Shown piece by piece: positions 1-64,000 of a DNA stretch of 64,000 nt (position 1 is the first letter of the stretch; the number at the start of each line of letters is the position of its first letter). The notes under the pieces were generated by a model. It searched no databases. It was not told the origin of the DNA and saw only the letters and a program-made list of their open reading frames with translations. The position numbers and the translations under genes are program-made. Source of the stretch: Thermoproteota archaeon (GTDB lineage: Archaea; Korarchaeota; JAOZGF01; JAOZFZ01); contig JAOZFT010000004.1 of assembly GCA_027492035.1 (NCBI GenBank), forward strand, positions 1 through 64,000, given 5' to 3'.

Positions 1-1757
1 ACTGTGCTGTTTACTAAGGAAAGGAATTCGTTTGTTTTACCTGTACCTAAAACCAAAATGTTTCTTATTTTCCGCATGGAGCAGGAGAAGGTGCAGGGTT
101 CTAAGTTGTTTTCAGCCTCCTTTAACATTTCAGAAACTGTTTTAAGTATTTCTTCTTTGTTCATTCTCATTCCGAAAGGGTTAAAGCCACTCCTAAAACC
201 GTTAACAATATGTGAATCATCAGTTAATACTTCGCCGTTCCTCAACCCTTCTTTCAAAAAAACGTTTAGTATTTCTTCCCTCAACCCTTTAATTACATTG
301 TTTGCGTCAATGAGTAGATAACCGAACTTCTCTTTTCCAGTTTCTATTAAAAGGAACCTCAATCCTCCAGGTCCAACTCCTTCCCTTGGGTTGATTGTAA
401 CTGTTCTTTTCGAAACACCAACCCTTATTTCTGTATTTATCTCTTGGCTTGCTGATTTTACAGCTTCAGCAACAGCTTCCTCTAAAACAAAGGATTCCGG
501 CATATTTACTCTTAAAGGTTCAGCCCAGCTATCGATAGAGTTATGGGCATCAACAACAGCTGAACAGTTAAAACCTAAACTTCTAATCCTGTTCATTAGA
601 GCCCATCCTACAGCGAAACTTATGTCTTCAGTGTTTAAAGGAGATCTGGTCACAATTACTAGGGGGTAGTCACCGAAAATTTGACACTTAACGGTAAAGT
701 CACCCCTTTTCACTTCAACAAGTTTAGAGGCTTTGCTTTTCTCATTTCCGAGAGCTTCCTCAACTGAGGCATTCACTGCAGAAACCACTTTCAAGTTCTC
801 CTTTTTATTAGCTGGGTTTAAGTCAGGTGTACACGTCCCATGCAAAACAATAGGGCATTCAACTCCGTACCTTCTCTCCAGTTCATCCATGATAATAAAT
901 GGTAAGTTACTTCCCCCTATTGCTCCATAAGGGCCGGGGTGAATGTAAGGGGTAGTAATTACTGCCTTTAACTTTTTACCTGCCTTAAAAACCAAAGTTG
1001 AAACTAGGCTTTCTGAGTACTCCCCTATCCTAGTGAAGGCTCCTTCTATTTTGCCGCTTAAACCAACAGCTTCACTTAAGGCGTAATTTAGCATTTCAAC
1101 CATTCCAATCCCGTACCTAGTCTTTAAAGGAGCATTTATAACTTCTAAAAAAGCCCAGACGGCAAGAGTAACCACAACACCTGCAAAAATTACTCTTGGC
1201 AAACTTATCCATTCCCTGAAGGGGGGAACCACAAGCTCTTCCAAACTCCTTATCCTACCCAAAACCAGTAGTAGAAGAAAACTGAACCCCGGCTGGAAAG
1301 ATGAGGAAAACACACTTTTCAAAACTTTAAGGTTGCTTAAAACCAATAAGACAAGGAATTGCAGGGCAAAACCAACAATACAGCCAGCTATGAAGCCGTA
1401 AAGTCTTAAAACAACGATTGAGACATGGAAGAAAGGAAAAAGAAAGGGGAAAACAAGAACAAAGAAAGCAAGAACTAACTCGGTCACTAAAGAAAGGAAG
1501 AAGGACCTTTTTAAACTAAGTAATTCATTTCCACGCAACCAAAAACTATTTAACCCACTTGAAATGAATGCCGGTAAACTTAAAGTAGTGAAGCCAAAAA
1601 CTAAGCCATTAACAACCCTGAAAAGTACGGGAGTCATAGGCTGAAAAAGAAAAGAAACCACACCGGCAACTAAACCAACAACTAAGATTAGGGGGAAAGT
1701 GATTCTAAGACCTGGAATATAGAAAGTAAACTTGGTTAAATCTGAAGAAACTGGCAA
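1..1757 (-). CDS. DUF2070 family membrane protein (3' end runs off the window)
   Basis: Absent from the ORF track because it is truncated. TTG at 1757 follows a GGGGTG RBS. Translation MPVSSDLTKFTFYIPG..., hydrophobic N-terminal half, then HPGPYGAIGGSNLP, LIDANN and TDDSH motifs typical of DUF2070. Confidence 0.85.
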   Translation of the reverse strand, partial: MPVSSDLTKFTFYIPGLRITFPLILVVGLVAGVVSFLFQPMTPVLFRVVNGLVFGFTTLSLPAFISSGLNSFWLRGNELLSLKRSFFLSLVTELVLAFFVLVFPFLFPFFHVSIVVLRLYGFIAGCIVGFALQFLVLLVLSNLKVLKSVFSSSFQPGFSFLLLLVLGRIRSLEELVVPPFREWISLPRVIFAGVVVTLAVWAFLEVINAPLKTRYGIGMVEMLNYALSEAVGLSGKIEGAFTRIGEYSESLVSTLVFKAGKKLKAVITTPYIHPGPYGAIGGSNLPFIIMDELERRYGVECPIVLHGTCTPDLNPANKKENLKVVSAVNASVEEALGNEKSKASKLVEVKRGDFTVKCQIFGDYPLVIVTRSPLNTEDISFAVGWALMNRIRSLGFNCSAVVDAHNSIDSWAEPLRVNMPESFVLEEAVAEAVKSASQEINTEIRVGVSKRTVTINPREGVGPGGLRFLLIETGKEKFGYLLIDANNVIKGLREEILNVFLKEGLRNGEVLTDDSHIVNGFRSGFNPFGMRMNKEEILKTVSEMLKEAENNLEPCTFSCSMRKIRNILVLGTGKTNEFLSLVNST

Positions 1758-2474
1758 TCAATAACACCCCAACAAAAATAAACTTTAATTTAAATCCTAC
1801 TTAAACAAAAATTTTAAAAGTACATGTTTGCGAATGAAAGGGAGTTATAAGGGAAGCAGCAAAAAATCTCCTAGGAAGAGAATTAACAAAGAAAAAAGAC
1901 AGTTATTGTGGCTTAATATGGTTCAGGCTCCTCTAAAGGTAACCTGTAATCAACAAGAAGCAACAATTAAGGAGGAAAAAGAAATCACTACAACAGCACA
2001 CATAAAAAAACAAAGAGAGTAATTAATTCATTAAAAGGGCAGGTATAGAGACATAGCAGATAAGCTTGAGAATACAGAAGTTTCAGAAAGGTTCTACCAA
2101 GGAATTAGTAGACATCCCCACCTTTAAAAATTTCATTGGAAAGATGTGGTGTAGAGGTTTTAGAGACGAAGCTGCAGTTGTTAGTAGGGTGACAAGTGAG
2201 AAGAGATCGGATGTATTTGTTGTGTTTAAAGGATAAAGGGGGAGCTGGTGTTTACAATAATATCTAAAATTATCCAATTAAGAACATTACGGAGTGTATA
2301 GAGACATGCGAGAGATAAGTTTACAGGTGTGTCGGAGAGGGATGTTGAGCAGCTGATAAGGTATGAACTAAGGGATAAATTGGAAAGATACAAGCCTTGA
2401 AAGATTTACAAGAAAATCTGTAGAGACAGATGTGATTTTAAATTTTTTATACGGGTTATTATGTTGTAATAGAC

Positions 2475-2864
2475 CTATAAGAGACCTAACTTCTCCATTT
2501 CTTTAATTAGTGCCCGGTTTTTTAAACCGTAAAAAGCCCATTTTCCCCTTTTCCTTCTTTTAATCAAACCAGCTTTTTCCAGTATTCCTAAATGATAAGA
2601 GGCTGCAGGCTGAGTCAGTTCTAAAGCAGTCATTAATTCACAAACACACATTTCACGCAGTAAAAGAAGTTTAATTATCCTTATTCTTGTTGCGTCAGCT
2701 AAAGCTTTAAAAAACCAGCTTTTAGTTTCTGCATGTTCCTGGTTAGCTACTTCACCAGCTAATTGTTTAAATTCATTCCTATACTTTTCAACACCCCTCT
2801 CTATGCATATAGGTGATCCAACCAATTTTTTCCATTTCTCTTTTACTTTTTCTTCAGCCAACAT
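2475..2864 (-). CDS. ArsR/SmtB family metalloregulator
   Basis: FKALADATRIRII...EMCVCEL...QPAASYHLGILEKAGLI...GKWAFY; CVC alpha3 metal(loid) site. Confidence 0.93.
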   Translation of the reverse strand: MLAEEKVKEKWKKLVGSPICIERGVEKYRNEFKQLAGEVANQEHAETKSWFFKALADATRIRIIKLLLLREMCVCELMTALELTQPAASYHLGILEKAGLIKRRKRGKWAFYGLKNRALIKEMEKLGLL

Positions 2865-3477
2865 CAGGCAACTCCTACATATTCACTTCGAAAGATTTCT
2901 GAAAAAGATCAAAAATTCTAATAAAAAACATTTTTAAAAAATTAAACTTTTAAAAGGGGCTTTTACAGCACCACACCCTTCAATTTATTTCAGTTTGTAA
3001 AAGGAGGTTATAGAGAAATAGAGAGGGGAAAATTTTACGGATAAAAACAAACTATGAAGTGAAAACAGGGAATGCAAGGAACTCTGCAGAAATTTCTCAA
3101 TCAGCAGTTGAAAAACAGCAAAATTATATAGCTCAAGTAGAAAGCCCTTTAAAGTTATAAAAAAACGAATTACCAAAAACAAGTTAGGGATTAATTGACA
3201 AGTTAACCGAATCAGCACATCAACTCACACCTAAACATAAACTCATAATCTATGGCAAACCTTAGAAAGAAAGGGTTCATAGGAAATATATGGCGGAGAA
3301 GAAGCGTGGAGGCTTTTAAATAACCTCTCTAGGTTTTTTTTAAGTTGATGAAAGAAATGTTTTTCAAGTAAGGGTTAAAATGAAACAATAAAAGTTTAAG
3401 TCTTTGATTAGGCTTAAAATGAAAGATAGAATGGAAGGTATCTGCCAGAAAAAGAGTATATAGGCTTGTTTAAGCTT

Positions 3478-4401
3478 TTACTTTATTAAACCTGATCCGT
3501 CACAAGTTAAGGCTGTTTGTAAGTCTTGAAAACCTTCTCTGCAGCTTGAAAACTTTACATTGTATCTCTCAGTTAATTTCTTGACAGTAAGTATTATTTT
3601 CCTCCTTAATTGTTTGTTTAGATAGTGATAATTCTTTATTTTCACTCCTTCTACAAAATAGGTTTTTCTCCACCTTTTCTCCAGTTCAGGAAAGGCTTTA
3701 ACCATTCTTTCAAAATTATCTTTCTTAACTTTGTAAGTTGAAGAAATGATTTGTGAAACCCCTGCTGCAGAGGCTTCCTTAACAACTTCCTCTAAGTTTT
3801 CAACGGAATCTGTTAGGAAAGGGATGACCGGGTCTAACCTTACAGCTGTAGGTATAGAGTTTTCTTTTAACTCTTTTAAAGCCTCTATCCTTTTATAAGG
3901 AGGAGGAGCAAAAGGCTCAAGTTTCTTAGCTAATTCTTGGTTCATGGTGGTGATTGTAACTGTTACAGCAACCTTTATTTCACGCAATAAATCAATATCT
4001 CTCTTAACCAGGTTGGATTTCGTAACAATTAATACTTTAAATTTCTTCCTCCCCATTTTTAAAAGAACTTCCAAACTTCTCCTAGTTACTTGATTTCTCT
4101 CCTCTAAAAGTTGGTAAGGGTCTGTGCTGCTCGATATCTCAATCACAGAACCCGCAGGAAGTTTTAATAAGTCCCTTTTGAATAAACTTAAAGCATTTAA
4201 TTTGTTTCTAGGTCGGAAGAAGGATTTTATGTAGCTGGAGGAGTAGCAGTAAAGACAGCCATGGCTGCATCCAGTGTAGGGGTTGAAACTATATTTAAAC
4301 GGGCAAGTGCAGAGTTTAGATTTCCATGGATCGAAAGGGTTAACAACGTAGGTTTTAACGTTCCTGTTTACTCCCTCCATGCACCTTGTTCCCTCCGCCA
4401 A
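3478..4401 (-). CDS. Radical SAM protein, spore-photoproduct-lyase (SPL)-like family
   Basis: NPYTGCSHGCLYCY (CxxxCxxC), SSSTDPYQ, TKS and RLDPVIP motifs. Confidence 0.9.
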   Translation of the reverse strand: MAEGTRCMEGVNRNVKTYVVNPFDPWKSKLCTCPFKYSFNPYTGCSHGCLYCYSSSYIKSFFRPRNKLNALSLFKRDLLKLPAGSVIEISSSTDPYQLLEERNQVTRRSLEVLLKMGRKKFKVLIVTKSNLVKRDIDLLREIKVAVTVTITTMNQELAKKLEPFAPPPYKRIEALKELKENSIPTAVRLDPVIPFLTDSVENLEEVVKEASAAGVSQIISSTYKVKKDNFERMVKAFPELEKRWRKTYFVEGVKIKNYHYLNKQLRRKIILTVKKLTERYNVKFSSCREGFQDLQTALTCDGSGLIK

Positions 4402-4442
4402 AGCTATTATATTTAAAAAGACTCTTTAAAAATGGGTCTTGA

Positions 4443-4471
4443 GATTAAGGAGCCTATAAGGCTCCTTGATC
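4443..4471. promoter_or_regulatory. Strong inverted repeat/hairpin upstream of the radical SAM gene
   Basis: GATTAAGGAGCCT-ATA-AGGCTCCTTGATC: perfect 9-bp core extended by 4 pairs (one G:T). Confidence 0.45.
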
Positions 4472-4679
4472 AGAAACAGCAAAAAATTTGGAAGCAACTG
4501 CAGTTCTTCCTGCAGAATTGATTCAATAAATTTCTCCTTCCCTCTTCCACTCCTTACTTCCTTATTATCTTTCACTAAACCAGAAACTTGTTTGCAGCAA
4601 TGTGAGAAAATTAAAATTTACTACTTAAACTAAAGCTTTTGTTGGAAAAAAAATAGAAACCTTATTCTGAAGTCTGAAT

Positions 4680-5567
4680 TCATCGGTTTAAAAGGAAAGA
4701 GCTGCCTTTTTCGTAAAGTTTTTTCCTAGAGGCCTCCAGCAAAAGATCATCCACTCCCAGGTAACGAGCAGCAGTCATCACTTCTACTCCTGCTTCCTCC
4801 CCCTTCTCATAAACTTCTCTTAGAGACATTCTATAATTTAGTTCACGTGTTAAGTGATGGTCCAAAATAAGGGTTTTTACGTTAGTCTTTGTTATTACTT
4901 GCAACAGATTCCTTTTACTTTTCTCTAATTCTTTAAATGTGAAACCATTACCAAGTAGATAAGTTGGGGGGCCATCACAAATAATTATTTTAGGTTCTTC
5001 ATTTACTACATAGCTTGTAGCTTTATCATCAAGGAATCCTCCTACATCTGAAGTGAAAAGTATTTTCCCTTTACCTTTCTCGAAAGTTATCATTAAGATA
5101 TAGCCTAGAAAGGTTCCTTCCTCTCCGTGAGGTAGGGGAGGAGAAAATTTGAGGGTTAAATCTTCGAAAGTTAAGGTTTTAGAATCTGCATAAATGAGAA
5201 GTTTTGTTTTCTCCTTCATTTCGTTTTTGAAACGTACTCCCCTCATTTTTTGGTTGTGATTAATGCATTTATTTATGTCTTTAGCCAAAACAATTTTTCC
5301 CTCATAAATTTTTGAATTGTAACTGAAATGGTCCATGTGGTAGTGGGTCACTGTTACGATTTGGGTGTTTCTCGCCTCTTTTTCAAGCATTCCTCTGAAT
5401 TCTTTAAGTTTAGTTTTCTCTATTTCATGAGGAGGAAGTTTAAACCTCCACGCCCCTAAATCAGCCCAAGGATCAACTAAAACCTTCACTTTATTAGTTG
5501 AAACTTTGAAAGAAGAAGACCTAACACCTAAGGAATCAAAAACTAATGGAATGGGATGTAAAGACAT
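4680..5567 (-). CDS. Metallo-beta-lactamase-fold hydrolase, UPF0282 family
   Basis: FDSLGVRS, THYHMDH, PHG, TSDV, DGPPTY and LDHH motifs. Confidence 0.9.
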   Translation of the reverse strand: MSLHPIPLVFDSLGVRSSSFKVSTNKVKVLVDPWADLGAWRFKLPPHEIEKTKLKEFRGMLEKEARNTQIVTVTHYHMDHFSYNSKIYEGKIVLAKDINKCINHNQKMRGVRFKNEMKEKTKLLIYADSKTLTFEDLTLKFSPPLPHGEEGTFLGYILMITFEKGKGKILFTSDVGGFLDDKATSYVVNEEPKIIICDGPPTYLLGNGFTFKELEKSKRNLLQVITKTNVKTLILDHHLTRELNYRMSLREVYEKGEEAGVEVMTAARYLGVDDLLLEASRKKLYEKGSSFLLNR

Positions 5568-5850
5568 TTTTACTCCTCTATGAAAGGGAAACTTAAGGAT
5601 TAGTTATGTTTTCCAAAAATTTTTTAAGCTTTTAAACTTATAAGTGTACAAATTTCGTTTTAAACCGGTTTCTTAATAGAATATAAATCATTATTTTTTT
5701 CACTAACAAATCAACTAACGAATTTTTAGAGCGTATTTGATTGTTCTTCCCTGCCTTTAACAGTTAATAAACCAAGTTTTACAAGGCTTAGAAAACCTCT
5801 CGATTAACAAGTTTCATGAGAAGCTTCATTATTTTTAAGTTTTCACGTCT

Positions 5851-7329
5851 TTAACTTTTCAGTTCTTCCTTAATTTTTTCCTTAATTATTTCGCAAAGTG
5901 TTGTTGCAGTGATTTTTGCTTTTGTTTCTTCATTAACCATGTTTTTTATTAGTTTATGGATTATTTTGGAGGAACCTGACCCGTACTGGATTGCCTTCTT
6001 TTCTTTGTTAACTATTTCCTTTGGGAGGGAAATTTTTTCCGCTAATTTCCTCAGAATAACTTTCCTTAGTTTCTTGTTCCCAACTATTGCTATTTTTTGG
6101 TTTAACGGCAGATTTAAACTTATTTCAGCTAATTCTTCGTTTACGTATGGAGCATAGAGGTCTCTTGAGTGAAAGGAACAAATTAAGTTGTCTCTGTCAA
6201 CGTTTGTCCTCCACAAGTTTTTAACATCCATTGTCAGCATTTCTTTGAGCTCGTTCTCTTTATCCAGTATTTTTTCGTATTTTTTGTAGCCGCCAAACAG
6301 TTCATCGGCACCGTTACCTGTAATGTAATTATAGATTCCCTTCTCCTTTGCTGTTTCAGCTGAAAAGAAAAGAGGTGTGCCTATTGTTAAGTTTAAAGGG
6401 TTTACGTCTTCCATAGCTAACCCTATCTCAAACATTTTCTTTTCAACTAGTTCAGGTGTGATCTCTTTTTTTACAAGATTTAAACCAAGCAGTTCAGCAG
6501 CTTTTTCAGAGTTTTCAATGTCTAAACTGTTTCTCAACCCCACAGTTACAAGTGTTAAATCAATTTCTAAATCAGAGAAGATTTTGGCTAAGATGGAACT
6601 GTCTAATCCACCAGAGAAAGATAAAGCAACTTTTCCATAATTTATTAAGTTTAAGTAGTTGAGAATGTTTGTTTTAAGTTTTTGAAACACTAAATCAGAG
6701 TTGTAGATTAATGAACTTGAAACCGGAGAAAGTTTAAAACTGGAAAATTTGCAGCGTACAACATTTCCCCCGTTTTCACCGTTAAAGAAGAGGATTTCTT
6801 TTGGGGGAAGTTGGGAAGGGTTTTCTTCTCCGATGCTCCAAATGAATTTTCTTTCGGACGAAACAAGGAACAAATTTGCCCCTGTTGAATAGAAGAGTGG
6901 TTTACCAGCGAGGGTTCCTCTCACCACTAAAGCTTTTTTAAAATCAGTCAGAAGCAGCGAAAATTCCCCAGTTAACCTGTTTAAAACATTTCTTAATTTC
7001 TTAAACATATCCCTTCTTTGTAAGCATGAAACCAAATCCTCAAACAAATATTCTAGATCTTTTCTTCCTCGGTAGAAGGGAAAGCCGTTACAGAAAAGGA
7101 AACAACCGTCTCGGTTGATAGGTAACGTCTCTTCGCTGTTTCCGTAAAAGAACACAGTTGAACAAGTTAAGGAGCCCCCGTCTTTCCCTTTAATCTCCCT
7201 TCCTTTCTGTAACCCTTCCTCAAAGGAAAGAAAGTACTTGTAACCCCTTGAAACCAAATGTTTAAGAAAGGTTGAGACCTTAATTTCCCTCCTCCCCTCC
7301 TTTATGAATACACCGAAGAACCCGCCCAA
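5851..7329 (-). CDS. asnB: Asparagine synthetase B-like protein (glutaminase domain degenerate)
   Basis: SFSGGLDSS PP-loop, GNGADELFGGY and KKAIQYGSG. N-terminus is MGGFFG with no Cys2; TTG start follows a GGAGG RBS. Confidence 0.8.
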   Translation of the reverse strand: MGGFFGVFIKEGRREIKVSTFLKHLVSRGYKYFLSFEEGLQKGREIKGKDGGSLTCSTVFFYGNSEETLPINRDGCFLFCNGFPFYRGRKDLEYLFEDLVSCLQRRDMFKKLRNVLNRLTGEFSLLLTDFKKALVVRGTLAGKPLFYSTGANLFLVSSERKFIWSIGEENPSQLPPKEILFFNGENGGNVVRCKFSSFKLSPVSSSLIYNSDLVFQKLKTNILNYLNLINYGKVALSFSGGLDSSILAKIFSDLEIDLTLVTVGLRNSLDIENSEKAAELLGLNLVKKEITPELVEKKMFEIGLAMEDVNPLNLTIGTPLFFSAETAKEKGIYNYITGNGADELFGGYKKYEKILDKENELKEMLTMDVKNLWRTNVDRDNLICSFHSRDLYAPYVNEELAEISLNLPLNQKIAIVGNKKLRKVILRKLAEKISLPKEIVNKEKKAIQYGSGSSKIIHKLIKNMVNEETKAKITATTLCEIIKEKIKEELKS

Positions 7330-7367
7330 AATTTTTCTCCTCCTGCAAAAAAAGGAATGTGAAGAAA

Positions 7368-8105
7368 TTAAATTTTAAACTCCTCTCTCATCCATTGAAG
7401 AGTTGCTTCACCTGGGAGGACTATTACGTAGGATTCTCCACTTGAAATATTTGTTTCATAGACGCCCCATTCCCCCGAAAACCTCAACTGAGTGTCAAGG
7501 GTTGACTCGACAAGTAATATTGTTTCTTTAGGTTTAAAAATCCATAAATTAAGGCCTCCCTCCTTGTTTTTCAATGTTTTATTCCATTCAATCCGTAAGT
7601 GGCCATCCAGCTTTAATTTAGTGGGTGGAGAAGGATATTGCTCTGTTTTTAAACATGAAGGAACATTTAATTCTTCTCCCTCCCCTGTTTCCACTACAAC
7701 ACTTGGCTTTAAAACAATGAGAAGCACAGGTGTCTCAAGGTACATGCCCCTTCTTCGAAGATGAATTTTAAAGGGGTAACCGTTTATTTTTAATGTGTCA
7801 TTCAATTCCTGAACTGAAGAAGAGGGGTCAAAAACCCATTTCCTGAAAAGAAAAACACAGAAGTAACGACAAGAGATCACGTTTGCTTCTATAGATGACG
7901 TACGAGTACCAGCTCCACACCAGGTTTCAAAGTTAACTCCCCAATTTACTCCATCAAGTTCAACAACCCTTGGAGAAGTTTTCTTCACGCAACCTATCAA
8001 CAAGAAGGGAGTAATTGTTAAAGGGAGTAAATAACTTAGAGCCATGTACCTCCCAGTTTTCCCCTTTTTTCTAACGTTTCTAAGGAGAAAAGACGCTGCC
8101 TTCAA
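7368..8105 (-). CDS. Hypothetical protein, possible lipoprotein
   Basis: 245-aa ORF; basic N-terminus, hydrophobic stretch ending LLIGC, beta-rich remainder. Confidence 0.6.
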   Translation of the reverse strand: MKAASFLLRNVRKKGKTGRYMALSYLLPLTITPFLLIGCVKKTSPRVVELDGVNWGVNFETWCGAGTRTSSIEANVISCRYFCVFLFRKWVFDPSSSVQELNDTLKINGYPFKIHLRRRGMYLETPVLLIVLKPSVVVETGEGEELNVPSCLKTEQYPSPPTKLKLDGHLRIEWNKTLKNKEGGLNLWIFKPKETILLVESTLDTQLRFSGEWGVYETNISSGESYVIVLPGEATLQWMREEFKI

Positions 8106-8285
8106 TGCTGCACCTCAACTTTTTATCAAGTTTTAAACTAAGGGATAAAAAAAACTTAAGAGAGTTTAATTTTTATTTTTTTCCAGAAAAATCTTTTTGC
8201 AGTCTTTCCCCAATTGAAACTTAAAAATTCTTGACTTTACCTAAATAAATTATTTTCCTTTTAAAAAAGAAAGGAGGTTTCATTT

Positions 8286-9041
8286 TTGAATAAGGAAAAA
8301 AAATTGAGAATCGCATTAATTATAGCTGTTGCAGCTGCTTTTGTTTCAGGAATAGTTTTTACAGGTGCTTTAGGAAGAAACAGGTTAGAGAAGGGTGTAG
8401 ACACCAAAAATTCATCTTTAATAACACGTTTCCCTAAAGGAGTGTTAACAGCTAGGGAGGCATATGGACTCGCTTTAAAAAAGGCTTTAAACATTTCCAA
8501 CAAATCTGTTTTAACTGGACTTGTCTGTAGAAGTGTTTCTTTAGATGGAAGAAACATAAACAAGACCTTAAACCTTTACGGTTTCCCTGTAAAAGCTGGA
8601 ACATGGGAATTTACTTTTTACACCCCAGAGAAAATATTTTTCAAAGGTTTCGGAAACAAAAGTTTGCATTCCTTCAGAGTCTTAGTTGAAAATAACGGAA
8701 TCCATGTGGTTCCTGCAGGGGCTGAAAGGATACCCTCAATTAATAGCTTACCTAGTGTTTCAGAATGGCTGGTAGACAGTCCTGAAGCGGTGAAGATAGG
8801 GCTTAAAAATGGAGGAGAAGAATACTTAAAACAGTACAGTGACACAATAATAATGGTGCACCTGATAAGTAATTACTCGCTGAAATATATGAAACACCCC
8901 TTAATGAACAGCGGCGCACCTTGGGTATGGGAAGTAAATTTTGGGAGTTGTTTTTCAGCAGCAGAGCAACACTGCTTCATCGACGCCTCAACAGGTAAAG
9001 TTTTAAAAGTGGAGAGAAGAGGATTAGAAAGTCACAGTTAA
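8286..9041 (+). CDS. Secreted or membrane-anchored hypothetical protein with PepSY-like C-terminus
   Basis: GGAGG RBS, N-terminal TM/signal, DSPEAVKIG...WVWEV...FIDASTGKVL. Confidence 0.7.
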   Translation: MNKEKKLRIALIIAVAAAFVSGIVFTGALGRNRLEKGVDTKNSSLITRFPKGVLTAREAYGLALKKALNISNKSVLTGLVCRSVSLDGRNINKTLNLYGFPVKAGTWEFTFYTPEKIFFKGFGNKSLHSFRVLVENNGIHVVPAGAERIPSINSLPSVSEWLVDSPEAVKIGLKNGGEEYLKQYSDTIIMVHLISNYSLKYMKHPLMNSGAPWVWEVNFGSCFSAAEQHCFIDASTGKVLKVERRGLESHS

Positions 9042-9200
9042 GGGCAGATAAAGACAGTTAAAAGACGTTACTTTGCAACTTTGACTCTGAAAAGTGAAGG
9101 CATTACTTTAACAGTGAGTAGGAGTAGTTTAAACGTTAAGCAAAGAAAAAGAACAAGTTTTTTAAGGAGTAAAGCAGGAAAAAGGAGTGAAGGTGTAGGT

Positions 9201-11924
9201 TTATTTTAAGGTTTTAACAGCTACAATGTACCCTTTTTCAATTTTTACATTACAGGGCTGCTGTGAAAGCAGAGTAAATATTTCTTCGTCGGATAACTCT
9301 TTTGTAGTTGCAAACACTGTCTGGTTGGCTGGTAAGAGATGAATCACCCAAATAGTTTCTCCCCCCTTTACCCAGTTAAGGAGTACCTTTATTTTTTGCA
9401 CATTTACCCATTGTTCCTTTTCAATTTGCTTCTTTACCCCATAAAGTTTGTTGAATGCTTCAATAACGCTTTGGGCACCAGGTAACTGTGAAATTTCCAC
9501 TTTCTGTGCTTCAGCATCCAAAACAACAGTAGCTACATGTCTCTCAACATTCTGAACCTCTTTGTACATAGGGACCACGTAGAAAGTTTTGTTTTTCAGC
9601 CTCATAAAGAACACATTGCCGTGTCTTAATCCGCTGCCAAGCAAAGTCATCGCTTCAGCTACTTTTTCGTTACTCTCAAGCAAGTGAAGGGCTTTCACAG
9701 GCCCAACTGTATTGCTTTTCCCTATTATACCAACTCTGTAAAAAGTTATTCTTCCGAAATTTTTCCCGTGGAAAACCACGTACACACCAGCTAAGTAATG
9801 CCCTTTCAGTTCAGCCATTTGGATCCCGACAAATCTGAAAGAGTTATTTACAGGAAACATAATGTAGTAGACACCAGACCACCAAACTTCTTCACCCTTC
9901 CTTGTATCAACTGGGAAAGTGAACACATCTGTCCTTCCCTTCCAAGTGTCAAAGTCAGAAATGTGATAAAGGAAATCTGTAGCTAACTGTTTTTCAAGTA
10001 AAGGCTCTGGATACCGCCATTGTTCAATAAGCCATTGAGGAGGAGTTTGCCAGGGGTAATAGCTTCTGTAAAAGCCGTAAATTGGTTTTAAATATTTGTT
10101 CACAGTTATTTCCGGAGGTAAATAAAACTCCATGTGCCCATCATAAGAATCTACCAGAATAACTCCCAGTAATTGGAGGTAGGGTGACTGGGAGTAAGGG
10201 ATTGGCAGGTTTAGATCTATCCAAACATGTACGGCGAAATACATTTTTCCATTGTGAAAAACAGGGTATGCATCCCTGCTTTCCTCAGGCCCCACTGTTA
10301 AACCAGGCAGCAGTATATTTTCTACTCTTTCAAATGAGTTACGCAGTGTTAACAACCCGACACTTTCCTCCTGTATGAAACCGAAATGTGGAAAAAGTTT
10401 AGCGAATTTAACAAAGCCTGTAAGTCGAACATCAGGTTCCGAATTGAAGCTCCAGTTGGAAGTAGTGATTTCTTTGTATTTTGTTGTAAGGTAAACTTCA
10501 GGAATATCTCTTCCTTCACTGTAGTATATCGGGATTATACTTGAAACTCCAAGCAGTTTTTTCACTTCAGAGGGAGGAATTATTTCCCCAGTGGTTGGGT
10601 CAAGAATTATTAATCCTTCAGCGTGAGTGTAGAGTACATGTTTTTTCAACCAGTCGCCTCCTATGTAGTCTTCGTTAAGTCTCATTGGAATTATCCAGTA
10701 TTCGCTGCCTGTTTTATTAACGAAAACTATGTCACTATCAGAAGGCCTCATCCAAGATGCACCCACCAAAGGTAGAGTGCGCCGGAAAGAGGCCATATAA
10801 TCCCATATTCTTGTCTTATTTAAAACATAAGTTGAGCTTAGGTTTGTCTTTAATTGCCCCAAGTTTTCCCGATGTATAGTGTCAATCCCGGCTAAGGTTT
10901 TGGTTATATGAATTGCTTTCACGGTTTTAGTGCCCCATACCCATTCCTTTTCATAAATAGATTCCCTAATTTTGTAGTTGGTAAACCATACTCCGCCAAA
11001 AACAATGATTAAAACCAGTAACGCCAAAAAATATTTTTTAACGCATCCTTTAAAGAAATCCTTACCCAGTTTTTTTAAGTCACCATAAACTGTCAAGAGT
11101 GTTAACCCGGTCAGCCACAGCCCAGTGGCTAACAGAAAATAAAGTTTAAGAGTCGACCAAACAACGTTTTCCCACCTGGGAATAGTTAAAAAGTAATCTA
11201 TGTAAAGTATGTCAAGAATTAAAACTGCTGACAAACTCTTTTTGTAAAAATCGCGTCTGTAACTGGTTTCAGCGGTATAAAAGAGTAACCTAGCTATAAG
11301 AGAAACTGAAAATATTAATGCTACGTACCACCAGAAACTGTGGGAAACAAGGATGTTTAAGTTAGAAAGAATTTCTTCCGATGAAGTGTAAGGGTTTAAA
11401 CACCATTTTATTCCAAGCCCCACTCCTTCAAAAAGAGCAACTGGTGATTTTAGAGATAACAAGTAATTTATCAGGAAGGGGGTTGTAGCAAAAAAGAAAG
11501 AGAAGGTGATAAAGAATTGAAAAGCCCTCCAAAGGAAGGTAGCTTTCTTACTTACTTTTACTTCCTCTATCTCCTTATAGGTTTTCGAAGCCAATGCTTC
11601 CAACAAATCTGGTGGCAGAGACTTATACTTTCTTTTCTTCTCTAACCTAGCAAGTCTTTTTGAAGCTAAAAAGTTAAGGAAGGATAGAAGCAGAGACTTT
11701 GCCGGGCTTACCAACAGTGAAGGCAAAATAAACGCTAAACTTAAAATAAGGGCTAGGGATAATCTTCCTCCCCTGTAAAGGAAGAAATCTGTAATGTATT
11801 CAACCCCTGCCTTTTTACTATAAAGCTCCTGATAAATGCTTAGATCAACTAGCCATGAAGTAATCGGCATCCACAATATAAAGACAGCAACTATAAACAA
11901 AACAAGAAGTTTTTTCTTATCCAT
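9201..11924 (-). CDS. UPF0182 family membrane protein
   Basis: Multi-TM N-terminus; RIWD, W..KHVLYTH, DAYPV, VDSYDG, WRYPE.L..Q...YH and GNV motifs. Confidence 0.88.
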   Translation of the reverse strand: MDKKKLLVLFIVAVFILWMPITSWLVDLSIYQELYSKKAGVEYITDFFLYRGGRLSLALILSLAFILPSLLVSPAKSLLLSFLNFLASKRLARLEKKRKYKSLPPDLLEALASKTYKEIEEVKVSKKATFLWRAFQFFITFSFFFATTPFLINYLLSLKSPVALFEGVGLGIKWCLNPYTSSEEILSNLNILVSHSFWWYVALIFSVSLIARLLFYTAETSYRRDFYKKSLSAVLILDILYIDYFLTIPRWENVVWSTLKLYFLLATGLWLTGLTLLTVYGDLKKLGKDFFKGCVKKYFLALLVLIIVFGGVWFTNYKIRESIYEKEWVWGTKTVKAIHITKTLAGIDTIHRENLGQLKTNLSSTYVLNKTRIWDYMASFRRTLPLVGASWMRPSDSDIVFVNKTGSEYWIIPMRLNEDYIGGDWLKKHVLYTHAEGLIILDPTTGEIIPPSEVKKLLGVSSIIPIYYSEGRDIPEVYLTTKYKEITTSNWSFNSEPDVRLTGFVKFAKLFPHFGFIQEESVGLLTLRNSFERVENILLPGLTVGPEESRDAYPVFHNGKMYFAVHVWIDLNLPIPYSQSPYLQLLGVILVDSYDGHMEFYLPPEITVNKYLKPIYGFYRSYYPWQTPPQWLIEQWRYPEPLLEKQLATDFLYHISDFDTWKGRTDVFTFPVDTRKGEEVWWSGVYYIMFPVNNSFRFVGIQMAELKGHYLAGVYVVFHGKNFGRITFYRVGIIGKSNTVGPVKALHLLESNEKVAEAMTLLGSGLRHGNVFFMRLKNKTFYVVPMYKEVQNVERHVATVVLDAEAQKVEISQLPGAQSVIEAFNKLYGVKKQIEKEQWVNVQKIKVLLNWVKGGETIWVIHLLPANQTVFATTKELSDEEIFTLLSQQPCNVKIEKGYIVAVKTLK

Positions 11925-12127
11925 TCCCCTTCCCTATTTTTCTTCTTACTTCATTTAATTTCTAGTCGAAATATTTTTAAACATAGATAATTTGGAAACT
12001 TCCTTTCCCTTTATAAAGGGATGCAGCACATTTTGAAGAAAAATGAGGAAATAAATTTTACCACAAAAATTTTTCATTTTAAAGAAGGAAAGAATGACTA
12101 TAAGCAGAAAGGGGGAAAGGGAAAGAG

Positions 12128-12883
12128 TTGAAGATGAGAAGCACAGCTTTGAAGAAAAGAGAGTTCATTGACCTCTCCTTACGAAAAGTTATACATGTAA
12201 TGTTTTGCATCGTTTTGTTGTTTCCTTTCATAGTAGATACTGAATCCTTTCTTCACCTCACCATTTTACAGTTTTATTTAGTTTTAAGTTTGTTTTCTTT
12301 AGCTGTAAACGTTTTGCAGGTTAGAAGGCCTTTGATAAAACATGAGTTAGTGAATGCAATGAGGAGGAGCAGAGAGAAAATCCTTAGGGAAATAAGAGAA
12401 TTAAGAGTTTTGAAAAGAGTTCCTTTAGGTGTGAAATTGGTTGAAGGCTTCACTGAACTTGACAAGAAAATAAGGATGATGGAGGACTCCTTTTATACGC
12501 AAATAGATAGAATGGAAAGATCTTACGAAAAAATAGGAGGATACATGGGGATAACTGCAGGTGTAATTGGAACCCTTTTTTCATATGTTTTTTTCACGAA
12601 ATATTCTTTTTATGGGGTGTTAAGCTTATTGGTGTATGACACTTCCTCTTCCTTGTTCGGTTTCGCTGCAGGTAAAAGGAAGTGGCCTAAAACAAATAAA
12701 ACAGTTGAGGGGTCTGTTTTTGGCTTACTTTTCTTCACAACTGTCCTTTTCTTCCTAACAGGGTTATTGCTTAACTCATTTCTTATCTCTTTGGTTGCAG
12801 CGGTTACTGAAGCCTATGGAGTGGAAGATAATCTTTTCCTTCCTGTTTCAACCTCACTTGTTGCTTTCTTTTTAAAAATATGA
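12128..12883 (+). CDS. Dolichol/phytol kinase-like (CTP-transferase family) membrane protein
   Basis: RKVIH near N-terminus; DTSSSLFG..G.RKWP.TNKTVEGS; EDNL.LP. Confidence 0.85.
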   Translation: MKMRSTALKKREFIDLSLRKVIHVMFCIVLLFPFIVDTESFLHLTILQFYLVLSLFSLAVNVLQVRRPLIKHELVNAMRRSREKILREIRELRVLKRVPLGVKLVEGFTELDKKIRMMEDSFYTQIDRMERSYEKIGGYMGITAGVIGTLFSYVFFTKYSFYGVLSLLVYDTSSSLFGFAAGKRKWPKTNKTVEGSVFGLLFFTTVLFFLTGLLLNSFLISLVAAVTEAYGVEDNLFLPVSTSLVAFFLKI

Positions 12884-13017
12884 GCTTTAAAAAAAGATGT
12901 CATACAATTAACGATTAAAAAGTTTTAAGAAGGCTTCTTTCTTCTTTAACATATTCTCTTAGTTGCAAAAAAAGAAACATGAACAATTTTAATTTAATTT
13001 TCGGATTTTTATGATTC

Positions 13018-13560
13018 ATGGTTAAAGTAGGGTTTAAGGGTAAGGTTGTCGAATACAAAACTTGCTTTTCCTCTTTGAAACAATTGAAATTATGTAGTTC
13101 ATTTTTTAAGTCTGTTGACAAAAAAGAGAAAGAGAAGCTTTCCTGGCTTCTTTCTAAAAGCTTAGTTTTAGCTTGTTTAAGTGAAATTTACCTTTACCCA
13201 CACTCTAAAATAAAAGTTGATGACTCCTCTATCCTAAAGGGGGAGAGTAAGTCTCCAGATGTAACTTTTTACCTAGGCCAGGAAGTTGTGGAGGGAGAGG
13301 TTAAAAGCAGCTCCTTCACCCTCCCAAACCCTTCCACTTACCAAGAAGAATTACTGAAAGGGTATTGTTTCGAGAAAAATGTTGTATTTATAGGTTTGTT
13401 TATAGAGAGGAATTCCTTAACAGCTAGGGTTGGAAAGTTAGTTTTGCTGGAGAACAATCAAAGACCTAACTTCTTTATTGAAAGAAGGAAACTGAGAAAC
13501 ATGGAAAGTCTAGGTTTTTTGGGGGGTGAATTCCTGTGGAGGAAAAGATTAAACCGTTAA
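13018..13560 (+). CDS. Putative PD-(D/E)XK nuclease
   Basis: SPDVTFYLGQEVVEGEVK matches the PD-x(n)-ExK pattern after a helical segment. Confidence 0.55.
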   Translation: MVKVGFKGKVVEYKTCFSSLKQLKLCSSFFKSVDKKEKEKLSWLLSKSLVLACLSEIYLYPHSKIKVDDSSILKGESKSPDVTFYLGQEVVEGEVKSSSFTLPNPSTYQEELLKGYCFEKNVVFIGLFIERNSLTARVGKLVLLENNQRPNFFIERRKLRNMESLGFLGGEFLWRKRLNR

Positions 13561-14627
13561 AGAAACTGAAGGAGTTAAAGAAGAGGTTCCACCACCCTAA
13601 AAAAATTTTTTCGTCCCCAGCTTTCCCTAATTTCTCGGTTGAGAAAAAAGATGGTGATTTTAAGTTCGGCTTCATTTACAACCCTAAAAACAAAACATTC
13701 CACGGCAACTATTTCTTAAAGAAACCATTTTCACTGTTTAACTTAACAGATGACACACAGAAACTTAACTCTTTCAATTTTTATCTTTTCAAACTTCTTA
13801 AGAATGAACCCTTCTTGGTTTTGGATTTTGACGGCTTAGTTTCTGCTTATTGCTCCACAAAGAGAGTGGAAGGTGTTTCAGTAACGGATTGGTCACACAT
13901 AAAATATATTTCCCTTAAAATAAATAGAGAAGAATTTGTTTTTACTTTAAACAGTTTGCTTTCAACCTTTTCAGGTTTCACACCTCTTCACAAAGACATC
14001 CTCTACCATGTCTTAAACATTTACTTTGAGGGAGAAAATTTTGTTCCGTTTAGAGATGTTTTAAGCGGGTTGGAGTCTTATCCTTCAGGTTCCGTAACTG
14101 ATTTAAAGGTGTTAAGCAGTATGAAACATTTAATCAGTATATTGGCATTGAAAGAGGAAAAGGAGGATTTAAAAGAGCTCTCATCCCTGCCAGAAAAGAC
14201 AGTAGTGGATTTGTCGAGTTTAAAGTTTTCACGACTCAAAATGTTCCTTTACCCTTTCATTCTCTCAAACGTATTCCATGGAGAAGATACCGGGAAAACT
14301 TTTCTTCTTACCCGCTGCAACCCCCTAAATTACTCATTAGAAAACTATTTGTCGCTAAATGACTTTGTTGAGGAGTTGCAGAAGAGAAGAAATAATTTAA
14401 TAATTAATTTTGATTTAATCCATCTTTTTGACCCTAAATTCCTTGGTTTAGCGAAAAATATAGGTTTTTTAAACCACAACATTTTTTTAAACAGAAGTTT
14501 CCTTTCTTTAGAGAGGGAGCTTGACATGAATCTACCCATATTTTTAAATTACTTGGATCAAGAAGGCATGGTGTTATTTGAAAGAGAGAGAAACCAATTA
14601 TTCCTTTTAATGCACCCCTTCTTCTAA
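13536..14627 (+). CDS. HerA/VirB4 (DUF87)-like ATPase-fold protein with degenerate catalytic motifs
   Basis: PFLVLDFDG, KTVVDLSSL and overall motif spacing resemble the DUF87/HerA core; no recognisable Walker A or B; overlaps the upstream ORF by 25 nt. Confidence 0.5.
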   Translation: MEEKIKPLKKLKELKKRFHHPKKIFSSPAFPNFSVEKKDGDFKFGFIYNPKNKTFHGNYFLKKPFSLFNLTDDTQKLNSFNFYLFKLLKNEPFLVLDFDGLVSAYCSTKRVEGVSVTDWSHIKYISLKINREEFVFTLNSLLSTFSGFTPLHKDILYHVLNIYFEGENFVPFRDVLSGLESYPSGSVTDLKVLSSMKHLISILALKEEKEDLKELSSLPEKTVVDLSSLKFSRLKMFLYPFILSNVFHGEDTGKTFLLTRCNPLNYSLENYLSLNDFVEELQKRRNNLIINFDLIHLFDPKFLGLAKNIGFLNHNIFLNRSFLSLERELDMNLPIFLNYLDQEGMVLFERERNQLFLLMHPFF

Positions 14628-14629
14628 AG

Positions 14630-14905
14630 GTGTTAACAAAAATGAGTAAGGAAAAAGAAAATAATTCTGGAATGAGTTTACCGGCTCCTGCTAAAAAATT
14701 AGATTTGAGAGGGTTAGTTTGTCCAATGCCTGACTTAAGGATAGAATTAGCTATGCAAAAACTTGAAGAGGGAGAAGTTTTAGTTGTTTACGCAGATAAA
14801 CCATTATCCCTTACTTCACTTAAGTCAAGTATGGAGGATAAAGGCTACATTTTTTTGACGCAAGTAGACAGAAACAAATTCTTTGAAATCTACATCCGAA
14901 AATGA
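14630..14905 (+). CDS. tusA: TusA/SirA sulfur carrier
   Basis: LDLRGLVCPMP motif. Confidence 0.9.
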   Translation: MLTKMSKEKENNSGMSLPAPAKKLDLRGLVCPMPDLRIELAMQKLEEGEVLVVYADKPLSLTSLKSSMEDKGYIFLTQVDRNKFFEIYIRK

Positions 14906-14975
14906 TTCACTTCCTCTAAAAAATTTCTCAAGAACTAGTAGAGAATTTTATTTAAAGGATGTAAGTTAACTTAAA

Positions 14976-15433
14976 ATGCCTAAAAGATCTTGGCTGGAAA
15001 AATTACCTGATAAAAAAGATTTCCCTAAGGTGATAAAGTTCCATCACAACCTTTCATGTGCCAAGGCTTTATTAAAATTAAGGCACAGAACCGGAGACAG
15101 TGTAATGAAGAAAGTGCGGAAAGGAACATTATTACTTTGAATTACTTTGAATGAAACATGTAAAGTTTTGGCTGAAAAATATGGAACAAAGTACTGTTGC
15201 CCTTTCACAACTGGAATTTTTGTTTTGATGGCTGCAAACACTGCAGAGGAAAGGGATAAGAAAACCCCTATTGGCGCATAATAAAGAACAAGTGTGGATT
15301 GAATAGGAAGTACCGAGGTGGGATTGAAAAACATAGGAAGCTTCTAGAGAAGGAAGACTATAAAGTTGTTAAAAAAGGGAAGAGGTACATATTTGGGGAT
15401 TTTGAGAAGTTTCTAGTGAAAGAACTTTACTGA
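14976..15433 (+). pseudogene. Disrupted MGMT/ATL (alkyltransferase-like) family gene
   Basis: MPKRSWLEKL...MKKVRKG, in-frame TGA inside a 10-bp tandem duplication (ATTACTTTGA x2, 15131-15150), ...LAEKYGTKYCCPFTTGIF..., frameshift near 15265, then PYWRIIK...LNRKYRGG...LLEKE. Confidence 0.75.
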
Positions 15434-15442
15434 AATAGGTAA

Positions 15443-17794
15443 TTAAGAAATCGAAGTTTGTGGGAAAAGTTTTTGGGCTTGGTTATTACTTTCATTAAGT
15501 TCAGAGATCAAATTGAGGGGGTCAACAATTACGGTTACGTTGTGTTGGCCGAGAGGTAATTGCTCCTCAATTTTTAAAGTGTAGAAGTATTTTTCCATGG
15601 AAGGTAGGGGTACAGGACAAATGTTTGTGGCTAAAACTTCCCCATCAAAAAGAACTTGGAAATATATGGGAGGCTCAGCTTCCCCCTCCCCTGAGTTAAC
15701 TATTTCAAATTGTACATTGTGTAAGGTTAAATTTTCAAATACTTCGCTTAAGGCATAGTTTACTCTTAAATGTTCCACCACCAAGTCTGGAAGCTTCATC
15801 TTTTCCGCTTCAAAGTAAACTGAATCTTGATTATTTGTTTCGTTGCTTTCTGCAACTGAATTATTTGGGTCAACTGCGACTTCAATTTTGTAACGTCCAG
15901 GTGCTTCTAAACTGAAATTGAAATTTGTAATTATTTCTTCCCCGGGATCTAGATCTGGAAGTTTCAGTTCTTGTTCATTCACCAATTCCTCTTCCCAATA
16001 CAGTTTAAATTTAACAGTGGTTGGTGGAGAGGAGGTGTTGCCCTCATTTTTTATTTTAACAGTTGCTTTAGTGGAGATCGGCGCCTGAACCTTAGGTGGA
16101 GGGGCCTCTATTTTTTCAATTTTCAGGTCAGGTTTATTTTTAGGTTTAACTGGAGAGACTGTCTTGCTTGAAATCAGGTATCCATAGTTTGTATGGTTTT
16201 TTCCAGTCACATGGATAAGTATTTCCTTTATTTCGTTAGGTTTCTCCGCCACAATTTTTAATTTGAAGTTTAAAACTTTACCCACTGGTAAAGCTTCTTT
16301 TCCATAAAGCCTTAACCCTCCCGGGATTCTTTCACTACCCCACCCTGGGATCGGTTCAATAACTCCTGCACTTTTCCATTTAGGTTTTTGTTCATTAAAG
16401 AAGATTTCAAGATCATACACTTTGTTACTGTAGGGAAGAAGCGGTATAACCTTGAAAAACTCGACGCTAACAGTTATCACATCATCTTTAACTGAAAAAT
16501 TTGATTCACAAGCTGTCAATATTTGTTTCTGCGGAGTTGGAGATGTAGGGGAAGGTTTTACAGTAGGAGGGAGTGGAGGGGGAGGAGTGAATGTTTCAGT
16601 AGGTGAGGGAGTAGGGGGTGGTGGAGAAATCCTTGATGAGGAAATTTCTGGGTTTAAATCTTTTCCTTCAAGCCCGTTTAAAACAATTCTTTTAGCTTTG
16701 CTCCAGTTCCCTCTCCAAACAGAGTAGTAAATTTCTCCTCCTTTCTCAGTACTCCACCACACAGTTAATGCTTTGCCACTTTGAAGAAAGACTACAGCAG
16801 GCCTATAATCTGTTGTCCCTGAGTTGGCTGCAAAACCTGATTTAAAGTTTCCACATTCATAAGAAGACCAAACGTCCCCATTATTTTCAGTATTTACATA
16901 GGTAACTATTGCGCAGTCACGGGAGTCGCAGTCAGTTTCAGGCATCTGCATGTAACCTATGGTTTGAGGCTTAGTCCATGAAACACCGTTCCAAATAGAA
17001 AACATTACTTCTCCGTTTTCAGTTGACCAAACAGCTTTTACACTTCCGTGTTCCGAAATGCCACATCTAAAAACAGTGTAGGTATGAAAGTCACTCACTG
17101 CATTTCTGGTTTGGAGGGGGATGGGTTGAGGCTGACACCATTTATTTCCATTAAACCTAGAATAGAAAATTTTTGTTATGTTAGAGGAAGTAGAGTCTGA
17201 CCAAATTGCTATTGCCGACGGCTTTTCTTCATTTTCGTAGGTGATTTCAGGGAGAGAGGCTGTGTAAAGGGTGTAGTTTGGAGTTAACGATTTTGCCTGG
17301 CTCCATTTACCAATTAGTTTATTATATGTTGAGTAATACATTAATCTTTTACCATTTTCCACATGCACCCAAACACAAACAGCTTCCCCTTTAGAATTAT
17401 AAGCAACATCCGGGTCGATATCTAAACCCGGAATTTGACATAAAGGTTTTGCAGGTGTCCAAGTGAAATTATTTAGACTCCATATTGAGTAATATATGTC
17501 ACCGGTTTCCTGGTTTGACCACACAGCAATTGCGGAGTCATGCGGCCCAAACTCTATGTTGGGGTCGTAGTCATTACCCTTAAGAGTAGAGATAGGTGAA
17601 GCTGTGCCGTTTAGAGTCCACCACTGCTCCCTTGCATCATCCCAAATAGAGTACCAAATATCCCAGTCTTGTTTAGTGTAATGTTGCCAGACAGCAATAG
17701 CATCAACTTCCCCTTTCGGCGGGGAAGGCTGACCTAAACAACCAAAAAGAAAAGTTAAAACAATTAAGCCAATAAGAAAAGGGGGTTTCTTCAT
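15443..17794 (-). CDS. Cell-surface lipoprotein: beta-propeller, Pro-rich linker and two CARDB domains
   Basis: FLFGC lipobox-like signal; about 7 repeats of IxYSxW; PPPPTPSPT linker; two PDL...VDP.N.(V/I).E.NE.NN CARDB signatures. Confidence 0.85.
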   Translation of the reverse strand: MKKPPFLIGLIVLTFLFGCLGQPSPPKGEVDAIAVWQHYTKQDWDIWYSIWDDAREQWWTLNGTASPISTLKGNDYDPNIEFGPHDSAIAVWSNQETGDIYYSIWSLNNFTWTPAKPLCQIPGLDIDPDVAYNSKGEAVCVWVHVENGKRLMYYSTYNKLIGKWSQAKSLTPNYTLYTASLPEITYENEEKPSAIAIWSDSTSSNITKIFYSRFNGNKWCQPQPIPLQTRNAVSDFHTYTVFRCGISEHGSVKAVWSTENGEVMFSIWNGVSWTKPQTIGYMQMPETDCDSRDCAIVTYVNTENNGDVWSSYECGNFKSGFAANSGTTDYRPAVVFLQSGKALTVWWSTEKGGEIYYSVWRGNWSKAKRIVLNGLEGKDLNPEISSSRISPPPPTPSPTETFTPPPPLPPTVKPSPTSPTPQKQILTACESNFSVKDDVITVSVEFFKVIPLLPYSNKVYDLEIFFNEQKPKWKSAGVIEPIPGWGSERIPGGLRLYGKEALPVGKVLNFKLKIVAEKPNEIKEILIHVTGKNHTNYGYLISSKTVSPVKPKNKPDLKIEKIEAPPPKVQAPISTKATVKIKNEGNTSSPPTTVKFKLYWEEELVNEQELKLPDLDPGEEIITNFNFSLEAPGRYKIEVAVDPNNSVAESNETNNQDSVYFEAEKMKLPDLVVEHLRVNYALSEVFENLTLHNVQFEIVNSGEGEAEPPIYFQVLFDGEVLATNICPVPLPSMEKYFYTLKIEEQLPLGQHNVTVIVDPLNLISELNESNNQAQKLFPQTSIS

Positions 17795-17980
17795 TGTTTA
17801 ACTTCACTTTCTCATCTAAGTCCTAATTTTTATAGGCATAACCTCAACTTTTAAAGTTTATGCTTAAAAAGAAGATTTAGTTTTAAAGGGAGAAGTGGGT
17901 TTTATTTTGTTCATTTACATTTTTTTCAAGGGCGATGGTTAAACGCTTAAAGGTAAATACTTAAAACGAAGTGAAAAACA

Positions 17981-18517
17981 TTGAGGGAAGAGGTTATACC
18001 CCTCTACGCTCAGGCAGTGATAAGTTTAAACTTTGATGGAGAAATAAAAGAAGTGTTGATTTTTGACTACTTAGACCCTGAACTTTATTATTTTAACCTT
18101 AAGAGGGACAAAACTAAGTTTGAAAAGGAGAAAATGAGCTTATGGAAAAGAATGCAGGGTTTCATAGATAAAGAAACTGCGTTCCTTAACGGTGAAGAAG
18201 TTTTTTCAGTAATTGAACAAGTAGAAATAGGTTTTAGGGGAAGGAAGGAAACCCCCTTCATTTTATTCCTTATTTCAACACTTGCCCCTTTAAAGGAGGG
18301 TGAAAATATCTACGAAGTTTTCTATGAAAATGAAACGCTTGACTACGACGTTTTTTCCATCTGGTTCTTTCCCCTCAGAACCGAAATAACTGAAGTAATT
18401 TCGAACCTTAAACACTTCACTGAAAAGAATTTTTTAATTTTCCATGGAAGGAAAGGGACAGAGCTTGAAGGATACGAGAAAATCTGTTTTAACATAAAAA
18501 AGGAGGGATTTTGTTGA
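17981..18517 (+). CDS. Conserved hypothetical archaeal protein
   Basis: 178-aa ORF overlapping the nucS start by 7 nt. Confidence 0.7.
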   Translation: MREEVIPLYAQAVISLNFDGEIKEVLIFDYLDPELYYFNLKRDKTKFEKEKMSLWKRMQGFIDKETAFLNGEEVFSVIEQVEIGFRGRKETPFILFLISTLAPLKEGENIYEVFYENETLDYDVFSIWFFPLRTEITEVISNLKHFTEKNFLIFHGRKGTELEGYEKICFNIKKEGFC

Positions 18518-19275
18518 AGTTAAGAATTAACCCTTCACTAGAGGAAACTGAGGAATTTCTTAATGAAAACATCGCCAAAAAGAGATTCATTATCTTGCTA
18601 GGTTCCTGTAAAGTTGACTACATTGGCCGTGCAAAGTCTACGTTAACACAAGGAGAAAGAGTGATACTTATTAAAAGGGATGGGTCAGTTCTTATTCATA
18701 AAGGGACAGGTTACCAACCTGTTAATTGGCAGCCTCCACCATGCACTGTTTCAGCGAAAAGAGAAGGGGATTCTTTGAAAGTGACAGCTTTAAGAATAAA
18801 ACCTTTAGAGAAACTGGAAATTCATTTTTCCAAAATAAACCTGGTTCTTGCATTTCACTTACAAGATGAAGGAGTTTTTGACTTGCTGCTTCAGGAGGAA
18901 GTAATGAAGAAAGCTGTGTTAACAAAACCAGAAATTTTGGAACAAGGTTTTAAACCGTTAGAAACAGAAAAGAGAATTAATTCAGGGTTTATTGACTTGT
19001 ACGGTTTAGATAGGGAAGGAAAACCTGTAATTGTGGAGTTTAAAAGGAGAAAAGCTGAAAAAGAGGATGTAGACCAGCTTTTGACTTACGTGGCAGAGAT
19101 GGAATCTAAAGGGAAAAGAAAAATTAGAGGCGTGTTAGTTGCTCCTTCAATTTCAAAACCTGCTTACGCTTTAGTCCAGAAGAATAATTTGGAGTTTAAG
19201 AAGTTAACCCCTAAAGAATGTCAGGAAATGATGAAACATAAAACAATTAAGATAACTGAGTTCTTTAAAGAATGA
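18511..19275 (+). CDS. nucS: Endonuclease NucS/EndoMS
   Basis: YIGRAKSTL..G.R...IK.DGSVLIH, PVNWQPP, GFIDLYG...IVEFKR and QL..Y. Confidence 0.95.
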   Translation: MLKLRINPSLEETEEFLNENIAKKRFIILLGSCKVDYIGRAKSTLTQGERVILIKRDGSVLIHKGTGYQPVNWQPPPCTVSAKREGDSLKVTALRIKPLEKLEIHFSKINLVLAFHLQDEGVFDLLLQEEVMKKAVLTKPEILEQGFKPLETEKRINSGFIDLYGLDREGKPVIVEFKRRKAEKEDVDQLLTYVAEMESKGKRKIRGVLVAPSISKPAYALVQKNNLEFKKLTPKECQEMMKHKTIKITEFFKE

Positions 19276-19290
19276 GTCAAGAAAGGAAAA

Positions 19291-20016
19291 TTAAATTTGT
19301 TTAGGAAGCAACTTAACTTTTTTTATTTCTAAGTAGCCCCTTAAACTTTTTTCATCCCAAACTGGTTGAGCCTCCAATATTTCAATCCTTTCCTTAAATA
19401 GTGGACAATCTAAGATTAAAGTTTCATATTCCCCTCCTTCACCGCTGGGGTGCAACCCATATTTCTTGTTTAGAAAAGAAATTCTTTTTATGACTTCGTT
19501 GTTTATTTTTTTGCCTAGCCATTTTTTGGTTAAACCCAATGCTGAAACAGAAACAAAAATTATTTCGAACCCTAATTCAAGTTCTTTTTTCAAAAGGAGG
19601 AGGGGGTCTTTTCCCCATAAAGGAGCTAGACTTTTCAATTTCAATTTTTGACAAACATTGTCTATTCTTCTTTTCTGGTATTGGCTAGCTATTGCACCTG
19701 AAACAACTCCTTCTACTTCATTCTTTATCTTCTCTAAAGCTTTCATTAAATCCTCTAATTCCTTCTCTTTTTCGCCTGAAGATTCAGCGATTAATTGTTT
19801 AACACCCATCGCTTCAGCCTGTAACTTAGTTATTTCTAAAGCTGGGTGATGGAACATCCATGAATCCTTTCTTCGCGGAAAAATAGTCACTAAATATTTT
19901 AGTTCATGCCCCTCCTTGTTTACAAGATAAGCTGAAAAAACAGAGTCTTTACCTCCAGTAAAAAGTACAGCTACTTCCATTTTGAAATAACCCTCCTTTT
20001 CAGTTTCTCTCCACAC
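19291..20016 (-). CDS. dph6: Diphthine--ammonia ligase (true start probably ATG 19980)
   Basis: LFTGGKDS, SWMFH, GAIASQYQ, PLW and GEGGEYET. Confidence 0.92.
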   Translation of the reverse strand: MWRETEKEGYFKMEVAVLFTGGKDSVFSAYLVNKEGHELKYLVTIFPRRKDSWMFHHPALEITKLQAEAMGVKQLIAESSGEKEKELEDLMKALEKIKNEVEGVVSGAIASQYQKRRIDNVCQKLKLKSLAPLWGKDPLLLLKKELELGFEIIFVSVSALGLTKKWLGKKINNEVIKRISFLNKKYGLHPSGEGGEYETLILDCPLFKERIEILEAQPVWDEKSLRGYLEIKKVKLLPKQI

Positions 20017-20197
20017 ACTCCTTTCTCCAGACTTCTTAATTTTTGAGAAGAGGAGAAAAGCCTCTTTAGAAAAGATTTCACTTATTTACTTTCACAGTTA
20101 CATTTTTTAAAAAATTTTTAAAAAGGGCACAAAAATACCTTCTTACCTTCGTAAAGAGTACTTTAGAGGAGAAGTACATTTAAGAGATGTTTAAGAA

Positions 20198-21106
20198 ATG
20201 AAGGTTTTAATAACTGGAGGAGCAGGTTTCATAGGTTCTAATTTGGCTTGGAAACTAGTTGAGAAAGGGTATGAGGTTACGGTTTTAGACAATCTTTTCC
20301 TAGGAAAAACTGAAAATTTGCCGCCAGATGCCCATTTTATTAAAGGAGATGTTAGGGATTACTCTCTCGTTAAAGAGTTAACGAAGGTGGATGTTGTTTT
20401 TCATGAAGCAGCAGCTTCATCAGCCCCAATGTTTGAAGAACCTTTTGAAGCAGTCGAAGTAAACGTTAACGGTTTTGTTAATGTTTTACATGCCTCTTTA
20501 AAAAACAAAGTTAAGAAAGTTATTTATGCAAGCACATCCTCAATTTATGGAAACAACCCTGTACCCCATAGAGAAGATATGAAGGTTAAACCAATAAATT
20601 TCTACAGTGCAACTAAGTTAATGAATGAACACGTTGCTTCAATATATAACTTAAGAGGCTTAGAAACTGTTGGTTTAAGGTATTTCAGCGTGTATGGACC
20701 ACGGGAGAAACATAAAGGAAAATTTGCCAATGTTGTTTCACAGTTTCTGTGGTTAATGCTTAAAAATAAACCCCCTGTGATTTACGGCAGGGGTGAACAG
20801 ACAAGAGACTTTGTTTATGTAGAGGACGTGATTGAAGCTAATATTTTAGCTTTTGAAAAAAATGTTTCAGGGGTTTTTAATGTGGGCACAGGTAAAGAAA
20901 CATCCTTTAATGAATTAGTGAAGTTACTCAATAAAGTTTTGGATAAAGAAATTAAGCCTAAATACGTTGAAAACCCCATCAGAAATTATGTGTACCGAAC
21001 TATGGCAGATGTTACTAAAGCTGAAAAGGAACTTGGGTTTAATCCTAAATACACATTGGAAGGGGGAATAAACAAAATCTTGGAGTTTGAAGGTTTAAAG
21101 TCTTAG
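20198..21106 (+). CDS. NAD-dependent sugar epimerase/dehydratase (extended SDR)
   Basis: GGAGFIGS, YSATK, RYFSVYGPRE and RDFVYVED. Confidence 0.93.
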   Translation: MKVLITGGAGFIGSNLAWKLVEKGYEVTVLDNLFLGKTENLPPDAHFIKGDVRDYSLVKELTKVDVVFHEAAASSAPMFEEPFEAVEVNVNGFVNVLHASLKNKVKKVIYASTSSIYGNNPVPHREDMKVKPINFYSATKLMNEHVASIYNLRGLETVGLRYFSVYGPREKHKGKFANVVSQFLWLMLKNKPPVIYGRGEQTRDFVYVEDVIEANILAFEKNVSGVFNVGTGKETSFNELVKLLNKVLDKEIKPKYVENPIRNYVYRTMADVTKAEKELGFNPKYTLEGGINKILEFEGLKS

Positions 21107-21129
21107 TTTATGAAAAGGAGGTTTCATTC

Positions 21130-22506
21130 ATGATTCAAGACATAGAGAAACATATTCAGAAAATTATCCAGAATCTTCTGGACGGGAAAGAGAAGATTTC
21201 AGTCTATGGTTTAGGACATGTAGGTTTACCTATGGCTTTAGTTTGGTTAAGAAGGGGAGTAAAGGTTTTGGGAGTAGACATTGACAAAGGGAAGGTTGAC
21301 AAAATTAACCGTGGAGAATCCCCTTTAATGGATGAAGAAACTTTTCCTGGCCTTGTTAAAAGGTTTGTGATGGCAGGTAAGTTTAAGGCTACTGTTAACG
21401 GGGTTGAAGCCTCTAAAAAGTCTGTTGTTAAAATAGTTACTGTCCCCACTTGGTTAGATGAAAATAGAAAATGCAACCTTTCAGCTTTAAAAGAAACACT
21501 GAAATCCATAGGGAAGGGACTGAAACTTGGAGACACAGTAATAGTTGAACCAACTGTTCCACCAACCACAACTAAAACTTTAGCTAAAGAAACACTTGAG
21601 AAAGAAAGTGGATTAAAAGTTGAGGATGACTTTTTCCTCGCCTACAGCCCTGAAAGAGTGTTTATTGGCAGGGCGATTGCCGACATAGAAGTAAATTACC
21701 CTAAAATTGTGGGAGGTTACGGAGTTAGAAGCGGAAAAATGGTTCATGCCCTATACAGCTTAATTGCTAAAAAGGGAGTTAAGTTAATGTCCGACTCAAC
21801 AACTGCTGAAGTAACAAAAATCTTTGAAGGAATATATAGAGACGTTAACATAGCTTTAGCTAATGAATTAGCAAAACTGACAAGCAGTTTAGGCCTTAAT
21901 TTCCTGGAAATAAGGGAAGCTGCTAACAGTCAAAAATATTGCCACTTACATTTCCCAGGGTGCGGTGTAGGAGGAGCATGCATTCCTTACTATCCCTACT
22001 ACGCAATGGAAATAGCTGAAAAGAAGGATATACAGTTAAGGTTGACAAAAATTGGAAGGGAAATAAATGAAAACATGCCCCACCTCTGCATTTCTTATGC
22101 AATGGATCTTTTCAAGAAAACAGGCAAGGAAGCAAATAAATCTTCAGCTGCTGTTTTAGGTTTAGCCTTTAGGGGAGATGTAGCTGACACAAGGGAATCC
22201 CCTTCCTACATAATTATTAAAGAGCTTATCGAAAAATTCGGGAACGTAAAGGTTCAAGATCCTTACGTTAAGGATGACTTAAAGATTGAGAAGTTAGGTG
22301 CCGAACAAGTTGAAGAAGTAAATGAAGCAATTAAAAACGTTGACTTAATCGTGATAGTTACAGACCATAGTGTTTACCGAAAATTGACTCTTGAAGAAAT
22401 TTCGCTATCAGCAAACAAACCTGTAGCAGTTTTAGATGGAAGGAACATAATTAAAAAAGGGAAGACTTCACCAGAAGGGGTTTTTTACAGGGGTATAGGA
22501 GTTTAA
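21130..22506 (+). CDS. UDP-sugar 6-dehydrogenase (WecC/WbpA-like)
   Basis: GLGHVGLP, PTVPPTTT, SPER, GVGGACIP and DTRESPS. Confidence 0.92.
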   Translation: MIQDIEKHIQKIIQNLLDGKEKISVYGLGHVGLPMALVWLRRGVKVLGVDIDKGKVDKINRGESPLMDEETFPGLVKRFVMAGKFKATVNGVEASKKSVVKIVTVPTWLDENRKCNLSALKETLKSIGKGLKLGDTVIVEPTVPPTTTKTLAKETLEKESGLKVEDDFFLAYSPERVFIGRAIADIEVNYPKIVGGYGVRSGKMVHALYSLIAKKGVKLMSDSTTAEVTKIFEGIYRDVNIALANELAKLTSSLGLNFLEIREAANSQKYCHLHFPGCGVGGACIPYYPYYAMEIAEKKDIQLRLTKIGREINENMPHLCISYAMDLFKKTGKEANKSSAAVLGLAFRGDVADTRESPSYIIIKELIEKFGNVKVQDPYVKDDLKIEKLGAEQVEEVNEAIKNVDLIVIVTDHSVYRKLTLEEISLSANKPVAVLDGRNIIKKGKTSPEGVFYRGIGV

Positions 22507-22511
22507 GCCCT

Positions 22512-23963
22512 TTACTTTGTAGCTAATTCAACAAGTTCTTCTACATTACCCAGTATAACTTCTAGTTTAGAGAACGTTTTCAAGTACCTAGCTGCCTTAG
22601 AAGAATCTGTTCCCACAACTCGGTAGCCGATTTCTTTTAACGGGCTTGTGACCATGCAAGTGTCTGAATAGATCTCAACCCCTTTCCTCCCTAACTCCTC
22701 CTTTAAACCATTTCTTTCCAAGAAAACCTTGTTAGCCTTATTTGTGTAAATATGAAACCTGCAACCTTTAACTTTAGTTTTACGATTTCTAAACAATTCA
22801 ATTACTTTCAAAATTTCTTTTAAGGAGTAGTGAGGGCAACCTAAAGCCACTAAATCTGGTTTCCCATTTACAGTGGATAACTTCTCCTTAACCTCAACCA
22901 ATTCTTCCCTCCCAACCTTTACCTGAGGCAGTTCCTGAGAAACATCTTTAACATCTTCTTTTTTAAAATAAAACATTTCAAGTTTACCTGAAGCTGCTGC
23001 AGCTGCACCTAAAGCTTTTAATTCATCTTTATCCGCTTCACTCACTTCTTTAATGTAGACAGGGCCGCTGAAACGTTCACCAATCCAGTAACCCAGTAAA
23101 CCATACTCATACCCTTTAATCCTGTTTTCTAAAGTAATTTTTGTTTTAGGTACCCTATTCTCTCTTTTATGCATTCCATAATTAGGAGTTACGCCAGCTA
23201 TTGCAGAAATTAAACTTTTTATTCCTCCCTCTCTGTTAGTTTTTAAACCAAGCACTGAGTTAGCATAAACCACAGCTGAGGATTCACTCCATGAAACACT
23301 TGATCCCCTTAATGGACAGTTACCTACAAGATAAGGGGTACAGGTGCAAGTTGAGATGACACCTAATTTTCTGAACAAATTTATTATTTCTATTTGTTTC
23401 TCCACAAACTGTGTAGGTATTCCTTGTTTTAAATGATCCTCTAAATCCATTCCTGCAGGGTTTAATGTGGTCAAAACCTTGACTTTATACCCTTTCCCAA
23501 CTAAACTACGTAAGAAGTTTAAGCCGTAATCCTTTATTGTTAGGTAAGAGACACCTGACACGTGGGCAGAGGCGATAGGGATTAGTTCATCTCCTCCATT
23601 GCTTTCACAATCAATTTTCAAGTAAGAACTTATTTCTTCCGGTAAGTTACTTAGGGAACGTAAGGAATGGGGGGAAAGTTTAGCTTTTTTAGTTAACACT
23701 TCAACTTCTACACCTGCAAGGACAGCTGGGAAAGTTATGGAATCAGATTTTTCCAGAACAATTTTTTTCGGTGTTTTCTTGTTTTTCTTTAAACCAAAAA
23801 AAACATAGGAGCCTACCGTTGAACCTGTAGAGTAGGGGATTTTAAGGATTTTCCCTGCAATGCTTACGCCTTTCAAGTCATGATTCTCCTGCACTATTTC
23901 TCCTGTTTCTACATTTACCCCATCCAACCAAGAAATTGGTTTTTTAGATTCTAAAATTTCCAC
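22512..23963 (-). CDS. Aconitase X, fused swivel (DUF126) and catalytic (DUF521) domains; probable phosphomevalonate dehydratase
   Basis: N-terminal PIS..GV..TG.I...H.L.G.SIAGKIL..P..GSTVGSY; then HVSGVSY, TTLNP, TCTPY, WSESSAV, TNREGG, GCPH and DTC. Confidence 0.88.
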   Translation of the reverse strand: MEILESKKPISWLDGVNVETGEIVQENHDLKGVSIAGKILKIPYSTGSTVGSYVFFGLKKNKKTPKKIVLEKSDSITFPAVLAGVEVEVLTKKAKLSPHSLRSLSNLPEEISSYLKIDCESNGGDELIPIASAHVSGVSYLTIKDYGLNFLRSLVGKGYKVKVLTTLNPAGMDLEDHLKQGIPTQFVEKQIEIINLFRKLGVISTCTCTPYLVGNCPLRGSSVSWSESSAVVYANSVLGLKTNREGGIKSLISAIAGVTPNYGMHKRENRVPKTKITLENRIKGYEYGLLGYWIGERFSGPVYIKEVSEADKDELKALGAAAAASGKLEMFYFKKEDVKDVSQELPQVKVGREELVEVKEKLSTVNGKPDLVALGCPHYSLKEILKVIELFRNRKTKVKGCRFHIYTNKANKVFLERNGLKEELGRKGVEIYSDTCMVTSPLKEIGYRVVGTDSSKAARYLKTFSKLEVILGNVEELVELATK

Positions 23964-24253
23964 TTAACTCCCCTCTTAATGAATAGAGAAATTACAACAA
24001 AAATAAAAATTTTTTCCAAGCAGCTTTTTAAGTTCATAGGGAAAAAAAGGAGTTTTGATAACTCCAAGAAAAATAAATCAGAAAGAGAGTTACGGTTAAA
24101 GAAGAATCGTGTCCAGTAGTGACTATTTGTTTTTTAGAATTTTGAAAAAAGAGAGAAATTGTTCATAAAGTTTTTAATGAAGAAAGTAAGGGAGTATAGG
24201 GGTAACATAATTAGAAACTAAAAAAGTTATGTAGAAATGGAAAGGGGGAGTTT

Positions 24254-25372
24254 TTGAAAATAGCTTTCTTCTCCAAGCTCTTTTCTGTAGGAGGAACTGA
24301 AAAGCACGTTTATGAATTAGCTAAACATTTTTCAATGCTTGGGGAGGAAGTTCGAGTTTACACTTCCTTTTTTGGCGAAGAGAAAAAATTCAGGTTTGGA
24401 GGGTTTAAGGTAGTTAATTTGCCTTGCTTAGCCTCTCTCAAAAATTATTATTATTTTTCAAAGGTTTTGACACCTAAAAAGGTTATTTACTTTCTGAAGA
24501 GGGAGAAACCTGATATTGTACATGCTCACTTATTCTCTTTATCCACCGAGTTTGTTTTACCTAAAGTGAAAACTGGAACCATTCCTTTAGTGTTGACTCC
24601 TCACATATCTGTTGGAAGGGGTTTATTTGGAAGGTTAATAGGTGAGTTCAGTATTAAACTTGTTAAGAGTTTTTTTAAGGAAGCTGATGCCATTATAGCT
24701 GTAACCCCTCAATTAAGGTTCTTCCTTGAAAAGAGAAAAGTTAAAGTTTCAAGAGTTATACCTAATGGGGTTGACACCGATAAATTCAGTCCAGGGAAAA
24801 GCAACTTCAAAAAAGAAATAGAAGCAGATAAAACAATTGTGTTCGTTGGAAGAGTATCTCCAGAAAAAAACCTTGTTTCACTTTTTAAAGCTTTTTCATT
24901 GATTTCAAGGACAAAAAGAAACGTTAAACTAGTGATAGTTGGCAAGGGACCTTTACTGGAAACCTATAAACGGAAGTTTTCCTCTGGAAAAATTATTTTT
25001 ACAGGTTATGTTGAAGAAAAGAGACTTATCGATATTTTGAGGTCTGCAGATGTCTTCGCCTTTCCAAGTTTGGCTGAAGCACAAGGGATAGCATGTTTAG
25101 AAGCCATGTCCTGCGGTGTACCGGTGGTTGCTTCAAACATTGGAGGAGTACCTTACAACTTAAAATGGGGTGGAGGGAAACTGGTGAACCCTTTAAAGCC
25201 GAAGGAAATAGCTGAAAAAATTCTTTTTTACCTTGAAAATGAAGAAATAGCTAAGGCAGACGGAATTAAAGGGAGGGAGATAGTTGAAAGAAGATTTTCT
25301 TGGCAGAAAGTGTGCAAAGAAACCCTTAGCCTTTATAAAGAGCTTTTAAGCCTAAAACTTGGTTCTCCTTAG
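24254..25372 (+). CDS. GT4 family glycosyltransferase
   Basis: GGTEKH, PNGVD, FVGR..EKN and EAQGIACLEAMSCG.PVVAS..GG. Confidence 0.93.
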   Translation: MKIAFFSKLFSVGGTEKHVYELAKHFSMLGEEVRVYTSFFGEEKKFRFGGFKVVNLPCLASLKNYYYFSKVLTPKKVIYFLKREKPDIVHAHLFSLSTEFVLPKVKTGTIPLVLTPHISVGRGLFGRLIGEFSIKLVKSFFKEADAIIAVTPQLRFFLEKRKVKVSRVIPNGVDTDKFSPGKSNFKKEIEADKTIVFVGRVSPEKNLVSLFKAFSLISRTKRNVKLVIVGKGPLLETYKRKFSSGKIIFTGYVEEKRLIDILRSADVFAFPSLAEAQGIACLEAMSCGVPVVASNIGGVPYNLKWGGGKLVNPLKPKEIAEKILFYLENEEIAKADGIKGREIVERRFSWQKVCKETLSLYKELLSLKLGSP

Positions 25373-25792
25373 GTTCTTATCGATTTCCCTCTTCAAGCCA
25401 GCGTAACCTATGGCACCAGTTATTACATCTACAGGTTTCCCTTTCTTGAAGAAAATAAAGGTTGGAATACTATAAACATTATACCTCTTGGCAGTTAAGG
25501 GGTTCTCTTCAACGTTCAATTTAGCAACAAAAACTTTTCCTTTATATTCCTTAGCTAATTGATCAACCACCGGTGCCATTATTCTGCAAGGCATACACCA
25601 TGAAGCCCAGAAATCTACAAGAGTTAAGTAACTTCCTGTTTCAGCCATGAACTTATCAAAGCTTGAGTCTGTCAAGTGATGAACCGAGCCCTCCGGCTTA
25701 ATTTCTTTCCGTTGAGTTTTTTCTGTTAGCCTCTTCACTTCTCTTTTCAGAATTTCCATTTTTAATTTTTCCAATTCTTCATCTTCAGCCAT
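25352..25792 (-). CDS. trxA: Thioredoxin
   Basis: VDFWASWCMPC and SIPT. Confidence 0.95.
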   Translation of the reverse strand: MAEDEELEKLKMEILKREVKRLTEKTQRKEIKPEGSVHHLTDSSFDKFMAETGSYLTLVDFWASWCMPCRIMAPVVDQLAKEYKGKVFVAKLNVEENPLTAKRYNVYSIPTFIFFKKGKPVDVITGAIGYAGLKREIDKNLRRTKF

Positions 25793-25983
25793 GTTTAACT
25801 GTTCCTCCTTTTTATTTTTTCTTCTGAACCTTTTCGGAGAAACTTATTAGCTAGATATTTAATTAGAGATTATTTTTCTAACAGCCTCACCTTTAAAAAT
25901 CTTCATATCCCTCTTTACTTTGAAAAAGTCAGCTAAGAAAATAAACATTTTACATTTTCAAGAAAGACAAAAAGATTTTAGAA

Positions 25984-26475
25984 ATGCCTTTCTGGGGTTA
26001 TATTGAAGTGTTAGAGAAATACAGAGTGTTTAACCCGAAAAAAATAATTGAGGCTGCATTATTTATTTCTTCTAAGCCTTTAACAACAGAAACTCTTTCA
26101 GAATTAACTGGATTAAAAGGAAAAGAAGTTCGAAAAATAGTTTCAGAACTTGTTGAAGAATATAAAGATAAACCATTCAGTATTTTCCCTTTAAATAAAG
26201 GATACTTAATGAAACTGAAAGATGAATATATTCCATTTGTGAGGGAATTAATCCCTGAAATTAGTCTTTCAAAAGTTGAAATGAAAACTTTGGCCGTTAT
26301 TTTCTTTAATGAACCGATAAAACAGGCTGAACTTGTCAAAATAAGGGGGAATTCAGCATATAAGCATATTAAAAAACTTGTTAAGAAAGAACTTGTTAAC
26401 GTAACTAGAAGAAAGGGGGTAAAAATTGTTAAAACAACTGAAAAATTCAAAAGACTTTTCCTGATCCGTAAATAG
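25984..26475 (+). CDS. scpB: SMC-Scp complex subunit ScpB
   Basis: IEAALF.S..PL, LS...KTLAVI...PIKQAEL..IRG and TTEKF...F. Confidence 0.9.
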   Translation: MPFWGYIEVLEKYRVFNPKKIIEAALFISSKPLTTETLSELTGLKGKEVRKIVSELVEEYKDKPFSIFPLNKGYLMKLKDEYIPFVRELIPEISLSKVEMKTLAVIFFNEPIKQAELVKIRGNSAYKHIKKLVKKELVNVTRRKGVKIVKTTEKFKRLFLIRK

Positions 26476-26486
26476 CACAGGAGAAA

Positions 26487-27638
26487 CTAAGGGGGTTCTG
26501 TTTCAGAAAATTTTTGGTAAAATGAGAAAAGAAGCGTTAAAAGAATAAACGCTACGTTGATAGTTACTATATTGGTTTTCGTTTGGTTTGAGAAAAAGCT
26601 GTAGCTAATAGGTCCTAGAAAATAACCGAGACTCCATAAAGAGTTAGAAATACCCATGATTACAGCTTGTCTACTTTCCCCAACTATGTAAGACAAGTAA
26701 TTTGTACTGTATACCGTGTTTAACCCAGCTATTACGCCAAATAAAGAAGTTACCAGGAAGGGTATGAAATGTTGTTGAAGATTAGTTGTTATGGAGATTA
26801 CTAAACCAAGAGCAAGCGTTAAAACAGGGAGGAGTGTGGACACTTTCTTCACACTGAAAAATTTAGGGAAGAAAACCTGTGAAAAAACACTTGTTAAGTA
26901 GTAGAGAGTAAGCATTACTCCCAAGAGGGCTGTTTCAACTTTCCAAAAAATTAACCATTCTGCCCCATATGTCTGAATTATGCTTTCTAAAACCCCAACC
27001 ATCACCACTAAAAGAGCCGGAAAAGAAAAATTAAGAAACGTAAAATTTATTTTCCCCTTTCCATGGCCCCCATTTCTTCTTTTTGTTTCTTCCGTTGAAA
27101 AATGAATTTCAGAAAGCAGGACTGAAGTTGTTAACGAAGCTAAGGTAAAAAGTAGGAAGGGGGCTGCCTCATTGAAAAAGATAATTATTAAAGTATTTAG
27201 GAGTGGGCCAAGCACAGCTCCTACTCCTAAAGCTGCAAAATACAAACCTAAAGCCTTAAACCTTCCTCTATTTTCAATTTTAACAATAAGGGTCATTAAA
27301 CTCGTGAAGAAAAAGATTTCCAAAGCTCCTTGAACAAGTCTTAAAACAATAAAGGCTGGGATTGTTTGGAAGAAGAAGAAGCTTAACCCTATAGCTCCTG
27401 TTGAAAGAGATGAAATTACACATATTTCCTTTTCTCTCCTAATTTTAGATATTATCAAGCCTGAAGGTAACCCAAGTAAACCAAAAGAAAGAGAGAAGGA
27501 TGAAAAAACCATGGCTGTCTCTATTTCTGACTTAGCTAGTTTTTTTGAAATGAGGGCTAGGGAGGGGAGAGTAGCTGAAACCCCAACAACAAAAATTAAA
27601 GCTGCTGTAATTGACAGCATCAACCTTTCTTCTTTCAT
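26487..27638 (-). CDS. MFS transporter
   Basis: About 12 hydrophobic segments; RLVQG, G.VLGP and LG..LGP motifs. Confidence 0.85.
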   Translation of the reverse strand: MKEERLMLSITAALIFVVGVSATLPSLALISKKLAKSEIETAMVFSSFSLSFGLLGLPSGLIISKIRREKEICVISSLSTGAIGLSFFFFQTIPAFIVLRLVQGALEIFFFTSLMTLIVKIENRGRFKALGLYFAALGVGAVLGPLLNTLIIIFFNEAAPFLLFTLASLTTSVLLSEIHFSTEETKRRNGGHGKGKINFTFLNFSFPALLVVMVGVLESIIQTYGAEWLIFWKVETALLGVMLTLYYLTSVFSQVFFPKFFSVKKVSTLLPVLTLALGLVISITTNLQQHFIPFLVTSLFGVIAGLNTVYSTNYLSYIVGESRQAVIMGISNSLWSLGYFLGPISYSFFSNQTKTNIVTINVAFILLTLLFSFYQKFSETEPP

Positions 27639-27645
27639 TTGAACA

Positions 27646-28974
27646 TCAATTTACTTCATTTAAAAGCAGAAAGTTCTCTATTTTACTATTTGCTCGGGCT
27701 AGGAAAGGTTCCTCACTGAATTTTAAAAATTCACCATCCTTAACTACAACTTCTCCATTTATTATAACTGTTGAAACATCTCTGCCACTGGCTGAGTAAA
27801 CCAAATGGGAAATTATTTCTTTTTTAGGTGTAAACCACGGTTTCTTCAGATTTATCAGGATTAAATCAGCCCTTTTTCCCTCACTTAACGACCCTATTTC
27901 TTTCTCTAAACCAAGTATTCGAGCTGCGTCAATAGTAACTGACTTAAGAACCTGAAAAGGAGGTAGAAATGAGGGATCTTTTAATATCCCCTTTTGAAGG
28001 AGAGATGCCAGTTTCATTTCGAAAAATAAATCTTGTCCATTATTGCTCGCTGCACCATCTGTTCCAAGCCCGATTTTCACATTTTCTTTCAGGAAAAGAT
28101 TTAGTGGCGCCACTCCATTCGCAAGTTTCAAATTACTACTTGGACAATGAACAATTGAAACACCGTATTTGGCAAGAGTTGAAACGTCTGTTTCAGTAAG
28201 ATACACTCCATGCGCAAGCAACAGGTTTTTATCTAAGTAACCTATATCCTCCATAAGTTCCACTTCTGTTTTCCCAAATTTCCTTTTGCAAAGATGTACG
28301 TTTAACTTATTCTCAGCTACGTGTGAGTGAAGGATCAAGTTTTTTTCGGCAGCTACTTCAGCTGACTTAGCCATTAATTCAGGTGAACTTGAGGGAAACC
28401 CACAAGGAGCTAAACCTAACATTACCCTGCCTTCCCTATTTTTATGCCACTTCTTGTAAACAACTTGAAAATTCTTAATTTGTTTATCTACGCTTTCAAT
28501 TTTCTGTCCAGGCACTTCAACTGTGTCTGCAAGAACTACTGTTAATATAAGCCTTATACCTGTTTCCACAGCTGCCTTAATTACTTGCTCCGGGAATGAT
28601 TCCATATCAACTGTTAAAGTTATGCCATTCTTTATTTTTTCAAGAAACGAAATTTTGGAACCTATAAAGCATATTTCCTCGTCAAATTTTTCATAAAGTT
28701 TAGAGGTTAGGTTTAACCAATCCATTAACCCTCTTCCATCACAAACTCCCCTTAAAACAGATTGTGTGGAGTGGTTATGTAGGTCTATTAAGCCAGGTAA
28801 TGCAACGCTACCTCTTCCATTAATTACTTCATCAATTACCCAATTCTTCATTAGTTTCTGGGTTTCACCTATTTCAACAATCTTGCCATCTTCAATAACC
28901 ATTGACTTGTTTTTCAGTAAAGCTTTTTCGTCCATTGTTAAAATGTAGTCTATGTCCTTAATTAATAAAGGCAT
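27646..28974 (-). CDS. Amidohydrolase, MTA/SAH (nucleoside) deaminase-like
   Basis: PGLIDLHNH, HSHVAE, AHGV, HCPSSNLKL and GTDGAASNN. Confidence 0.9.
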   Translation of the reverse strand: MPLLIKDIDYILTMDEKALLKNKSMVIEDGKIVEIGETQKLMKNWVIDEVINGRGSVALPGLIDLHNHSTQSVLRGVCDGRGLMDWLNLTSKLYEKFDEEICFIGSKISFLEKIKNGITLTVDMESFPEQVIKAAVETGIRLILTVVLADTVEVPGQKIESVDKQIKNFQVVYKKWHKNREGRVMLGLAPCGFPSSSPELMAKSAEVAAEKNLILHSHVAENKLNVHLCKRKFGKTEVELMEDIGYLDKNLLLAHGVYLTETDVSTLAKYGVSIVHCPSSNLKLANGVAPLNLFLKENVKIGLGTDGAASNNGQDLFFEMKLASLLQKGILKDPSFLPPFQVLKSVTIDAARILGLEKEIGSLSEGKRADLILINLKKPWFTPKKEIISHLVYSASGRDVSTVIINGEVVVKDGEFLKFSEEPFLARANSKIENFLLLNEVN

Positions 28975-29736
28975 TTATTCACCCTCCTTTTTTCTCTTAA
29001 GCAAAACCAAAGCTTCCAGGGCTGCTTTTATTGTTTTCTTTTCACCTTCAAAGGTTTTCCTTTCCAATTCAGCAAACTGTGCTATTCCTTTACTAACCTC
29101 TTCTCCGAATTTAACAACGTTGTTTAGGACGGAGCCTGTAAAAAGGTTTTTAAGGGACCCCAAAACAAATAGGGTTGTTGTTTCCATGTCGTTACAAACT
29201 ACGTTTTTTTGAGACCAGTAATTGAGGGTTTCCTCTTCATCGGGAATGTAGAATGAGTCATGGCTTCTCCCTATACCTGTAAAAAATCTAAATTTCAATT
29301 TCTTTGCAGCTTCAACCAATGCATTAAAAACTTCAGGGTGTGCAACAGCTGGGTATATTTCAGGTACGTACATTTTCGTTGTTCCATCTTCCCTCACTGC
29401 AGCGTAGGGAATAACTAAGTCTCCAATATCTATCCCTTTTTTTGAAGCACCGCAGCTTCCAACCCTTATGAAAAATCTAACTCCGATCTTGCTTAATTCC
29501 TCTAAAGCTATACAAGTACTTGGCCCTCCTATGCCTGTGGAAGTAACCGTAACTTCTACACCTTTATAAAACCCTTTAACTGTGTAGAATTCCCTGTTTC
29601 TAGCAACTTCAACTTTATCAGTTAAAAAGGCACTTATCCTGTCCACTCTCCCAGGATCTCCTGGAAGGATAGCGAATTCTGAGACATCTTTTTCAGAGCA
29701 AAAAATATGAGGCTGCCTACCTTTCATTTTTTCCAT
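28975..29736 (-). CDS. udp: Uridine/nucleoside phosphorylase
   Basis: PGDPGR, REF, STGIGGPS, RVGSCG, HDSFY and DME. Confidence 0.85.
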   Translation of the reverse strand: MEKMKGRQPHIFCSEKDVSEFAILPGDPGRVDRISAFLTDKVEVARNREFYTVKGFYKGVEVTVTSTGIGGPSTCIALEELSKIGVRFFIRVGSCGASKKGIDIGDLVIPYAAVREDGTTKMYVPEIYPAVAHPEVFNALVEAAKKLKFRFFTGIGRSHDSFYIPDEEETLNYWSQKNVVCNDMETTTLFVLGSLKNLFTGSVLNNVVKFGEEVSKGIAQFAELERKTFEGEKKTIKAALEALVLLKRKKEGE

Positions 29737-29848
29737 TACCTCCTTTTCTACTTCGCTTTTTAAGATGCAATTTCTGGCTAAGATAAAATTAAAAGTTTAT
29801 TTAAAAAGGGAGATAAATGAAGAAAATTGAAAAAAGGAAGGTTTAGAA

Positions 29849-30610
29849 ATGGCTCCCTTAAATATTAATGAAAGAGTTTCTGTTGTTCTTGTTGAACCTG
29901 AAAGCCCTGGGAACATTGGTTTAATAGCGAGAGTAATGAAAAATTTTGGGTTTAGGAAATTGGTGGTGGTTAATCCACGTTGCGAAGTAAGAAGTAATGA
30001 AGCCTTGTCAAGAGCCATGCATGCAAGGGATATCCTTGAAGAAATCACTTTCTTCAACTGTTTAGAAGACTTGAAAAAGGTGAACGACTTGGTAGTTGCC
30101 ACAACGAGCAGGCTTGAATCTAGAACTAACGTTAAAAAGTTTTACCTTACACCCAAGGAGTTGGCTGAAAAAATAGTTAACAGCAATTACAAAGTTGCGT
30201 TGGTTTTCGGGAGGGAGAGCATAGGATTAACTAGGAAAGAAATAGATAAATGCGACTTGACAGCAAGAATAAATACCAACAAGGAATACAGGGTTTTAAA
30301 TATATCCCATGCGGTAGCCATTTTCCTTTATGTAATTTCAGATTTAAGTATTGAAAGAGGGAAGGAAAGGGGGAAGTTGAGTATTCCTTCTTCATTGGCT
30401 TCTAGGAAAGAAATGGATTTACTTGTTTCTTGGATGAGGGAGGCAGTGGATGTCTCTTCAAAAAACATAACGAGTAGGAATAGAAAAATCGCTTTTGAGA
30501 AGGTATTTAAAAGAAGTCTAATGAGAAAAAGGGAGGCTTACATATTAACAGGTTTTTTCCGAAACATTTATGAGTGTTTAACAAAAAATAAGATTAATAA
30601 GAGAAAATGA
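29849..30610 (+). CDS. trmJ: TrmJ/LasT SPOUT tRNA methyltransferase
   Basis: VLVEP..PGNIG..ARVMKNFG, FGRES.GL and LNISHAV. Confidence 0.9.
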   Translation: MAPLNINERVSVVLVEPESPGNIGLIARVMKNFGFRKLVVVNPRCEVRSNEALSRAMHARDILEEITFFNCLEDLKKVNDLVVATTSRLESRTNVKKFYLTPKELAEKIVNSNYKVALVFGRESIGLTRKEIDKCDLTARINTNKEYRVLNISHAVAIFLYVISDLSIERGKERGKLSIPSSLASRKEMDLLVSWMREAVDVSSKNITSRNRKIAFEKVFKRSLMRKREAYILTGFFRNIYECLTKNKINKRK

Positions 30611-30637
30611 AACGATCCCTTTTTTATGTAGATGGGA

Positions 30638-30738
30638 GCCGGGGTTGCCGAGTTAGGTTTAAGGCGGCGGACTCGAGATAAAAGAAAAGAAATCCGTTGG
30701 CTCTTGGAGCCACGTGGGTTCAAATCCCACCCCCGGCG
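30638..30738 (+). tRNA. tRNA-Ser(CGA) with a 14-nt intron at the canonical 37/38 position (30678-30691); CCA not encoded
   Basis: Acceptor GCCGGGG/CCCCGGC plus G73; anticodon stem GCGGA/TCCGT with CT-CGA-G; long variable arm TGGCTC-TTG-GAGCCA; T arm GTGGG-TTCAAAT-CCCAC. Confidence 0.93.
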
Positions 30739-31105
30739 CTCTGGCACAACCACATGTCCCTCACCAATAAAGGAGTAAAGGATAAGAATAAATTAAAGGT
30801 TTCCACGTATTGCTTTCCAACAACTTCTTTCACCTTCACCTTGCTACCTGAAATTAACACCCTCCTATTTGCAAGAAATTAAATTTGGGCTAGTCTTAAC
30901 TTTGAGTGATAATCATGGCCAGTAGAAAAGTTACGATTTAGGTGACAGGTTTATGTTATCGTTTAAAACATCAAGCGAGATTTTCAGAAAGCGTCCAATT
31001 ACACAAGGACTTAAATGGAGGGGCAGTATAATTAAGATACGAAGGGTTGTGAAAATTAAAAAGTAAGCTCGAGACTTAATTAAGTTTTTCAGCTGAGAAA
31101 CTTAA

Positions 31106-31831
31106 TTAACTTCCACATCCGCAACCTTCACTAGGTAATTTCTCAACAACTGTTACATTTACTCTTTGGATTATTGACACAGGGTTAAAACCTCCTTTAG
31201 CAGCTAACACAGTAAAGGTGGCTGTAGTGTTTTCAGGTGTTGGAGTCCAAAGAAAAACTGTTTTTCCGTTCTTACCAGTGAAATTTACTGTGCGATACCA
31301 AAACTTACCCACATCAGATTCTATACTTACAGTAGCATCTCTCAAAGGGATTTCTTCATTGTTTAAAGGTATAAATACTGACACAACCACTTTCACTGAG
31401 TAATTTGCAAGCCACTGCTTTTTAGTGAATATTACAGGGTTTGGACAGCTGAATCCAAGTTTGAATTCACCAGGAGCCACTGAAAAATATTTTTCAGCCA
31501 AAACTTTGCCGTTTTCACCTGTTAGAACCAGTTTATATGGCCCTATTCCGTCTTCCTCCTTAAAAGTAAAGGTTAAGTTGATATTGTTAGGGGAAGCAGC
31601 TAAAGTTTTTCTTCTCACCTCTTTACCGCTCACTTGGTTGATGATTGAAACAGTAACTTCTCCGTTGTATTTATTGTTAAATTTAATTCCCAAATTCAGT
31701 TTTTTGTAGAGAGGAACTGATTTACTTATTTCAATTTCAACGGGTTTTTTTAAAGTCACTGGGTAAAGAAGAGCAATGATTACTATTAAAGCAACCAACG
31801 CAACCAGTAACTGAGAAAAATTAATTTTCAT
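31106..31831 (-). CDS. Membrane-anchored/secreted beta-rich (Ig-like) hypothetical protein
   Basis: N-terminal TM, NxT/S sequons, GPYKLVL and TGKNGK; ends EGCGCGS. Confidence 0.7.
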   Translation of the reverse strand: MKINFSQLLVALVALIVIIALLYPVTLKKPVEIEISKSVPLYKKLNLGIKFNNKYNGEVTVSIINQVSGKEVRRKTLAASPNNINLTFTFKEEDGIGPYKLVLTGENGKVLAEKYFSVAPGEFKLGFSCPNPVIFTKKQWLANYSVKVVVSVFIPLNNEEIPLRDATVSIESDVGKFWYRTVNFTGKNGKTVFLWTPTPENTTATFTVLAAKGGFNPVSIIQRVNVTVVEKLPSEGCGCGS

Positions 31832-31966
31832 TCTCCCCTCCTCTGAAAATATTGGTTCTTAATTTCTTCCTGGGTTTCTTCCCTAGCCTTACTTTTCCAC
31901 ACCTAAACCGTTAAAACACACCCTTTATTTAAATATTTCGATGGCTTCCTTGTTTAGGAGAAATCA

Positions 31967-32569
31967 TTAAAAAACTAGGATTTCGAAGTACTCTCTCTTT
32001 TTAGGCATCACAATAAAACCTTCTTCCTTGTCACCATAAGAAACTGTTCTTCTCAACAAATGGAGGTAAGCCACTAAAGCAGCAGTTAACGCATCTATTT
32101 CATGAATTGAAATTTTCTTCCTTAAAAACTTCAAACCTAACCTTTCAAATTCTTTCTTGAGAAGATCCACCTTCTTTTTACTTTCAAACCCAAAAATTTT
32201 TTGCGCCCCCCTTGGAAAGACTTCAATCACTTCCACCCCTTTCTTCCTGATTTCTTTGCTTAACTTTATCCCTCTATTCGTTAATTTTACCATACTAGGC
32301 AAATTGAAAGACAAAACCTTTATTTTTTTAGCAAGGAGTTGTTTCTCACAAGATCTTAGAAGAATTTTTTCCTTACCTCTCCTTTTTAGAGGGAAGCTAA
32401 GGGGGGAATCTATACTTACTAATGTAGGTTTCACTCCATGAATAAATTCTATTATTTCATGGTTAGAGTAAAGGATAAAAGTGTTGGCGGAACCTTTTTT
32501 TAACACACAAATACCTGAAGGATTGTTTTGTTCTGCAGCTAAATCTACACCAACTACTGTGTCTTTCAA
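31967..32569 (-). CDS. DUF429 family RNase H-fold nuclease
   Basis: GVDLAA, IDSPLS, IEVFP, HEIDA and GDKEEGFI. Confidence 0.88.
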   Translation of the reverse strand: MKDTVVGVDLAAEQNNPSGICVLKKGSANTFILYSNHEIIEFIHGVKPTLVSIDSPLSFPLKRRGKEKILLRSCEKQLLAKKIKVLSFNLPSMVKLTNRGIKLSKEIRKKGVEVIEVFPRGAQKIFGFESKKKVDLLKKEFERLGLKFLRKKISIHEIDALTAALVAYLHLLRRTVSYGDKEEGFIVMPKKREYFEILVF

Positions 32570-32575
32570 ACTGGG

Positions 32576-32779
32576 TCACGGAATTTTGAAGGAATACTTC
32601 TCTCTCAACCTCTTCAAAACAGCCTCTGGTTTTAACTCTTCAAAATCTTCCAAGTTGGCTTCAATTATTTCTTCAGCTTTCTTCCTCAGTTCAGGATTTA
32701 AATCTTTTAACCCTTCCTCAATGTGTTTAGGCACTTTCTTCCTTTTAAGGAAGTCTTCAGGCCTTAAAACCTTCCCCAT
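32576..32779 (-). CDS. Small hypothetical protein
   Basis: 67 aa, GGGTG RBS, typical charged composition, directly upstream of the DUF429 gene. Confidence 0.6.
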   Translation of the reverse strand: MGKVLRPEDFLKRKKVPKHIEEGLKDLNPELRKKAEEIIEANLEDFEELKPEAVLKRLREKYSFKIP

Positions 32780-32894
32780 TCAATCACCCTTCCAAAAATT
32801 TTCAACAATGAACTAAAGAAATAAAACCTCTCCTTTCCTTTAAAAATAAATAATTAAAGAATCGAGGAATTAAAGGGTTTTATTTTCAAAGGGA

Positions 32895-33929
32895 GTGACT
32901 ACCAAGTTGGGAGTTAACTTAAAACCTTTAATCAGTCCTGAAAAAACAAGTTTTGAAAAATTAACAGGCAAAGTTTTAGCATTTGACGCAAACAACATGC
33001 TTTACCAGTTTCTAGCTTTAATTAGAACCTCAAAGGGCGAATTATTCAAAGATTCACAAGGAAGAGTAACTTCACACTTAAACGGCTTAATTTTCAGACT
33101 GACAAAGTTTTTAGACTACAACATAAAGCCTGTACTTGTCTTCGACGGCCCTCCTCTAAAACTAAAAATGGAAACTTTGAAAAAGAGAAGAAAACAAAGG
33201 GAAAAAGCTGAAAAAGAATGGCTGGAAGCTTTAAAGGAGGAAGACTATTTTAAAGCTTGGTCAAAAGCTGTTCAAACTTCAACGTTAACAAAGCAAATGG
33301 TTAAAGAAACAAAGGAACTCTTAACTTACATGGGTATTCCATTTGTGCAAGCCCCTTCAGATGCAGAGGCGCAAGCTGCTTACATGGCATCAAGAAAACA
33401 AGTTTACGCCTCATGTTCAAGAGATTACGACTCTATTTTATTCGGTTCACCTAGACTGTTGAGGTACCTAACATTTACTGGAAAAAAGTACCTAAGGACA
33501 AAAAAATCCTGGTATAGGTTAACACCGGAAAAAATTGAACTGAAGAAAATATTAAAGGAGTTAAAAATTACGAGGCAGCAGCTTGTGGATATAGCTTTAC
33601 TTGTAGGCACTGACTTCAATGAAGGAGTGAGGAGGATAGGGCCGAAAAAAGCTTATTTATTGGTTAAAAAATATGGCGGGATAAAGGAGTTAATAGAAAG
33701 TGGAAAAATCAGTTTCAAAGGAGATGTAGATGCTTTAAGAAAAATTTTTCTGGAACCGAAAGTGATAGATTGCGTAATAACATGGCACAAGCCAGACCGT
33801 GAAAACTTGATAAGCTTCCTTTGTGAAGAGAGAAACTTCAAAGAAGAAAGGGTTGAAACAGTGATAAAAAGACTTAATTCCTTTTTTGAAACACAGAAAC
33901 AATTAACTATTCAGAAATGGACGAACTAA
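32895..33929 (+). CDS. fen: Flap endonuclease 1
   Basis: LYQFL..IR...G....DSQGRVTSHL, FDG, EAQAA, DYDS, GTDFN and C-terminal PIP box QLTIQKW. Confidence 0.96.
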   Translation: MTTKLGVNLKPLISPEKTSFEKLTGKVLAFDANNMLYQFLALIRTSKGELFKDSQGRVTSHLNGLIFRLTKFLDYNIKPVLVFDGPPLKLKMETLKKRRKQREKAEKEWLEALKEEDYFKAWSKAVQTSTLTKQMVKETKELLTYMGIPFVQAPSDAEAQAAYMASRKQVYASCSRDYDSILFGSPRLLRYLTFTGKKYLRTKKSWYRLTPEKIELKKILKELKITRQQLVDIALLVGTDFNEGVRRIGPKKAYLLVKKYGGIKELIESGKISFKGDVDALRKIFLEPKVIDCVITWHKPDRENLISFLCEERNFKEERVETVIKRLNSFFETQKQLTIQKWTN

Positions 33930-33955
33930 TTTTTTGAAGGAAGGGTGGAAAGTAA

Positions 33956-34258
33956 ATGAAGAAATATAAAGTTGTAATTGAAGTTGTGGATGTGAAGGGT
34001 TACTGTCCCCTCTATAAGGAGGGTGATAGAGTTACAGCTGAAAACTTCTATTTTAAAACAAGAGAATCTTCAAATATTTGTTTACATGCTTTCGTTTCTA
34101 TGTCAACTTTATTGTCTTCATTTTTGCACGGGGTTTCGGCTAAGGATTTGGGTTTAAGTGAAAAAGAGGATGAAGGCTTCTTGGAATGTCCAGACCCTGG
34201 CCCCCCTTACACAAAGGGTGGAAGAGTAGTTTTTAAGTTGAGGAGAATACCAGTTTAA
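33956..34258 (+). CDS. TIGR04076 family protein
   Basis: KGYCPLYKEGD, ICLHA and CPDPGPPYT.GG.V.F. Confidence 0.85.
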   Translation: MKKYKVVIEVVDVKGYCPLYKEGDRVTAENFYFKTRESSNICLHAFVSMSTLLSSFLHGVSAKDLGLSEKEDEGFLECPDPGPPYTKGGRVVFKLRRIPV

Positions 34259-34276
34259 AGAGGGTGCCTTTAAACA

Positions 34277-35455
34277 ATGAAAATTTGCATTGTAGCCGGA
34301 GTGAGGCCAAACTTTGTTAAAATAGCTCCCCTTTATAAGGAGTTAAGCAGAAGTAAAAAACATCAATTGTTAATCGTTCACACAGGCCAGCATTTCAACA
34401 ACTCCCTTTCAAAAGTTTTCTTTGAACAACTCAACATACCTAAACCTGATTATTACTTAAACGTGAATTTTGGGAGTATAGCATCCCAGTATTCCTTGCT
34501 GCTTCCACGTTTAAGTAAAGTTTTAAGCGCGGAGAAACCTGATTTAGTTACTGTAGTAGGGGATGCAAACCCATCTTTTGCAGCGTCCTTAACTTCAGCA
34601 TTAAACCAAATACCAGTAGCACATGTGGAGGCTGGGTATAGGAGTATGGATTACAGAATGCCTGAGGAAATAAACAGGGTTTTAACGGATAAATTATCCA
34701 CTCTCCTTTTCGCACCAACAGGAACAGCTAAAAGAAACCTTTTAAGTGAAGGGTTCAGCCCAGAACAAATTTTCTTCGTAGGAAACATAATGATTGATTC
34801 ACTTAAAATGTTTAAAGAGAAATATGAAAAATCAAGGATAATGGATAGGTTAAACCTAGAAAAAAAAGGCTTCTGTTTAGTGACTATACATAGAAGAGAA
34901 AACGTGACTGACCAGGGGAATTTATCGAAAATTGTAAAAATAATTTTCGAAGTCCAGAAGAGGATAAAAACAATTTTTCCGATTCACCCGCTCACTAGAA
35001 AAAAAATGGCTGAAATAAATTTGCTGAAAAAAATTGAAAATATGGAAAATCTTCTCTTAGCAGAACCTTTACCTTATTTTGACTTCATTAAGTTGGAGAA
35101 AGAAAGTTTGTTTGTGGTAACTGACTCAGGAGGAGTGCAAGAAGAAACAACTTACTTCCAGAAACCTTGTTTAACCTTAAGATACAACACGGAGAGGGTT
35201 GAAACAGTTTTGAAAGGGACTAACAGACTTGTAGGGCTCGAAATAGAGCTTGTAAAAAAATATATAAGGAAAATAGAGAAAGGGGAATGGTTTGAAGGAA
35301 CAATCCCTATAAGATGGGACGGAGAAACTGCTGCACGAATCAGAAGAATACTTGAAAACTGGAGTAAACCAGTAAATTGGTTAAACATGTTAGAGAAGGG
35401 AGTGCCTATTAAAGAGATAAAATTTGATATTCAGTGGAAAAAATTCAATTTATGA
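34277..35455 (+). CDS. wecB: UDP-N-acetylglucosamine 2-epimerase (non-hydrolysing)
   Basis: GVRPNFVK, HTGQH, HVEAG.RS, MPEEINR, TDSGGVQEE and TER. Confidence 0.95.
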   Translation: MKICIVAGVRPNFVKIAPLYKELSRSKKHQLLIVHTGQHFNNSLSKVFFEQLNIPKPDYYLNVNFGSIASQYSLLLPRLSKVLSAEKPDLVTVVGDANPSFAASLTSALNQIPVAHVEAGYRSMDYRMPEEINRVLTDKLSTLLFAPTGTAKRNLLSEGFSPEQIFFVGNIMIDSLKMFKEKYEKSRIMDRLNLEKKGFCLVTIHRRENVTDQGNLSKIVKIIFEVQKRIKTIFPIHPLTRKKMAEINLLKKIENMENLLLAEPLPYFDFIKLEKESLFVVTDSGGVQEETTYFQKPCLTLRYNTERVETVLKGTNRLVGLEIELVKKYIRKIEKGEWFEGTIPIRWDGETAARIRRILENWSKPVNWLNMLEKGVPIKEIKFDIQWKKFNL

Positions 35456-35629
35456 CGGTATTTTTTTCAAAATTAACCAAGAAAAAACCTTTTCCTGATT
35501 AAATTTATTCCGAAGCACATAGAATTTTTTACAACAAAATAAAAAGTTTTTAAAAAAGACAAGCATGTTTTCTTCCTTTTCAAAGGGAAAACTCCTTTAC
35601 CAAAAATTTTTAGGAGAGGTTTAAGCGAA

Positions 35630-36880
35630 ATGTCAACTAAAAAAATAAACCCCTTCGAAGAAATGTTAAAGGTATTAAAAAGAACTGCCGACCTATTAAA
35701 GCTTGACTCCGGCACATATGAGATTTTAAGCCATCCAAAAGAAGTGTTAACGGTTTCTTTACCTGTAAAAATGGATAATGGTTCAATAAAAGTGTTTCAA
35801 GGATACAGAGTTCACTACAATGATGCCCGAGGACCCACTAAAGGAGGGATAAGGTATCACCCTAATGTGAACCTAGATGAAGTGAAAGCATTAGCTGCAT
35901 GGATGACGTGGAAAACAGCGGTAGTGAACATTCCCTATGGTGGAGCAAAAGGAGGGATAACATGTAACCCTAAAGAAATGTCTGAAAGAGAACTTGAGAT
36001 GTTAACCAGAAAATATGCATCGGCAATAGCTAAATTTGTGGGTGTAGATTTAGACATACCTGCCCCTGACGTAAACACGAACCCTCAAACAATGGCTTGG
36101 TTCTTTGATGAATACGTAAAGATAAAAGGGGAAGTCCTTCCAGGAGTGATTACCGCTAAACCTTTAAGCATAGGAGGCTCTCAAGGAAGATCTTATGCGA
36201 CAGGAAGAGGTGTCTTTTTCACAGGCTTAGAAGCCTTAAAAACCAAAAACATAAACGTAAAAGGTGCAAAAGTTTCAATTCAAGGGTACGGCAACGCGGG
36301 ATATTACTCAGCAAAGTTTTTCCATGAAGCAGGAGCAAAAATAATAGCTGTAAGCGACTCAAAAGGAGGAGCCTACAGCCCTGACGGGATGGACCCTGAC
36401 AAACTGCTTGAATTCAAAAAGAAAACGAAGACTGTTAAAGGATTCCCAGGCAGCGACGAAACAGATACTAGAGCTCCTTTATTCACAGAATGTGACATAG
36501 TCATACCTGCTGCTTTAGAAGATCAAATAACCAGTGAAAACGTGGACAAAGTGAAAGCAAAAATAGTTTTAGAGGCAGCTAATGGACCAACAACAACCGA
36601 AGCAACGCAGTCGCTTTTTGAGAGGGACATACTGGTAGTGCCAGATATATTAGCGAACGCAGGTGGTGTAACAGTAAGTTATTTCGAGTGGGTCCAAAAC
36701 AGGCAAGGATATTACTGGACAGAGGAAGAGGTGGATGAGAAACTGAGGAAAATAATGACTCAAGCTTTTAGAGATGTCTATCAAACATCTCAAGAGTACA
36801 AAGTGGATATGAGGACTGGCGCTTACCTTGTAGCTGTTAAAAGAGTTGTTGAAGCCATGAAAGCTAGAGGGTGGATTTAA
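35630..36880 (+). CDS. gdhA: Glutamate dehydrogenase
   Basis: GPTKGGIRYHP, GGAKGG, PAPDVNT, QGYGNAG, EAANGP and NAGGVTVSYFEW. Confidence 0.96.
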   Translation: MSTKKINPFEEMLKVLKRTADLLKLDSGTYEILSHPKEVLTVSLPVKMDNGSIKVFQGYRVHYNDARGPTKGGIRYHPNVNLDEVKALAAWMTWKTAVVNIPYGGAKGGITCNPKEMSERELEMLTRKYASAIAKFVGVDLDIPAPDVNTNPQTMAWFFDEYVKIKGEVLPGVITAKPLSIGGSQGRSYATGRGVFFTGLEALKTKNINVKGAKVSIQGYGNAGYYSAKFFHEAGAKIIAVSDSKGGAYSPDGMDPDKLLEFKKKTKTVKGFPGSDETDTRAPLFTECDIVIPAALEDQITSENVDKVKAKIVLEAANGPTTTEATQSLFERDILVVPDILANAGGVTVSYFEWVQNRQGYYWTEEEVDEKLRKIMTQAFRDVYQTSQEYKVDMRTGAYLVAVKRVVEAMKARGWI

Positions 36881-37029
36881 GAGCATCCCCCCTTAAGTGA
36901 ACTTTCCCTTAACTTCTTTCTAAAACCACCTACTTTTTTATTTCCTTAAAAAAGGCTTTTTAAAAATTTTTAGGAAACATACACAAATTTTAGGCTTAAA
37001 ACCATCTAAGCCCTTCCTTAAACATCAAT

Positions 37030-37074
37030 CCTCTACCGCTTTTTTCTTTTTGAAAAGAAAAAAGGAGGTAGGGG
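37030..37074. terminator. Probable bidirectional terminator between convergent gdhA and ferredoxin
   Basis: CCTCTACCG-CTTTTTTCTTTT-TG-AAAAGAAAAAAG-GAGGTAGGGG: perfect 12-bp inner arms, imperfect outer arms, T-tracts on both strands. Confidence 0.6.
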
Positions 37075-37095
37075 CTCTTTGCACCCCTATGTCAT

Positions 37096-37284
37096 TTATT
37101 CAAGAGTTATTGATTCCGTTGGGCAGGACTCTACACAGGCATTACATTCGGTACAGCTTTCAGGATGAACTACAACAGATTTTTCATCCTTTATTTCGAA
37201 ACAGTTGGGATCTGCTGGACACACGCTTTCACAGACCCCACAACCAATACATGTTTCTGCATTCACAACAGGTTTTTTTGCCAT
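37096..37284 (-). CDS. 2x[4Fe-4S] ferredoxin
   Basis: CIGCGVCESVCP and CTECNACVESCP. Confidence 0.95.
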   Translation of the reverse strand: MAKKPVVNAETCIGCGVCESVCPADPNCFEIKDEKSVVVHPESCTECNACVESCPTESITLE

Positions 37285-37502
37285 ACATCTTCACCCCCTT
37301 CTTTTTAAGTTCATCAGGTTTCAGAGAAATGAAAGGGATTGTTTAGGAAATTCTTTTGAGGAAGGTAATTGAATTTTATTTAAGTTTTTTGTATATATGT
37401 TTAGGGTTTGAATTTTTCCTTAGCTGTCTTCATTCAGGTTTAAAAACACTGAATAGGGCTTTTGTTGGTTATTTTTCTTTAGATGGAGGCTGAAGTGATA
37501 AA

Positions 37503-38090
37503 ATGATTTCAGCTATTGTTCTTGCAGCCGGCAAATCTGAAAGAATGGGTAAAAATAAGCTTTTGCTTGAAATTAATGGAGAAACCATGATTGAACACGT
37601 AATTAAGGCTTTGCAGGAATCAAAAGTTGAAGAGATAATTGCGGTGGTGGGCTTTTACGCAGAAGAACTCACAAAAATTTTGAAAAAGTATAACGTTAAG
37701 GTAGTATTTAATAAGGATTACGAGAAAGGAATGACTTCTTCATTTAAGAAAGGTGTTGAGAACTTAAGTAGGGAATGTGAAGCCTTCTTCTTGGTTTTAG
37801 GGGATCAACCTTTCATAAAAAAGGAAATAATTAATAAGTTGATAGAGAGGTACAGGGAGAGAAGGGCATTAATTGTTTCCCCTATCTACAAAGGTAAAAA
37901 GGGACATCCTGTTCTTTTCGATAAAAAATTGAAAAAGGAGATTCTAAGTTTAAAGGAGGAAGAAGTAGTTAGGGATATAATCCATAGGCATGTGGATGAT
38001 GTTTTGCTAGTTGAAGCCCCTATGAATGTTATTATGGATATTGACACAAAAGAAGATTATGAAAGAATTGTTAAGAAGTTGAAGAAGTAA
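37503..38090 (+). CDS. mocA: Molybdenum cofactor cytidylyltransferase (MocA-like)
   Basis: LAAGKSERMG.NKLLL, GM.SS, LGDQP, GHPVLF and DIDT.EDY; adjacent to xdhC. Confidence 0.88.
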   Translation: MISAIVLAAGKSERMGKNKLLLEINGETMIEHVIKALQESKVEEIIAVVGFYAEELTKILKKYNVKVVFNKDYEKGMTSSFKKGVENLSRECEAFFLVLGDQPFIKKEIINKLIERYRERRALIVSPIYKGKKGHPVLFDKKLKKEILSLKEEEVVRDIIHRHVDDVLLVEAPMNVIMDIDTKEDYERIVKKLKK

Positions 38091-38094
38091 TTAC

Positions 38095-38934
38095 TCACTT
38101 CCGTCTTTCCTTTATTATTTCAGCCATTGTAGAGACAGCTATTTCTTCTGGAGTTTCTGCATTTATGTCTAAACCCATTGGAGCCTTAATTCTCTCCAAA
38201 GCTTCTTCAGTAAATCCCTCGTTTCGAAGTTCAGAGAAAACAACTTTTGCTTTATGTTTACTTCCCAACATACCTATATATCTAACATTTTTCCTTAAAA
38301 TATTCCTTAGAATTTCTTTTGAAGGCTCCACTTCACCTAATGTTATAGCTATAAACACTTCTTCTCCTTCAGGTATTTCTTGTGAAGCTTGACTATAATT
38401 TTCATGTTTAATTGTTGCAAAGGGAATTTCTTCTTTACCAATTGATTCTTCCTCATCTATGACAGTGACTTCAAACCCTGATAAGGCACCTATTTTAGCT
38501 ATGGATTTACCTACATAGCTTCCCCCAAAGATGATTAATTTCGGTTTAGGTTTAACCACATCAACAAACACCTTTATTACGCCGCCACACACTAAACCTG
38601 TTTTCTTTCTCGTTTTATCTGTTAACATCAACTCCACAACAGAAGGTTTACCTTTCTTAAAGACTTCCAAAGCTTTCTTAACTATAAATTTTTCCACGCT
38701 CCACCCTCCAATTGTGCCATGACGTTCACCATTGCTTAAAACAATCATTTTCGCTCCAGGTTCACGGGGGGCAAACCCCCTTTTTTCAATCACTGTGCAA
38801 ATGGCGAAGCTTTCTCCTTTATTTAAAAGTTCTGTTGCTTTCTTGAAAATTTCTAGGTCAGAAACCCCTACTTCTGAAAGTATTTTTTCCAAAACAGTTC
38901 GCCCCGTTCTAAACCTCCCCAAAATAAAAAACAT
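38095..38934 (-). CDS. xdhC: XdhC/CoxI xanthine dehydrogenase accessory factor
   Basis: PR.PGAKM, GTIGG..E, GLVCGG, YIGMLGS and P.GLDI.AETPEEIAVS; true start probably somewhat downstream. Confidence 0.9.
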   Translation of the reverse strand: MFFILGRFRTGRTVLEKILSEVGVSDLEIFKKATELLNKGESFAICTVIEKRGFAPREPGAKMIVLSNGERHGTIGGWSVEKFIVKKALEVFKKGKPSVVELMLTDKTRKKTGLVCGGVIKVFVDVVKPKPKLIIFGGSYVGKSIAKIGALSGFEVTVIDEEESIGKEEIPFATIKHENYSQASQEIPEGEEVFIAITLGEVEPSKEILRNILRKNVRYIGMLGSKHKAKVVFSELRNEGFTEEALERIKAPMGLDINAETPEEIAVSTMAEIIKERRK

Positions 38935-39125
38935 TAAAAAAGATAAATAAAGTAGCTGTTCCTTTTCCAGGTTCGAGGAAAAATTAAAAAGTTAAATTAG
39001 TTCCTAAAACCTTTAAATTTTTAAGGGAATGTTAAGCTTCAGAAATTCAGAGGAGACGTCTCAGAATTTCGCGAGACTTTTTTGGGAATATTAAAGTTTT
39101 TCTTTTGTTTATGGAATTAGTTTAA

Positions 39126-41825
39126 ATGGAGAAGATAGGAGTGTACAGCAATAGGGGTAATATTGGAAGCCGTGTCTTTCTGAAAAAGATAATAGTAGCT
39201 TCTTTGTTAAGTTTGCTCTTGCTTCAACCAGTTCTGAATTGTTCCTCACTCCAGAATAAACCATACCATGTTTTGGTTCAAGAAGTACAGGATTACTTAT
39301 TAGCACTACAGCAAAACGACGGTTCTTTAAATATTGAAACGAGACTTTATCCTGTAATTGCCTCTTTTCTTTCAGAAATGAGGGAAAACTTCAAAAGTGG
39401 AACTTCTTCCGATGCTTTAAAGGCACTGAAAAATTACATAGTTAACAACTACTGCGAAGACGGGAAATGGAAGAAAGGGGTTTCCATAGAAACAATGATT
39501 TATTTAGCTAATGCCCTGGTTTCCACCATTACTTCACAGGAGGCTTCAGAAATAGAGTCCTTAGTAAACGATGCAGCATCAAAAATTTTGAATTATTTCG
39601 AGAAGCCAGGCAACGAAGAGTTTTTCTTCCAAAAAAGCGACTTGGTTTTCGAAGCTACTCACCTATTTAGTCATTATCTCAGATTGAAAAGTGTAACTAA
39701 GGCTTCTGAGGCTTTAGTTACAGTTCTAGGGGACATATTGAAGAGGCAATCAAACAATGGAAACTGGATAAATACGGAAGGAAATGAAGATACAATTTAT
39801 ACCACATCAAAAATGCTCCAGTGCCTAATTGAAATAAATGAAGCTATGCCTGCCGAAAAAAACATTAAAGCTATGGAAAGGGCAACAGATTGGCTAATCC
39901 TCAACAGAAACAGGAATGGAGGGTGGGGAGCCGCTAACTCCTACACAGGCTTAGTAATGGATGCCCTTATTAATTCCCACTTAGGATACGGCTTGGTTAA
40001 TCTTTCATCCCTAGCAAAGATTGCTGACGACTTGGAAAAACTACGCAACCCGTCTGGAGGCTGGTCTTTAGGCCCCACATTCCATAAATCAACAGCCATT
40101 CTTGCAAAAGCTTACTTAATTATTTTTAACGAATCCTTAAATCTTAAATATTACGTTAACTCTTATACAGGGATATCATTCCTCGTTAATGAGTGGTACC
40201 TGAATAGATGGGAAGAAAAGGATCAAATTAGATCTGTGAGTGAAATAGGGTCAATTCTGCTTTTCTACTCAAATTATTTACTTAAAACGTTGAATAGCCT
40301 TTATTTCGAAACAGAGGAAGTAACAAGTGAAGTTTCTTCTAAAATCTCCTTCTTAAAAGAAAAGACAGATTTAGAGTTATCTCTCTATATTAAAAAGTTT
40401 AATATGAGCAATGGATTAAAGAAAGAAAGTAGAGACGCTGCATTAAGGAATGATTGGAACCTTTCAGTTAGGAGAATTTATGAAGCTTACAACCAACTTA
40501 CATCCCTAAACAGTGAACTTTCAGAATCAATAAATGAAACCAGGAAGAAAGCAGCAAATGATTACCAAGAAATAGAAACCTCAATCAATGCCTTAAATCT
40601 TTCCTCAAAAGAAAGAAGCGAACTTAACACCTTGCTTAACCAGCTTTATGAAGCATTGACGCAGGAGAATTATAAATTATTTAATAAATTAAAGGAAGAG
40701 ATCTTGGAAAACATTAGAAGCATTACAAAAAAGGGGTTAACAAGTGAACAGCTTACATTCCTCAAAAAAATTCAAGAAATAAACAACTCACTAATTAAGT
40801 TAAGAGAAGAAGCAATATATGCTGAAAAAAGAGGAATGTCTGTCCAGAAGGTTTTAAACCTAACTTGTGAAGTCAACAAAACAATTAAAGATGCGTTAAG
40901 CTATATTTACTTAAATGAAACAAAAAAAGCTTCACTTTTGATTAAAAACTCAACAAGTGAACTAGTGAATGCAAATTATACCTTAAAGTTAAGTGAAGAA
41001 ACATTTAATTCAATCCAAACCGCTAAGAATAAACTTCTGAACATCTCAAGCCAATTGGTGCAGTTGAAAATCAGGGGATATGAAACAAAAGAAATAGAAT
41101 CCCTTAAAAACGACTCATTAATCTTGTTAAGTTTAGCGGAAGAGAAATATCGAAGTGAAGACTTTAATGGTTCAAAACTGCTTTTAACGAGAGTGGACAG
41201 TAAAATCAATGAAATACAAGACAAAATAAATAATTTATCAACCGCACAGCCTTTATTAAATACTTTTCTACTATACATCATCTTAATACCTGCAGCAGCT
41301 GCTGTTTTAGCGATAACGGTTCTTCTACTAAAAAAGAAACAAGTTTCAGTTCTTAAAAAAGAAGAAGAAACTGAAGAATTAAAAGTTGATTTAGAATTCC
41401 CTACTTCTTTGAGGACGAAACTACCCCTTGAAGAAAAAGAAAAGTTTTATAGGAGGGAAATACCTGAGGCTTTAATGTTACCTTTTTTGGAGGAAATAAA
41501 CTTGAGCGAAGAAAGAAGAAAAGTTAAGGAAATGCTTCAAGTAATTTCTAAAATAGCCAAGGAAGTTAATGTGGAAGCTATTAAAGACAGCATTTCAACA
41601 CTTGAGGATAACTTAGAAAAAATAACTTCTGAACAAAAAAGATTAAGTTCATTGCTTAGCAAAGCACCACCGGAAGAGAAAAAAATTTACTCAACCAGAA
41701 TAAGGGAACTGGATGAAAAAGCAAGAAGAATAACTCAAGTTTTAATTCTGAAAAGAATCCAGTTGGAGATAGGGGAAAGAACCAGGGATATAATTTCAAA
41801 TGTTAAATCCTTACTTTACAAGTAG
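39126..41825 (+). CDS. Large type-I membrane protein: prenyltransferase/squalene-cyclase-like alpha-barrel, coiled-coil stalk, TM, cytoplasmic coiled coil
   Basis: Signal peptide; QW-like repeats LQQNDGS, RQSNNGNW, NRNRNGGWG and LRNPSGGW; long heptad region with NxS/T sequons; TM FLLYIILIPAAAAVLAITVLLL followed by KKK. Confidence 0.75.
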   Translation: MEKIGVYSNRGNIGSRVFLKKIIVASLLSLLLLQPVLNCSSLQNKPYHVLVQEVQDYLLALQQNDGSLNIETRLYPVIASFLSEMRENFKSGTSSDALKALKNYIVNNYCEDGKWKKGVSIETMIYLANALVSTITSQEASEIESLVNDAASKILNYFEKPGNEEFFFQKSDLVFEATHLFSHYLRLKSVTKASEALVTVLGDILKRQSNNGNWINTEGNEDTIYTTSKMLQCLIEINEAMPAEKNIKAMERATDWLILNRNRNGGWGAANSYTGLVMDALINSHLGYGLVNLSSLAKIADDLEKLRNPSGGWSLGPTFHKSTAILAKAYLIIFNESLNLKYYVNSYTGISFLVNEWYLNRWEEKDQIRSVSEIGSILLFYSNYLLKTLNSLYFETEEVTSEVSSKISFLKEKTDLELSLYIKKFNMSNGLKKESRDAALRNDWNLSVRRIYEAYNQLTSLNSELSESINETRKKAANDYQEIETSINALNLSSKERSELNTLLNQLYEALTQENYKLFNKLKEEILENIRSITKKGLTSEQLTFLKKIQEINNSLIKLREEAIYAEKRGMSVQKVLNLTCEVNKTIKDALSYIYLNETKKASLLIKNSTSELVNANYTLKLSEETFNSIQTAKNKLLNISSQLVQLKIRGYETKEIESLKNDSLILLSLAEEKYRSEDFNGSKLLLTRVDSKINEIQDKINNLSTAQPLLNTFLLYIILIPAAAAVLAITVLLLKKKQVSVLKKEEETEELKVDLEFPTSLRTKLPLEEKEKFYRREIPEALMLPFLEEINLSEERRKVKEMLQVISKIAKEVNVEAIKDSISTLEDNLEKITSEQKRLSSLLSKAPPEEKKIYSTRIRELDEKARRITQVLILKRIQLEIGERTRDIISNVKSLLYK

Positions 41826-41915
41826 TTTTACAAGTAGAATTACTTGCGAGAGGATAAGGAACAAAAGAATATTTAAACACAAAAAAGCTTAGCAAAAAGG
41901 AAAGAGGGGGTTCTT

Positions 41916-42650
41916 TTGAATGAATACTGCTTCTACCTAAACAAAGTAATTAAGCAAAAAATAGATGAGACAGTGAGGTGGAGGTTTTACAGGTATGGGA
42001 AAGGGGAACATAAGGGACCTAAGTTAAAAATAAACGTAACAGAAAAGAGGATAAATGTAAAAGCTAGTTTCATGTATGAAAACCTTATTGAGTGGATATA
42101 TATCCAACTCACAAGGAAAGAAAAACATAAAATAAAAGGTAATATCGAATCCTACTTTAACCTGGAAGAGTTACTGCCTGAAACTAAATTAACCAAAAAA
42201 ATAAGAAAAACCGCCCAGAAACAAATCCTCAAAATAGATGACGAAATAACTTTAACTCAACTGAAAACCCTCTTTTCAAAAGTAGCGCCTTTCTCATACA
42301 TGTTTCTTTCACTTCAACCTGTTGAGAAAGGGGAGATAGAGAAAGTTAAGACAAAAAAGAAATTCCCTAAACCTGAAAAGCTTTTAGAACCTGAACTAAG
42401 CTTCACCTCAGCAACTTTTCCATATTCACAAGAGAACTTGGTTTTTATTACTGAATTAGTTGCACCTGACTTCACAACACCTAAAATCTTTAAAGAATTC
42501 ATGATTGAAAACGAGTTCAACATTTTAGAATTTATACCTCCAGAGAAAGGAGAAGTCACAAGAAAAACTGTTAAAAGGAAAACAGAAATAAAAAGGAAAC
42601 TAACAGTCGACAAATACACCAAAGAGAGAAAAGTTTCAGTAGTTATTTGA
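41916..42650 (+). CDS. Conserved hypothetical archaeal protein
   Basis: 244-aa basic ORF with RBS; N-terminal DE...RF.RYGKG motif. Confidence 0.7.
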   Translation: MNEYCFYLNKVIKQKIDETVRWRFYRYGKGEHKGPKLKINVTEKRINVKASFMYENLIEWIYIQLTRKEKHKIKGNIESYFNLEELLPETKLTKKIRKTAQKQILKIDDEITLTQLKTLFSKVAPFSYMFLSLQPVEKGEIEKVKTKKKFPKPEKLLEPELSFTSATFPYSQENLVFITELVAPDFTTPKIFKEFMIENEFNILEFIPPEKGEVTRKTVKRKTEIKRKLTVDKYTKERKVSVVI

Positions 42651-42858
42651 CAAGAAGAATATTTAATGGGAAAGAGAATACCTTTAGAGCTTTTGACGTG
42701 AATTTTAAGTCTATAATGCCTTAAAAACAACTAAATGAACGGTAAATGTGCAAAAAGCATGGTAAAGTTGCTTTTTTCCACCCTTCAATTTTTAAATGAA
42801 GAAACCCCTTTACGATTAAAAGATTCTTCTTTTAATTCAAGGAGGAGGCAAGAAAGGT

Positions 42859-44148
42859 ATGATGCTTAAATCTACCTTAATGTTTGATTACGCCAGTTGG
42901 ACTAAAAGAATACCGGAAAACATAATAAGAAAACTTTTAAAATACAAAACTAGGTATTACTTTGCCGGCGGAAAACCAGGCATTTTGCCCACAGAAATCT
43001 TTGCAAGAATTTTGGTTGATTTAGGGGTTAACCAGTTTCAAAAACTTTTAAATGGAAAGGAAAGGGAAATTGTGGAGGAGTATAATTACGGACCCACAAG
43101 TGGATTGGATTCATTTAAGGAAGTACTAAGTAAATTTTTGAAGGAACACGACAGGTTAAGGGTTCCTCCTGAAAATATAGTTATAACTACTGGTTCACAG
43201 CAATCAATTTATGCTCTACTAGACTCCTTAATAGATCCTGGAGACGTAGTTTTATCTTCTAACCCTACCTACCTTGGATTCATGAATGTAGCTGAAAAAC
43301 TTCAAGCTAAAATTGTAACGTTGCCAACTGATGAGGAAGGGGTAGTGACAGATTACCTTGAAAAAATATATGATGAAACAGTTAAAGAGTTAGGGAAGAA
43401 ACCTGAAATCATTTACGTAATCCCGGATTCAGATAATCCCACAGGAACCACTTTGCCTTTGAAGAGAAGAAAAGCCCTTTTCAACTTTGCAGCTGAAAAC
43501 AACATTTTAGTAATGGAGGATGCAGCCTATAGGGAGATTCAATTTAGGAAAAAAATTCCTCCAATGAAAAGTTTCGACGAGGAAAACAAGCTAGTTGCTT
43601 ACTTACGTACCTCTTCAAAAGAGGCTGCACCGTTCAGAGTAGCTTACAATGTAATTCCAGAAGGATTAATTAAAGAAGTAATAAAGGCAAAGGGATACTA
43701 TGATCTTTGCACCGCAAAAATACTGCAAAAAATACTTGAGATATATTACTCAAAATATATTGATTTAGTGCTGCCTAAGACTGTAAAAAGGTATAGGGAG
43801 AGATGTGAAGCCATGTGTAAATCCTTAGATGAATCATTTCCTGAAGGGGTGAGAACAGACCCGAAAGGAGGCTTCTTTGTTTGGTTTAGGTCAGCAAAGA
43901 AATTTAATGCATCCAAACTTCTTGTGGAGGAAGCCATTCCGAATGATGTTGCTTACGTCCCTGGGGAAGCATTTTTCACAACATATGGTTACTTTTACAA
44001 CCCAGACATTAATAAATTAGAAAGAACGAAACCAAGAAAGAATACAATGCGGCTAAGCTTTTCTTACATGACACCTGGAGAAATAAGAGAAGGAGTAAAA
44101 AAACTTGGAACAATCTTAACCGAAAAAATCGATAAATACTTAACTTAA
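42859..44148 (+). CDS. PLP-dependent aminotransferase class I/II
   Basis: FAGGKP, NYG.T.G, TTGSQQ, NPTG, EDAAY, TSSK (PLP Lys), GGFFVW, PGEAF and RLSFS. Confidence 0.93.
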   Translation: MMLKSTLMFDYASWTKRIPENIIRKLLKYKTRYYFAGGKPGILPTEIFARILVDLGVNQFQKLLNGKEREIVEEYNYGPTSGLDSFKEVLSKFLKEHDRLRVPPENIVITTGSQQSIYALLDSLIDPGDVVLSSNPTYLGFMNVAEKLQAKIVTLPTDEEGVVTDYLEKIYDETVKELGKKPEIIYVIPDSDNPTGTTLPLKRRKALFNFAAENNILVMEDAAYREIQFRKKIPPMKSFDEENKLVAYLRTSSKEAAPFRVAYNVIPEGLIKEVIKAKGYYDLCTAKILQKILEIYYSKYIDLVLPKTVKRYRERCEAMCKSLDESFPEGVRTDPKGGFFVWFRSAKKFNASKLLVEEAIPNDVAYVPGEAFFTTYGYFYNPDINKLERTKPRKNTMRLSFSYMTPGEIREGVKKLGTILTEKIDKYLT

Positions 44149-44247
44149 AACACTTAGATCTTAAAAAGAGGTAAGGCCAAAGCTTCTTCAGTAATAAAGA
44201 TTATTTCTTGTTTTAAATTGGAAAACCGTAACATTTTTAAAATTAAA

Positions 44248-44272
44248 TATTGGTTGGATTATCCAGCCAATA
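44248..44272. promoter_or_regulatory. Operator-like palindrome between the TATA box and the DUF4430/ECF genes
   Basis: TATTGGTTGGAT-T-ATCCAGCCAATA (11/12 symmetric), just downstream of TTTTTAAA (44234-44241). Confidence 0.6.
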
Positions 44273-44315
44273 ATTTATGCAACACTTTTTAATTTTGAAG
44301 GAGGTTCTTGGAGAA

Positions 44316-44756
44316 ATGGATAGGGGAACTCAAATAGCTATTTCATTAACCATAGTAGCTATTCTATTTTCATCTTTTGCTTTAATACATTCCCAGCAAG
44401 GCATTAACAGAGTAGAGAAAAGGTTGAATGAGTTAGAGTCTTTACTTTTAGTGAAAGCAGAAATAATTATAGATTACGGAAACGGTACAAAAACAACCTC
44501 CACAGTGGAGTTACCTAAAAATTCAACACTTCTTGATGCATTGAGAAAAGTAGCTGTGACTGAGGAAAAGAAATTTGATTTCGGAATTTTGGTGGAGTCA
44601 ATTAATGGTGTTAAGAATAATCCTTCAACCAAAAAGTTCTGGATTTGGTATATTTTCCAAAATAACCAGTGGAAAATGGGGCAAGTTGGTGCAGATCAAG
44701 AAATACTGCAAAATAATGCTAAGTATAAGTGGTCCTACGAGGCATATTCTTCCTAA
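44316..44756 (+). CDS. DUF4430 (transcobalamin C-terminal-like) membrane-anchored protein
   Basis: N-terminal TM; IDYGNG, TLLDAL, FGILVESINGV.N....FW.WY....W..GQVGAD; ATG 44316 follows GGAGG/GGAG. Confidence 0.85.
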   Translation: MDRGTQIAISLTIVAILFSSFALIHSQQGINRVEKRLNELESLLLVKAEIIIDYGNGTKTTSTVELPKNSTLLDALRKVAVTEEKKFDFGILVESINGVKNNPSTKKFWIWYIFQNNQWKMGQVGADQEILQNNAKYKWSYEAYSS

Positions 44757-44790
44757 CTTTCCATTCATAAAAGGGGGTAGTAGTTTTTCT

Positions 44791-45327
44791 ATGATTGAAA
44801 ACTACACTAAAAAATTGTCTTTAGTGACTGTTCTAAGTTCTTTAGCTATTGCCTTAGAGATTGTAAAGTCTATTTCTCCCGGGGGATTTGTCTTATTAGC
44901 TGGCATAGAACCTGTTACTCTGTTAGTTGCTTTGGGAGGAACATTACTGGGCCCTCTTTACGGTTTTTTTCAGGGTTTAGTGACAAACCTGCTTTACAGT
45001 TTTTTCTTAGGGGTGTCTGTTATTTTACCCTTTACAGCCTTAGGTTTCGGATTGATTGGTTTCTTGGCTGGTTTACTGCAAAAGTACTTAAAAAATGATA
45101 ACCAAGTTATTTTGGGTTTAATGGGATTTTCTTATTCCCTGCTTTTCGACCTTTTAACAAATATCGCCCATGCTTTCCTGTTCAATATTCCAATTGAAGT
45201 ATCGCTAATAGCTGGTTTTCTACTTCCCCCATTTATAGGCGTAAAGCACTTGATAAGTAATTTCATTCTTTTCTCCTTTGTTTTCCCTATCCTTAAAAAG
45301 AAAATAGAGTTAATTGTAGGTGTTTAA
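44791..45327 (+). CDS. ECF transporter S component (CbrT-like, probably cobalamin)
   Basis: About 6 TM helices; IEPVT, GP..G...G and FD..TN; directly downstream of DUF4430; start reassigned to ATG 44791. Confidence 0.75.
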   Translation: MIENYTKKLSLVTVLSSLAIALEIVKSISPGGFVLLAGIEPVTLLVALGGTLLGPLYGFFQGLVTNLLYSFFLGVSVILPFTALGFGLIGFLAGLLQKYLKNDNQVILGLMGFSYSLLFDLLTNIAHAFLFNIPIEVSLIAGFLLPPFIGVKHLISNFILFSFVFPILKKKIELIVGV

Positions 45328-45351
45328 GCAAAGTAGTTTAGCCATGTAAAG

Positions 45352-46680
45352 TTAAGCCATGAGATATTTCTCAATTTCCCAAGGAGTAACAGCCTCCCTG
45401 TATTCACTCCATTCCTTCATTTTCTCTTTAAAGAAAGTGTTGGACACGTGGCTTCCCAGTGCTTTCACAACTATTTTATCTTTTCGAAGTTCCTTTAAAG
45501 CCTCAAACAAGGATCCAGGGAGGGTTTCAATGCCTAACTTGTTTTTCTCGGTTTCATTAAGGTGGTAAAGATCTTTATCCAAAGGTTCGCCTGGGTCTAT
45601 TTTCTCTCTGATTCCGTGAAGCCCAGCTTCTAAAACAGCTGGGAATAAGAGGTAAGGGTTAGAAAGTGGATCCGGACATCTATACTCAAGCCGTGCATGT
45701 TTCTTCCTGCCTGGAAAATAATGAGGAACCCTCACTAAAGCGGATCTGTTTCTTCTACTCCAAGCAACGTAAATTGGAGCCTCATAACCAGGAACTAACC
45801 TTTTGTAGCTATTAACTGTCGGCGCAGCAATAGCTGAAAGAGCTTTTGCGTGTAAGAGTAAGCCCCCAATGAAGTATTTAGCTGTTTCGGAGAGGCTGCC
45901 ATATCCTCTCTCATCAAAAAAGAGGTTTTCGTTTTCCATGTTAAAAAGACTTAAATGTATGTGCATACCGTTTCCTGCCGCACCATGGAAAGGCTTAGGC
46001 ATAAAAGTGGCTATAAAACCATGCTGCCTAGCCACTTCCTTGGCTACAAGCTTATAGAGAATAATGTTGTCGGAAGTTGCCACAGGGTCAGAAAACCTGA
46101 AATTGATTTCATGCTGGCCGGAACCTACTTCATGATGATAAGCCTCGATTTTGAATCTTTCATTTTTAAGTAAGTGCGATGAAAACGACATTCTGAATTC
46201 TTCAGTTAAATTGCTTCCAGGGGACATGTCAAAATACATGCCATCATTAATTCTTTCGACAGGAACCACTTTGCTGGAAGAATCCCTTTTCAAAGTGTAA
46301 AACTCAACCTCTGCCCCTACAAAGAACTGAAACCCTAATTTATTGGCTTTTTCAAGAGATTTTTGGCAAACAAATCTAGGATCTCCCTCAAATCTCTTGT
46401 TCCCCGGCCTATAGATATCACACAGCAACGCAGCAGTCTTTTGCTGAGGCAGTAAAGTAAATGTTTCAGGATCTGGTTTCATCACCATATCGCTTTCATA
46501 TATTTCAACAAAACCCGGAATCGACGAGCCATCAAAACCTATACCTTCCTCTAGAATGTTTTTCAAAACTGAAAAGGGAACTGTTCTACCCCTTAAGTAA
46601 CCATTAACGTCTGCAAAAAGCAAATGCACAAACTTAATTCCCTTCTCTTCCCCCTTCTTCATCACATCATCAATGCCCAT
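45352..46680 (-). CDS. glnA: Glutamine synthetase type I
   Basis: FDGSSI, ESDM, HHEV..GQHEI, FMPKP....GNGMH.H.S, NSYKRLVPGYEAP, NRSA and E.R.PD. Confidence 0.96.
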   Translation of the reverse strand: MGIDDVMKKGEEKGIKFVHLLFADVNGYLRGRTVPFSVLKNILEEGIGFDGSSIPGFVEIYESDMVMKPDPETFTLLPQQKTAALLCDIYRPGNKRFEGDPRFVCQKSLEKANKLGFQFFVGAEVEFYTLKRDSSSKVVPVERINDGMYFDMSPGSNLTEEFRMSFSSHLLKNERFKIEAYHHEVGSGQHEINFRFSDPVATSDNIILYKLVAKEVARQHGFIATFMPKPFHGAAGNGMHIHLSLFNMENENLFFDERGYGSLSETAKYFIGGLLLHAKALSAIAAPTVNSYKRLVPGYEAPIYVAWSRRNRSALVRVPHYFPGRKKHARLEYRCPDPLSNPYLLFPAVLEAGLHGIREKIDPGEPLDKDLYHLNETEKNKLGIETLPGSLFEALKELRKDKIVVKALGSHVSNTFFKEKMKEWSEYREAVTPWEIEKYLMA

Positions 46681-46787
46681 AAGCTTCTCACCAAATGTGT
46701 AAAATGGTTTTTTTGTTGTAATAAAGAATATAAAATTTAAATGTTATGGTGTACATTTGTCCAAAAAAAATAAAAAGGTGGTGATGA

Positions 46788-47234
46788 ATGTTGATAGATG
46801 AATCAGATAAAAAAATTTTGAAACTTTTAAATGAGGATGCTAGACTTTCCTATAGGAAAATATCTCAAAAAACAGGTCTCTCCGTGGGAACAGTAATTTC
46901 AAGAATAAGGGAAATGGAGAAAAAGGGGATTATTAGAGGGTATGGCGCTGTTTTAGACCCTGAAAAAGTAGGTTACGACATCGCCGCCATTATTGAAATA
47001 ACTATAGCCAAAGGGAAACTTTTAGAGGTTGAGAAAAATATTGCTGGTAAAAAAAATGTTTACGGCGTTTACGATGTGACAGGAGACACAGATGCAATAG
47101 TGATTGCGAGATTTAAAACAAGAGGAGAGTTAAGCAAATTCGTTAAGTCCTTGTTAAGCATGGAGTATGTTGAAAGAACAATAACTCATGTAGTACTTTC
47201 AATTGTTAAAGAAGATTTTAGAGTGTTAATTTAA
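46788..47234 (+). CDS. Lrp/AsnC family regulator, divergent from glnA
   Basis: IDESDKKIL..L..DAR.S...I HTH; RAM domain VTGDTD. Confidence 0.94.
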   Translation: MLIDESDKKILKLLNEDARLSYRKISQKTGLSVGTVISRIREMEKKGIIRGYGAVLDPEKVGYDIAAIIEITIAKGKLLEVEKNIAGKKNVYGVYDVTGDTDAIVIARFKTRGELSKFVKSLLSMEYVERTITHVVLSIVKEDFRVLI

Positions 47235-47326
47235 GGGAAGGAAACAAAAATGTATTTTTTTTAGGTTTTTTAAAGTAGTTGCCAAAAAAAAGAAATACCG
47301 TTTATAGGAAGAAAAAAGGGAGGGTG

Positions 47327-48526
47327 TTAGAGCTTAGGTAAATCCTTCACCATTTCTTCAAAACTTTTCTTTTGTGACGTTCGACTGTAAACAGTGGGGT
47401 TTCCAAAAAAGGGAGGTAGCATTTGTTCACTTTGCCTTGGCAACGGTGCCCCTTGCTGGAAAAAGACGTTAGAAGATGATTCATCTTCAACTGATTCAAC
47501 TTCAGTTAGTGGAGTTAAGATAGATTCAGACTTAACTCCAGTTAAAATAAGTATTACTTCTACTTCATCTCCCTTGCTTTCGTCAAGCTGTACACCCCAT
47601 CTTAAATATGCTCCTGGCAGGATTTGGTTAGCTATTGTTTCAGCGGCACCTTTAACTTCATTCAGTGTTACCTTCCTTCCTGCTATTATGTAAATTAAGG
47701 CTGCATTTGCCTCAGTTATATCTACATCCAGGAGAGGATTTCTCAATGCATTTTCTACAGCTTCCTCTATCCTGTTTTCACCCTTACCTACCCCATGACC
47801 TATTAAAGCAACTTTTCCCCACTTAAGCACAGTTTTTATGTCTGCAAAATCAACATTTACTAGCCCTTTCTGGAAAGCGGCCTCTGACACGGCTTTTATC
47901 ATTTTTCCTAGGAGTTCACTTGCTACACCGAAGGCCGCTTCAATTGTTTCTGCACCTGCAACTTCTGACAGTTTCTCGTTATCTATTACAATAACTGTGT
48001 CAGCATATTTTCTTAATTCCCTTATCCCGTATTTTGCAACTTGTATTCTTGGCCCTTCTAATTTGAAAGGAAAAGTAACAACTGCAACCACTATCGCCCC
48101 TTTTTGTTTAGCTACTCTCGCAACTACAGGTGCCGCACCTGTACCTGTCCCCCCACCCATTCCTGCAGCTATGAAAACTAGGCCGTATTTACATTCCTCA
48201 AGTAAACTGTCTATTTTGTTAAGGGATCTTTCAGCCGCCATTTTTCCAATGGAGGGGTTCCCTCCAGCTCCTGTTCCATCTGTTAATTCACGCCCTATCA
48301 ACACTTTGTAGTCAGCGAGGCATTTGTCTAAGTGGTCCTTGTCTGTGTTTATTATTGCCAAGGTTACATTTTTTACATTTAGTGTTTTTAGGTAGGTTAT
48401 GGTGTTCCCTCCAGCCCCACCAACTCCTATAGCAAATATTTTTCGTGCTGTTTTGGTTTCTCCAGGATAGGGAGCCTGGTAAGCGTTGAAAGTTCCTGTT
48501 TCAAAGGGAGCAAGACCATCAAACAT
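47327..48526 (-). CDS. ftsZ: Cell division protein FtsZ
   Basis: GVGGAGGN, GAGGNP, GMGGGTGTGAAP, PFKLEG, IDNEKL and NVDFAD. Confidence 0.96.
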   Translation of the reverse strand: MFDGLAPFETGTFNAYQAPYPGETKTARKIFAIGVGGAGGNTITYLKTLNVKNVTLAIINTDKDHLDKCLADYKVLIGRELTDGTGAGGNPSIGKMAAERSLNKIDSLLEECKYGLVFIAAGMGGGTGTGAAPVVARVAKQKGAIVVAVVTFPFKLEGPRIQVAKYGIRELRKYADTVIVIDNEKLSEVAGAETIEAAFGVASELLGKMIKAVSEAAFQKGLVNVDFADIKTVLKWGKVALIGHGVGKGENRIEEAVENALRNPLLDVDITEANAALIYIIAGRKVTLNEVKGAAETIANQILPGAYLRWGVQLDESKGDEVEVILILTGVKSESILTPLTEVESVEDESSSNVFFQQGAPLPRQSEQMLPPFFGNPTVYSRTSQKKSFEEMVKDLPKL

Positions 48527-48603
48527 TTCTTTTATTCACCTTTCTTTTAGTATTTTTTAATTGAAGTAATTGTAAGAGAAGGGGGAGAGAGTAAATAAAA
48601 TTT

Positions 48604-48645
48604 AAATTATTACATTTGTAATAATTTTGTTTTACACGTGTAAAA
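48604..48645. promoter_or_regulatory. Tandem perfect palindromes (TTACAnnTGTAA x2) upstream of ftsZ
   Basis: AAATTATTACA-TT-TGTAATAATTT (48604-48627) and TTTTACACGTGTAAAA (48630-48645); centres 22 bp apart. Confidence 0.7.
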
Positions 48646-48871
48646 ATTTTATTTTTTTGGAAAGGAAAGAAATACTTTTCTTTAACTTCATATTCTTAAG
48701 TAAAGTTATTTTAGGGTTTTTTGTTTTCTTGTTCATGGCTGATGATGTAAAGTGTCCTTTAAACATTCTTTTTAAATGGGTTCTTACGTAAGTTTCCATT
48801 AGTTAAACAATATTTAATTTTTCTATGTTTTTGGGAGAGGAATGTTCCAGAGGAAAAGAAGGTGAGGAAAA

Positions 48872-49612
48872 TTGAAAGTTTTTGCAGTTTATGGTTTCAA
48901 AGGATCAGGTAAAACAACGGTGGTAAGTAAAGTAATAAGAGAGCTTGGTAAGAGAGGGTATAGGGTTTGTGCGTTCAAAAACACCCATATTTCAGGTTTT
49001 TCCATTGATGAAAGGAATAAAGATACTTGGGTTTTTAGTAGGCATGGAGCAGTGGCTGTGGGAATAAGGGCAGATAGTGAAACATCATTCATTTTTAAAA
49101 AAAAGTTTTCATTGAACGAAATCATCAGTTTCTTGGATTGTGATTACTTAGTACTTGAAGGATTTAGGGATGAAATTGTTCCAAAGATACTTTGTGCAAA
49201 GGACGTTGAGGAGTTGACCAAAAGTTTTCATGAACTTGTTTTTGCAGTTTCAGGTGTAGTGTCTAATACTATAGAAAATTATAAGGGAGTGCCTGTAATC
49301 AATGCTTTGAAGGAAACAGACAGGTTAGTTGATTTAATAGAGAAGAAAGTTTTTCCTAAAATTCCTGAACTGAATTGTGGGAAATGCGGTTTTGGAAACT
49401 GCAGAAATTTTGCGGTGGCTGTGTTGAAGGGTGAAACTCCATTTAAGAAATGTGTTGCTTCATCTTCAAATGTTAGGATTAAGATTAATGGTAGAGATAT
49501 TCCTCTCTCACCGTTTCCAGAGAGGGTGGTGAGGAACGTTATTTTAGGGGTTGTGTCTTCCTTGAAAGGGTACAGGGAAAGGGGAAAGGTGGAAATCAAG
49601 TTGGAGAATTAA
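48872..49612 (+). CDS. mobB: MobB with C-terminal Fe-S domain
   Basis: GFKGSGKTT, KDT, LEGF and LNCGKCG..NC...C. Confidence 0.9.
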   Translation: MKVFAVYGFKGSGKTTVVSKVIRELGKRGYRVCAFKNTHISGFSIDERNKDTWVFSRHGAVAVGIRADSETSFIFKKKFSLNEIISFLDCDYLVLEGFRDEIVPKILCAKDVEELTKSFHELVFAVSGVVSNTIENYKGVPVINALKETDRLVDLIEKKVFPKIPELNCGKCGFGNCRNFAVAVLKGETPFKKCVASSSNVRIKINGRDIPLSPFPERVVRNVILGVVSSLKGYRERGKVEIKLEN

Positions 49613-49629
49613 GAGGGGATTAAAAGTTT

Positions 49630-51738
49630 TTATATTGCGCAGGTTTCACAGTAGTAATCAAGTTCTGAAAGGACGCGGGAGTTCTCCATTTTTTCTAAGG
49701 GGAAGGAAGTTATTACTTGCAGTTTCCTTGAACCATGCCTATAAACAGTTATTCCCTTAGCTCCAAGTTTGTACGCTAACCAGTAAATTTTCTCTACGTC
49801 ATTAGGTGTAGCGTAATGTGGAAGATTTATCGTTTTTGAAACAGAGTTATCTACATATTTTTGGAAAGCTGCCTGTATTTTTACATGCTGTTCTGGAGGT
49901 ATGTCAAATGTCGTCACGAAAAGTTTTCTCACCCTTTTGGGGATTTCCTCCACGTCCTGTATTGAAAGTTTGTTAGCTATTTTCTTGATTAATTCTTCAG
50001 AGTAAAAACCCTCCTTAACAGCTATTGCTTCGAACAATGGATTAATTTCAAGTAGATTTCTACCTAAACTTTCAGCTAAATTCCTCATAAAACAAATAGA
50101 GAACAAAGGTTCTATGCCTGAGGAACAGTTTGCGATTATACTTATTGTTCCTGTTGGCGCTACTGAAGTAACTGTTGCATTCCTGAGGGCTTTGTATCCC
50201 TTTTTATCCCATATGCTTCCCTTGAAATTAGGAAAGCTTCCTTTTTCAAGACCTAACTCAACAGATTTCTTCCTTGCTTCTTCAGAAATAAACTTCATAA
50301 CTTTTTCAGCTATTTTAACAGCTTCCTCTGAAGCGTAGGATATGCCCAGTTTAATAAGCATATCAGCGAAACCCATCACTCCCAGACCTATTTTTCTATT
50401 AGCTTTTGTAGCTCTTTCTATTTGCGGAATAGGGTACTTATTAGCATCAATTACGTTATCCAAAAATTGGACAGCTAACCTAACTGTCTCCCTCAGTTTC
50501 TCCCAATTTATTTGGTTATCCTCCACCATGAGGGACAGATTTATTGAACCTAAGTTGCAGGATTCATAAGGAAGAAGGGGTACTTCACCGCAAGGATTTG
50601 TGCTTTCAATAACGCCTACGTGAGGAGTTGGATTGTACTGGTTTATTCTGTCAATAAATATTAGGCCTGGTTCACCGTTTTTCCAAGCCATTGTAACTAT
50701 CAAGTTCCAAATTGCAAGGGCCTTCAATTTCTTGACAGGTTTATTTGTCCTGGGGTTTATTAATTCAAAGTCCTTACCTTTCTCCACTGCAGACATGAAT
50801 TCATCTGTTACAGCTACAGAAAGATTGAAATTGCTTAAAACCCCCTCTTTTTCTTTAGCAACTATAAAATCGAGAATATCAGGATGGTCAACCCTAAGTA
50901 TTCCCATGTTAGCCCCTCTCCTTTTCCCTCCCTGCTTTATAACATCTGTAGCTACATCAAAAACTCTCATGAAAGAAACAGGACCAGATGCTACACCTCC
51001 GGTTGACCTGACCACGTCTCCCTTAGGCCTAAGCTTTGAGAAAGAAAATCCTGTTCCTCCACCTGATTTTTGGACAAGAGCCATGTATTTCACGGCGTTA
51101 AAAATACTTTCCATGTCATCTTCTACAGGAATTACAAAACAAGCTGATAACTGCCCTAAATCTGTTCCAGCATTCATCAGGGTTGGAGAGTTAGGAAGAA
51201 ACTCAAGTTTAGTCATCATCTTATAAAATTTCTCTTCTAACTTCTTGATTTCTTTCTCATTCTTTTTATACTTCCTTTCAACCTCAGCTATCGTCTTCGC
51301 AACTCTACGGAAAAGTTGAGCTGTAGTTTCAATTACTCTACCGTTTTCATCTTTTCTCAAATATCTTCTTTCAAGGACAAGTATTGAGTTAAGTGGAAGC
51401 TTCAATTCGTCAGTGATCCCTAATGAAGCTTTAACCCTCCTTATTTCAGCCCTTTTCTGCCTGTAAAGGATGTAAGCCTTAGCCGTTTTGTAATGCTTAT
51501 TTTCAACAAGAACTTTCTCCACTAGATCTTGAACCTGTTCAACACTAGGTATTTCGCCTGGTTTCAACTTTTTCTTAAGCAATTCTACAACTTGGCCAGC
51601 TAATTCTTCCGCCTTCTTTCTATCTTTCCCACCTACAGCCTTAGCAGCTTTCCATATTGCCTCAGTTATTTTTTCTTTGCGAAAAGGAACTTTCCTTCCA
51701 TCTCTTTTAATTATTTCTTTTATTTCCCCGCTTTCCAA
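49630..51738 (-). CDS. nrdJ: Class II (AdoCbl-dependent) ribonucleotide reductase with N-terminal ATP cone
   Basis: IIKRDGR ATP cone, [36 protein letters not shown] and C-terminal CETC. Confidence 0.95.
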
Positions 51739-52062
51739 TTAAGCCACCTAGAAAACAAAGATTTCAAAGATGAAAATTTTTTTAAGGGGGAAGCTGCCGA
51801 GAAAGGAACATGATTCAAATACACAACTACTTTACTTACGTGAATAATAAAGGCACCCAAGAAAAAGGGGGTATACCTAAGAATTTTAAAACTTTTCTGA
51901 TTTGAAAAAAATTTACCTGTTACAAGTAAAGATAAACGAAAAGAAAAACTCGAAGGAGGAGAAAAATAAAAATTAATTAGTGAAACACAAATAAGAAACG
52001 TTGCAAGTTTTTGAAAAACAGAAATTTCTTCAGGAAAAAAGGAAAAAGGAGAGAGGTTCCAT

Positions 52063-52794
52063 TTGAAAGAAAAACTCTCAGAAAAAATGCCAGAAATTTG
52101 CTTAACAATTACTTCGATAATGATTGCTATTGTGTTTGCAATAATTTACATTGTTAAATGTTCGCAGCCTATTAAACTAGACTTCACGGGTTTTATTGAA
52201 AACATAGGAAACAAGATTATTGATTTAATAGAGGTAACAGGTTATCCAGGAATCCTTTTTCTCATGGTTCTGGAAAGCGCCTTAATGCCAATACCCAGTG
52301 AAATAGTTATGCCCTTTTCAGGTTACTTAGTTCTACAGGGGAAACTAAACTTTACAGGAGTAGTTTTAGCCGGTTCGATTGGAAATTTAATAGGATCCCT
52401 TTTATCCTACTTGATAGGGTTAAAGTATGGAAGAAACTTCCTTGTAAAATACGGAAAATTCCTTTTGATAAAGAAGGAACATTTAGAGCTTGCAGAGAAA
52501 TGGTTTAAGAAATACGGAGACAGAACTGTTTTATTCAGCCGGCTACTGCCAGTAATAAGAACTGTTATTTCATTACCAGCTGGAATAGGAAAGATGGAGG
52601 GGGGTAGATTTACTTTATATACAATAGTTGGAGTGGTACCCTGGTGCTGCTTCCTAACCTATGCAGGAATTTTGTTAGGGAAAAATTGGACATGGATAGA
52701 GAAAATTTTACATAACGCCTCTATAACGATTACACTCCTCCTAATAGCTGCTTTAATAGTTTACTTTTTAAAGAAAAACATAATGCAAGGCTAA
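52063..52794 (+). CDS. DedA family membrane protein
   Basis: LESALMPIPSEIV, F..YG....F.SRLLP.IRT.IS.PAG. Confidence 0.92.
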   Translation: MKEKLSEKMPEICLTITSIMIAIVFAIIYIVKCSQPIKLDFTGFIENIGNKIIDLIEVTGYPGILFLMVLESALMPIPSEIVMPFSGYLVLQGKLNFTGVVLAGSIGNLIGSLLSYLIGLKYGRNFLVKYGKFLLIKKEHLELAEKWFKKYGDRTVLFSRLLPVIRTVISLPAGIGKMEGGRFTLYTIVGVVPWCCFLTYAGILLGKNWTWIEKILHNASITITLLLIAALIVYFLKKNIMQG

Positions 52795-53003
52795 TTTACT
52801 TGTGTAGTTCCTTTCTTAATATTTAACTCCAGAAAAAGTGGAGATAAAGTTAAGGAAAAACAGAAAATAATAAGTTCCCTTTAACAACAGTATTATTTAT
52901 AGTTTTGCCCTTTTTTATTACTTCTTGAAAAGGAACCTAAATTTCTTCTCAGCTAAATTTTTCTCACAAGTTTCAGAAAATTCCATTCAATTTTAAACTG
53001 GAA

Positions 53004-54167
53004 GTGTTGAAGATGGGGGAAGTCCTAGTTGGAACATCGGGTTGGAGTTACGTTGAGTGGGTAGGACCCTTTTACAAAGAAGAAAAGGGAATGTTAAAGT
53101 TTTACTCCTCAATTTTTTCTTCTACAGAGGTTAATTCAACTTTCTACGCCTTGCCCCCCAAATGGATGGCTTTCAACTGGATAAAAAACACCAGTGAAGG
53201 ATTTCTTTTTTCTTTAAAGATTCCTAGACAGATTACTCACAAGTTGAAACTTGAAAACGCCGAAAAAAGCTTAAACGAATTTCTGTCTTTAATTGATCCT
53301 TTAGCTAAAAAAGGTAGACTCGGAGCCTTTCTTATTCAGTTACCCCCCAAACAAGAGCGTGACACAGAGAAATTGGAATCCTTCCTTTCAATTCTACCAG
53401 AGAAGTTCAGTTTTGCTGTTGAGTTCAGACATTTAAGTTGGCTTGAGGAGGAGGTTTTTAAGATTTTAGAGAAATATAACGTGTCTTATACAGTTGTCGA
53501 TGAACCCCTTCTTCCCCCTTTAGTGAAAGTCACTAGCGATTTTAGTTACGTAAGGTTTCATGGGAGAGGCAGGAAATATTGGTATAATTACCTTTACTTA
53601 GAGAAAGAATTGAAGGAGTGGGTTCCTAGAATTGAAGATTTGAAAAATCAGGTTAAGAGGATTTATGTTTATTTTAATAACCATTTCAAGGGTTATGCTC
53701 CGAAGAACGCTTTAGAACTTTTGAACATGCTTGGAACCCCCTCAAATAAAGAAATGAGGGATGTAAAGAATAGACTTGATAAATGGTTTGAAACAGGAGA
53801 AGTAGTTATTAGGCCTATACTTACAAAATTGCCTTCGAAAGGAAAGATTGGATTAAAGGAATTATTGGAGGTTTTCACGGATAGAAGAAGGTTAGAGAGA
53901 GCAAGGAAAATAGAATGTGGGGAAGTGAGGTTTTTAAAAGCAGATGAAAATTTAATCGAGGGAAAAGTTAAGGATTACACCGTAATAATTGACTTAAAGA
54001 ATAAAGTTTTAAGTCATGATTGCGCCGATTGGGGCAAAGTATGTTTAAAAAAGCTTTTTTGTAAACATGTGGCAGCTTTTTTCTTAAACATGAAGACGAA
54101 AAAATCTAAACAAACACTTATGAAAATTTATGAGGAAAGGGGTGACTGGAAGTTTAAGCCTTTATGA
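53004..54167 (+). CDS. DUF72 (UPF0759) protein with C-terminal SWIM-like zinc finger
   Basis: GTSGWSY..W, EVNSTFY, QLPP, EFRH.SW, VRFHG, Y.Y...EL..W and FNNH; tail HDCADW......FCKH. Confidence 0.88.
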   Translation: MLKMGEVLVGTSGWSYVEWVGPFYKEEKGMLKFYSSIFSSTEVNSTFYALPPKWMAFNWIKNTSEGFLFSLKIPRQITHKLKLENAEKSLNEFLSLIDPLAKKGRLGAFLIQLPPKQERDTEKLESFLSILPEKFSFAVEFRHLSWLEEEVFKILEKYNVSYTVVDEPLLPPLVKVTSDFSYVRFHGRGRKYWYNYLYLEKELKEWVPRIEDLKNQVKRIYVYFNNHFKGYAPKNALELLNMLGTPSNKEMRDVKNRLDKWFETGEVVIRPILTKLPSKGKIGLKELLEVFTDRRRLERARKIECGEVRFLKADENLIEGKVKDYTVIIDLKNKVLSHDCADWGKVCLKKLFCKHVAAFFLNMKTKKSKQTLMKIYEERGDWKFKPL

Positions 54168-54176
54168 TTCAGTTAC

Positions 54177-54467
54177 TTAAAAATTTTTTAATTCTTTATT
54201 TAGCAGTTCAGCCATTATATGGCTTGTTACCTCAACATACACCTGCGATACCCCCTCTATTTTGGAAATCCTTTCTTTAATTTCTTTACCTATCATTAAA
54301 GCAAAAGCAGGTGGACAAAAAGGTGAAGTTAAGTGAAACTTTACTTTAATAGTACTATTTCTAATTTTTACTTCATCCACTAATTTCAACTCTGTAATAG
54401 GTACACCTATTTCAGGATCTAAAACTTTACTTAATTCTTGAAGGATCTGGTTTTCAGTAACCGTCAT
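54177..54467 (-). CDS. DUF59/SufT-like Fe-S assembly factor
   Basis: V.DPEI...I.EL.LV and LTSPFCP. Confidence 0.9.
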   Translation of the reverse strand: MTVTENQILQELSKVLDPEIGVPITELKLVDEVKIRNSTIKVKFHLTSPFCPPAFALMIGKEIKERISKIEGVSQVYVEVTSHIMAELLNKELKNF

Positions 54468-54570
54468 AATTATTTCACCTCTTTAGGCTTCTTCTTCCCC
54501 TCTAACCAAAAAAATGAAACTCAATATTTAAAAAAAGTGAATATTCCTTTTCACAAAGGAGGTAGGGATT

Positions 54571-55134
54571 ATGGAAAGCTTGATTGAAGAGATTTTGCAG
54601 TGGGGCAAAATTATTTATGAAAGAGGGCTTGTTTCGGGAAGGAACGGAAGCATCAGTGCAAGAGTTGGAGATTTCATGTACATCACAAAAAGAGATACAC
54701 CCCTCTTTATGCTCAAACAGGAAGATATAATGACTTTTCTGATTTCGAAAGATGAAAAAAACTCTGATTCTGGAATTGACGTCATTGTTCATAGGGAAAT
54801 TTATAGAAACTCTAAATTTAATGCCATCATTAAAGTTTACCCCTTGTATTGCATGGTTTATTCAACTGTTTTTAACCAGCTTGAAACTACTGGTTTACCC
54901 TACAAACTTACTAAAAACTTGGGAGTAGTGCCTGTTTTAAAGTTTGAAAACATTCAAAAACTGGTTCATGAAGTAGTGAGGAGTTTAGGGAGGAGTAAAT
55001 TGCTGATGATTCATTCGTATGGAGTGTTGAGCACAGGTTTTGATTTAAGGGAGTGTTTTAATCAAGTTGAAGAGCTTGAGTCCTTTCTTAAGTTTAAGTT
55101 TATGTTAAAACTTGGACAAGGTCTTCAAAAATAA
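54571..55134 (+). CDS. Class II aldolase/adducin family protein, metal ligands degenerate
   Basis: GLV....G.IS.R...IT, H..IY and G..L..C...E..E; HxH replaced by KVY. Confidence 0.75.
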   Translation: MESLIEEILQWGKIIYERGLVSGRNGSISARVGDFMYITKRDTPLFMLKQEDIMTFLISKDEKNSDSGIDVIVHREIYRNSKFNAIIKVYPLYCMVYSTVFNQLETTGLPYKLTKNLGVVPVLKFENIQKLVHEVVRSLGRSKLLMIHSYGVLSTGFDLRECFNQVEELESFLKFKFMLKLGQGLQK

Positions 55135-55306
55135 AGCAGTTTAGATTTTCAGAGGATGAAAGGCCCCTTTTAGTTGATTAGCTATTTTATTTTTTCTTTT
55201 TGACGAAAACTCCTTTTTTGAACAGTTTCCAAAACAAAAAACTTTATATACGGACTCTTCCTTTTGAGAAAAGCAAGTTTTCCTTTTTCTAAGGTGAACT
55301 GTTAAA

Positions 55307-56014
55307 ATGTTAAAAAAGAAATTTTTTAAGTTCCTTGTAACAGTATTGGCTTCTGCCCTCTTATTAGCTACGTTAATGCCTCCATGTTTTTCTTTTCAAG
55401 AAATTGACTTATCTAACCGCTTCTACCTTGTCCAGAGCCAGAAAGTTCTTGTCATAACAGGTGACAACCCTGTGCCTGAAGATTTAAAAGCTGCCCAATT
55501 GGTTGCTGATTCTTTGAAGGAGAAAGGGAACTCTTCTGTTGAAATAGTTTCAGTTTCCCAAGTAAATAAGGAAGAGATAGAAACAAATAACTTGGTTTTA
55601 ATAGGGGGTCCCTTAAGCAATTTCTGGTACTACAGGTTACAATCACACTTCTCTTCATGGTTGACATATTACAAGGACAAGTGGACACTTGCAATTTCAG
55701 GTGTTCTCATTCAACATTTAAACAGCGGTTTCATAGATTTAGAAGTTAATCCCTATAATAGCAACAAGTTTGTTTTCATTGTCGCTGGAATGACTAGAAA
55801 TGGGACTCTTGCTGCAGGAATGGCTTTTGCAGAGTCTGATTTGTTAGCAAACAAAATAACAATTGTCAACTTTGTTGAAGGAGGTTATAAAGAAGTGATG
55901 TGCTTACCTTGGTTGGATGAGACAGTTAGAGAGAGACTGCAGTTAACACTTCCAGTAATGGGAAGCCTTTCCAGGACAGTCTTTGTTTTAACAAATTTTA
56001 AATTGATAGGTTGA
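55307..56014 (+). CDS. Secreted S-layer-associated domain protein
   Basis: Signal peptide; D..AA..VA, NLVLIGGPLSN and NPYN....IVAG..R.GT..A. Confidence 0.75.
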   Translation: MLKKKFFKFLVTVLASALLLATLMPPCFSFQEIDLSNRFYLVQSQKVLVITGDNPVPEDLKAAQLVADSLKEKGNSSVEIVSVSQVNKEEIETNNLVLIGGPLSNFWYYRLQSHFSSWLTYYKDKWTLAISGVLIQHLNSGFIDLEVNPYNSNKFVFIVAGMTRNGTLAAGMAFAESDLLANKITIVNFVEGGYKEVMCLPWLDETVRERLQLTLPVMGSLSRTVFVLTNFKLIG

Positions 56015-56021
56015 AAAGTTT

Positions 56022-57587
56022 TCAGGAGGATTTCACATACTCCAACTTAACCCCTTTCTTTAATAACTTAATTAGTGTCCTCCCTTCCCTTGATCTTCTC
56101 TTAATTTTTATTTTTCCATCAGAGCCGCAGTGAGCAGTGAAAATATATCTTCCGTCAGCATAAATATCTGTTTCACTGTTTTCAAAGCCTCCAGGAAGCT
56201 TTAGAACAATCATTCCACGGATGATTTTGTAATATTCTTCTTCCTCTTCTTTAATAGGCATAACAACAACTTCTTCACCGAAAGAGTAAAGTTCATAGTC
56301 TAACTCACCTGTTGAGAGATCTCTTACCTCAATAACTGGACGTGACAACGCCCTGTCTGTGAAACCAGTTGGAACCTTTGTTTTTATTTGGAGAGTGTAA
56401 ACTTTCTCTATTCTCCCTTCTTTAATAAATATGACTGTATCAACTATTTGAGGAATCATGCCTAGCTCTACTCTTCCTATCAGTCTCTGTATAGCATCAA
56501 CTGGTGAGGAAGCATGAGTCACCCCTATCATCCCTACACCTGCTAACCTCATATCGGTGTAAACTTCAAAATCTGATGTTTTCCTCATTTCATCAAATAC
56601 TGTGTAATCAGGCCTTACAAGCAGCAGCACATCCGCTGTTTTAGACATGTCACCCTTTATTGAAGTGTACTGACTTACTTGTGGGGGCACAACTAAATCT
56701 CTTGGACTTTCCATTGTTTTAACGATTTTACCCTTTTTGAAGTACCATTCAGCTAAAGCTTGAGCAAACGTGGTTTTACCTGCTCCAGGGGGGCCTGAAA
56801 TAAGTATTCCTTCCGCTTTTTCACCTAGTCTTTTAATTAGTTTTCTTGACATGTCGTAATCTTCCAGTTTCACTTTCACAATCGGCCTTACGGCTGTTAT
56901 TTCAAGCCTTTCAGAGAAAGGAGGAACAGCTATTACTATTCTGTACTGGTGGAGTTGAATAACTGAAACCCCTTCTTCGTCTATCTCCACGAAACTATAG
57001 GGGTCTCTCCCTACCTTTTCTAGTATTTCAATAATCATTGCCTTCATTTCTTCAGTAGTTAACTCTTTATCAGACAGTTTAACCAGTCTCCATTTCCCAG
57101 GCTCCCCCTTTTTAGCTAACGGCTTACACCCTTCTTTCAAATGGATACTCATGACACCAGGTTCGAAAAATTTCTCTATAAAAGTGTTTCTGGTTTCAGG
57201 CCTTATTAAAATACTTTTCACCCCTTCAAGTTCAGCTATTTTACTTGTTACAAATTTAGCTGTTAAGAGAGTAGCGTTGTTTTTTTTGGCTATTTCTCTG
57301 CTTACTCTTGAAGCTGTTTTTTCGTTAACTTCCCCTTGAGTAAGTGGTTCATAGATTTCTAGGTTTATTATTCCCTCCTCATGGCATTTTTTCAATTTTT
57401 CCAGTTCATCTAAAGCACTTAAGCTTCGAGTCTTACCCTTCAAAAATTCTTGTTCCGTTAACCTTAAAACCTCAGAGGGAATTATTAGGTCCCCCCTGAT
57501 TTTTTTGGACCTGAAGTAATCCGAAACAAAGGAGTTGTAGATTGATGAATAATCTGCTACATAAACTTGTTGCACTCTGGTTCCCAT
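56022..57587 (-). CDS. PIN-domain ATPase (PINA, PINc/VapC family ATPase)
   Basis: N-terminal PIN-like domain; MSIHLKEG, EITAVRP, GPPGAGKTTFAQAL, RPDYTVFDEMR and HA. Confidence 0.92.
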   Translation of the reverse strand: MGTRVQQVYVADYSSIYNSFVSDYFRSKKIRGDLIIPSEVLRLTEQEFLKGKTRSLSALDELEKLKKCHEEGIINLEIYEPLTQGEVNEKTASRVSREIAKKNNATLLTAKFVTSKIAELEGVKSILIRPETRNTFIEKFFEPGVMSIHLKEGCKPLAKKGEPGKWRLVKLSDKELTTEEMKAMIIEILEKVGRDPYSFVEIDEEGVSVIQLHQYRIVIAVPPFSERLEITAVRPIVKVKLEDYDMSRKLIKRLGEKAEGILISGPPGAGKTTFAQALAEWYFKKGKIVKTMESPRDLVVPPQVSQYTSIKGDMSKTADVLLLVRPDYTVFDEMRKTSDFEVYTDMRLAGVGMIGVTHASSPVDAIQRLIGRVELGMIPQIVDTVIFIKEGRIEKVYTLQIKTKVPTGFTDRALSRPVIEVRDLSTGELDYELYSFGEEVVVMPIKEEEEEYYKIIRGMIVLKLPGGFENSETDIYADGRYIFTAHCGSDGKIKIKRRSREGRTLIKLLKKGVKLEYVKSS

Positions 57588-57612
57588 TTCACTTGTTCCC
57601 CCATTCCAATAG

Positions 57613-58125
57613 TTAGAGACCTTTTAGTAATATTTCTTCCTTGAAGTTTTCAAAAAGTTGTTTTCTCCTTTTTAGTTCAGGTATTTTTTCAGTGAAAACC
57701 TCTGAACCATAAACCCTTTCTATTAACTTAAAAGCCAATTCAATAATTTCAACAGCGTCTTTAAAAAAGTTTAGTGTTCGCATCTCGACATTTCTAGCCA
57801 GTATCTTTACCTTATCCCCTTCCCTTATAAGTAATTCATCAAAATAGAGATTTCCTTTATCATCCTCCTTCATTTGGGCGTCAACAGAGAAGAGGGATGG
57901 GTTACCGCTTTCATCAATAAATAAGTGTCCACTGTAAAAACCTTCATTATAGAGAGCAATACACGCATTTAACAAATCAATTATTACTGACTCAAAATGG
58001 ATCCTGAATTGTTTAACGAAAGGGTTCAGTGTTTTGCCTGAATCAAGTCTGTTAAGGGATAGTTTAAGCGTACAAATTATTCCTTTATCCCTTTTTAGTT
58101 CAAAGTTTTCCAGGGTGAAAAACAA
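57613..58125 (-). CDS. Hypothetical protein
   Basis: 170-aa ORF with GAGG RBS, co-oriented upstream of PINA. Confidence 0.65.
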   Translation of the reverse strand: MFFTLENFELKRDKGIICTLKLSLNRLDSGKTLNPFVKQFRIHFESVIIDLLNACIALYNEGFYSGHLFIDESGNPSLFSVDAQMKEDDKGNLYFDELLIREGDKVKILARNVEMRTLNFFKDAVEIIELAFKLIERVYGSEVFTEKIPELKRRKQLFENFKEEILLKGL

Positions 58126-58239
58126 ATTTTTTAACCTCTAAACTTACTTTTCCTTTTGAACCTTATTTAAATCCTCTTTCCACTCTTTCTTTTTAAATCC
58201 GTTACTTTTTGTTAAGGTTGATGCAGGTGGGAGGGTAAG

Positions 58240-58815
58240 ATGAAGAATTGGAAGAGAGGGGTGCGAGTTTTAGGTGTTGCTGAATCCTTTGCAAAGAAGG
58301 AGAAATTTTCTTGGGTTGTGGGAGTTGTTATGAAACCGAACCTTTTCATTGACGGAGTTAAGTTTGTTAATTTAACTGTTGGGGGGCTGGATGGAACAGA
58401 GAAAATAATTAAGTTGATTAAAAAATTTAACCGAAACGACATAAGGGTTTTGATGTTTAATGGCTGCGTTATAAGTTGGTTTAACATTATTTCGCTTCCA
58501 GAGATTTACGAAGAGTTCAGAATTCCCTTAGTTTGTGTAACTTACAATGAATCAGAGGGATTAGAGAAATTTTTGAAGGAGTACTTCCCTTCATCTTATA
58601 AGCAAAGGCTGAAACTTTATTTGGAGAACGGACCGAGAGAAAAGGTGAAATTGAAAACCGGTAAAGAGGTTTTTCTTAGATTTTTAGGTTTAAATAGAGA
58701 GGAGGCTGCGGAATTAGTAAATCTTTTCACTGTACAAGGGAAGAAACCTGAACCTTTGAGAGTAGCTAATTTAATAGCTAGAGAGTTAAGGCTAACTGTT
58801 AAGGAGAGTAAATAA
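58240..58815 (+). CDS. DUF99 (UPF0215, endonuclease V-like) protein
   Basis: RVLGVAESF, GG.D.T, G...SWFN and PEPLRVA. Confidence 0.88.
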   Translation: MKNWKRGVRVLGVAESFAKKEKFSWVVGVVMKPNLFIDGVKFVNLTVGGLDGTEKIIKLIKKFNRNDIRVLMFNGCVISWFNIISLPEIYEEFRIPLVCVTYNESEGLEKFLKEYFPSSYKQRLKLYLENGPREKVKLKTGKEVFLRFLGLNREEAAELVNLFTVQGKKPEPLRVANLIARELRLTVKESK

Positions 58816-58995
58816 TTTAATTGTTTAGGAAACTTTTCTGAATGTTTCCAAAGGTAACTTTTTTAAAAAAAATTGAAAAAAGAACCTTGGAAAAAGAAAG
58901 TATTGTTTTCAATCCCCTAAGCTTTTTTTAAGAAAAAGAAGCAATACAGATACCTTTTTTCAACAGTACTTTTTGTTAAAAAAGAGGCTTCATCC

Positions 58996-60117
58996 ATGAA
59001 TGAAGAAGAAACTGTTGTGACACCTTGGGAAGTGAAAGGGAAACTTGACTATGTAAAACTAATTGAAGAATTCGGTACAAAACCATTAACTAAAGAAATA
59101 ATTGATAAACTTAAGAGTATCAGTGGTGGCCAGCATCACCTGATGATCAGAAGAAAACTTTTCTTTTCACACCGTGACTTCGACTTAATACTTAACCTTT
59201 ACGAGGAAGGAGAGAAAATAGTGCTTTACACAGGTAGAGGCCCATCCGGGCCTGTGCATCTTGGCCATTATGTCCCCTGGATTTTCACAAAATATCTTCA
59301 AGACGTTTTACATGCAAAGCTTTATTTTCAAATGACAGACGATGAAAAATTTCTTTTCCACAGAAACCTAACTCTTAAAGAAACAAAGAAATACACCATT
59401 GATAATGCTTTAGACGTGATTGCTGCAGGTTTTGACCCTAAAAAAACAAAGATCATAGTGGATTCAGAAAATATCTCATATCTTTACAAGATAGCTCTTA
59501 AAGTTGCTAAAAACATAACTTTTTCAACTATGAAAGCTGTTTTTGGATTCAAGGCAAGCACAAACATAGGTTTGATTTTTTACCCAGCCATTCAAGCAGT
59601 ACCAGCTTTTCTAGAAATGGAGTTGACAGGTGAAAGAACATATACGTTAATTCCTTGTGCCATTGACCAAGATCCTTACTGGAGAATTACACGCGACGTG
59701 GCAGCAAAAATAGGGTACACTAAACCTGCAAGTATTTACAATAAGTTTTTTCCAGGTTTATTAGCAGAAGGTAAAATGTCTTCCTCAATCCCGGAAAGCA
59801 CAATTTACATGACTGATAGAGATGAAGATGTGAAAATGAAGATAATGAACGCTTTCACAGGGGGGCAGCCGACAATTAGAGAACAGAGAGAGAAGGGAGG
59901 GAACCCTGAAATATGCACTGTTTTCCAATACCTTTACTTCCTTTTTGAACCGAGAGATGACAAGATAAGGGAGAGAGAAAAAGCTTGCCGAAAAGGCGAA
60001 ATTCTTTGTGGGGAATGTAAACAATATTTGATAGATAAGATAATTAAGTTTTTAGGGGAACATAGAAAGAAAAGAAAGAGGGCTGAATCTTTACTTGACA
60101 AGTTTTTAATGAAGTAA
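58996..60117 (+). CDS. trpS: Tryptophanyl-tRNA synthetase (archaeal type)
   Basis: VTPWEV, YTGRGPSG..HLGH, AIDQDPY, KMSSS, AFTGG and CGECK. Confidence 0.96.
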   Translation: MNEEETVVTPWEVKGKLDYVKLIEEFGTKPLTKEIIDKLKSISGGQHHLMIRRKLFFSHRDFDLILNLYEEGEKIVLYTGRGPSGPVHLGHYVPWIFTKYLQDVLHAKLYFQMTDDEKFLFHRNLTLKETKKYTIDNALDVIAAGFDPKKTKIIVDSENISYLYKIALKVAKNITFSTMKAVFGFKASTNIGLIFYPAIQAVPAFLEMELTGERTYTLIPCAIDQDPYWRITRDVAAKIGYTKPASIYNKFFPGLLAEGKMSSSIPESTIYMTDRDEDVKMKIMNAFTGGQPTIREQREKGGNPEICTVFQYLYFLFEPRDDKIREREKACRKGEILCGECKQYLIDKIIKFLGEHRKKRKRAESLLDKFLMK

Positions 60118-60162
60118 ATTTTTAAACAGTTACTTCCTACACAAATTTATTGAAAGAATTTT

Positions 60163-60224
60163 AGAGATGATGAAAAAGATTAGAAAGGATTTCTTAAATG
60201 ACTTTCTGACGGGCAAACTGATCT
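60163..60224 (+). ncRNA. Candidate C/D box sRNA
   Basis: ATGATGA (60167-60173) to CTGA (60218-60221), 55-nt span, 3-bp terminal stem AGA/TCT; internal C'/D' boxes unclear. Confidence 0.3.
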
Positions 60225-60614
60225 TTTTCTCTTTATTAAGGGAGAGCACTAAGAGAATTAGGCAACATTAGGAATAAATAAAAACAACGTGGGCTGGAGA
60301 GGCCTATAGAAAACTTTACTTACATTTAGTATTGCCTAAAATATTTTGAGTTACTTCTTTTTAAACTGCTTTTTCTAAATTTTTAGGTTGAAATAATGAA
60401 CTTTCTTACCTATAAACTTCTCTTGTCTTTTTTGGGAAGCCTTTTAATGAACATAACAAATTATATTTTTCTAAACACGGAAAAACCAAGCATCCTTTTT
60501 GTCATCAGAATTTTCTTTGAAGCCTGTCCTTTTACAGCTAACGGATCAATACCTTTTTTTGAATCAATAGCAAGCTTATTTATTATTTGTTCTTCGATTT
60601 TTATGAACTTCTTT

Positions 60615-62264
60615 TTAAAGTTTTTTGGCCTTTTGCCACTGTGAAGCATTTAATTTGTTGCTGATACATGCTTCCACAAATCCTTTAAACAACGGGTTAG
60701 GTCTTAACGGCCTTGAAGTGAATTCTGGGTGGAATTGACTGGAAACCATGAAAATGTGACCCGACAACTCTGCAATTTGCATTATTTTACCGTCAGGTGT
60801 TGTTCCTGAAAAAACAATTCCATTCTTTTCTAACACATCCACGTATTCCGGATTAATTTCATATCTATGTCTAAATCTTTCAACTACTTCTGTTTTCCCG
60901 TAAAGTTTGTATGCTAAGGTGTTAGGTTTTATTTTAACTCTTTGACCACCTAGTCTCATTGTTGCACCATATTTATGTTTTTCTATAAGCTTCTTCTGCC
61001 AAGGGAGGAGGTCAACAACGGGGTGAGGGGTATCTGGATCAACTTCAGTTGTATGGGCCCCTTTTAAGCCGCATACGTTTCTAGCGAATTCAACAATGGC
61101 TAACTGCATACCAAAACAAAGCCCCAAATAGGGGATGTTGTTCTCCCTTACATATTTGATTGCAGTTATCTTTCCTTCAACACCAAAGCTTCCAAAACCA
61201 CCTGGTACAATTACACCGTTAAACTTTTTCAGAGTAAATAAATTGGCTATGTTTTTCTCGAATGTTTTGGCGTCTATAAATTTAATATCTGGTTTAACGC
61301 TGCTATACCAGCAGGCGTGTTTAACTGCCTCTATTACTGAAATATAGGAGTCTGGTAACTTGAACCTCCCTGTATCAAAGTATTTCCCAACTATTGCTAT
61401 TTTTACGCTGTCATTTAACTTTTTAACTTTCTCAATGAATTCCCTCCATTTTTCAAACTTAGGTGTTCTTGAGGACATATGGAGTTTTTTCAATATTTTA
61501 TCTCCAAGTTTCTGTTTTTCAAATACTAGGGGGAGTTCATAGATGTTTTCTAGGTTAGGGTCTGAAATCACATATTCTTCTTTAACGTTAGAGAAAAGAG
61601 CTATTTTCTTTTTCCTTACTTCGTCCAAAGGTTCTTCAGACCTGCAAACAACAAAGTCGGGAAGGATACCTAACTCCCTTAATCTGGCGACACTATGCTG
61701 AGTTGGCTTTGTTTTAGCCTCTCCTAAATGTGGAGGGACAGGGACATAACTTACATGGACAAAAAGCACTTTTTCTCCGTCAAACTTCATTTGTCTTGCT
61801 GCTTCAAGAAAAAGAACGTTTTCGTAGTCACCCACAGTTCCACCTATCTCTATGAGTGCAAAGTCCATGTTGTCCGCTACACAACGATACCTTCTTTTTA
61901 TTTCATCAGTTACGTGAGGGATAGGTTGAACTGTTTGTCCAAGGTATTCGCCACTTCTTTCCTTCATTATTACTTCGTAAAAGACTTGTCCAGTGGTTAT
62001 GTTGTGGGATTTAGAGAGGTTCAAGTCTAGGAAGCGTTCATAATGTCCAAGGTCTTGGTCTATTTCTCCACCGTCTTCTGTAACCCAAACCTCCCCATGT
62101 TCCGTGGGGCGGAGAGTACCGGCGTCGAAATTAATGTAGGGGTCTACCTTTGCAGCTGTCACTTTAAACCCTCTGAATTGAAGCATTTTAGCTATGGAGG
62201 CAGTTGCAACACCTTTCCCTAAACCACTTAGAACACCGCCTGTGACAAAAATATAAACAACCAT
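60615..62264 (-). CDS. pyrG: CTP synthase
   Basis: TGGVLSGLGKG, DPY.N.D.GT, KTKPTQ, GLCFGMQ, RHRYE and QFHPE. Confidence 0.97.
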   Translation of the reverse strand: MVVYIFVTGGVLSGLGKGVATASIAKMLQFRGFKVTAAKVDPYINFDAGTLRPTEHGEVWVTEDGGEIDQDLGHYERFLDLNLSKSHNITTGQVFYEVIMKERSGEYLGQTVQPIPHVTDEIKRRYRCVADNMDFALIEIGGTVGDYENVLFLEAARQMKFDGEKVLFVHVSYVPVPPHLGEAKTKPTQHSVARLRELGILPDFVVCRSEEPLDEVRKKKIALFSNVKEEYVISDPNLENIYELPLVFEKQKLGDKILKKLHMSSRTPKFEKWREFIEKVKKLNDSVKIAIVGKYFDTGRFKLPDSYISVIEAVKHACWYSSVKPDIKFIDAKTFEKNIANLFTLKKFNGVIVPGGFGSFGVEGKITAIKYVRENNIPYLGLCFGMQLAIVEFARNVCGLKGAHTTEVDPDTPHPVVDLLPWQKKLIEKHKYGATMRLGGQRVKIKPNTLAYKLYGKTEVVERFRHRYEINPEYVDVLEKNGIVFSGTTPDGKIMQIAELSGHIFMVSSQFHPEFTSRPLRPNPLFKGFVEACISNKLNASQWQKAKKL

Positions 62265-62319
62265 TTAATTACTCATCTCCCCTTTTTCCCAAATTTTGTG
62301 AAAGAGACTTGCTAAAATT

Positions 62320-62997
62320 TTAAATTAATCTCTTCTCAATTTGTTTTAAGTATTGGTTTCTTGTTTCAGAAAATTTAGGAATTATTATGTGAATCTCTCC
62401 GAAGTTTTCGTCTTGTGAGATGTCGATTTTCTTACTTTTAACAAGGAAAAGAATGGAAATAAAAAGATCTATTATTTCTTCTTTGGGTTTACCTGAAATT
62501 AAGGCTGTAAAAGAGATTTTGCTTTTTCGGAGAAGCATCAACAGGGAATAGGTTTTGTGTATAGTTTCTGAAAAGTCAAATGTAAATACTTTATTGCTGA
62601 ATTCTTCCCTTTCCTCTATCTTATTTACTTCTGTTTTTCTCCTCCAGTACTTTCCCATAGATGCTTTAAGTGCAGAAACTAGTTCATCGTAGGTTATAAA
62701 CTCCCTTGTTTTGAGAATAGGCACTAAATTTACTTCCTCTGGATTTGTTTCTACCTTACGCACTTGCCTTTTTGAAACTTGCTTTTTCTTTTTCAAAATG
62801 TACTCTATCTTCATCCTCAGAAGGATGGCAGCAGCTAAAATTACTCTTCCAGAAATTTTGAGGTCTACTTCCACTTTCTCTATTTCTTTTAAATACTCAT
62901 CTGCTAAAGCTGAAATATCTATTTCCCAAGGGTTAAATTTCTCTTTTACTATTCGGTAAAGTAACCCTTCCCAATCCCTGAAATTAATTTTTTTCAT
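62320..62997 (-). CDS. scpA: Kleisin ScpA
   Basis: NPWEIDIS.LADEYL, SG...AAA.LLR.K and F..ILFL.....I.I.Q...FGEI; overlaps the smc stop (ATGA). Confidence 0.92.
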   Translation of the reverse strand: MKKINFRDWEGLLYRIVKEKFNPWEIDISALADEYLKEIEKVEVDLKISGRVILAAAILLRMKIEYILKKKKQVSKRQVRKVETNPEEVNLVPILKTREFITYDELVSALKASMGKYWRRKTEVNKIEEREEFSNKVFTFDFSETIHKTYSLLMLLRKSKISFTALISGKPKEEIIDLFISILFLVKSKKIDISQDENFGEIHIIIPKFSETRNQYLKQIEKRLI

Positions 62998-64000
62998 TTT
63001 TTAAACCTTAACATTACCACTCGCGAAAGGCCATCTTTCATTGTTACACCCACTAGCTGGTCAGCTTCAGCTAAAGTTTCCTTTTTAAGTGAAGCTAAAA
63101 TGAACTGGGTTTTTCTTGATTCCTCCTTTAACAACTTAGCGAATTTTTTACAGTTTAAAACATCCAAGGAGGAGTCAACTTCATCAAAAACATAGAAGGG
63201 AGATGGTTTAAATTTCTGGATAGCAAGTATGAAAGCTAAAGCCGTCAACGTTTTTTCTCCACCTGACAAAGCATCTATGTTAACTATTTTCTTTTCTGGA
63301 AGTTTAACTTCAATCACTAAACCGCTCTCTATTTCGTTTTCGTCCTCAAGCCTAAGTTTACCTTCTCCACCTGTTAGTTTATTAAAGACAAAGTTAAAGT
63401 TTGCAGAAACTTTTTCTAAAGTTTTTTTAAACACTTCCTTCTTTTTCTTTTCAATTTTATTAATTAAATCAAGTATTCTCTCCCTCTCCTCCAATACTTT
63501 TTGATACTTACTCTCTAAGTCATCTAATTCTTTTTTGAAAGAAAAATATTCCTCTTCAGCTTTGAAATTTAATTTCCCAAGCTGAGCAATCAATTTTTCA
63601 AGTTTTTCGATTTCCATCTTAGCCTTGTTTTCGTCTATGTCACCGAAAAGGTCTAGTCTTAAGCCTTTACTTTTCACTTCCTTCTTTAATCCTTCAAGTT
63701 CTGAATTTACTACAGCGAAGTTTATTTTTAGTTGCTCAAGTTGTTTTTTGCTCCATATGCTCTCCCTGAAAAAGCGGTCTTCTTCTTCCCTTAACTTTTT
63801 TAGATGCTCCTTAAGTTTTTTCCTTTTACTTCGCAATTCTTCAAAATTCATCCATTGATTTCCCATTTCAAGTAGTTTTTTATTTAATTCATTTATCTCC
63901 TTTTCTAGTTTAAGGTTTTCTTTTTCAAAGCGTTTTATTTCGTCTTCAACCTTAGTTCCTTTTTGGAAAACTGTTTTTTTAGCGTAGCCCCCAAAAACTA
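62994..64000 (-). CDS. smc: SMC chromosome segregation protein, C-terminal part (5' end beyond the window)
   Basis: Frame open to the window edge; LGKLNFKAEEEY, LSGGEK signature and PFYVFDEVDSSLD Walker B/D-loop. Confidence 0.95.
   Translation of the reverse strand, partial: VFGGYAKKTVFQKGTKVEDEIKRFEKENLKLEKEINELNKKLLEMGNQWMNFEELRSKRKKLKEHLKKLREEEDRFFRESIWSKKQLEQLKINFAVVNSELEGLKKEVKSKGLRLDLFGDIDENKAKMEIEKLEKLIAQLGKLNFKAEEEYFSFKKELDDLESKYQKVLEERERILDLINKIEKKKKEVFKKTLEKVSANFNFVFNKLTGGEGKLRLEDENEIESGLVIEVKLPEKKIVNIDALSGGEKTLTALAFILAIQKFKPSPFYVFDEVDSSLDVLNCKKFAKLLKEESRKTQFILASLKKETLAEADQLVGVTMKDGLSRVVMLRFKK

Follow-up and report, generated by a model that had tools for sequence, protein, structure and literature searches.

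A putative PD-(D/E)XK nuclease paired with a predicted VirB4/DndH/HerA-fold protein lacking ATPase motifs in one small archaeal order

Two overlapping archaeal genes, ORF1 and ORF2, form what appears from sequence comparison to be a vertically inherited, single-copy module confined to one small order. ORF1 is a candidate nuclease, and ORF2 is predicted to share a complete fold with the VirB4 C-terminal domain, the DndH C-domain, TrwB, and HerA without any of the motifs by which such proteins handle ATP. We tentatively propose that ORF1 is a junction- or structure-specific nuclease and that ORF2, itself non-catalytic and possibly tethered to the membrane, serves as its platform. The genes lie in a 64,000-nucleotide stretch of DNA (the window; contig JAOZFT010000004.1, positions 1 to 64,000) from a Thermoproteota archaeon.

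Results

The gene pair and its distribution

ORF1 occupies positions 13018..13560 of the forward strand (180 aa, ATG start) and encodes the candidate PD-(D/E)XK-fold nuclease; ORF2, the candidate VirB4-CTD/DndH-C/TrwB/HerA-fold pseudo-ATPase, occupies 13536..14627 of the same strand (363 aa, GTG start). An earlier, sequence-only reading of this DNA had reported these coordinates, the overlap, and a series of motif strings, all of which are present exactly as claimed. An SD-like element, GGGGGGTGA (13521-13529), lies within the 3′ end of ORF1 and is followed by a 6-nt spacer and the ORF2 GTG (13521..13538, forward strand), and the placement of both the SD-like motif and the ORF2 start inside ORF1 indicates translational coupling. 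The spacing differs among the genomes that carry the pair: in the genome of the window (G000), the genes overlap by 25 nt (13536-13560), in G001 by 37 nt, and in G002 they are separated by a 7-nt gap. The ORF2 N terminus, MEEK, is common to G000 and G001.

The ORF2 homologs of G001 (E 1.4e-65, 34% identity) and G002 (E 3.7e-46, 32% identity) contain no internal stops, and homologs of ORF1 lie directly upstream of them in both genomes; the two ORFs are thus genuine genes rather than chance ORFs. The expectation that they would adjoin each other in other genomes held in 3/3 genomes carrying the pair, all of one archaeal order, and the pair is absent from the remaining 40 of the 43 genomes of the phylum that were searched. 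Across this order-level divergence, both ORFs are uninterrupted, their lengths are conserved (180-184 aa and 356-363 aa), and both families contain many invariant non-motif columns. Synonymous sites are saturated at 31-37% amino acid identity. The pair is more diverged (34-35% identity) than its neighbors (44-52%), a difference that would fit a conflict system too.

Wider searches added one sequence. Run exhaustively over 1.84 billion representatives, hmmsearch returned the three family members and a remote relative, P0007, and nothing further; a word search of 5.8 billion proteins returned only ORF2 itself for ORF2 and only the three orthologs for ORF1; and the ORF1 profile found only the two known ortholog loci in genome_contigs. 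P0007, which is encoded on a 3.3-kb contig, has no relatives of its own in the protein database, genome_contigs, or metagenome_contigs. The family therefore stands at three MAG-derived genomes and one singleton (P0007), in an uncultured lineage. Other matches were rejected. The one metagenome locus that was returned (L047) matches through a single short word; the ORF there is LamG-like, the contig phage-like, and the match a false positive. A second ORF2-profile match, on contig C10 of G000 (E 6e-4), falls in an ORF that we take to resemble a glycerophosphodiester phosphodiesterase and was regarded as chance, as was a match to ORF2 in G025 (E 0.009) that contains an internal stop.

Fold of ORF2

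The AF2 models were built on 3-4 sequences, and one of five was confident for ORF2 (pLDDT 82.2, pTM 0.82; 58-64 for the other four) and two of five for ORF1. With the best ORF2 model, Foldseek returned 125 PDB chains at E<=1e-3, led by VirB4 (4ag5_B, E 9.9e-8, TM 0.61). VIA alignments, which cover about 300-312 residues, gave the highest Z, 22.1, for the DndH C-domain (7es4; 311/363 residues aligned), followed by 21.7 for the VirB4 CTD of T. pseudethanolicus (4ag5/4ag6, with 4ag5_A giving this Z; 312 aa, ORF2 residues 34-363 against chain residues 205-582), 19.6 for TrwB (1e9s and 1gki among the TrwB/VirD4 coupling proteins), and 18.1/17.5 for HerA. The best ten ESM Atlas feature matches were all AAA_10/DUF87/TrwB_AAD_bind/AAA_22, with a score of 0.95. 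At the level of sequence, ORF2 matched no Pfam family at E<=1 and no NCBIfam family, a DUF87 HMM search of G000 found 6 places, none of which is ORF2, and PDB sequences gave no match to ORF1 or ORF2 (best E 1.3 and 1.8).

The model contains a helical insertion at about residues 131-206, where TrwB-type proteins have an all-alpha domain. Only about 40 ordered residues precede its core and it has no HAS-barrel; HerA chains align with ORF2 from about residue 120-150 onward. The HerA/VirB4-like fold that had been proposed for ORF2 is borne out by the model, which falls within the HerA/FtsK/VirB4 clade (Z 22.1-17.5), with the qualification that the HAS-barrel of HerA is missing. As modeled, ORF2 has its nearest counterparts in the VirB4 C-terminal domain, the DndH C-domain, and TrwB; HerA proper is more distant.

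Loss of ATPase motifs in ORF2

The segments of ORF2 that correspond to motifs of the clade are GDFKFGF (residues 40-46), LFNLTDDTQKL (67-77), PFLVLDFDG (92-100), KTVVDLSSL (221-229), FLLTRCN (256-262), and EELQKRRNNLII (279-290). The degenerate P-loop position, residues 66-77 (SLFNLTDDTQKL; 13731..13766, forward strand), spans strand 1, a 3-residue loop, and the start of helix 1, which the AF2 model places at residues 66-70, 71-73, and 74-88, respectively. Here FNLTDDT- stands opposite GSTGSGKS with two one-residue deletions, leaving the loop two residues short, and the column is unconserved in the 4 members of the family (TDDTQK / SPDKTK / ADREQP / AGSRGY). At the Walker B position, residues 255-261 (TFLLTRC; 14298..14318, forward strand), which is fixed by the hhalign register and by strand 255-261 of the model, T259-R260 replace D-E; the orthologs read IIVSRT, IVLKDL, and LAVSDA, with SR, KD, and SD opposite D-E. 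In the HerA/FtsK/VirB4 clade, the sensor-1 Gln ends core strand 4 and the Arg finger lies just upstream, according to PMC10853773. At the corresponding strand of ORF2, residues 287-293 (NLIINFD; 14394..14414, forward strand), D293 replaces the Gln of the clade, and the column holds D, N, and E in the orthologs. The Arg-finger position, Q282-K283-R284, is unconserved as well (upstream residues KRR / KERS / KNDN / GKGY).

The ORF2 profile was also aligned with that of six genuine DUF87 ATPases from the same genomes. The match is not significant (prob 1.9-2.3%) and its register agrees, with FLVLDFDG opposite VLVLDWSG. These paralogs have the invariant G-K, E-A, and Q in 6/6 cases, whereas GK[ST], hhhhDE, and the sensor Q are found at the expected columns in 0/4 members of the ORF2 family. 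D97, the strand-2 Asp of hhhD..G, and several pocket-adjacent columns are invariant in 4/4 members. P64-F65, E180-S181-Y182, and D330-N332-L333-P334 are further invariant columns. The loss of ATPase motifs asserted in the sequence-only reading is thus a property of the whole family, from which Walker A, Walker B, and the sensor Gln are missing throughout. Because ORF2 has none of these elements and no conserved Arg finger, canonical ATP binding or hydrolysis by this protein appears, on its sequence, to be impossible.

ORF1 and the Hjc of the lineage

In the AF2 model of ORF1 (pLDDT 85.1, pTM 0.83), a helix at residues 35-58, strands at 66-68, 82-86, and 89-98, a helix at 105-115, and a strand at 122-129 form an Hjc-like core of approximately residues 35-130, flanked by N- and C-terminal extensions. 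The predicted catalytic motif, S79-P-D81 ... E94-V-K96-S-S (13252..13311, forward strand), comprises the quoted residues S79-P80-D81 and E92-G93-E94-V95-K96; D81 precedes strand 2, at the start of strand 82-86, and E94 and K96 lie within strand 3, residues 89-98. All three residues (D81, E94, and K96) are invariant in 3/3 ORF1 orthologs.

The best VIA match of this model is Hjc (1gef_A, Z 6.2, rmsd 3.2, 97 aa), at a Z below 8, the level that the tool calls “clearly non-random.” Further rows are mostly PD-(D/E)XK proteins (lambda-exo-type, 5.6/5.2; MspI, 5.1), together with unrelated Sfp-type PPTases (5.2), and Foldseek gave nothing at E<=1e-3, its weak matches being all PD-(D/E)XK. ORF1 has no match in Pfam, NCBIfam, PADLOC, or PHROG, and no NurA match. 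Its alignment by hhalign to the Hjc profile of the phylum is not significant (prob 2.1%); the sole local alignment places SPDV..EGEVKSS on PSSD..IEVKTTS, with an identical 13-residue D-to-E spacing. For the restriction-endonuclease fold that had been suggested for ORF1, then, the neighbors are consistently PD-(D/E)XK, but the structural scores are modest, with the Z of 6.2 to Hjc the highest. We regard ORF1 as a nuclease candidate with a predicted PD-(D/E)XK core and an intact D81/E94/K96 triad.

Among 40 Hjc homologs, the active site reads E-D-E-K in 34 and E-D-Q-K in 3. In the three pair-bearing genomes, the second carboxylate is instead T, S, or A (with an additional change of K to R in G001), and these are exactly the genomes whose canonical Hjc is without the Glu of E-x-K. 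As the three are close kin, the correlation between Hjc and the pair effectively represents one evolutionary event. A Q occurs at the same Hjc site in families f4 and f5, where the pair is absent. The Hjc of this order is short (101 aa in G000, on contig C38), and its Glu 48, which is invariant, might take over the role of the lost residue. Two simple relationships between ORF1 and Hjc were ruled out: ORF1 does not replace a missing Hjc in a pattern of phyletic complementarity, since Hjc-family genes are present in G000-G002, and it is not a recent duplicate of the short Hjc of the order (hhalign prob 0.4%).

Genomic context

P0007, the sole remote relative of ORF2, is a fusion of a Zn-ribbon/transmembrane module to an ORF2-like domain, with the Zn ribbon and hydrophobic segments at its N terminus. 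By hhalign, a family of Zn-ribbon proteins with 3-4 TM segments matches P0007 (prob 84%, E 7e-6). In G002, the gene for this protein is immediately upstream of the pair, in the order ZnR-TM, ORF1, ORF2 with a 4-nt overlap; in the two others of the three genomes (G000 and G001), it is unlinked. Judging from these sequences, the conserved Zn-ribbon/3-4-TM protein probably anchors the ORF2 platform to the membrane. Of the 43 genomes of the phylum, the same 3 carry ORF1, ORF2, and the gene for the Zn-ribbon protein. An unrelated 178-aa ORF displays the same phyletic pattern, however, so the pattern indicates no more than “order-specific,” and the co-occurrence of the Zn-ribbon protein was discounted as evidence of linkage.

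Around the pair lie genes for TusA, membrane proteins, and NucS. Those for TusA and NucS and the 178-aa ORF run in the same direction as the pair in G001, with no gap longer than 40 nt. The NucS neighborhood is seen in one family (2/3 genomes), G002 being too fragmented there. Within the 32 kb examined, there are no defense genes, integrase, or tRNA. For 9 proteins, among them P0007 and both members of the pair from each of the three genomes, PADLOC-DB v2 returned 0 families at E<=1 and PHROGs returned nothing at E<0.1. The context is a housekeeping one, with no defense or mobile-element signal, and, given this setting and the lack of PADLOC matches, the flavor of defense in the sequence-only reading is unsupported.

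Discussion

With every ATP-handling motif lost, ORF2 is probably a passive platform for the nuclease. In the explanation that we favor, still tentatively, ORF2 would be oligomeric, as it probably is, and would bind DNA or a partner without motor activity, recruiting, positioning, or gating the ORF1 nuclease much as HerA does for NurA or, within DndH, the HerA/FtsK domain does for the REase. The Zn-ribbon/TM protein would tether ORF2 at the membrane, and ORF1 would cleave junctions or branched or bridging chromosomal DNA. The housekeeping context, the adjoining NucS gene, and the Hjc without the E-x-K Glu make chromosomal DNA processing a more likely role than defense against mobile elements. 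A prediction of the ORF1+ORF2 complex, run singly and without controls, scored 0.00 against a mark of 0.32, a result that weighs neither for nor against a complex.

A bolder proposal, which we consider distinctly unlikely, is that the pair forms a membrane-anchored, motor-less FtsK/VirB4-type ring carrying an Hjc-like nuclease that took over the resolution of junctions or DNA bridges. The Zn-ribbon TM protein would anchor such a ring in trans, P0007 would carry its anchor in cis, and the substrate would be chromosomal DNA, at the membrane or at the division site, in a lineage whose Hjc lost the E-x-K glutamate. If this were true, the pair would constitute a previously undescribed, ATP-independent archaeal device for chromosome resolution.

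Several other explanations have to be weighed. First, the pair could be an anti-invader conflict system, in which an REase-fold effector is joined to an inert HerA/FtsK/VirB4-type sensor or decoy. The sensed target would be foreign DNA-pumping machinery (conjugative VirB4/TraG or viral packaging ATPases) or DNA incoming at the membrane, and the pair would represent a split, motor-less analogue of the REase + HerA/FtsK module of DndH, of DUF4297-HerA, or of Sir2-HerA. We think this unlikely: the 9 proteins gave no PADLOC or PHROG match and the 32 kb examined contain no defense gene, integrase, or tRNA; the pair is single copy, syntenic, and vertically inherited across the order, and known nuclease-HerA defense systems rely on active ATPases. 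Nevertheless, the DndH C-domain is the top structural match of ORF2 (Z 22.1), and the defense HerA complexes all match. The order of domains in DndH, REase then HerA/FtsK, is also that of the pair, and “HerA/FtsK capture” has been put forward as an idea (both in PMC10853773). The narrow distribution of the pair and its faster divergence than that of its neighbors are consistent with conflict as well, and a membrane anchor would suit the surveillance of DNA entry.

Second, ORF2 could be a regulatory or poison subunit of an active HerA/VirB4-type ATPase encoded elsewhere in the genome, with ORF1 a separate, co-regulated nuclease. G000 contains six DUF87-type matches, three of which adjoin NurA-like genes, and in EccC/EssC the active FtsK-type domains are regulated by degenerate ones. 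But none of the 3 loci has an active HerA/VirB4 gene close to the pair, and the conserved partner of ORF2 is ORF1, to which it is translationally coupled. The similarity of ORF2 to the local DUF87 paralogs is, moreover, not significant, which makes mixed rings unlikely, and the explanation as a whole seems very unlikely. The same holds, third, for a domesticated or decaying conjugative or viral remnant, consisting of a VirB4/TraG-type ATPase and a nuclease that are now functionless or a toxin-antitoxin-like pair. Decay could account for the lost ATPase motifs, the top Atlas cluster is viral AAA_10, and there are 11 viral FtsK/HerA/A32-type matches at E<=1e-3; against this stand the uninterrupted ORFs with their conserved lengths and many invariant non-motif columns, the invariant catalytic triad of ORF1, and loci free of element hallmarks nearby. 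Finally, that ORF2 binds a nucleotide or other ligand at a non-canonical site and serves as a ligand-gated switch for ORF1 is scarcely credible. The invariance of D97 and the several pocket-adjacent columns in 4/4 members speaks for it; against it, the P-loop lacks two residues and varies among the members, and there is no Lys/Ser-Thr, Walker B acid pair, or sensor Gln.

We return, then, to ORF2 as a probable passive platform for the ORF1 nuclease, and to how such an arrangement would compare with known systems. Partnerships between nucleases and HerA/FtsK proteins recur in end resection (NurA-HerA), restriction (DndH), and anti-phage defense (Sir2-HerA and DUF4297-HerA), and, to our knowledge, the ring protein is an ATP-driven motor in all of them. 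NurA-HerA resembles the pair in joining a nuclease gene to a gene for a HerA-clade ring protein, and HerA chains give a Z of 16-18 to ORF2; however, ORF1 is a predicted PD-(D/E)XK protein rather than NurA, and ORF2 is without the HAS-barrel and the ATPase motifs. G000 retains three pairs of NurA-like and DUF87 neighbors elsewhere. DUF4297-HerA and Sir2-HerA (Nezha) likewise combine an effector with a HerA-type platform (structural Z 14-16 to ORF2), and DUF4297 is a PD-(D/E)XK-type nuclease. Their HerA proteins are active ATPases with N-terminal barrels, and ORF2 is without both.

VirB4 and TrwB share with ORF2 the helical insertion between strand 2 and the next core strand. TrwB/VirD4 carry N-terminal TM anchors, and P0007 likewise has N-terminal TM segments. 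Unlike VirB4 and TrwB, to which it is 6-12% identical, ORF2 has no Walker A or B, sensor Gln, Arg finger, or VirB4 N-terminal domain, and the ORF1-ORF2 loci have no T4SS or Ced genes nearby. DndH shares the order of the pair, as noted above. According to PMC10853773, it is a protein of ~1700 aa and eight domains with an active HerA/FtsK ATPase that acts with DndF and DndG, whereas the pair consists of two small separate proteins with the ATPase motifs lost and no Dnd-like neighbors.

For the erosion of the motifs, the closest parallel lies in the degenerate FtsK-type domains (DUF, D2, and D3) of EccC/EssC from type VII secretion, which have a HerA/FtsK-clade fold and eroded Walker motifs, as ORF2 does (EssC, Z 12.6). 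In the EccC5 DUF domain, the Walker A lacks one residue and forms an extended helix 1, and a structural or hexamer role is presumed to have been retained (bioRxiv 10.1101/2024.01.26.577026). Those domains are in cis with an active ATPase domain, in a membrane protein with protein substrates; ORF2, in contrast, is stand-alone with a nuclease partner. In the literature that we found, degenerate HerA/FtsK-type domains occur only in cis with active ones (EccC/EssC), and full-text searches on this theme returned no description of a HerA/VirB4-fold protein that stands alone, has no Walker motifs, and is partnered with a nuclease. As for ORF1, Hjc (PF01870) is its best structural neighbor, and the Hjc of the phylum has the same D...E-x-K spacing, 13. 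ORF1 differs in having no Hjc HMM match and in its ~35 extra N-terminal and ~45 extra C-terminal residues (compact Hjc proteins have ~120-145 aa); each pair-bearing genome has a separate Hjc-family gene, and ORF1 is without similarity to that of G000.

The family is tiny and from an uncultured lineage, which limits its immediate reach. What is new here is the P0007 fusion together with the Zn-ribbon gene of G002, the loss of the E-x-K Glu from Hjc, and the housekeeping setting adjoining NucS. A stand-alone family that preserves the entire fold, has no nucleotide-handling motif left, and is still paired with an intact nuclease would demonstrate that such a ring can serve as a purely architectural or recognition platform. 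The P0007 fusion and the degenerate active site of Hjc provide two testable leads, to membrane tethering and to resolvase replacement, respectively, in a pair whose counterparts in NurA-HerA, DndH, and the defense HerA systems are built around active motors.

Results

ORF1 (13018-13560, plus strand, 180 aa) and ORF2 (13536-14627, plus strand, 363 aa, GTG start) overlap by 25 nt in G000, the genome that carries the window, and an SD-like GGGGGGTGA lies inside ORF1, 6 nt 5' of the ORF2 GTG. The ORF listing agrees here with the sequence-only reading, which had described two ORFs with this overlap, and the motif strings quoted in that reading are all found in the two proteins where it placed them. 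Neither protein has a match at E ≤ 1 in Pfam or NCBIfam, except for a meaningless 11-bit NCBIfam match of ORF1, and neither is matched in a PDB sequence search, in PADLOC, or in PHROGs. When 41 related genomes were searched in six frames, full-length, stop-free homologs of ORF2 were recovered in G001, from the same family (E 1.4e-65, 34% identity), and in G002, from the same order (E 3.7e-46, 32% identity). Each has an ORF1 homolog directly upstream, overlapping by 37 nt in G001 and 7 nt apart in G002, so that the adjacency of the two genes extends beyond G000. By profile searches, ORF2 occurs in three of the 43 genomes of the phylum set and ORF1 in the same three, which are all of the genomes of that order within the set. 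ORF1 and ORF2 are two conserved, coupled genes. Between G000 and G001 their identities (34% for ORF1 and 35% for ORF2) fall below those of the neighbors TusA (44%), a 178-aa ORF (47%), and NucS (52%); the pair, although intact, therefore evolves somewhat faster than its surroundings.

The ORF2 family is very small and uncultured. A word-indexed database of 5.8 billion proteins holds only the three orthologs of each protein, and when the ORF2 profile was run exhaustively with hmmsearch against 1.84 billion cluster representatives, the only addition was one remote relative, P0007 (476 aa, E 4.7e-4, aligned at profile positions 40-354), for which a search for relatives of its own found none. A 230-aa ORF on a 3038-base metagenome contig (L047:1873-2565), picked up as a relative of ORF2, was rejected as a false positive, with only the word GDFTIGFIY in common; from labels read from its sequence, we take it to be LamG-like, on a phage-like contig and adjoining a 2OG-Fe(II)-oxygenase-like ORF.

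The best AF2 model of ORF2, built on a four-row alignment, has a pLDDT of 82.2 and a pTM of 0.82, and the remaining four models score 58-64; the models of ORF1 and ORF2 alike rest on three to four sequences. Foldseek matched this model to 125 PDB chains at E ≤ 1e-3; at their head stand the C-terminal domain of VirB4 (4ag5_B, E 9.9e-8, TM 0.61) and the DndH C-domain (7es4). In VIA-align, Z was 22.1 for the DndH C-domain (311 residues aligned, rmsd 3.6), 21.7 for the VirB4 C-terminal domain (model residues 34-363 on chain residues 205-582), 19.6 for TrwB, 18.1 and 17.5 for HerA, 13.6 for STIV2 B204, and 12.6 for EssC. An ESM Atlas feature search, which is independent of the structural searches, gave AAA_10/DUF87/TrwB_AAD_bind/AAA_22 clusters as all of its ten best (score 0.95, 186/256 features shared). 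The three approaches agree on the HerA/FtsK/VirB4-type fold that the sequence-only reading had expected, and ORF2, as modeled, is a VirB4/DndH-C/TrwB/HerA-fold protein, a structural reading that is solid and slightly surprising. It carries a helical insertion at approximately residues 131-206. The HAS-barrel of HerA, however, is absent from ORF2, and with HerA chains the alignment starts only at about residue 120.

At the position of the P-loop, the model has a strand (residues 66-70), a three-residue loop, and a helix (residues 74-88). The ORF2 family was compared with a profile in which six genuine DUF87 ATPases, taken from G000-G002, share an invariant Walker A G-K, Walker B E-A, and sensor Q. 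The hhalign comparison is not significant (probability 1.9-2.3%), but its register is that dictated by the fold. FNLTDDT- lies opposite GSTGSGKS of the DUF87 paralogs, with two one-residue deletions in ORF2, and FLVLDFDG lies opposite VLVLDWSG; T259-R260 falls opposite the Walker B D-E, D293 opposite the sensor Gln, and Q282-K283-R284 opposite the Arg-finger segment. This mapping combines the secondary structure of the model with concordant but non-significant profile alignments, rather than a residue-level superposition. None of the P-loop, Walker B, sensor, and Arg-finger positions is conserved among the four family members, which read TDDTQK, SPDKTK, ADREQP, and AGSRGY at the P-loop; TR, SR, KD, and SD at Walker B; and D, D, N, and E at the sensor. 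The canonical nucleotide-handling motifs have all been lost across the family, which bears out the earlier claim that ORF2 lacks them. PMC10853773 names the sensor Gln, together with an Arg finger upstream of it, as defining features of the HerA/FtsK clade. In the ATP-blind DUF domain of EccC5, a shortened Walker A is seen crystallographically as an extended helix 1 (bioRxiv 10.1101/2024.01.26.577026); unlike ORF2, that domain shares its polypeptide with an active ATPase domain.

The ORF1 model (pLDDT 85.1, pTM 0.83, two of five models above 84) runs through a helix (35-58), strands (66-68, 82-86, and 89-98), a second helix (105-115), and a last strand (122-129). Asp81 is at the start of the second strand and Glu94 and Lys96 are within the third, and the three are invariant in all three orthologs. 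Foldseek gave no PDB match to this model at E ≤ 1e-3; the weak leaders are all PD-(D/E)XK enzymes (HincII, Hjc, RecU, and VRR-NUC). A representative-wide VIA search placed Hjc (1gef_A) first, with a Z of 6.2 (rmsd 3.2, 97 aa) in a range, below 8, that can be common, followed by lambda-exonuclease-type proteins (5.6 and 5.2), MspI (5.1), I-Ssp6803I (4.9), and then tRNA-splicing endonucleases; PPTases, which are unrelated, also reach 5.2. Compared by hhalign with six Hjc proteins from the phylum, ORF1 gives no significant match (probability 2.1%), and the sole local alignment sets SPDV..EGEVKSS on PSSD..IEVKTTS with identical 13-residue spacing. Given the invariant D/E-x-K and the modest fold scores, the PD-(D/E)XK motif of the sequence-only reading therefore stands, and the fold is consistent with such a nuclease, not proven. 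With a D/E-x-K that is invariant and a core that is plausibly PD-(D/E)XK, ORF1 is a candidate PD-(D/E)XK-type nuclease, closest to Hjc.

Hjc itself (PF01870) is found in 40 of the 43 genomes, G000-G002 included; the Glu of its E-x-K is generally regarded as essential. The homologs of the pair-bearing order are short (95-102 aa; G000 C38:111114-111419, extracted as L048:415-720, minus strand; G001 L049:253-540, minus strand; G002 L050:235-543, plus strand) and are 56-57% identical among themselves. In the best Hjc match of each of the 40 genomes, the four catalytic columns read E-D-E-K in 34 and E-D-Q-K in three (families f4 and f5), with E-D-T-K in G000, E-D-S-R in G001, and E-D-A-K in G002. 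Only in the three pair-bearing genomes, therefore, does Hjc have neither a carboxylate nor an amide at this E-x-K position, and because these genomes are close kin, they count as one evolutionary event. The short Hjc has, at residue 48, an invariant Glu that might take the place of the E-x-K Glu. ORF1 was also considered as a duplicate of the short Hjc and rejected, there being no detectable relation in the comparison.

In P0007, a CxxC...CxxC Zn ribbon at the N terminus (weak Pfam Zn_Ribbon_TF match) is followed by hydrophobic segments up to about residue 125 and then by the ORF2-like domain. Directly upstream of its ORF1 homolog, with a 4-nt overlap, G002 encodes a Zn-ribbon protein of 139 aa that also has hydrophobic segments. 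Orthologs, both unlinked to the pair, occur on contig C10 of G000 and contig C181 of G001. This family, with four invariant Cys and three to four predicted transmembrane segments, aligns with P0007 in hhalign across the Zn ribbon and first transmembrane segment (probability 84%, E 7e-6). Fusion in one lineage and adjacency in another thus provide two supports for a membrane link, whose weak point is that the family, in three of the 43 genomes, has the same distribution as an unrelated order-specific ORF. G001 also holds a second, pseudogenised copy of the Zn-ribbon/transmembrane gene (C55:2837-3237, loci L040/L041) with at least four in-frame TAA/TGA stops, and ORF1 and ORF2 profile searches detected no copies of either beside it.

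The genes in the 32 kb surrounding the pair have ordinary chromosomal roles (DUF2070, ArsR, radical SAM, an AsnB-like protein, a UPF0182 membrane protein, TusA, a CARDB surface protein, NucS, diphthamide synthase, sugar-nucleotide enzymes, AcnX, thioredoxin, and ScpB), with no integrase, tRNA, or defense genes among them. The UPF0182 assignment, for a 907-aa multi-pass protein (9201-11924, minus strand), comes from a 35.9-bit match in the C-terminal half, weak but above threshold. A TusA-family sulfur-carrier gene (14630-14905, plus strand) starts 3 nt after the ORF2 stop and is kept in G001 and not in G002; it is probably co-transcribed with the pair, with no obvious functional link. In G001, ORF1, ORF2, TusA, the 178-aa ORF, and NucS are co-directional with gaps of at most 40 nt, whereas in G000 this compact order is interrupted, between TusA and the 178-aa ORF, by a minus-strand gene (15443-17794) for a 783-aa secreted/surface protein with a Pro/Thr-rich linker and two CARDB domains. 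In G002, other genes flank the pair, and NucS and the 178-aa ORF are on other short contigs. The 178-aa ORF (17981-18517, plus strand) overlaps the start of NucS (18511-19275) by 7 nt and is directly upstream of it in G001 too. It has no Pfam, PADLOC, or PHROG match and occurs only in the same three of the 43 genomes, twice in G002; it could be a partner of NucS specific to this order. Elsewhere, G000 has six DUF87-type matches, three of which, at C21:101383-103114, C12:20888-23707, and C31:63833-66740, adjoin NurA-like genes, so that the ORF1-ORF2 pair comes on top of classical NurA-HerA. Three NurA-HerA-type pairs are unusually many for a 1.87-Mb genome.

Discussion

We propose that ORF2 would serve as a non-catalytic platform for ORF1, one that is probably oligomeric and probably tethered to the membrane. 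The vertical inheritance of the pair, the housekeeping genes and NucS around it, and the Hjc correlate lead us tentatively to favor a role in chromosomal DNA processing. A defense-type system is a less likely reading that still deserves weight: a domain logic resembling that of DndH, the idea of "HerA/FtsK capture" in PMC10853773, and the faster evolution of the pair all speak for it, but there is no defense signal. We consider it improbable that ORF2 is a regulator of active paralogs, and equally so that the pair is a functionless remnant or a TA-like pair. That ORF2 is a non-canonical ligand switch seems very improbable.

The membrane link and the Hjc correlate are two new and testable leads. 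Partnerships of nucleases with HerA/FtsK-clade proteins are well known, in NurA-HerA, DndH, DUF4297-HerA, and Sir2-HerA, and EccC/EssC are known to contain degenerate domains of the FtsK type. Our literature search found no description of a stand-alone motif-less protein of this kind, although related HerA/FtsK forms that are inactive could appear in the supplementary data of PMC10853773. The system here differs from these known cases in that the VirB4/DndH-C-type protein stands alone and is wholly motif-less, whereas its conserved partner is an intact small candidate nuclease, joined by a separable, predicted Zn-ribbon membrane anchor.
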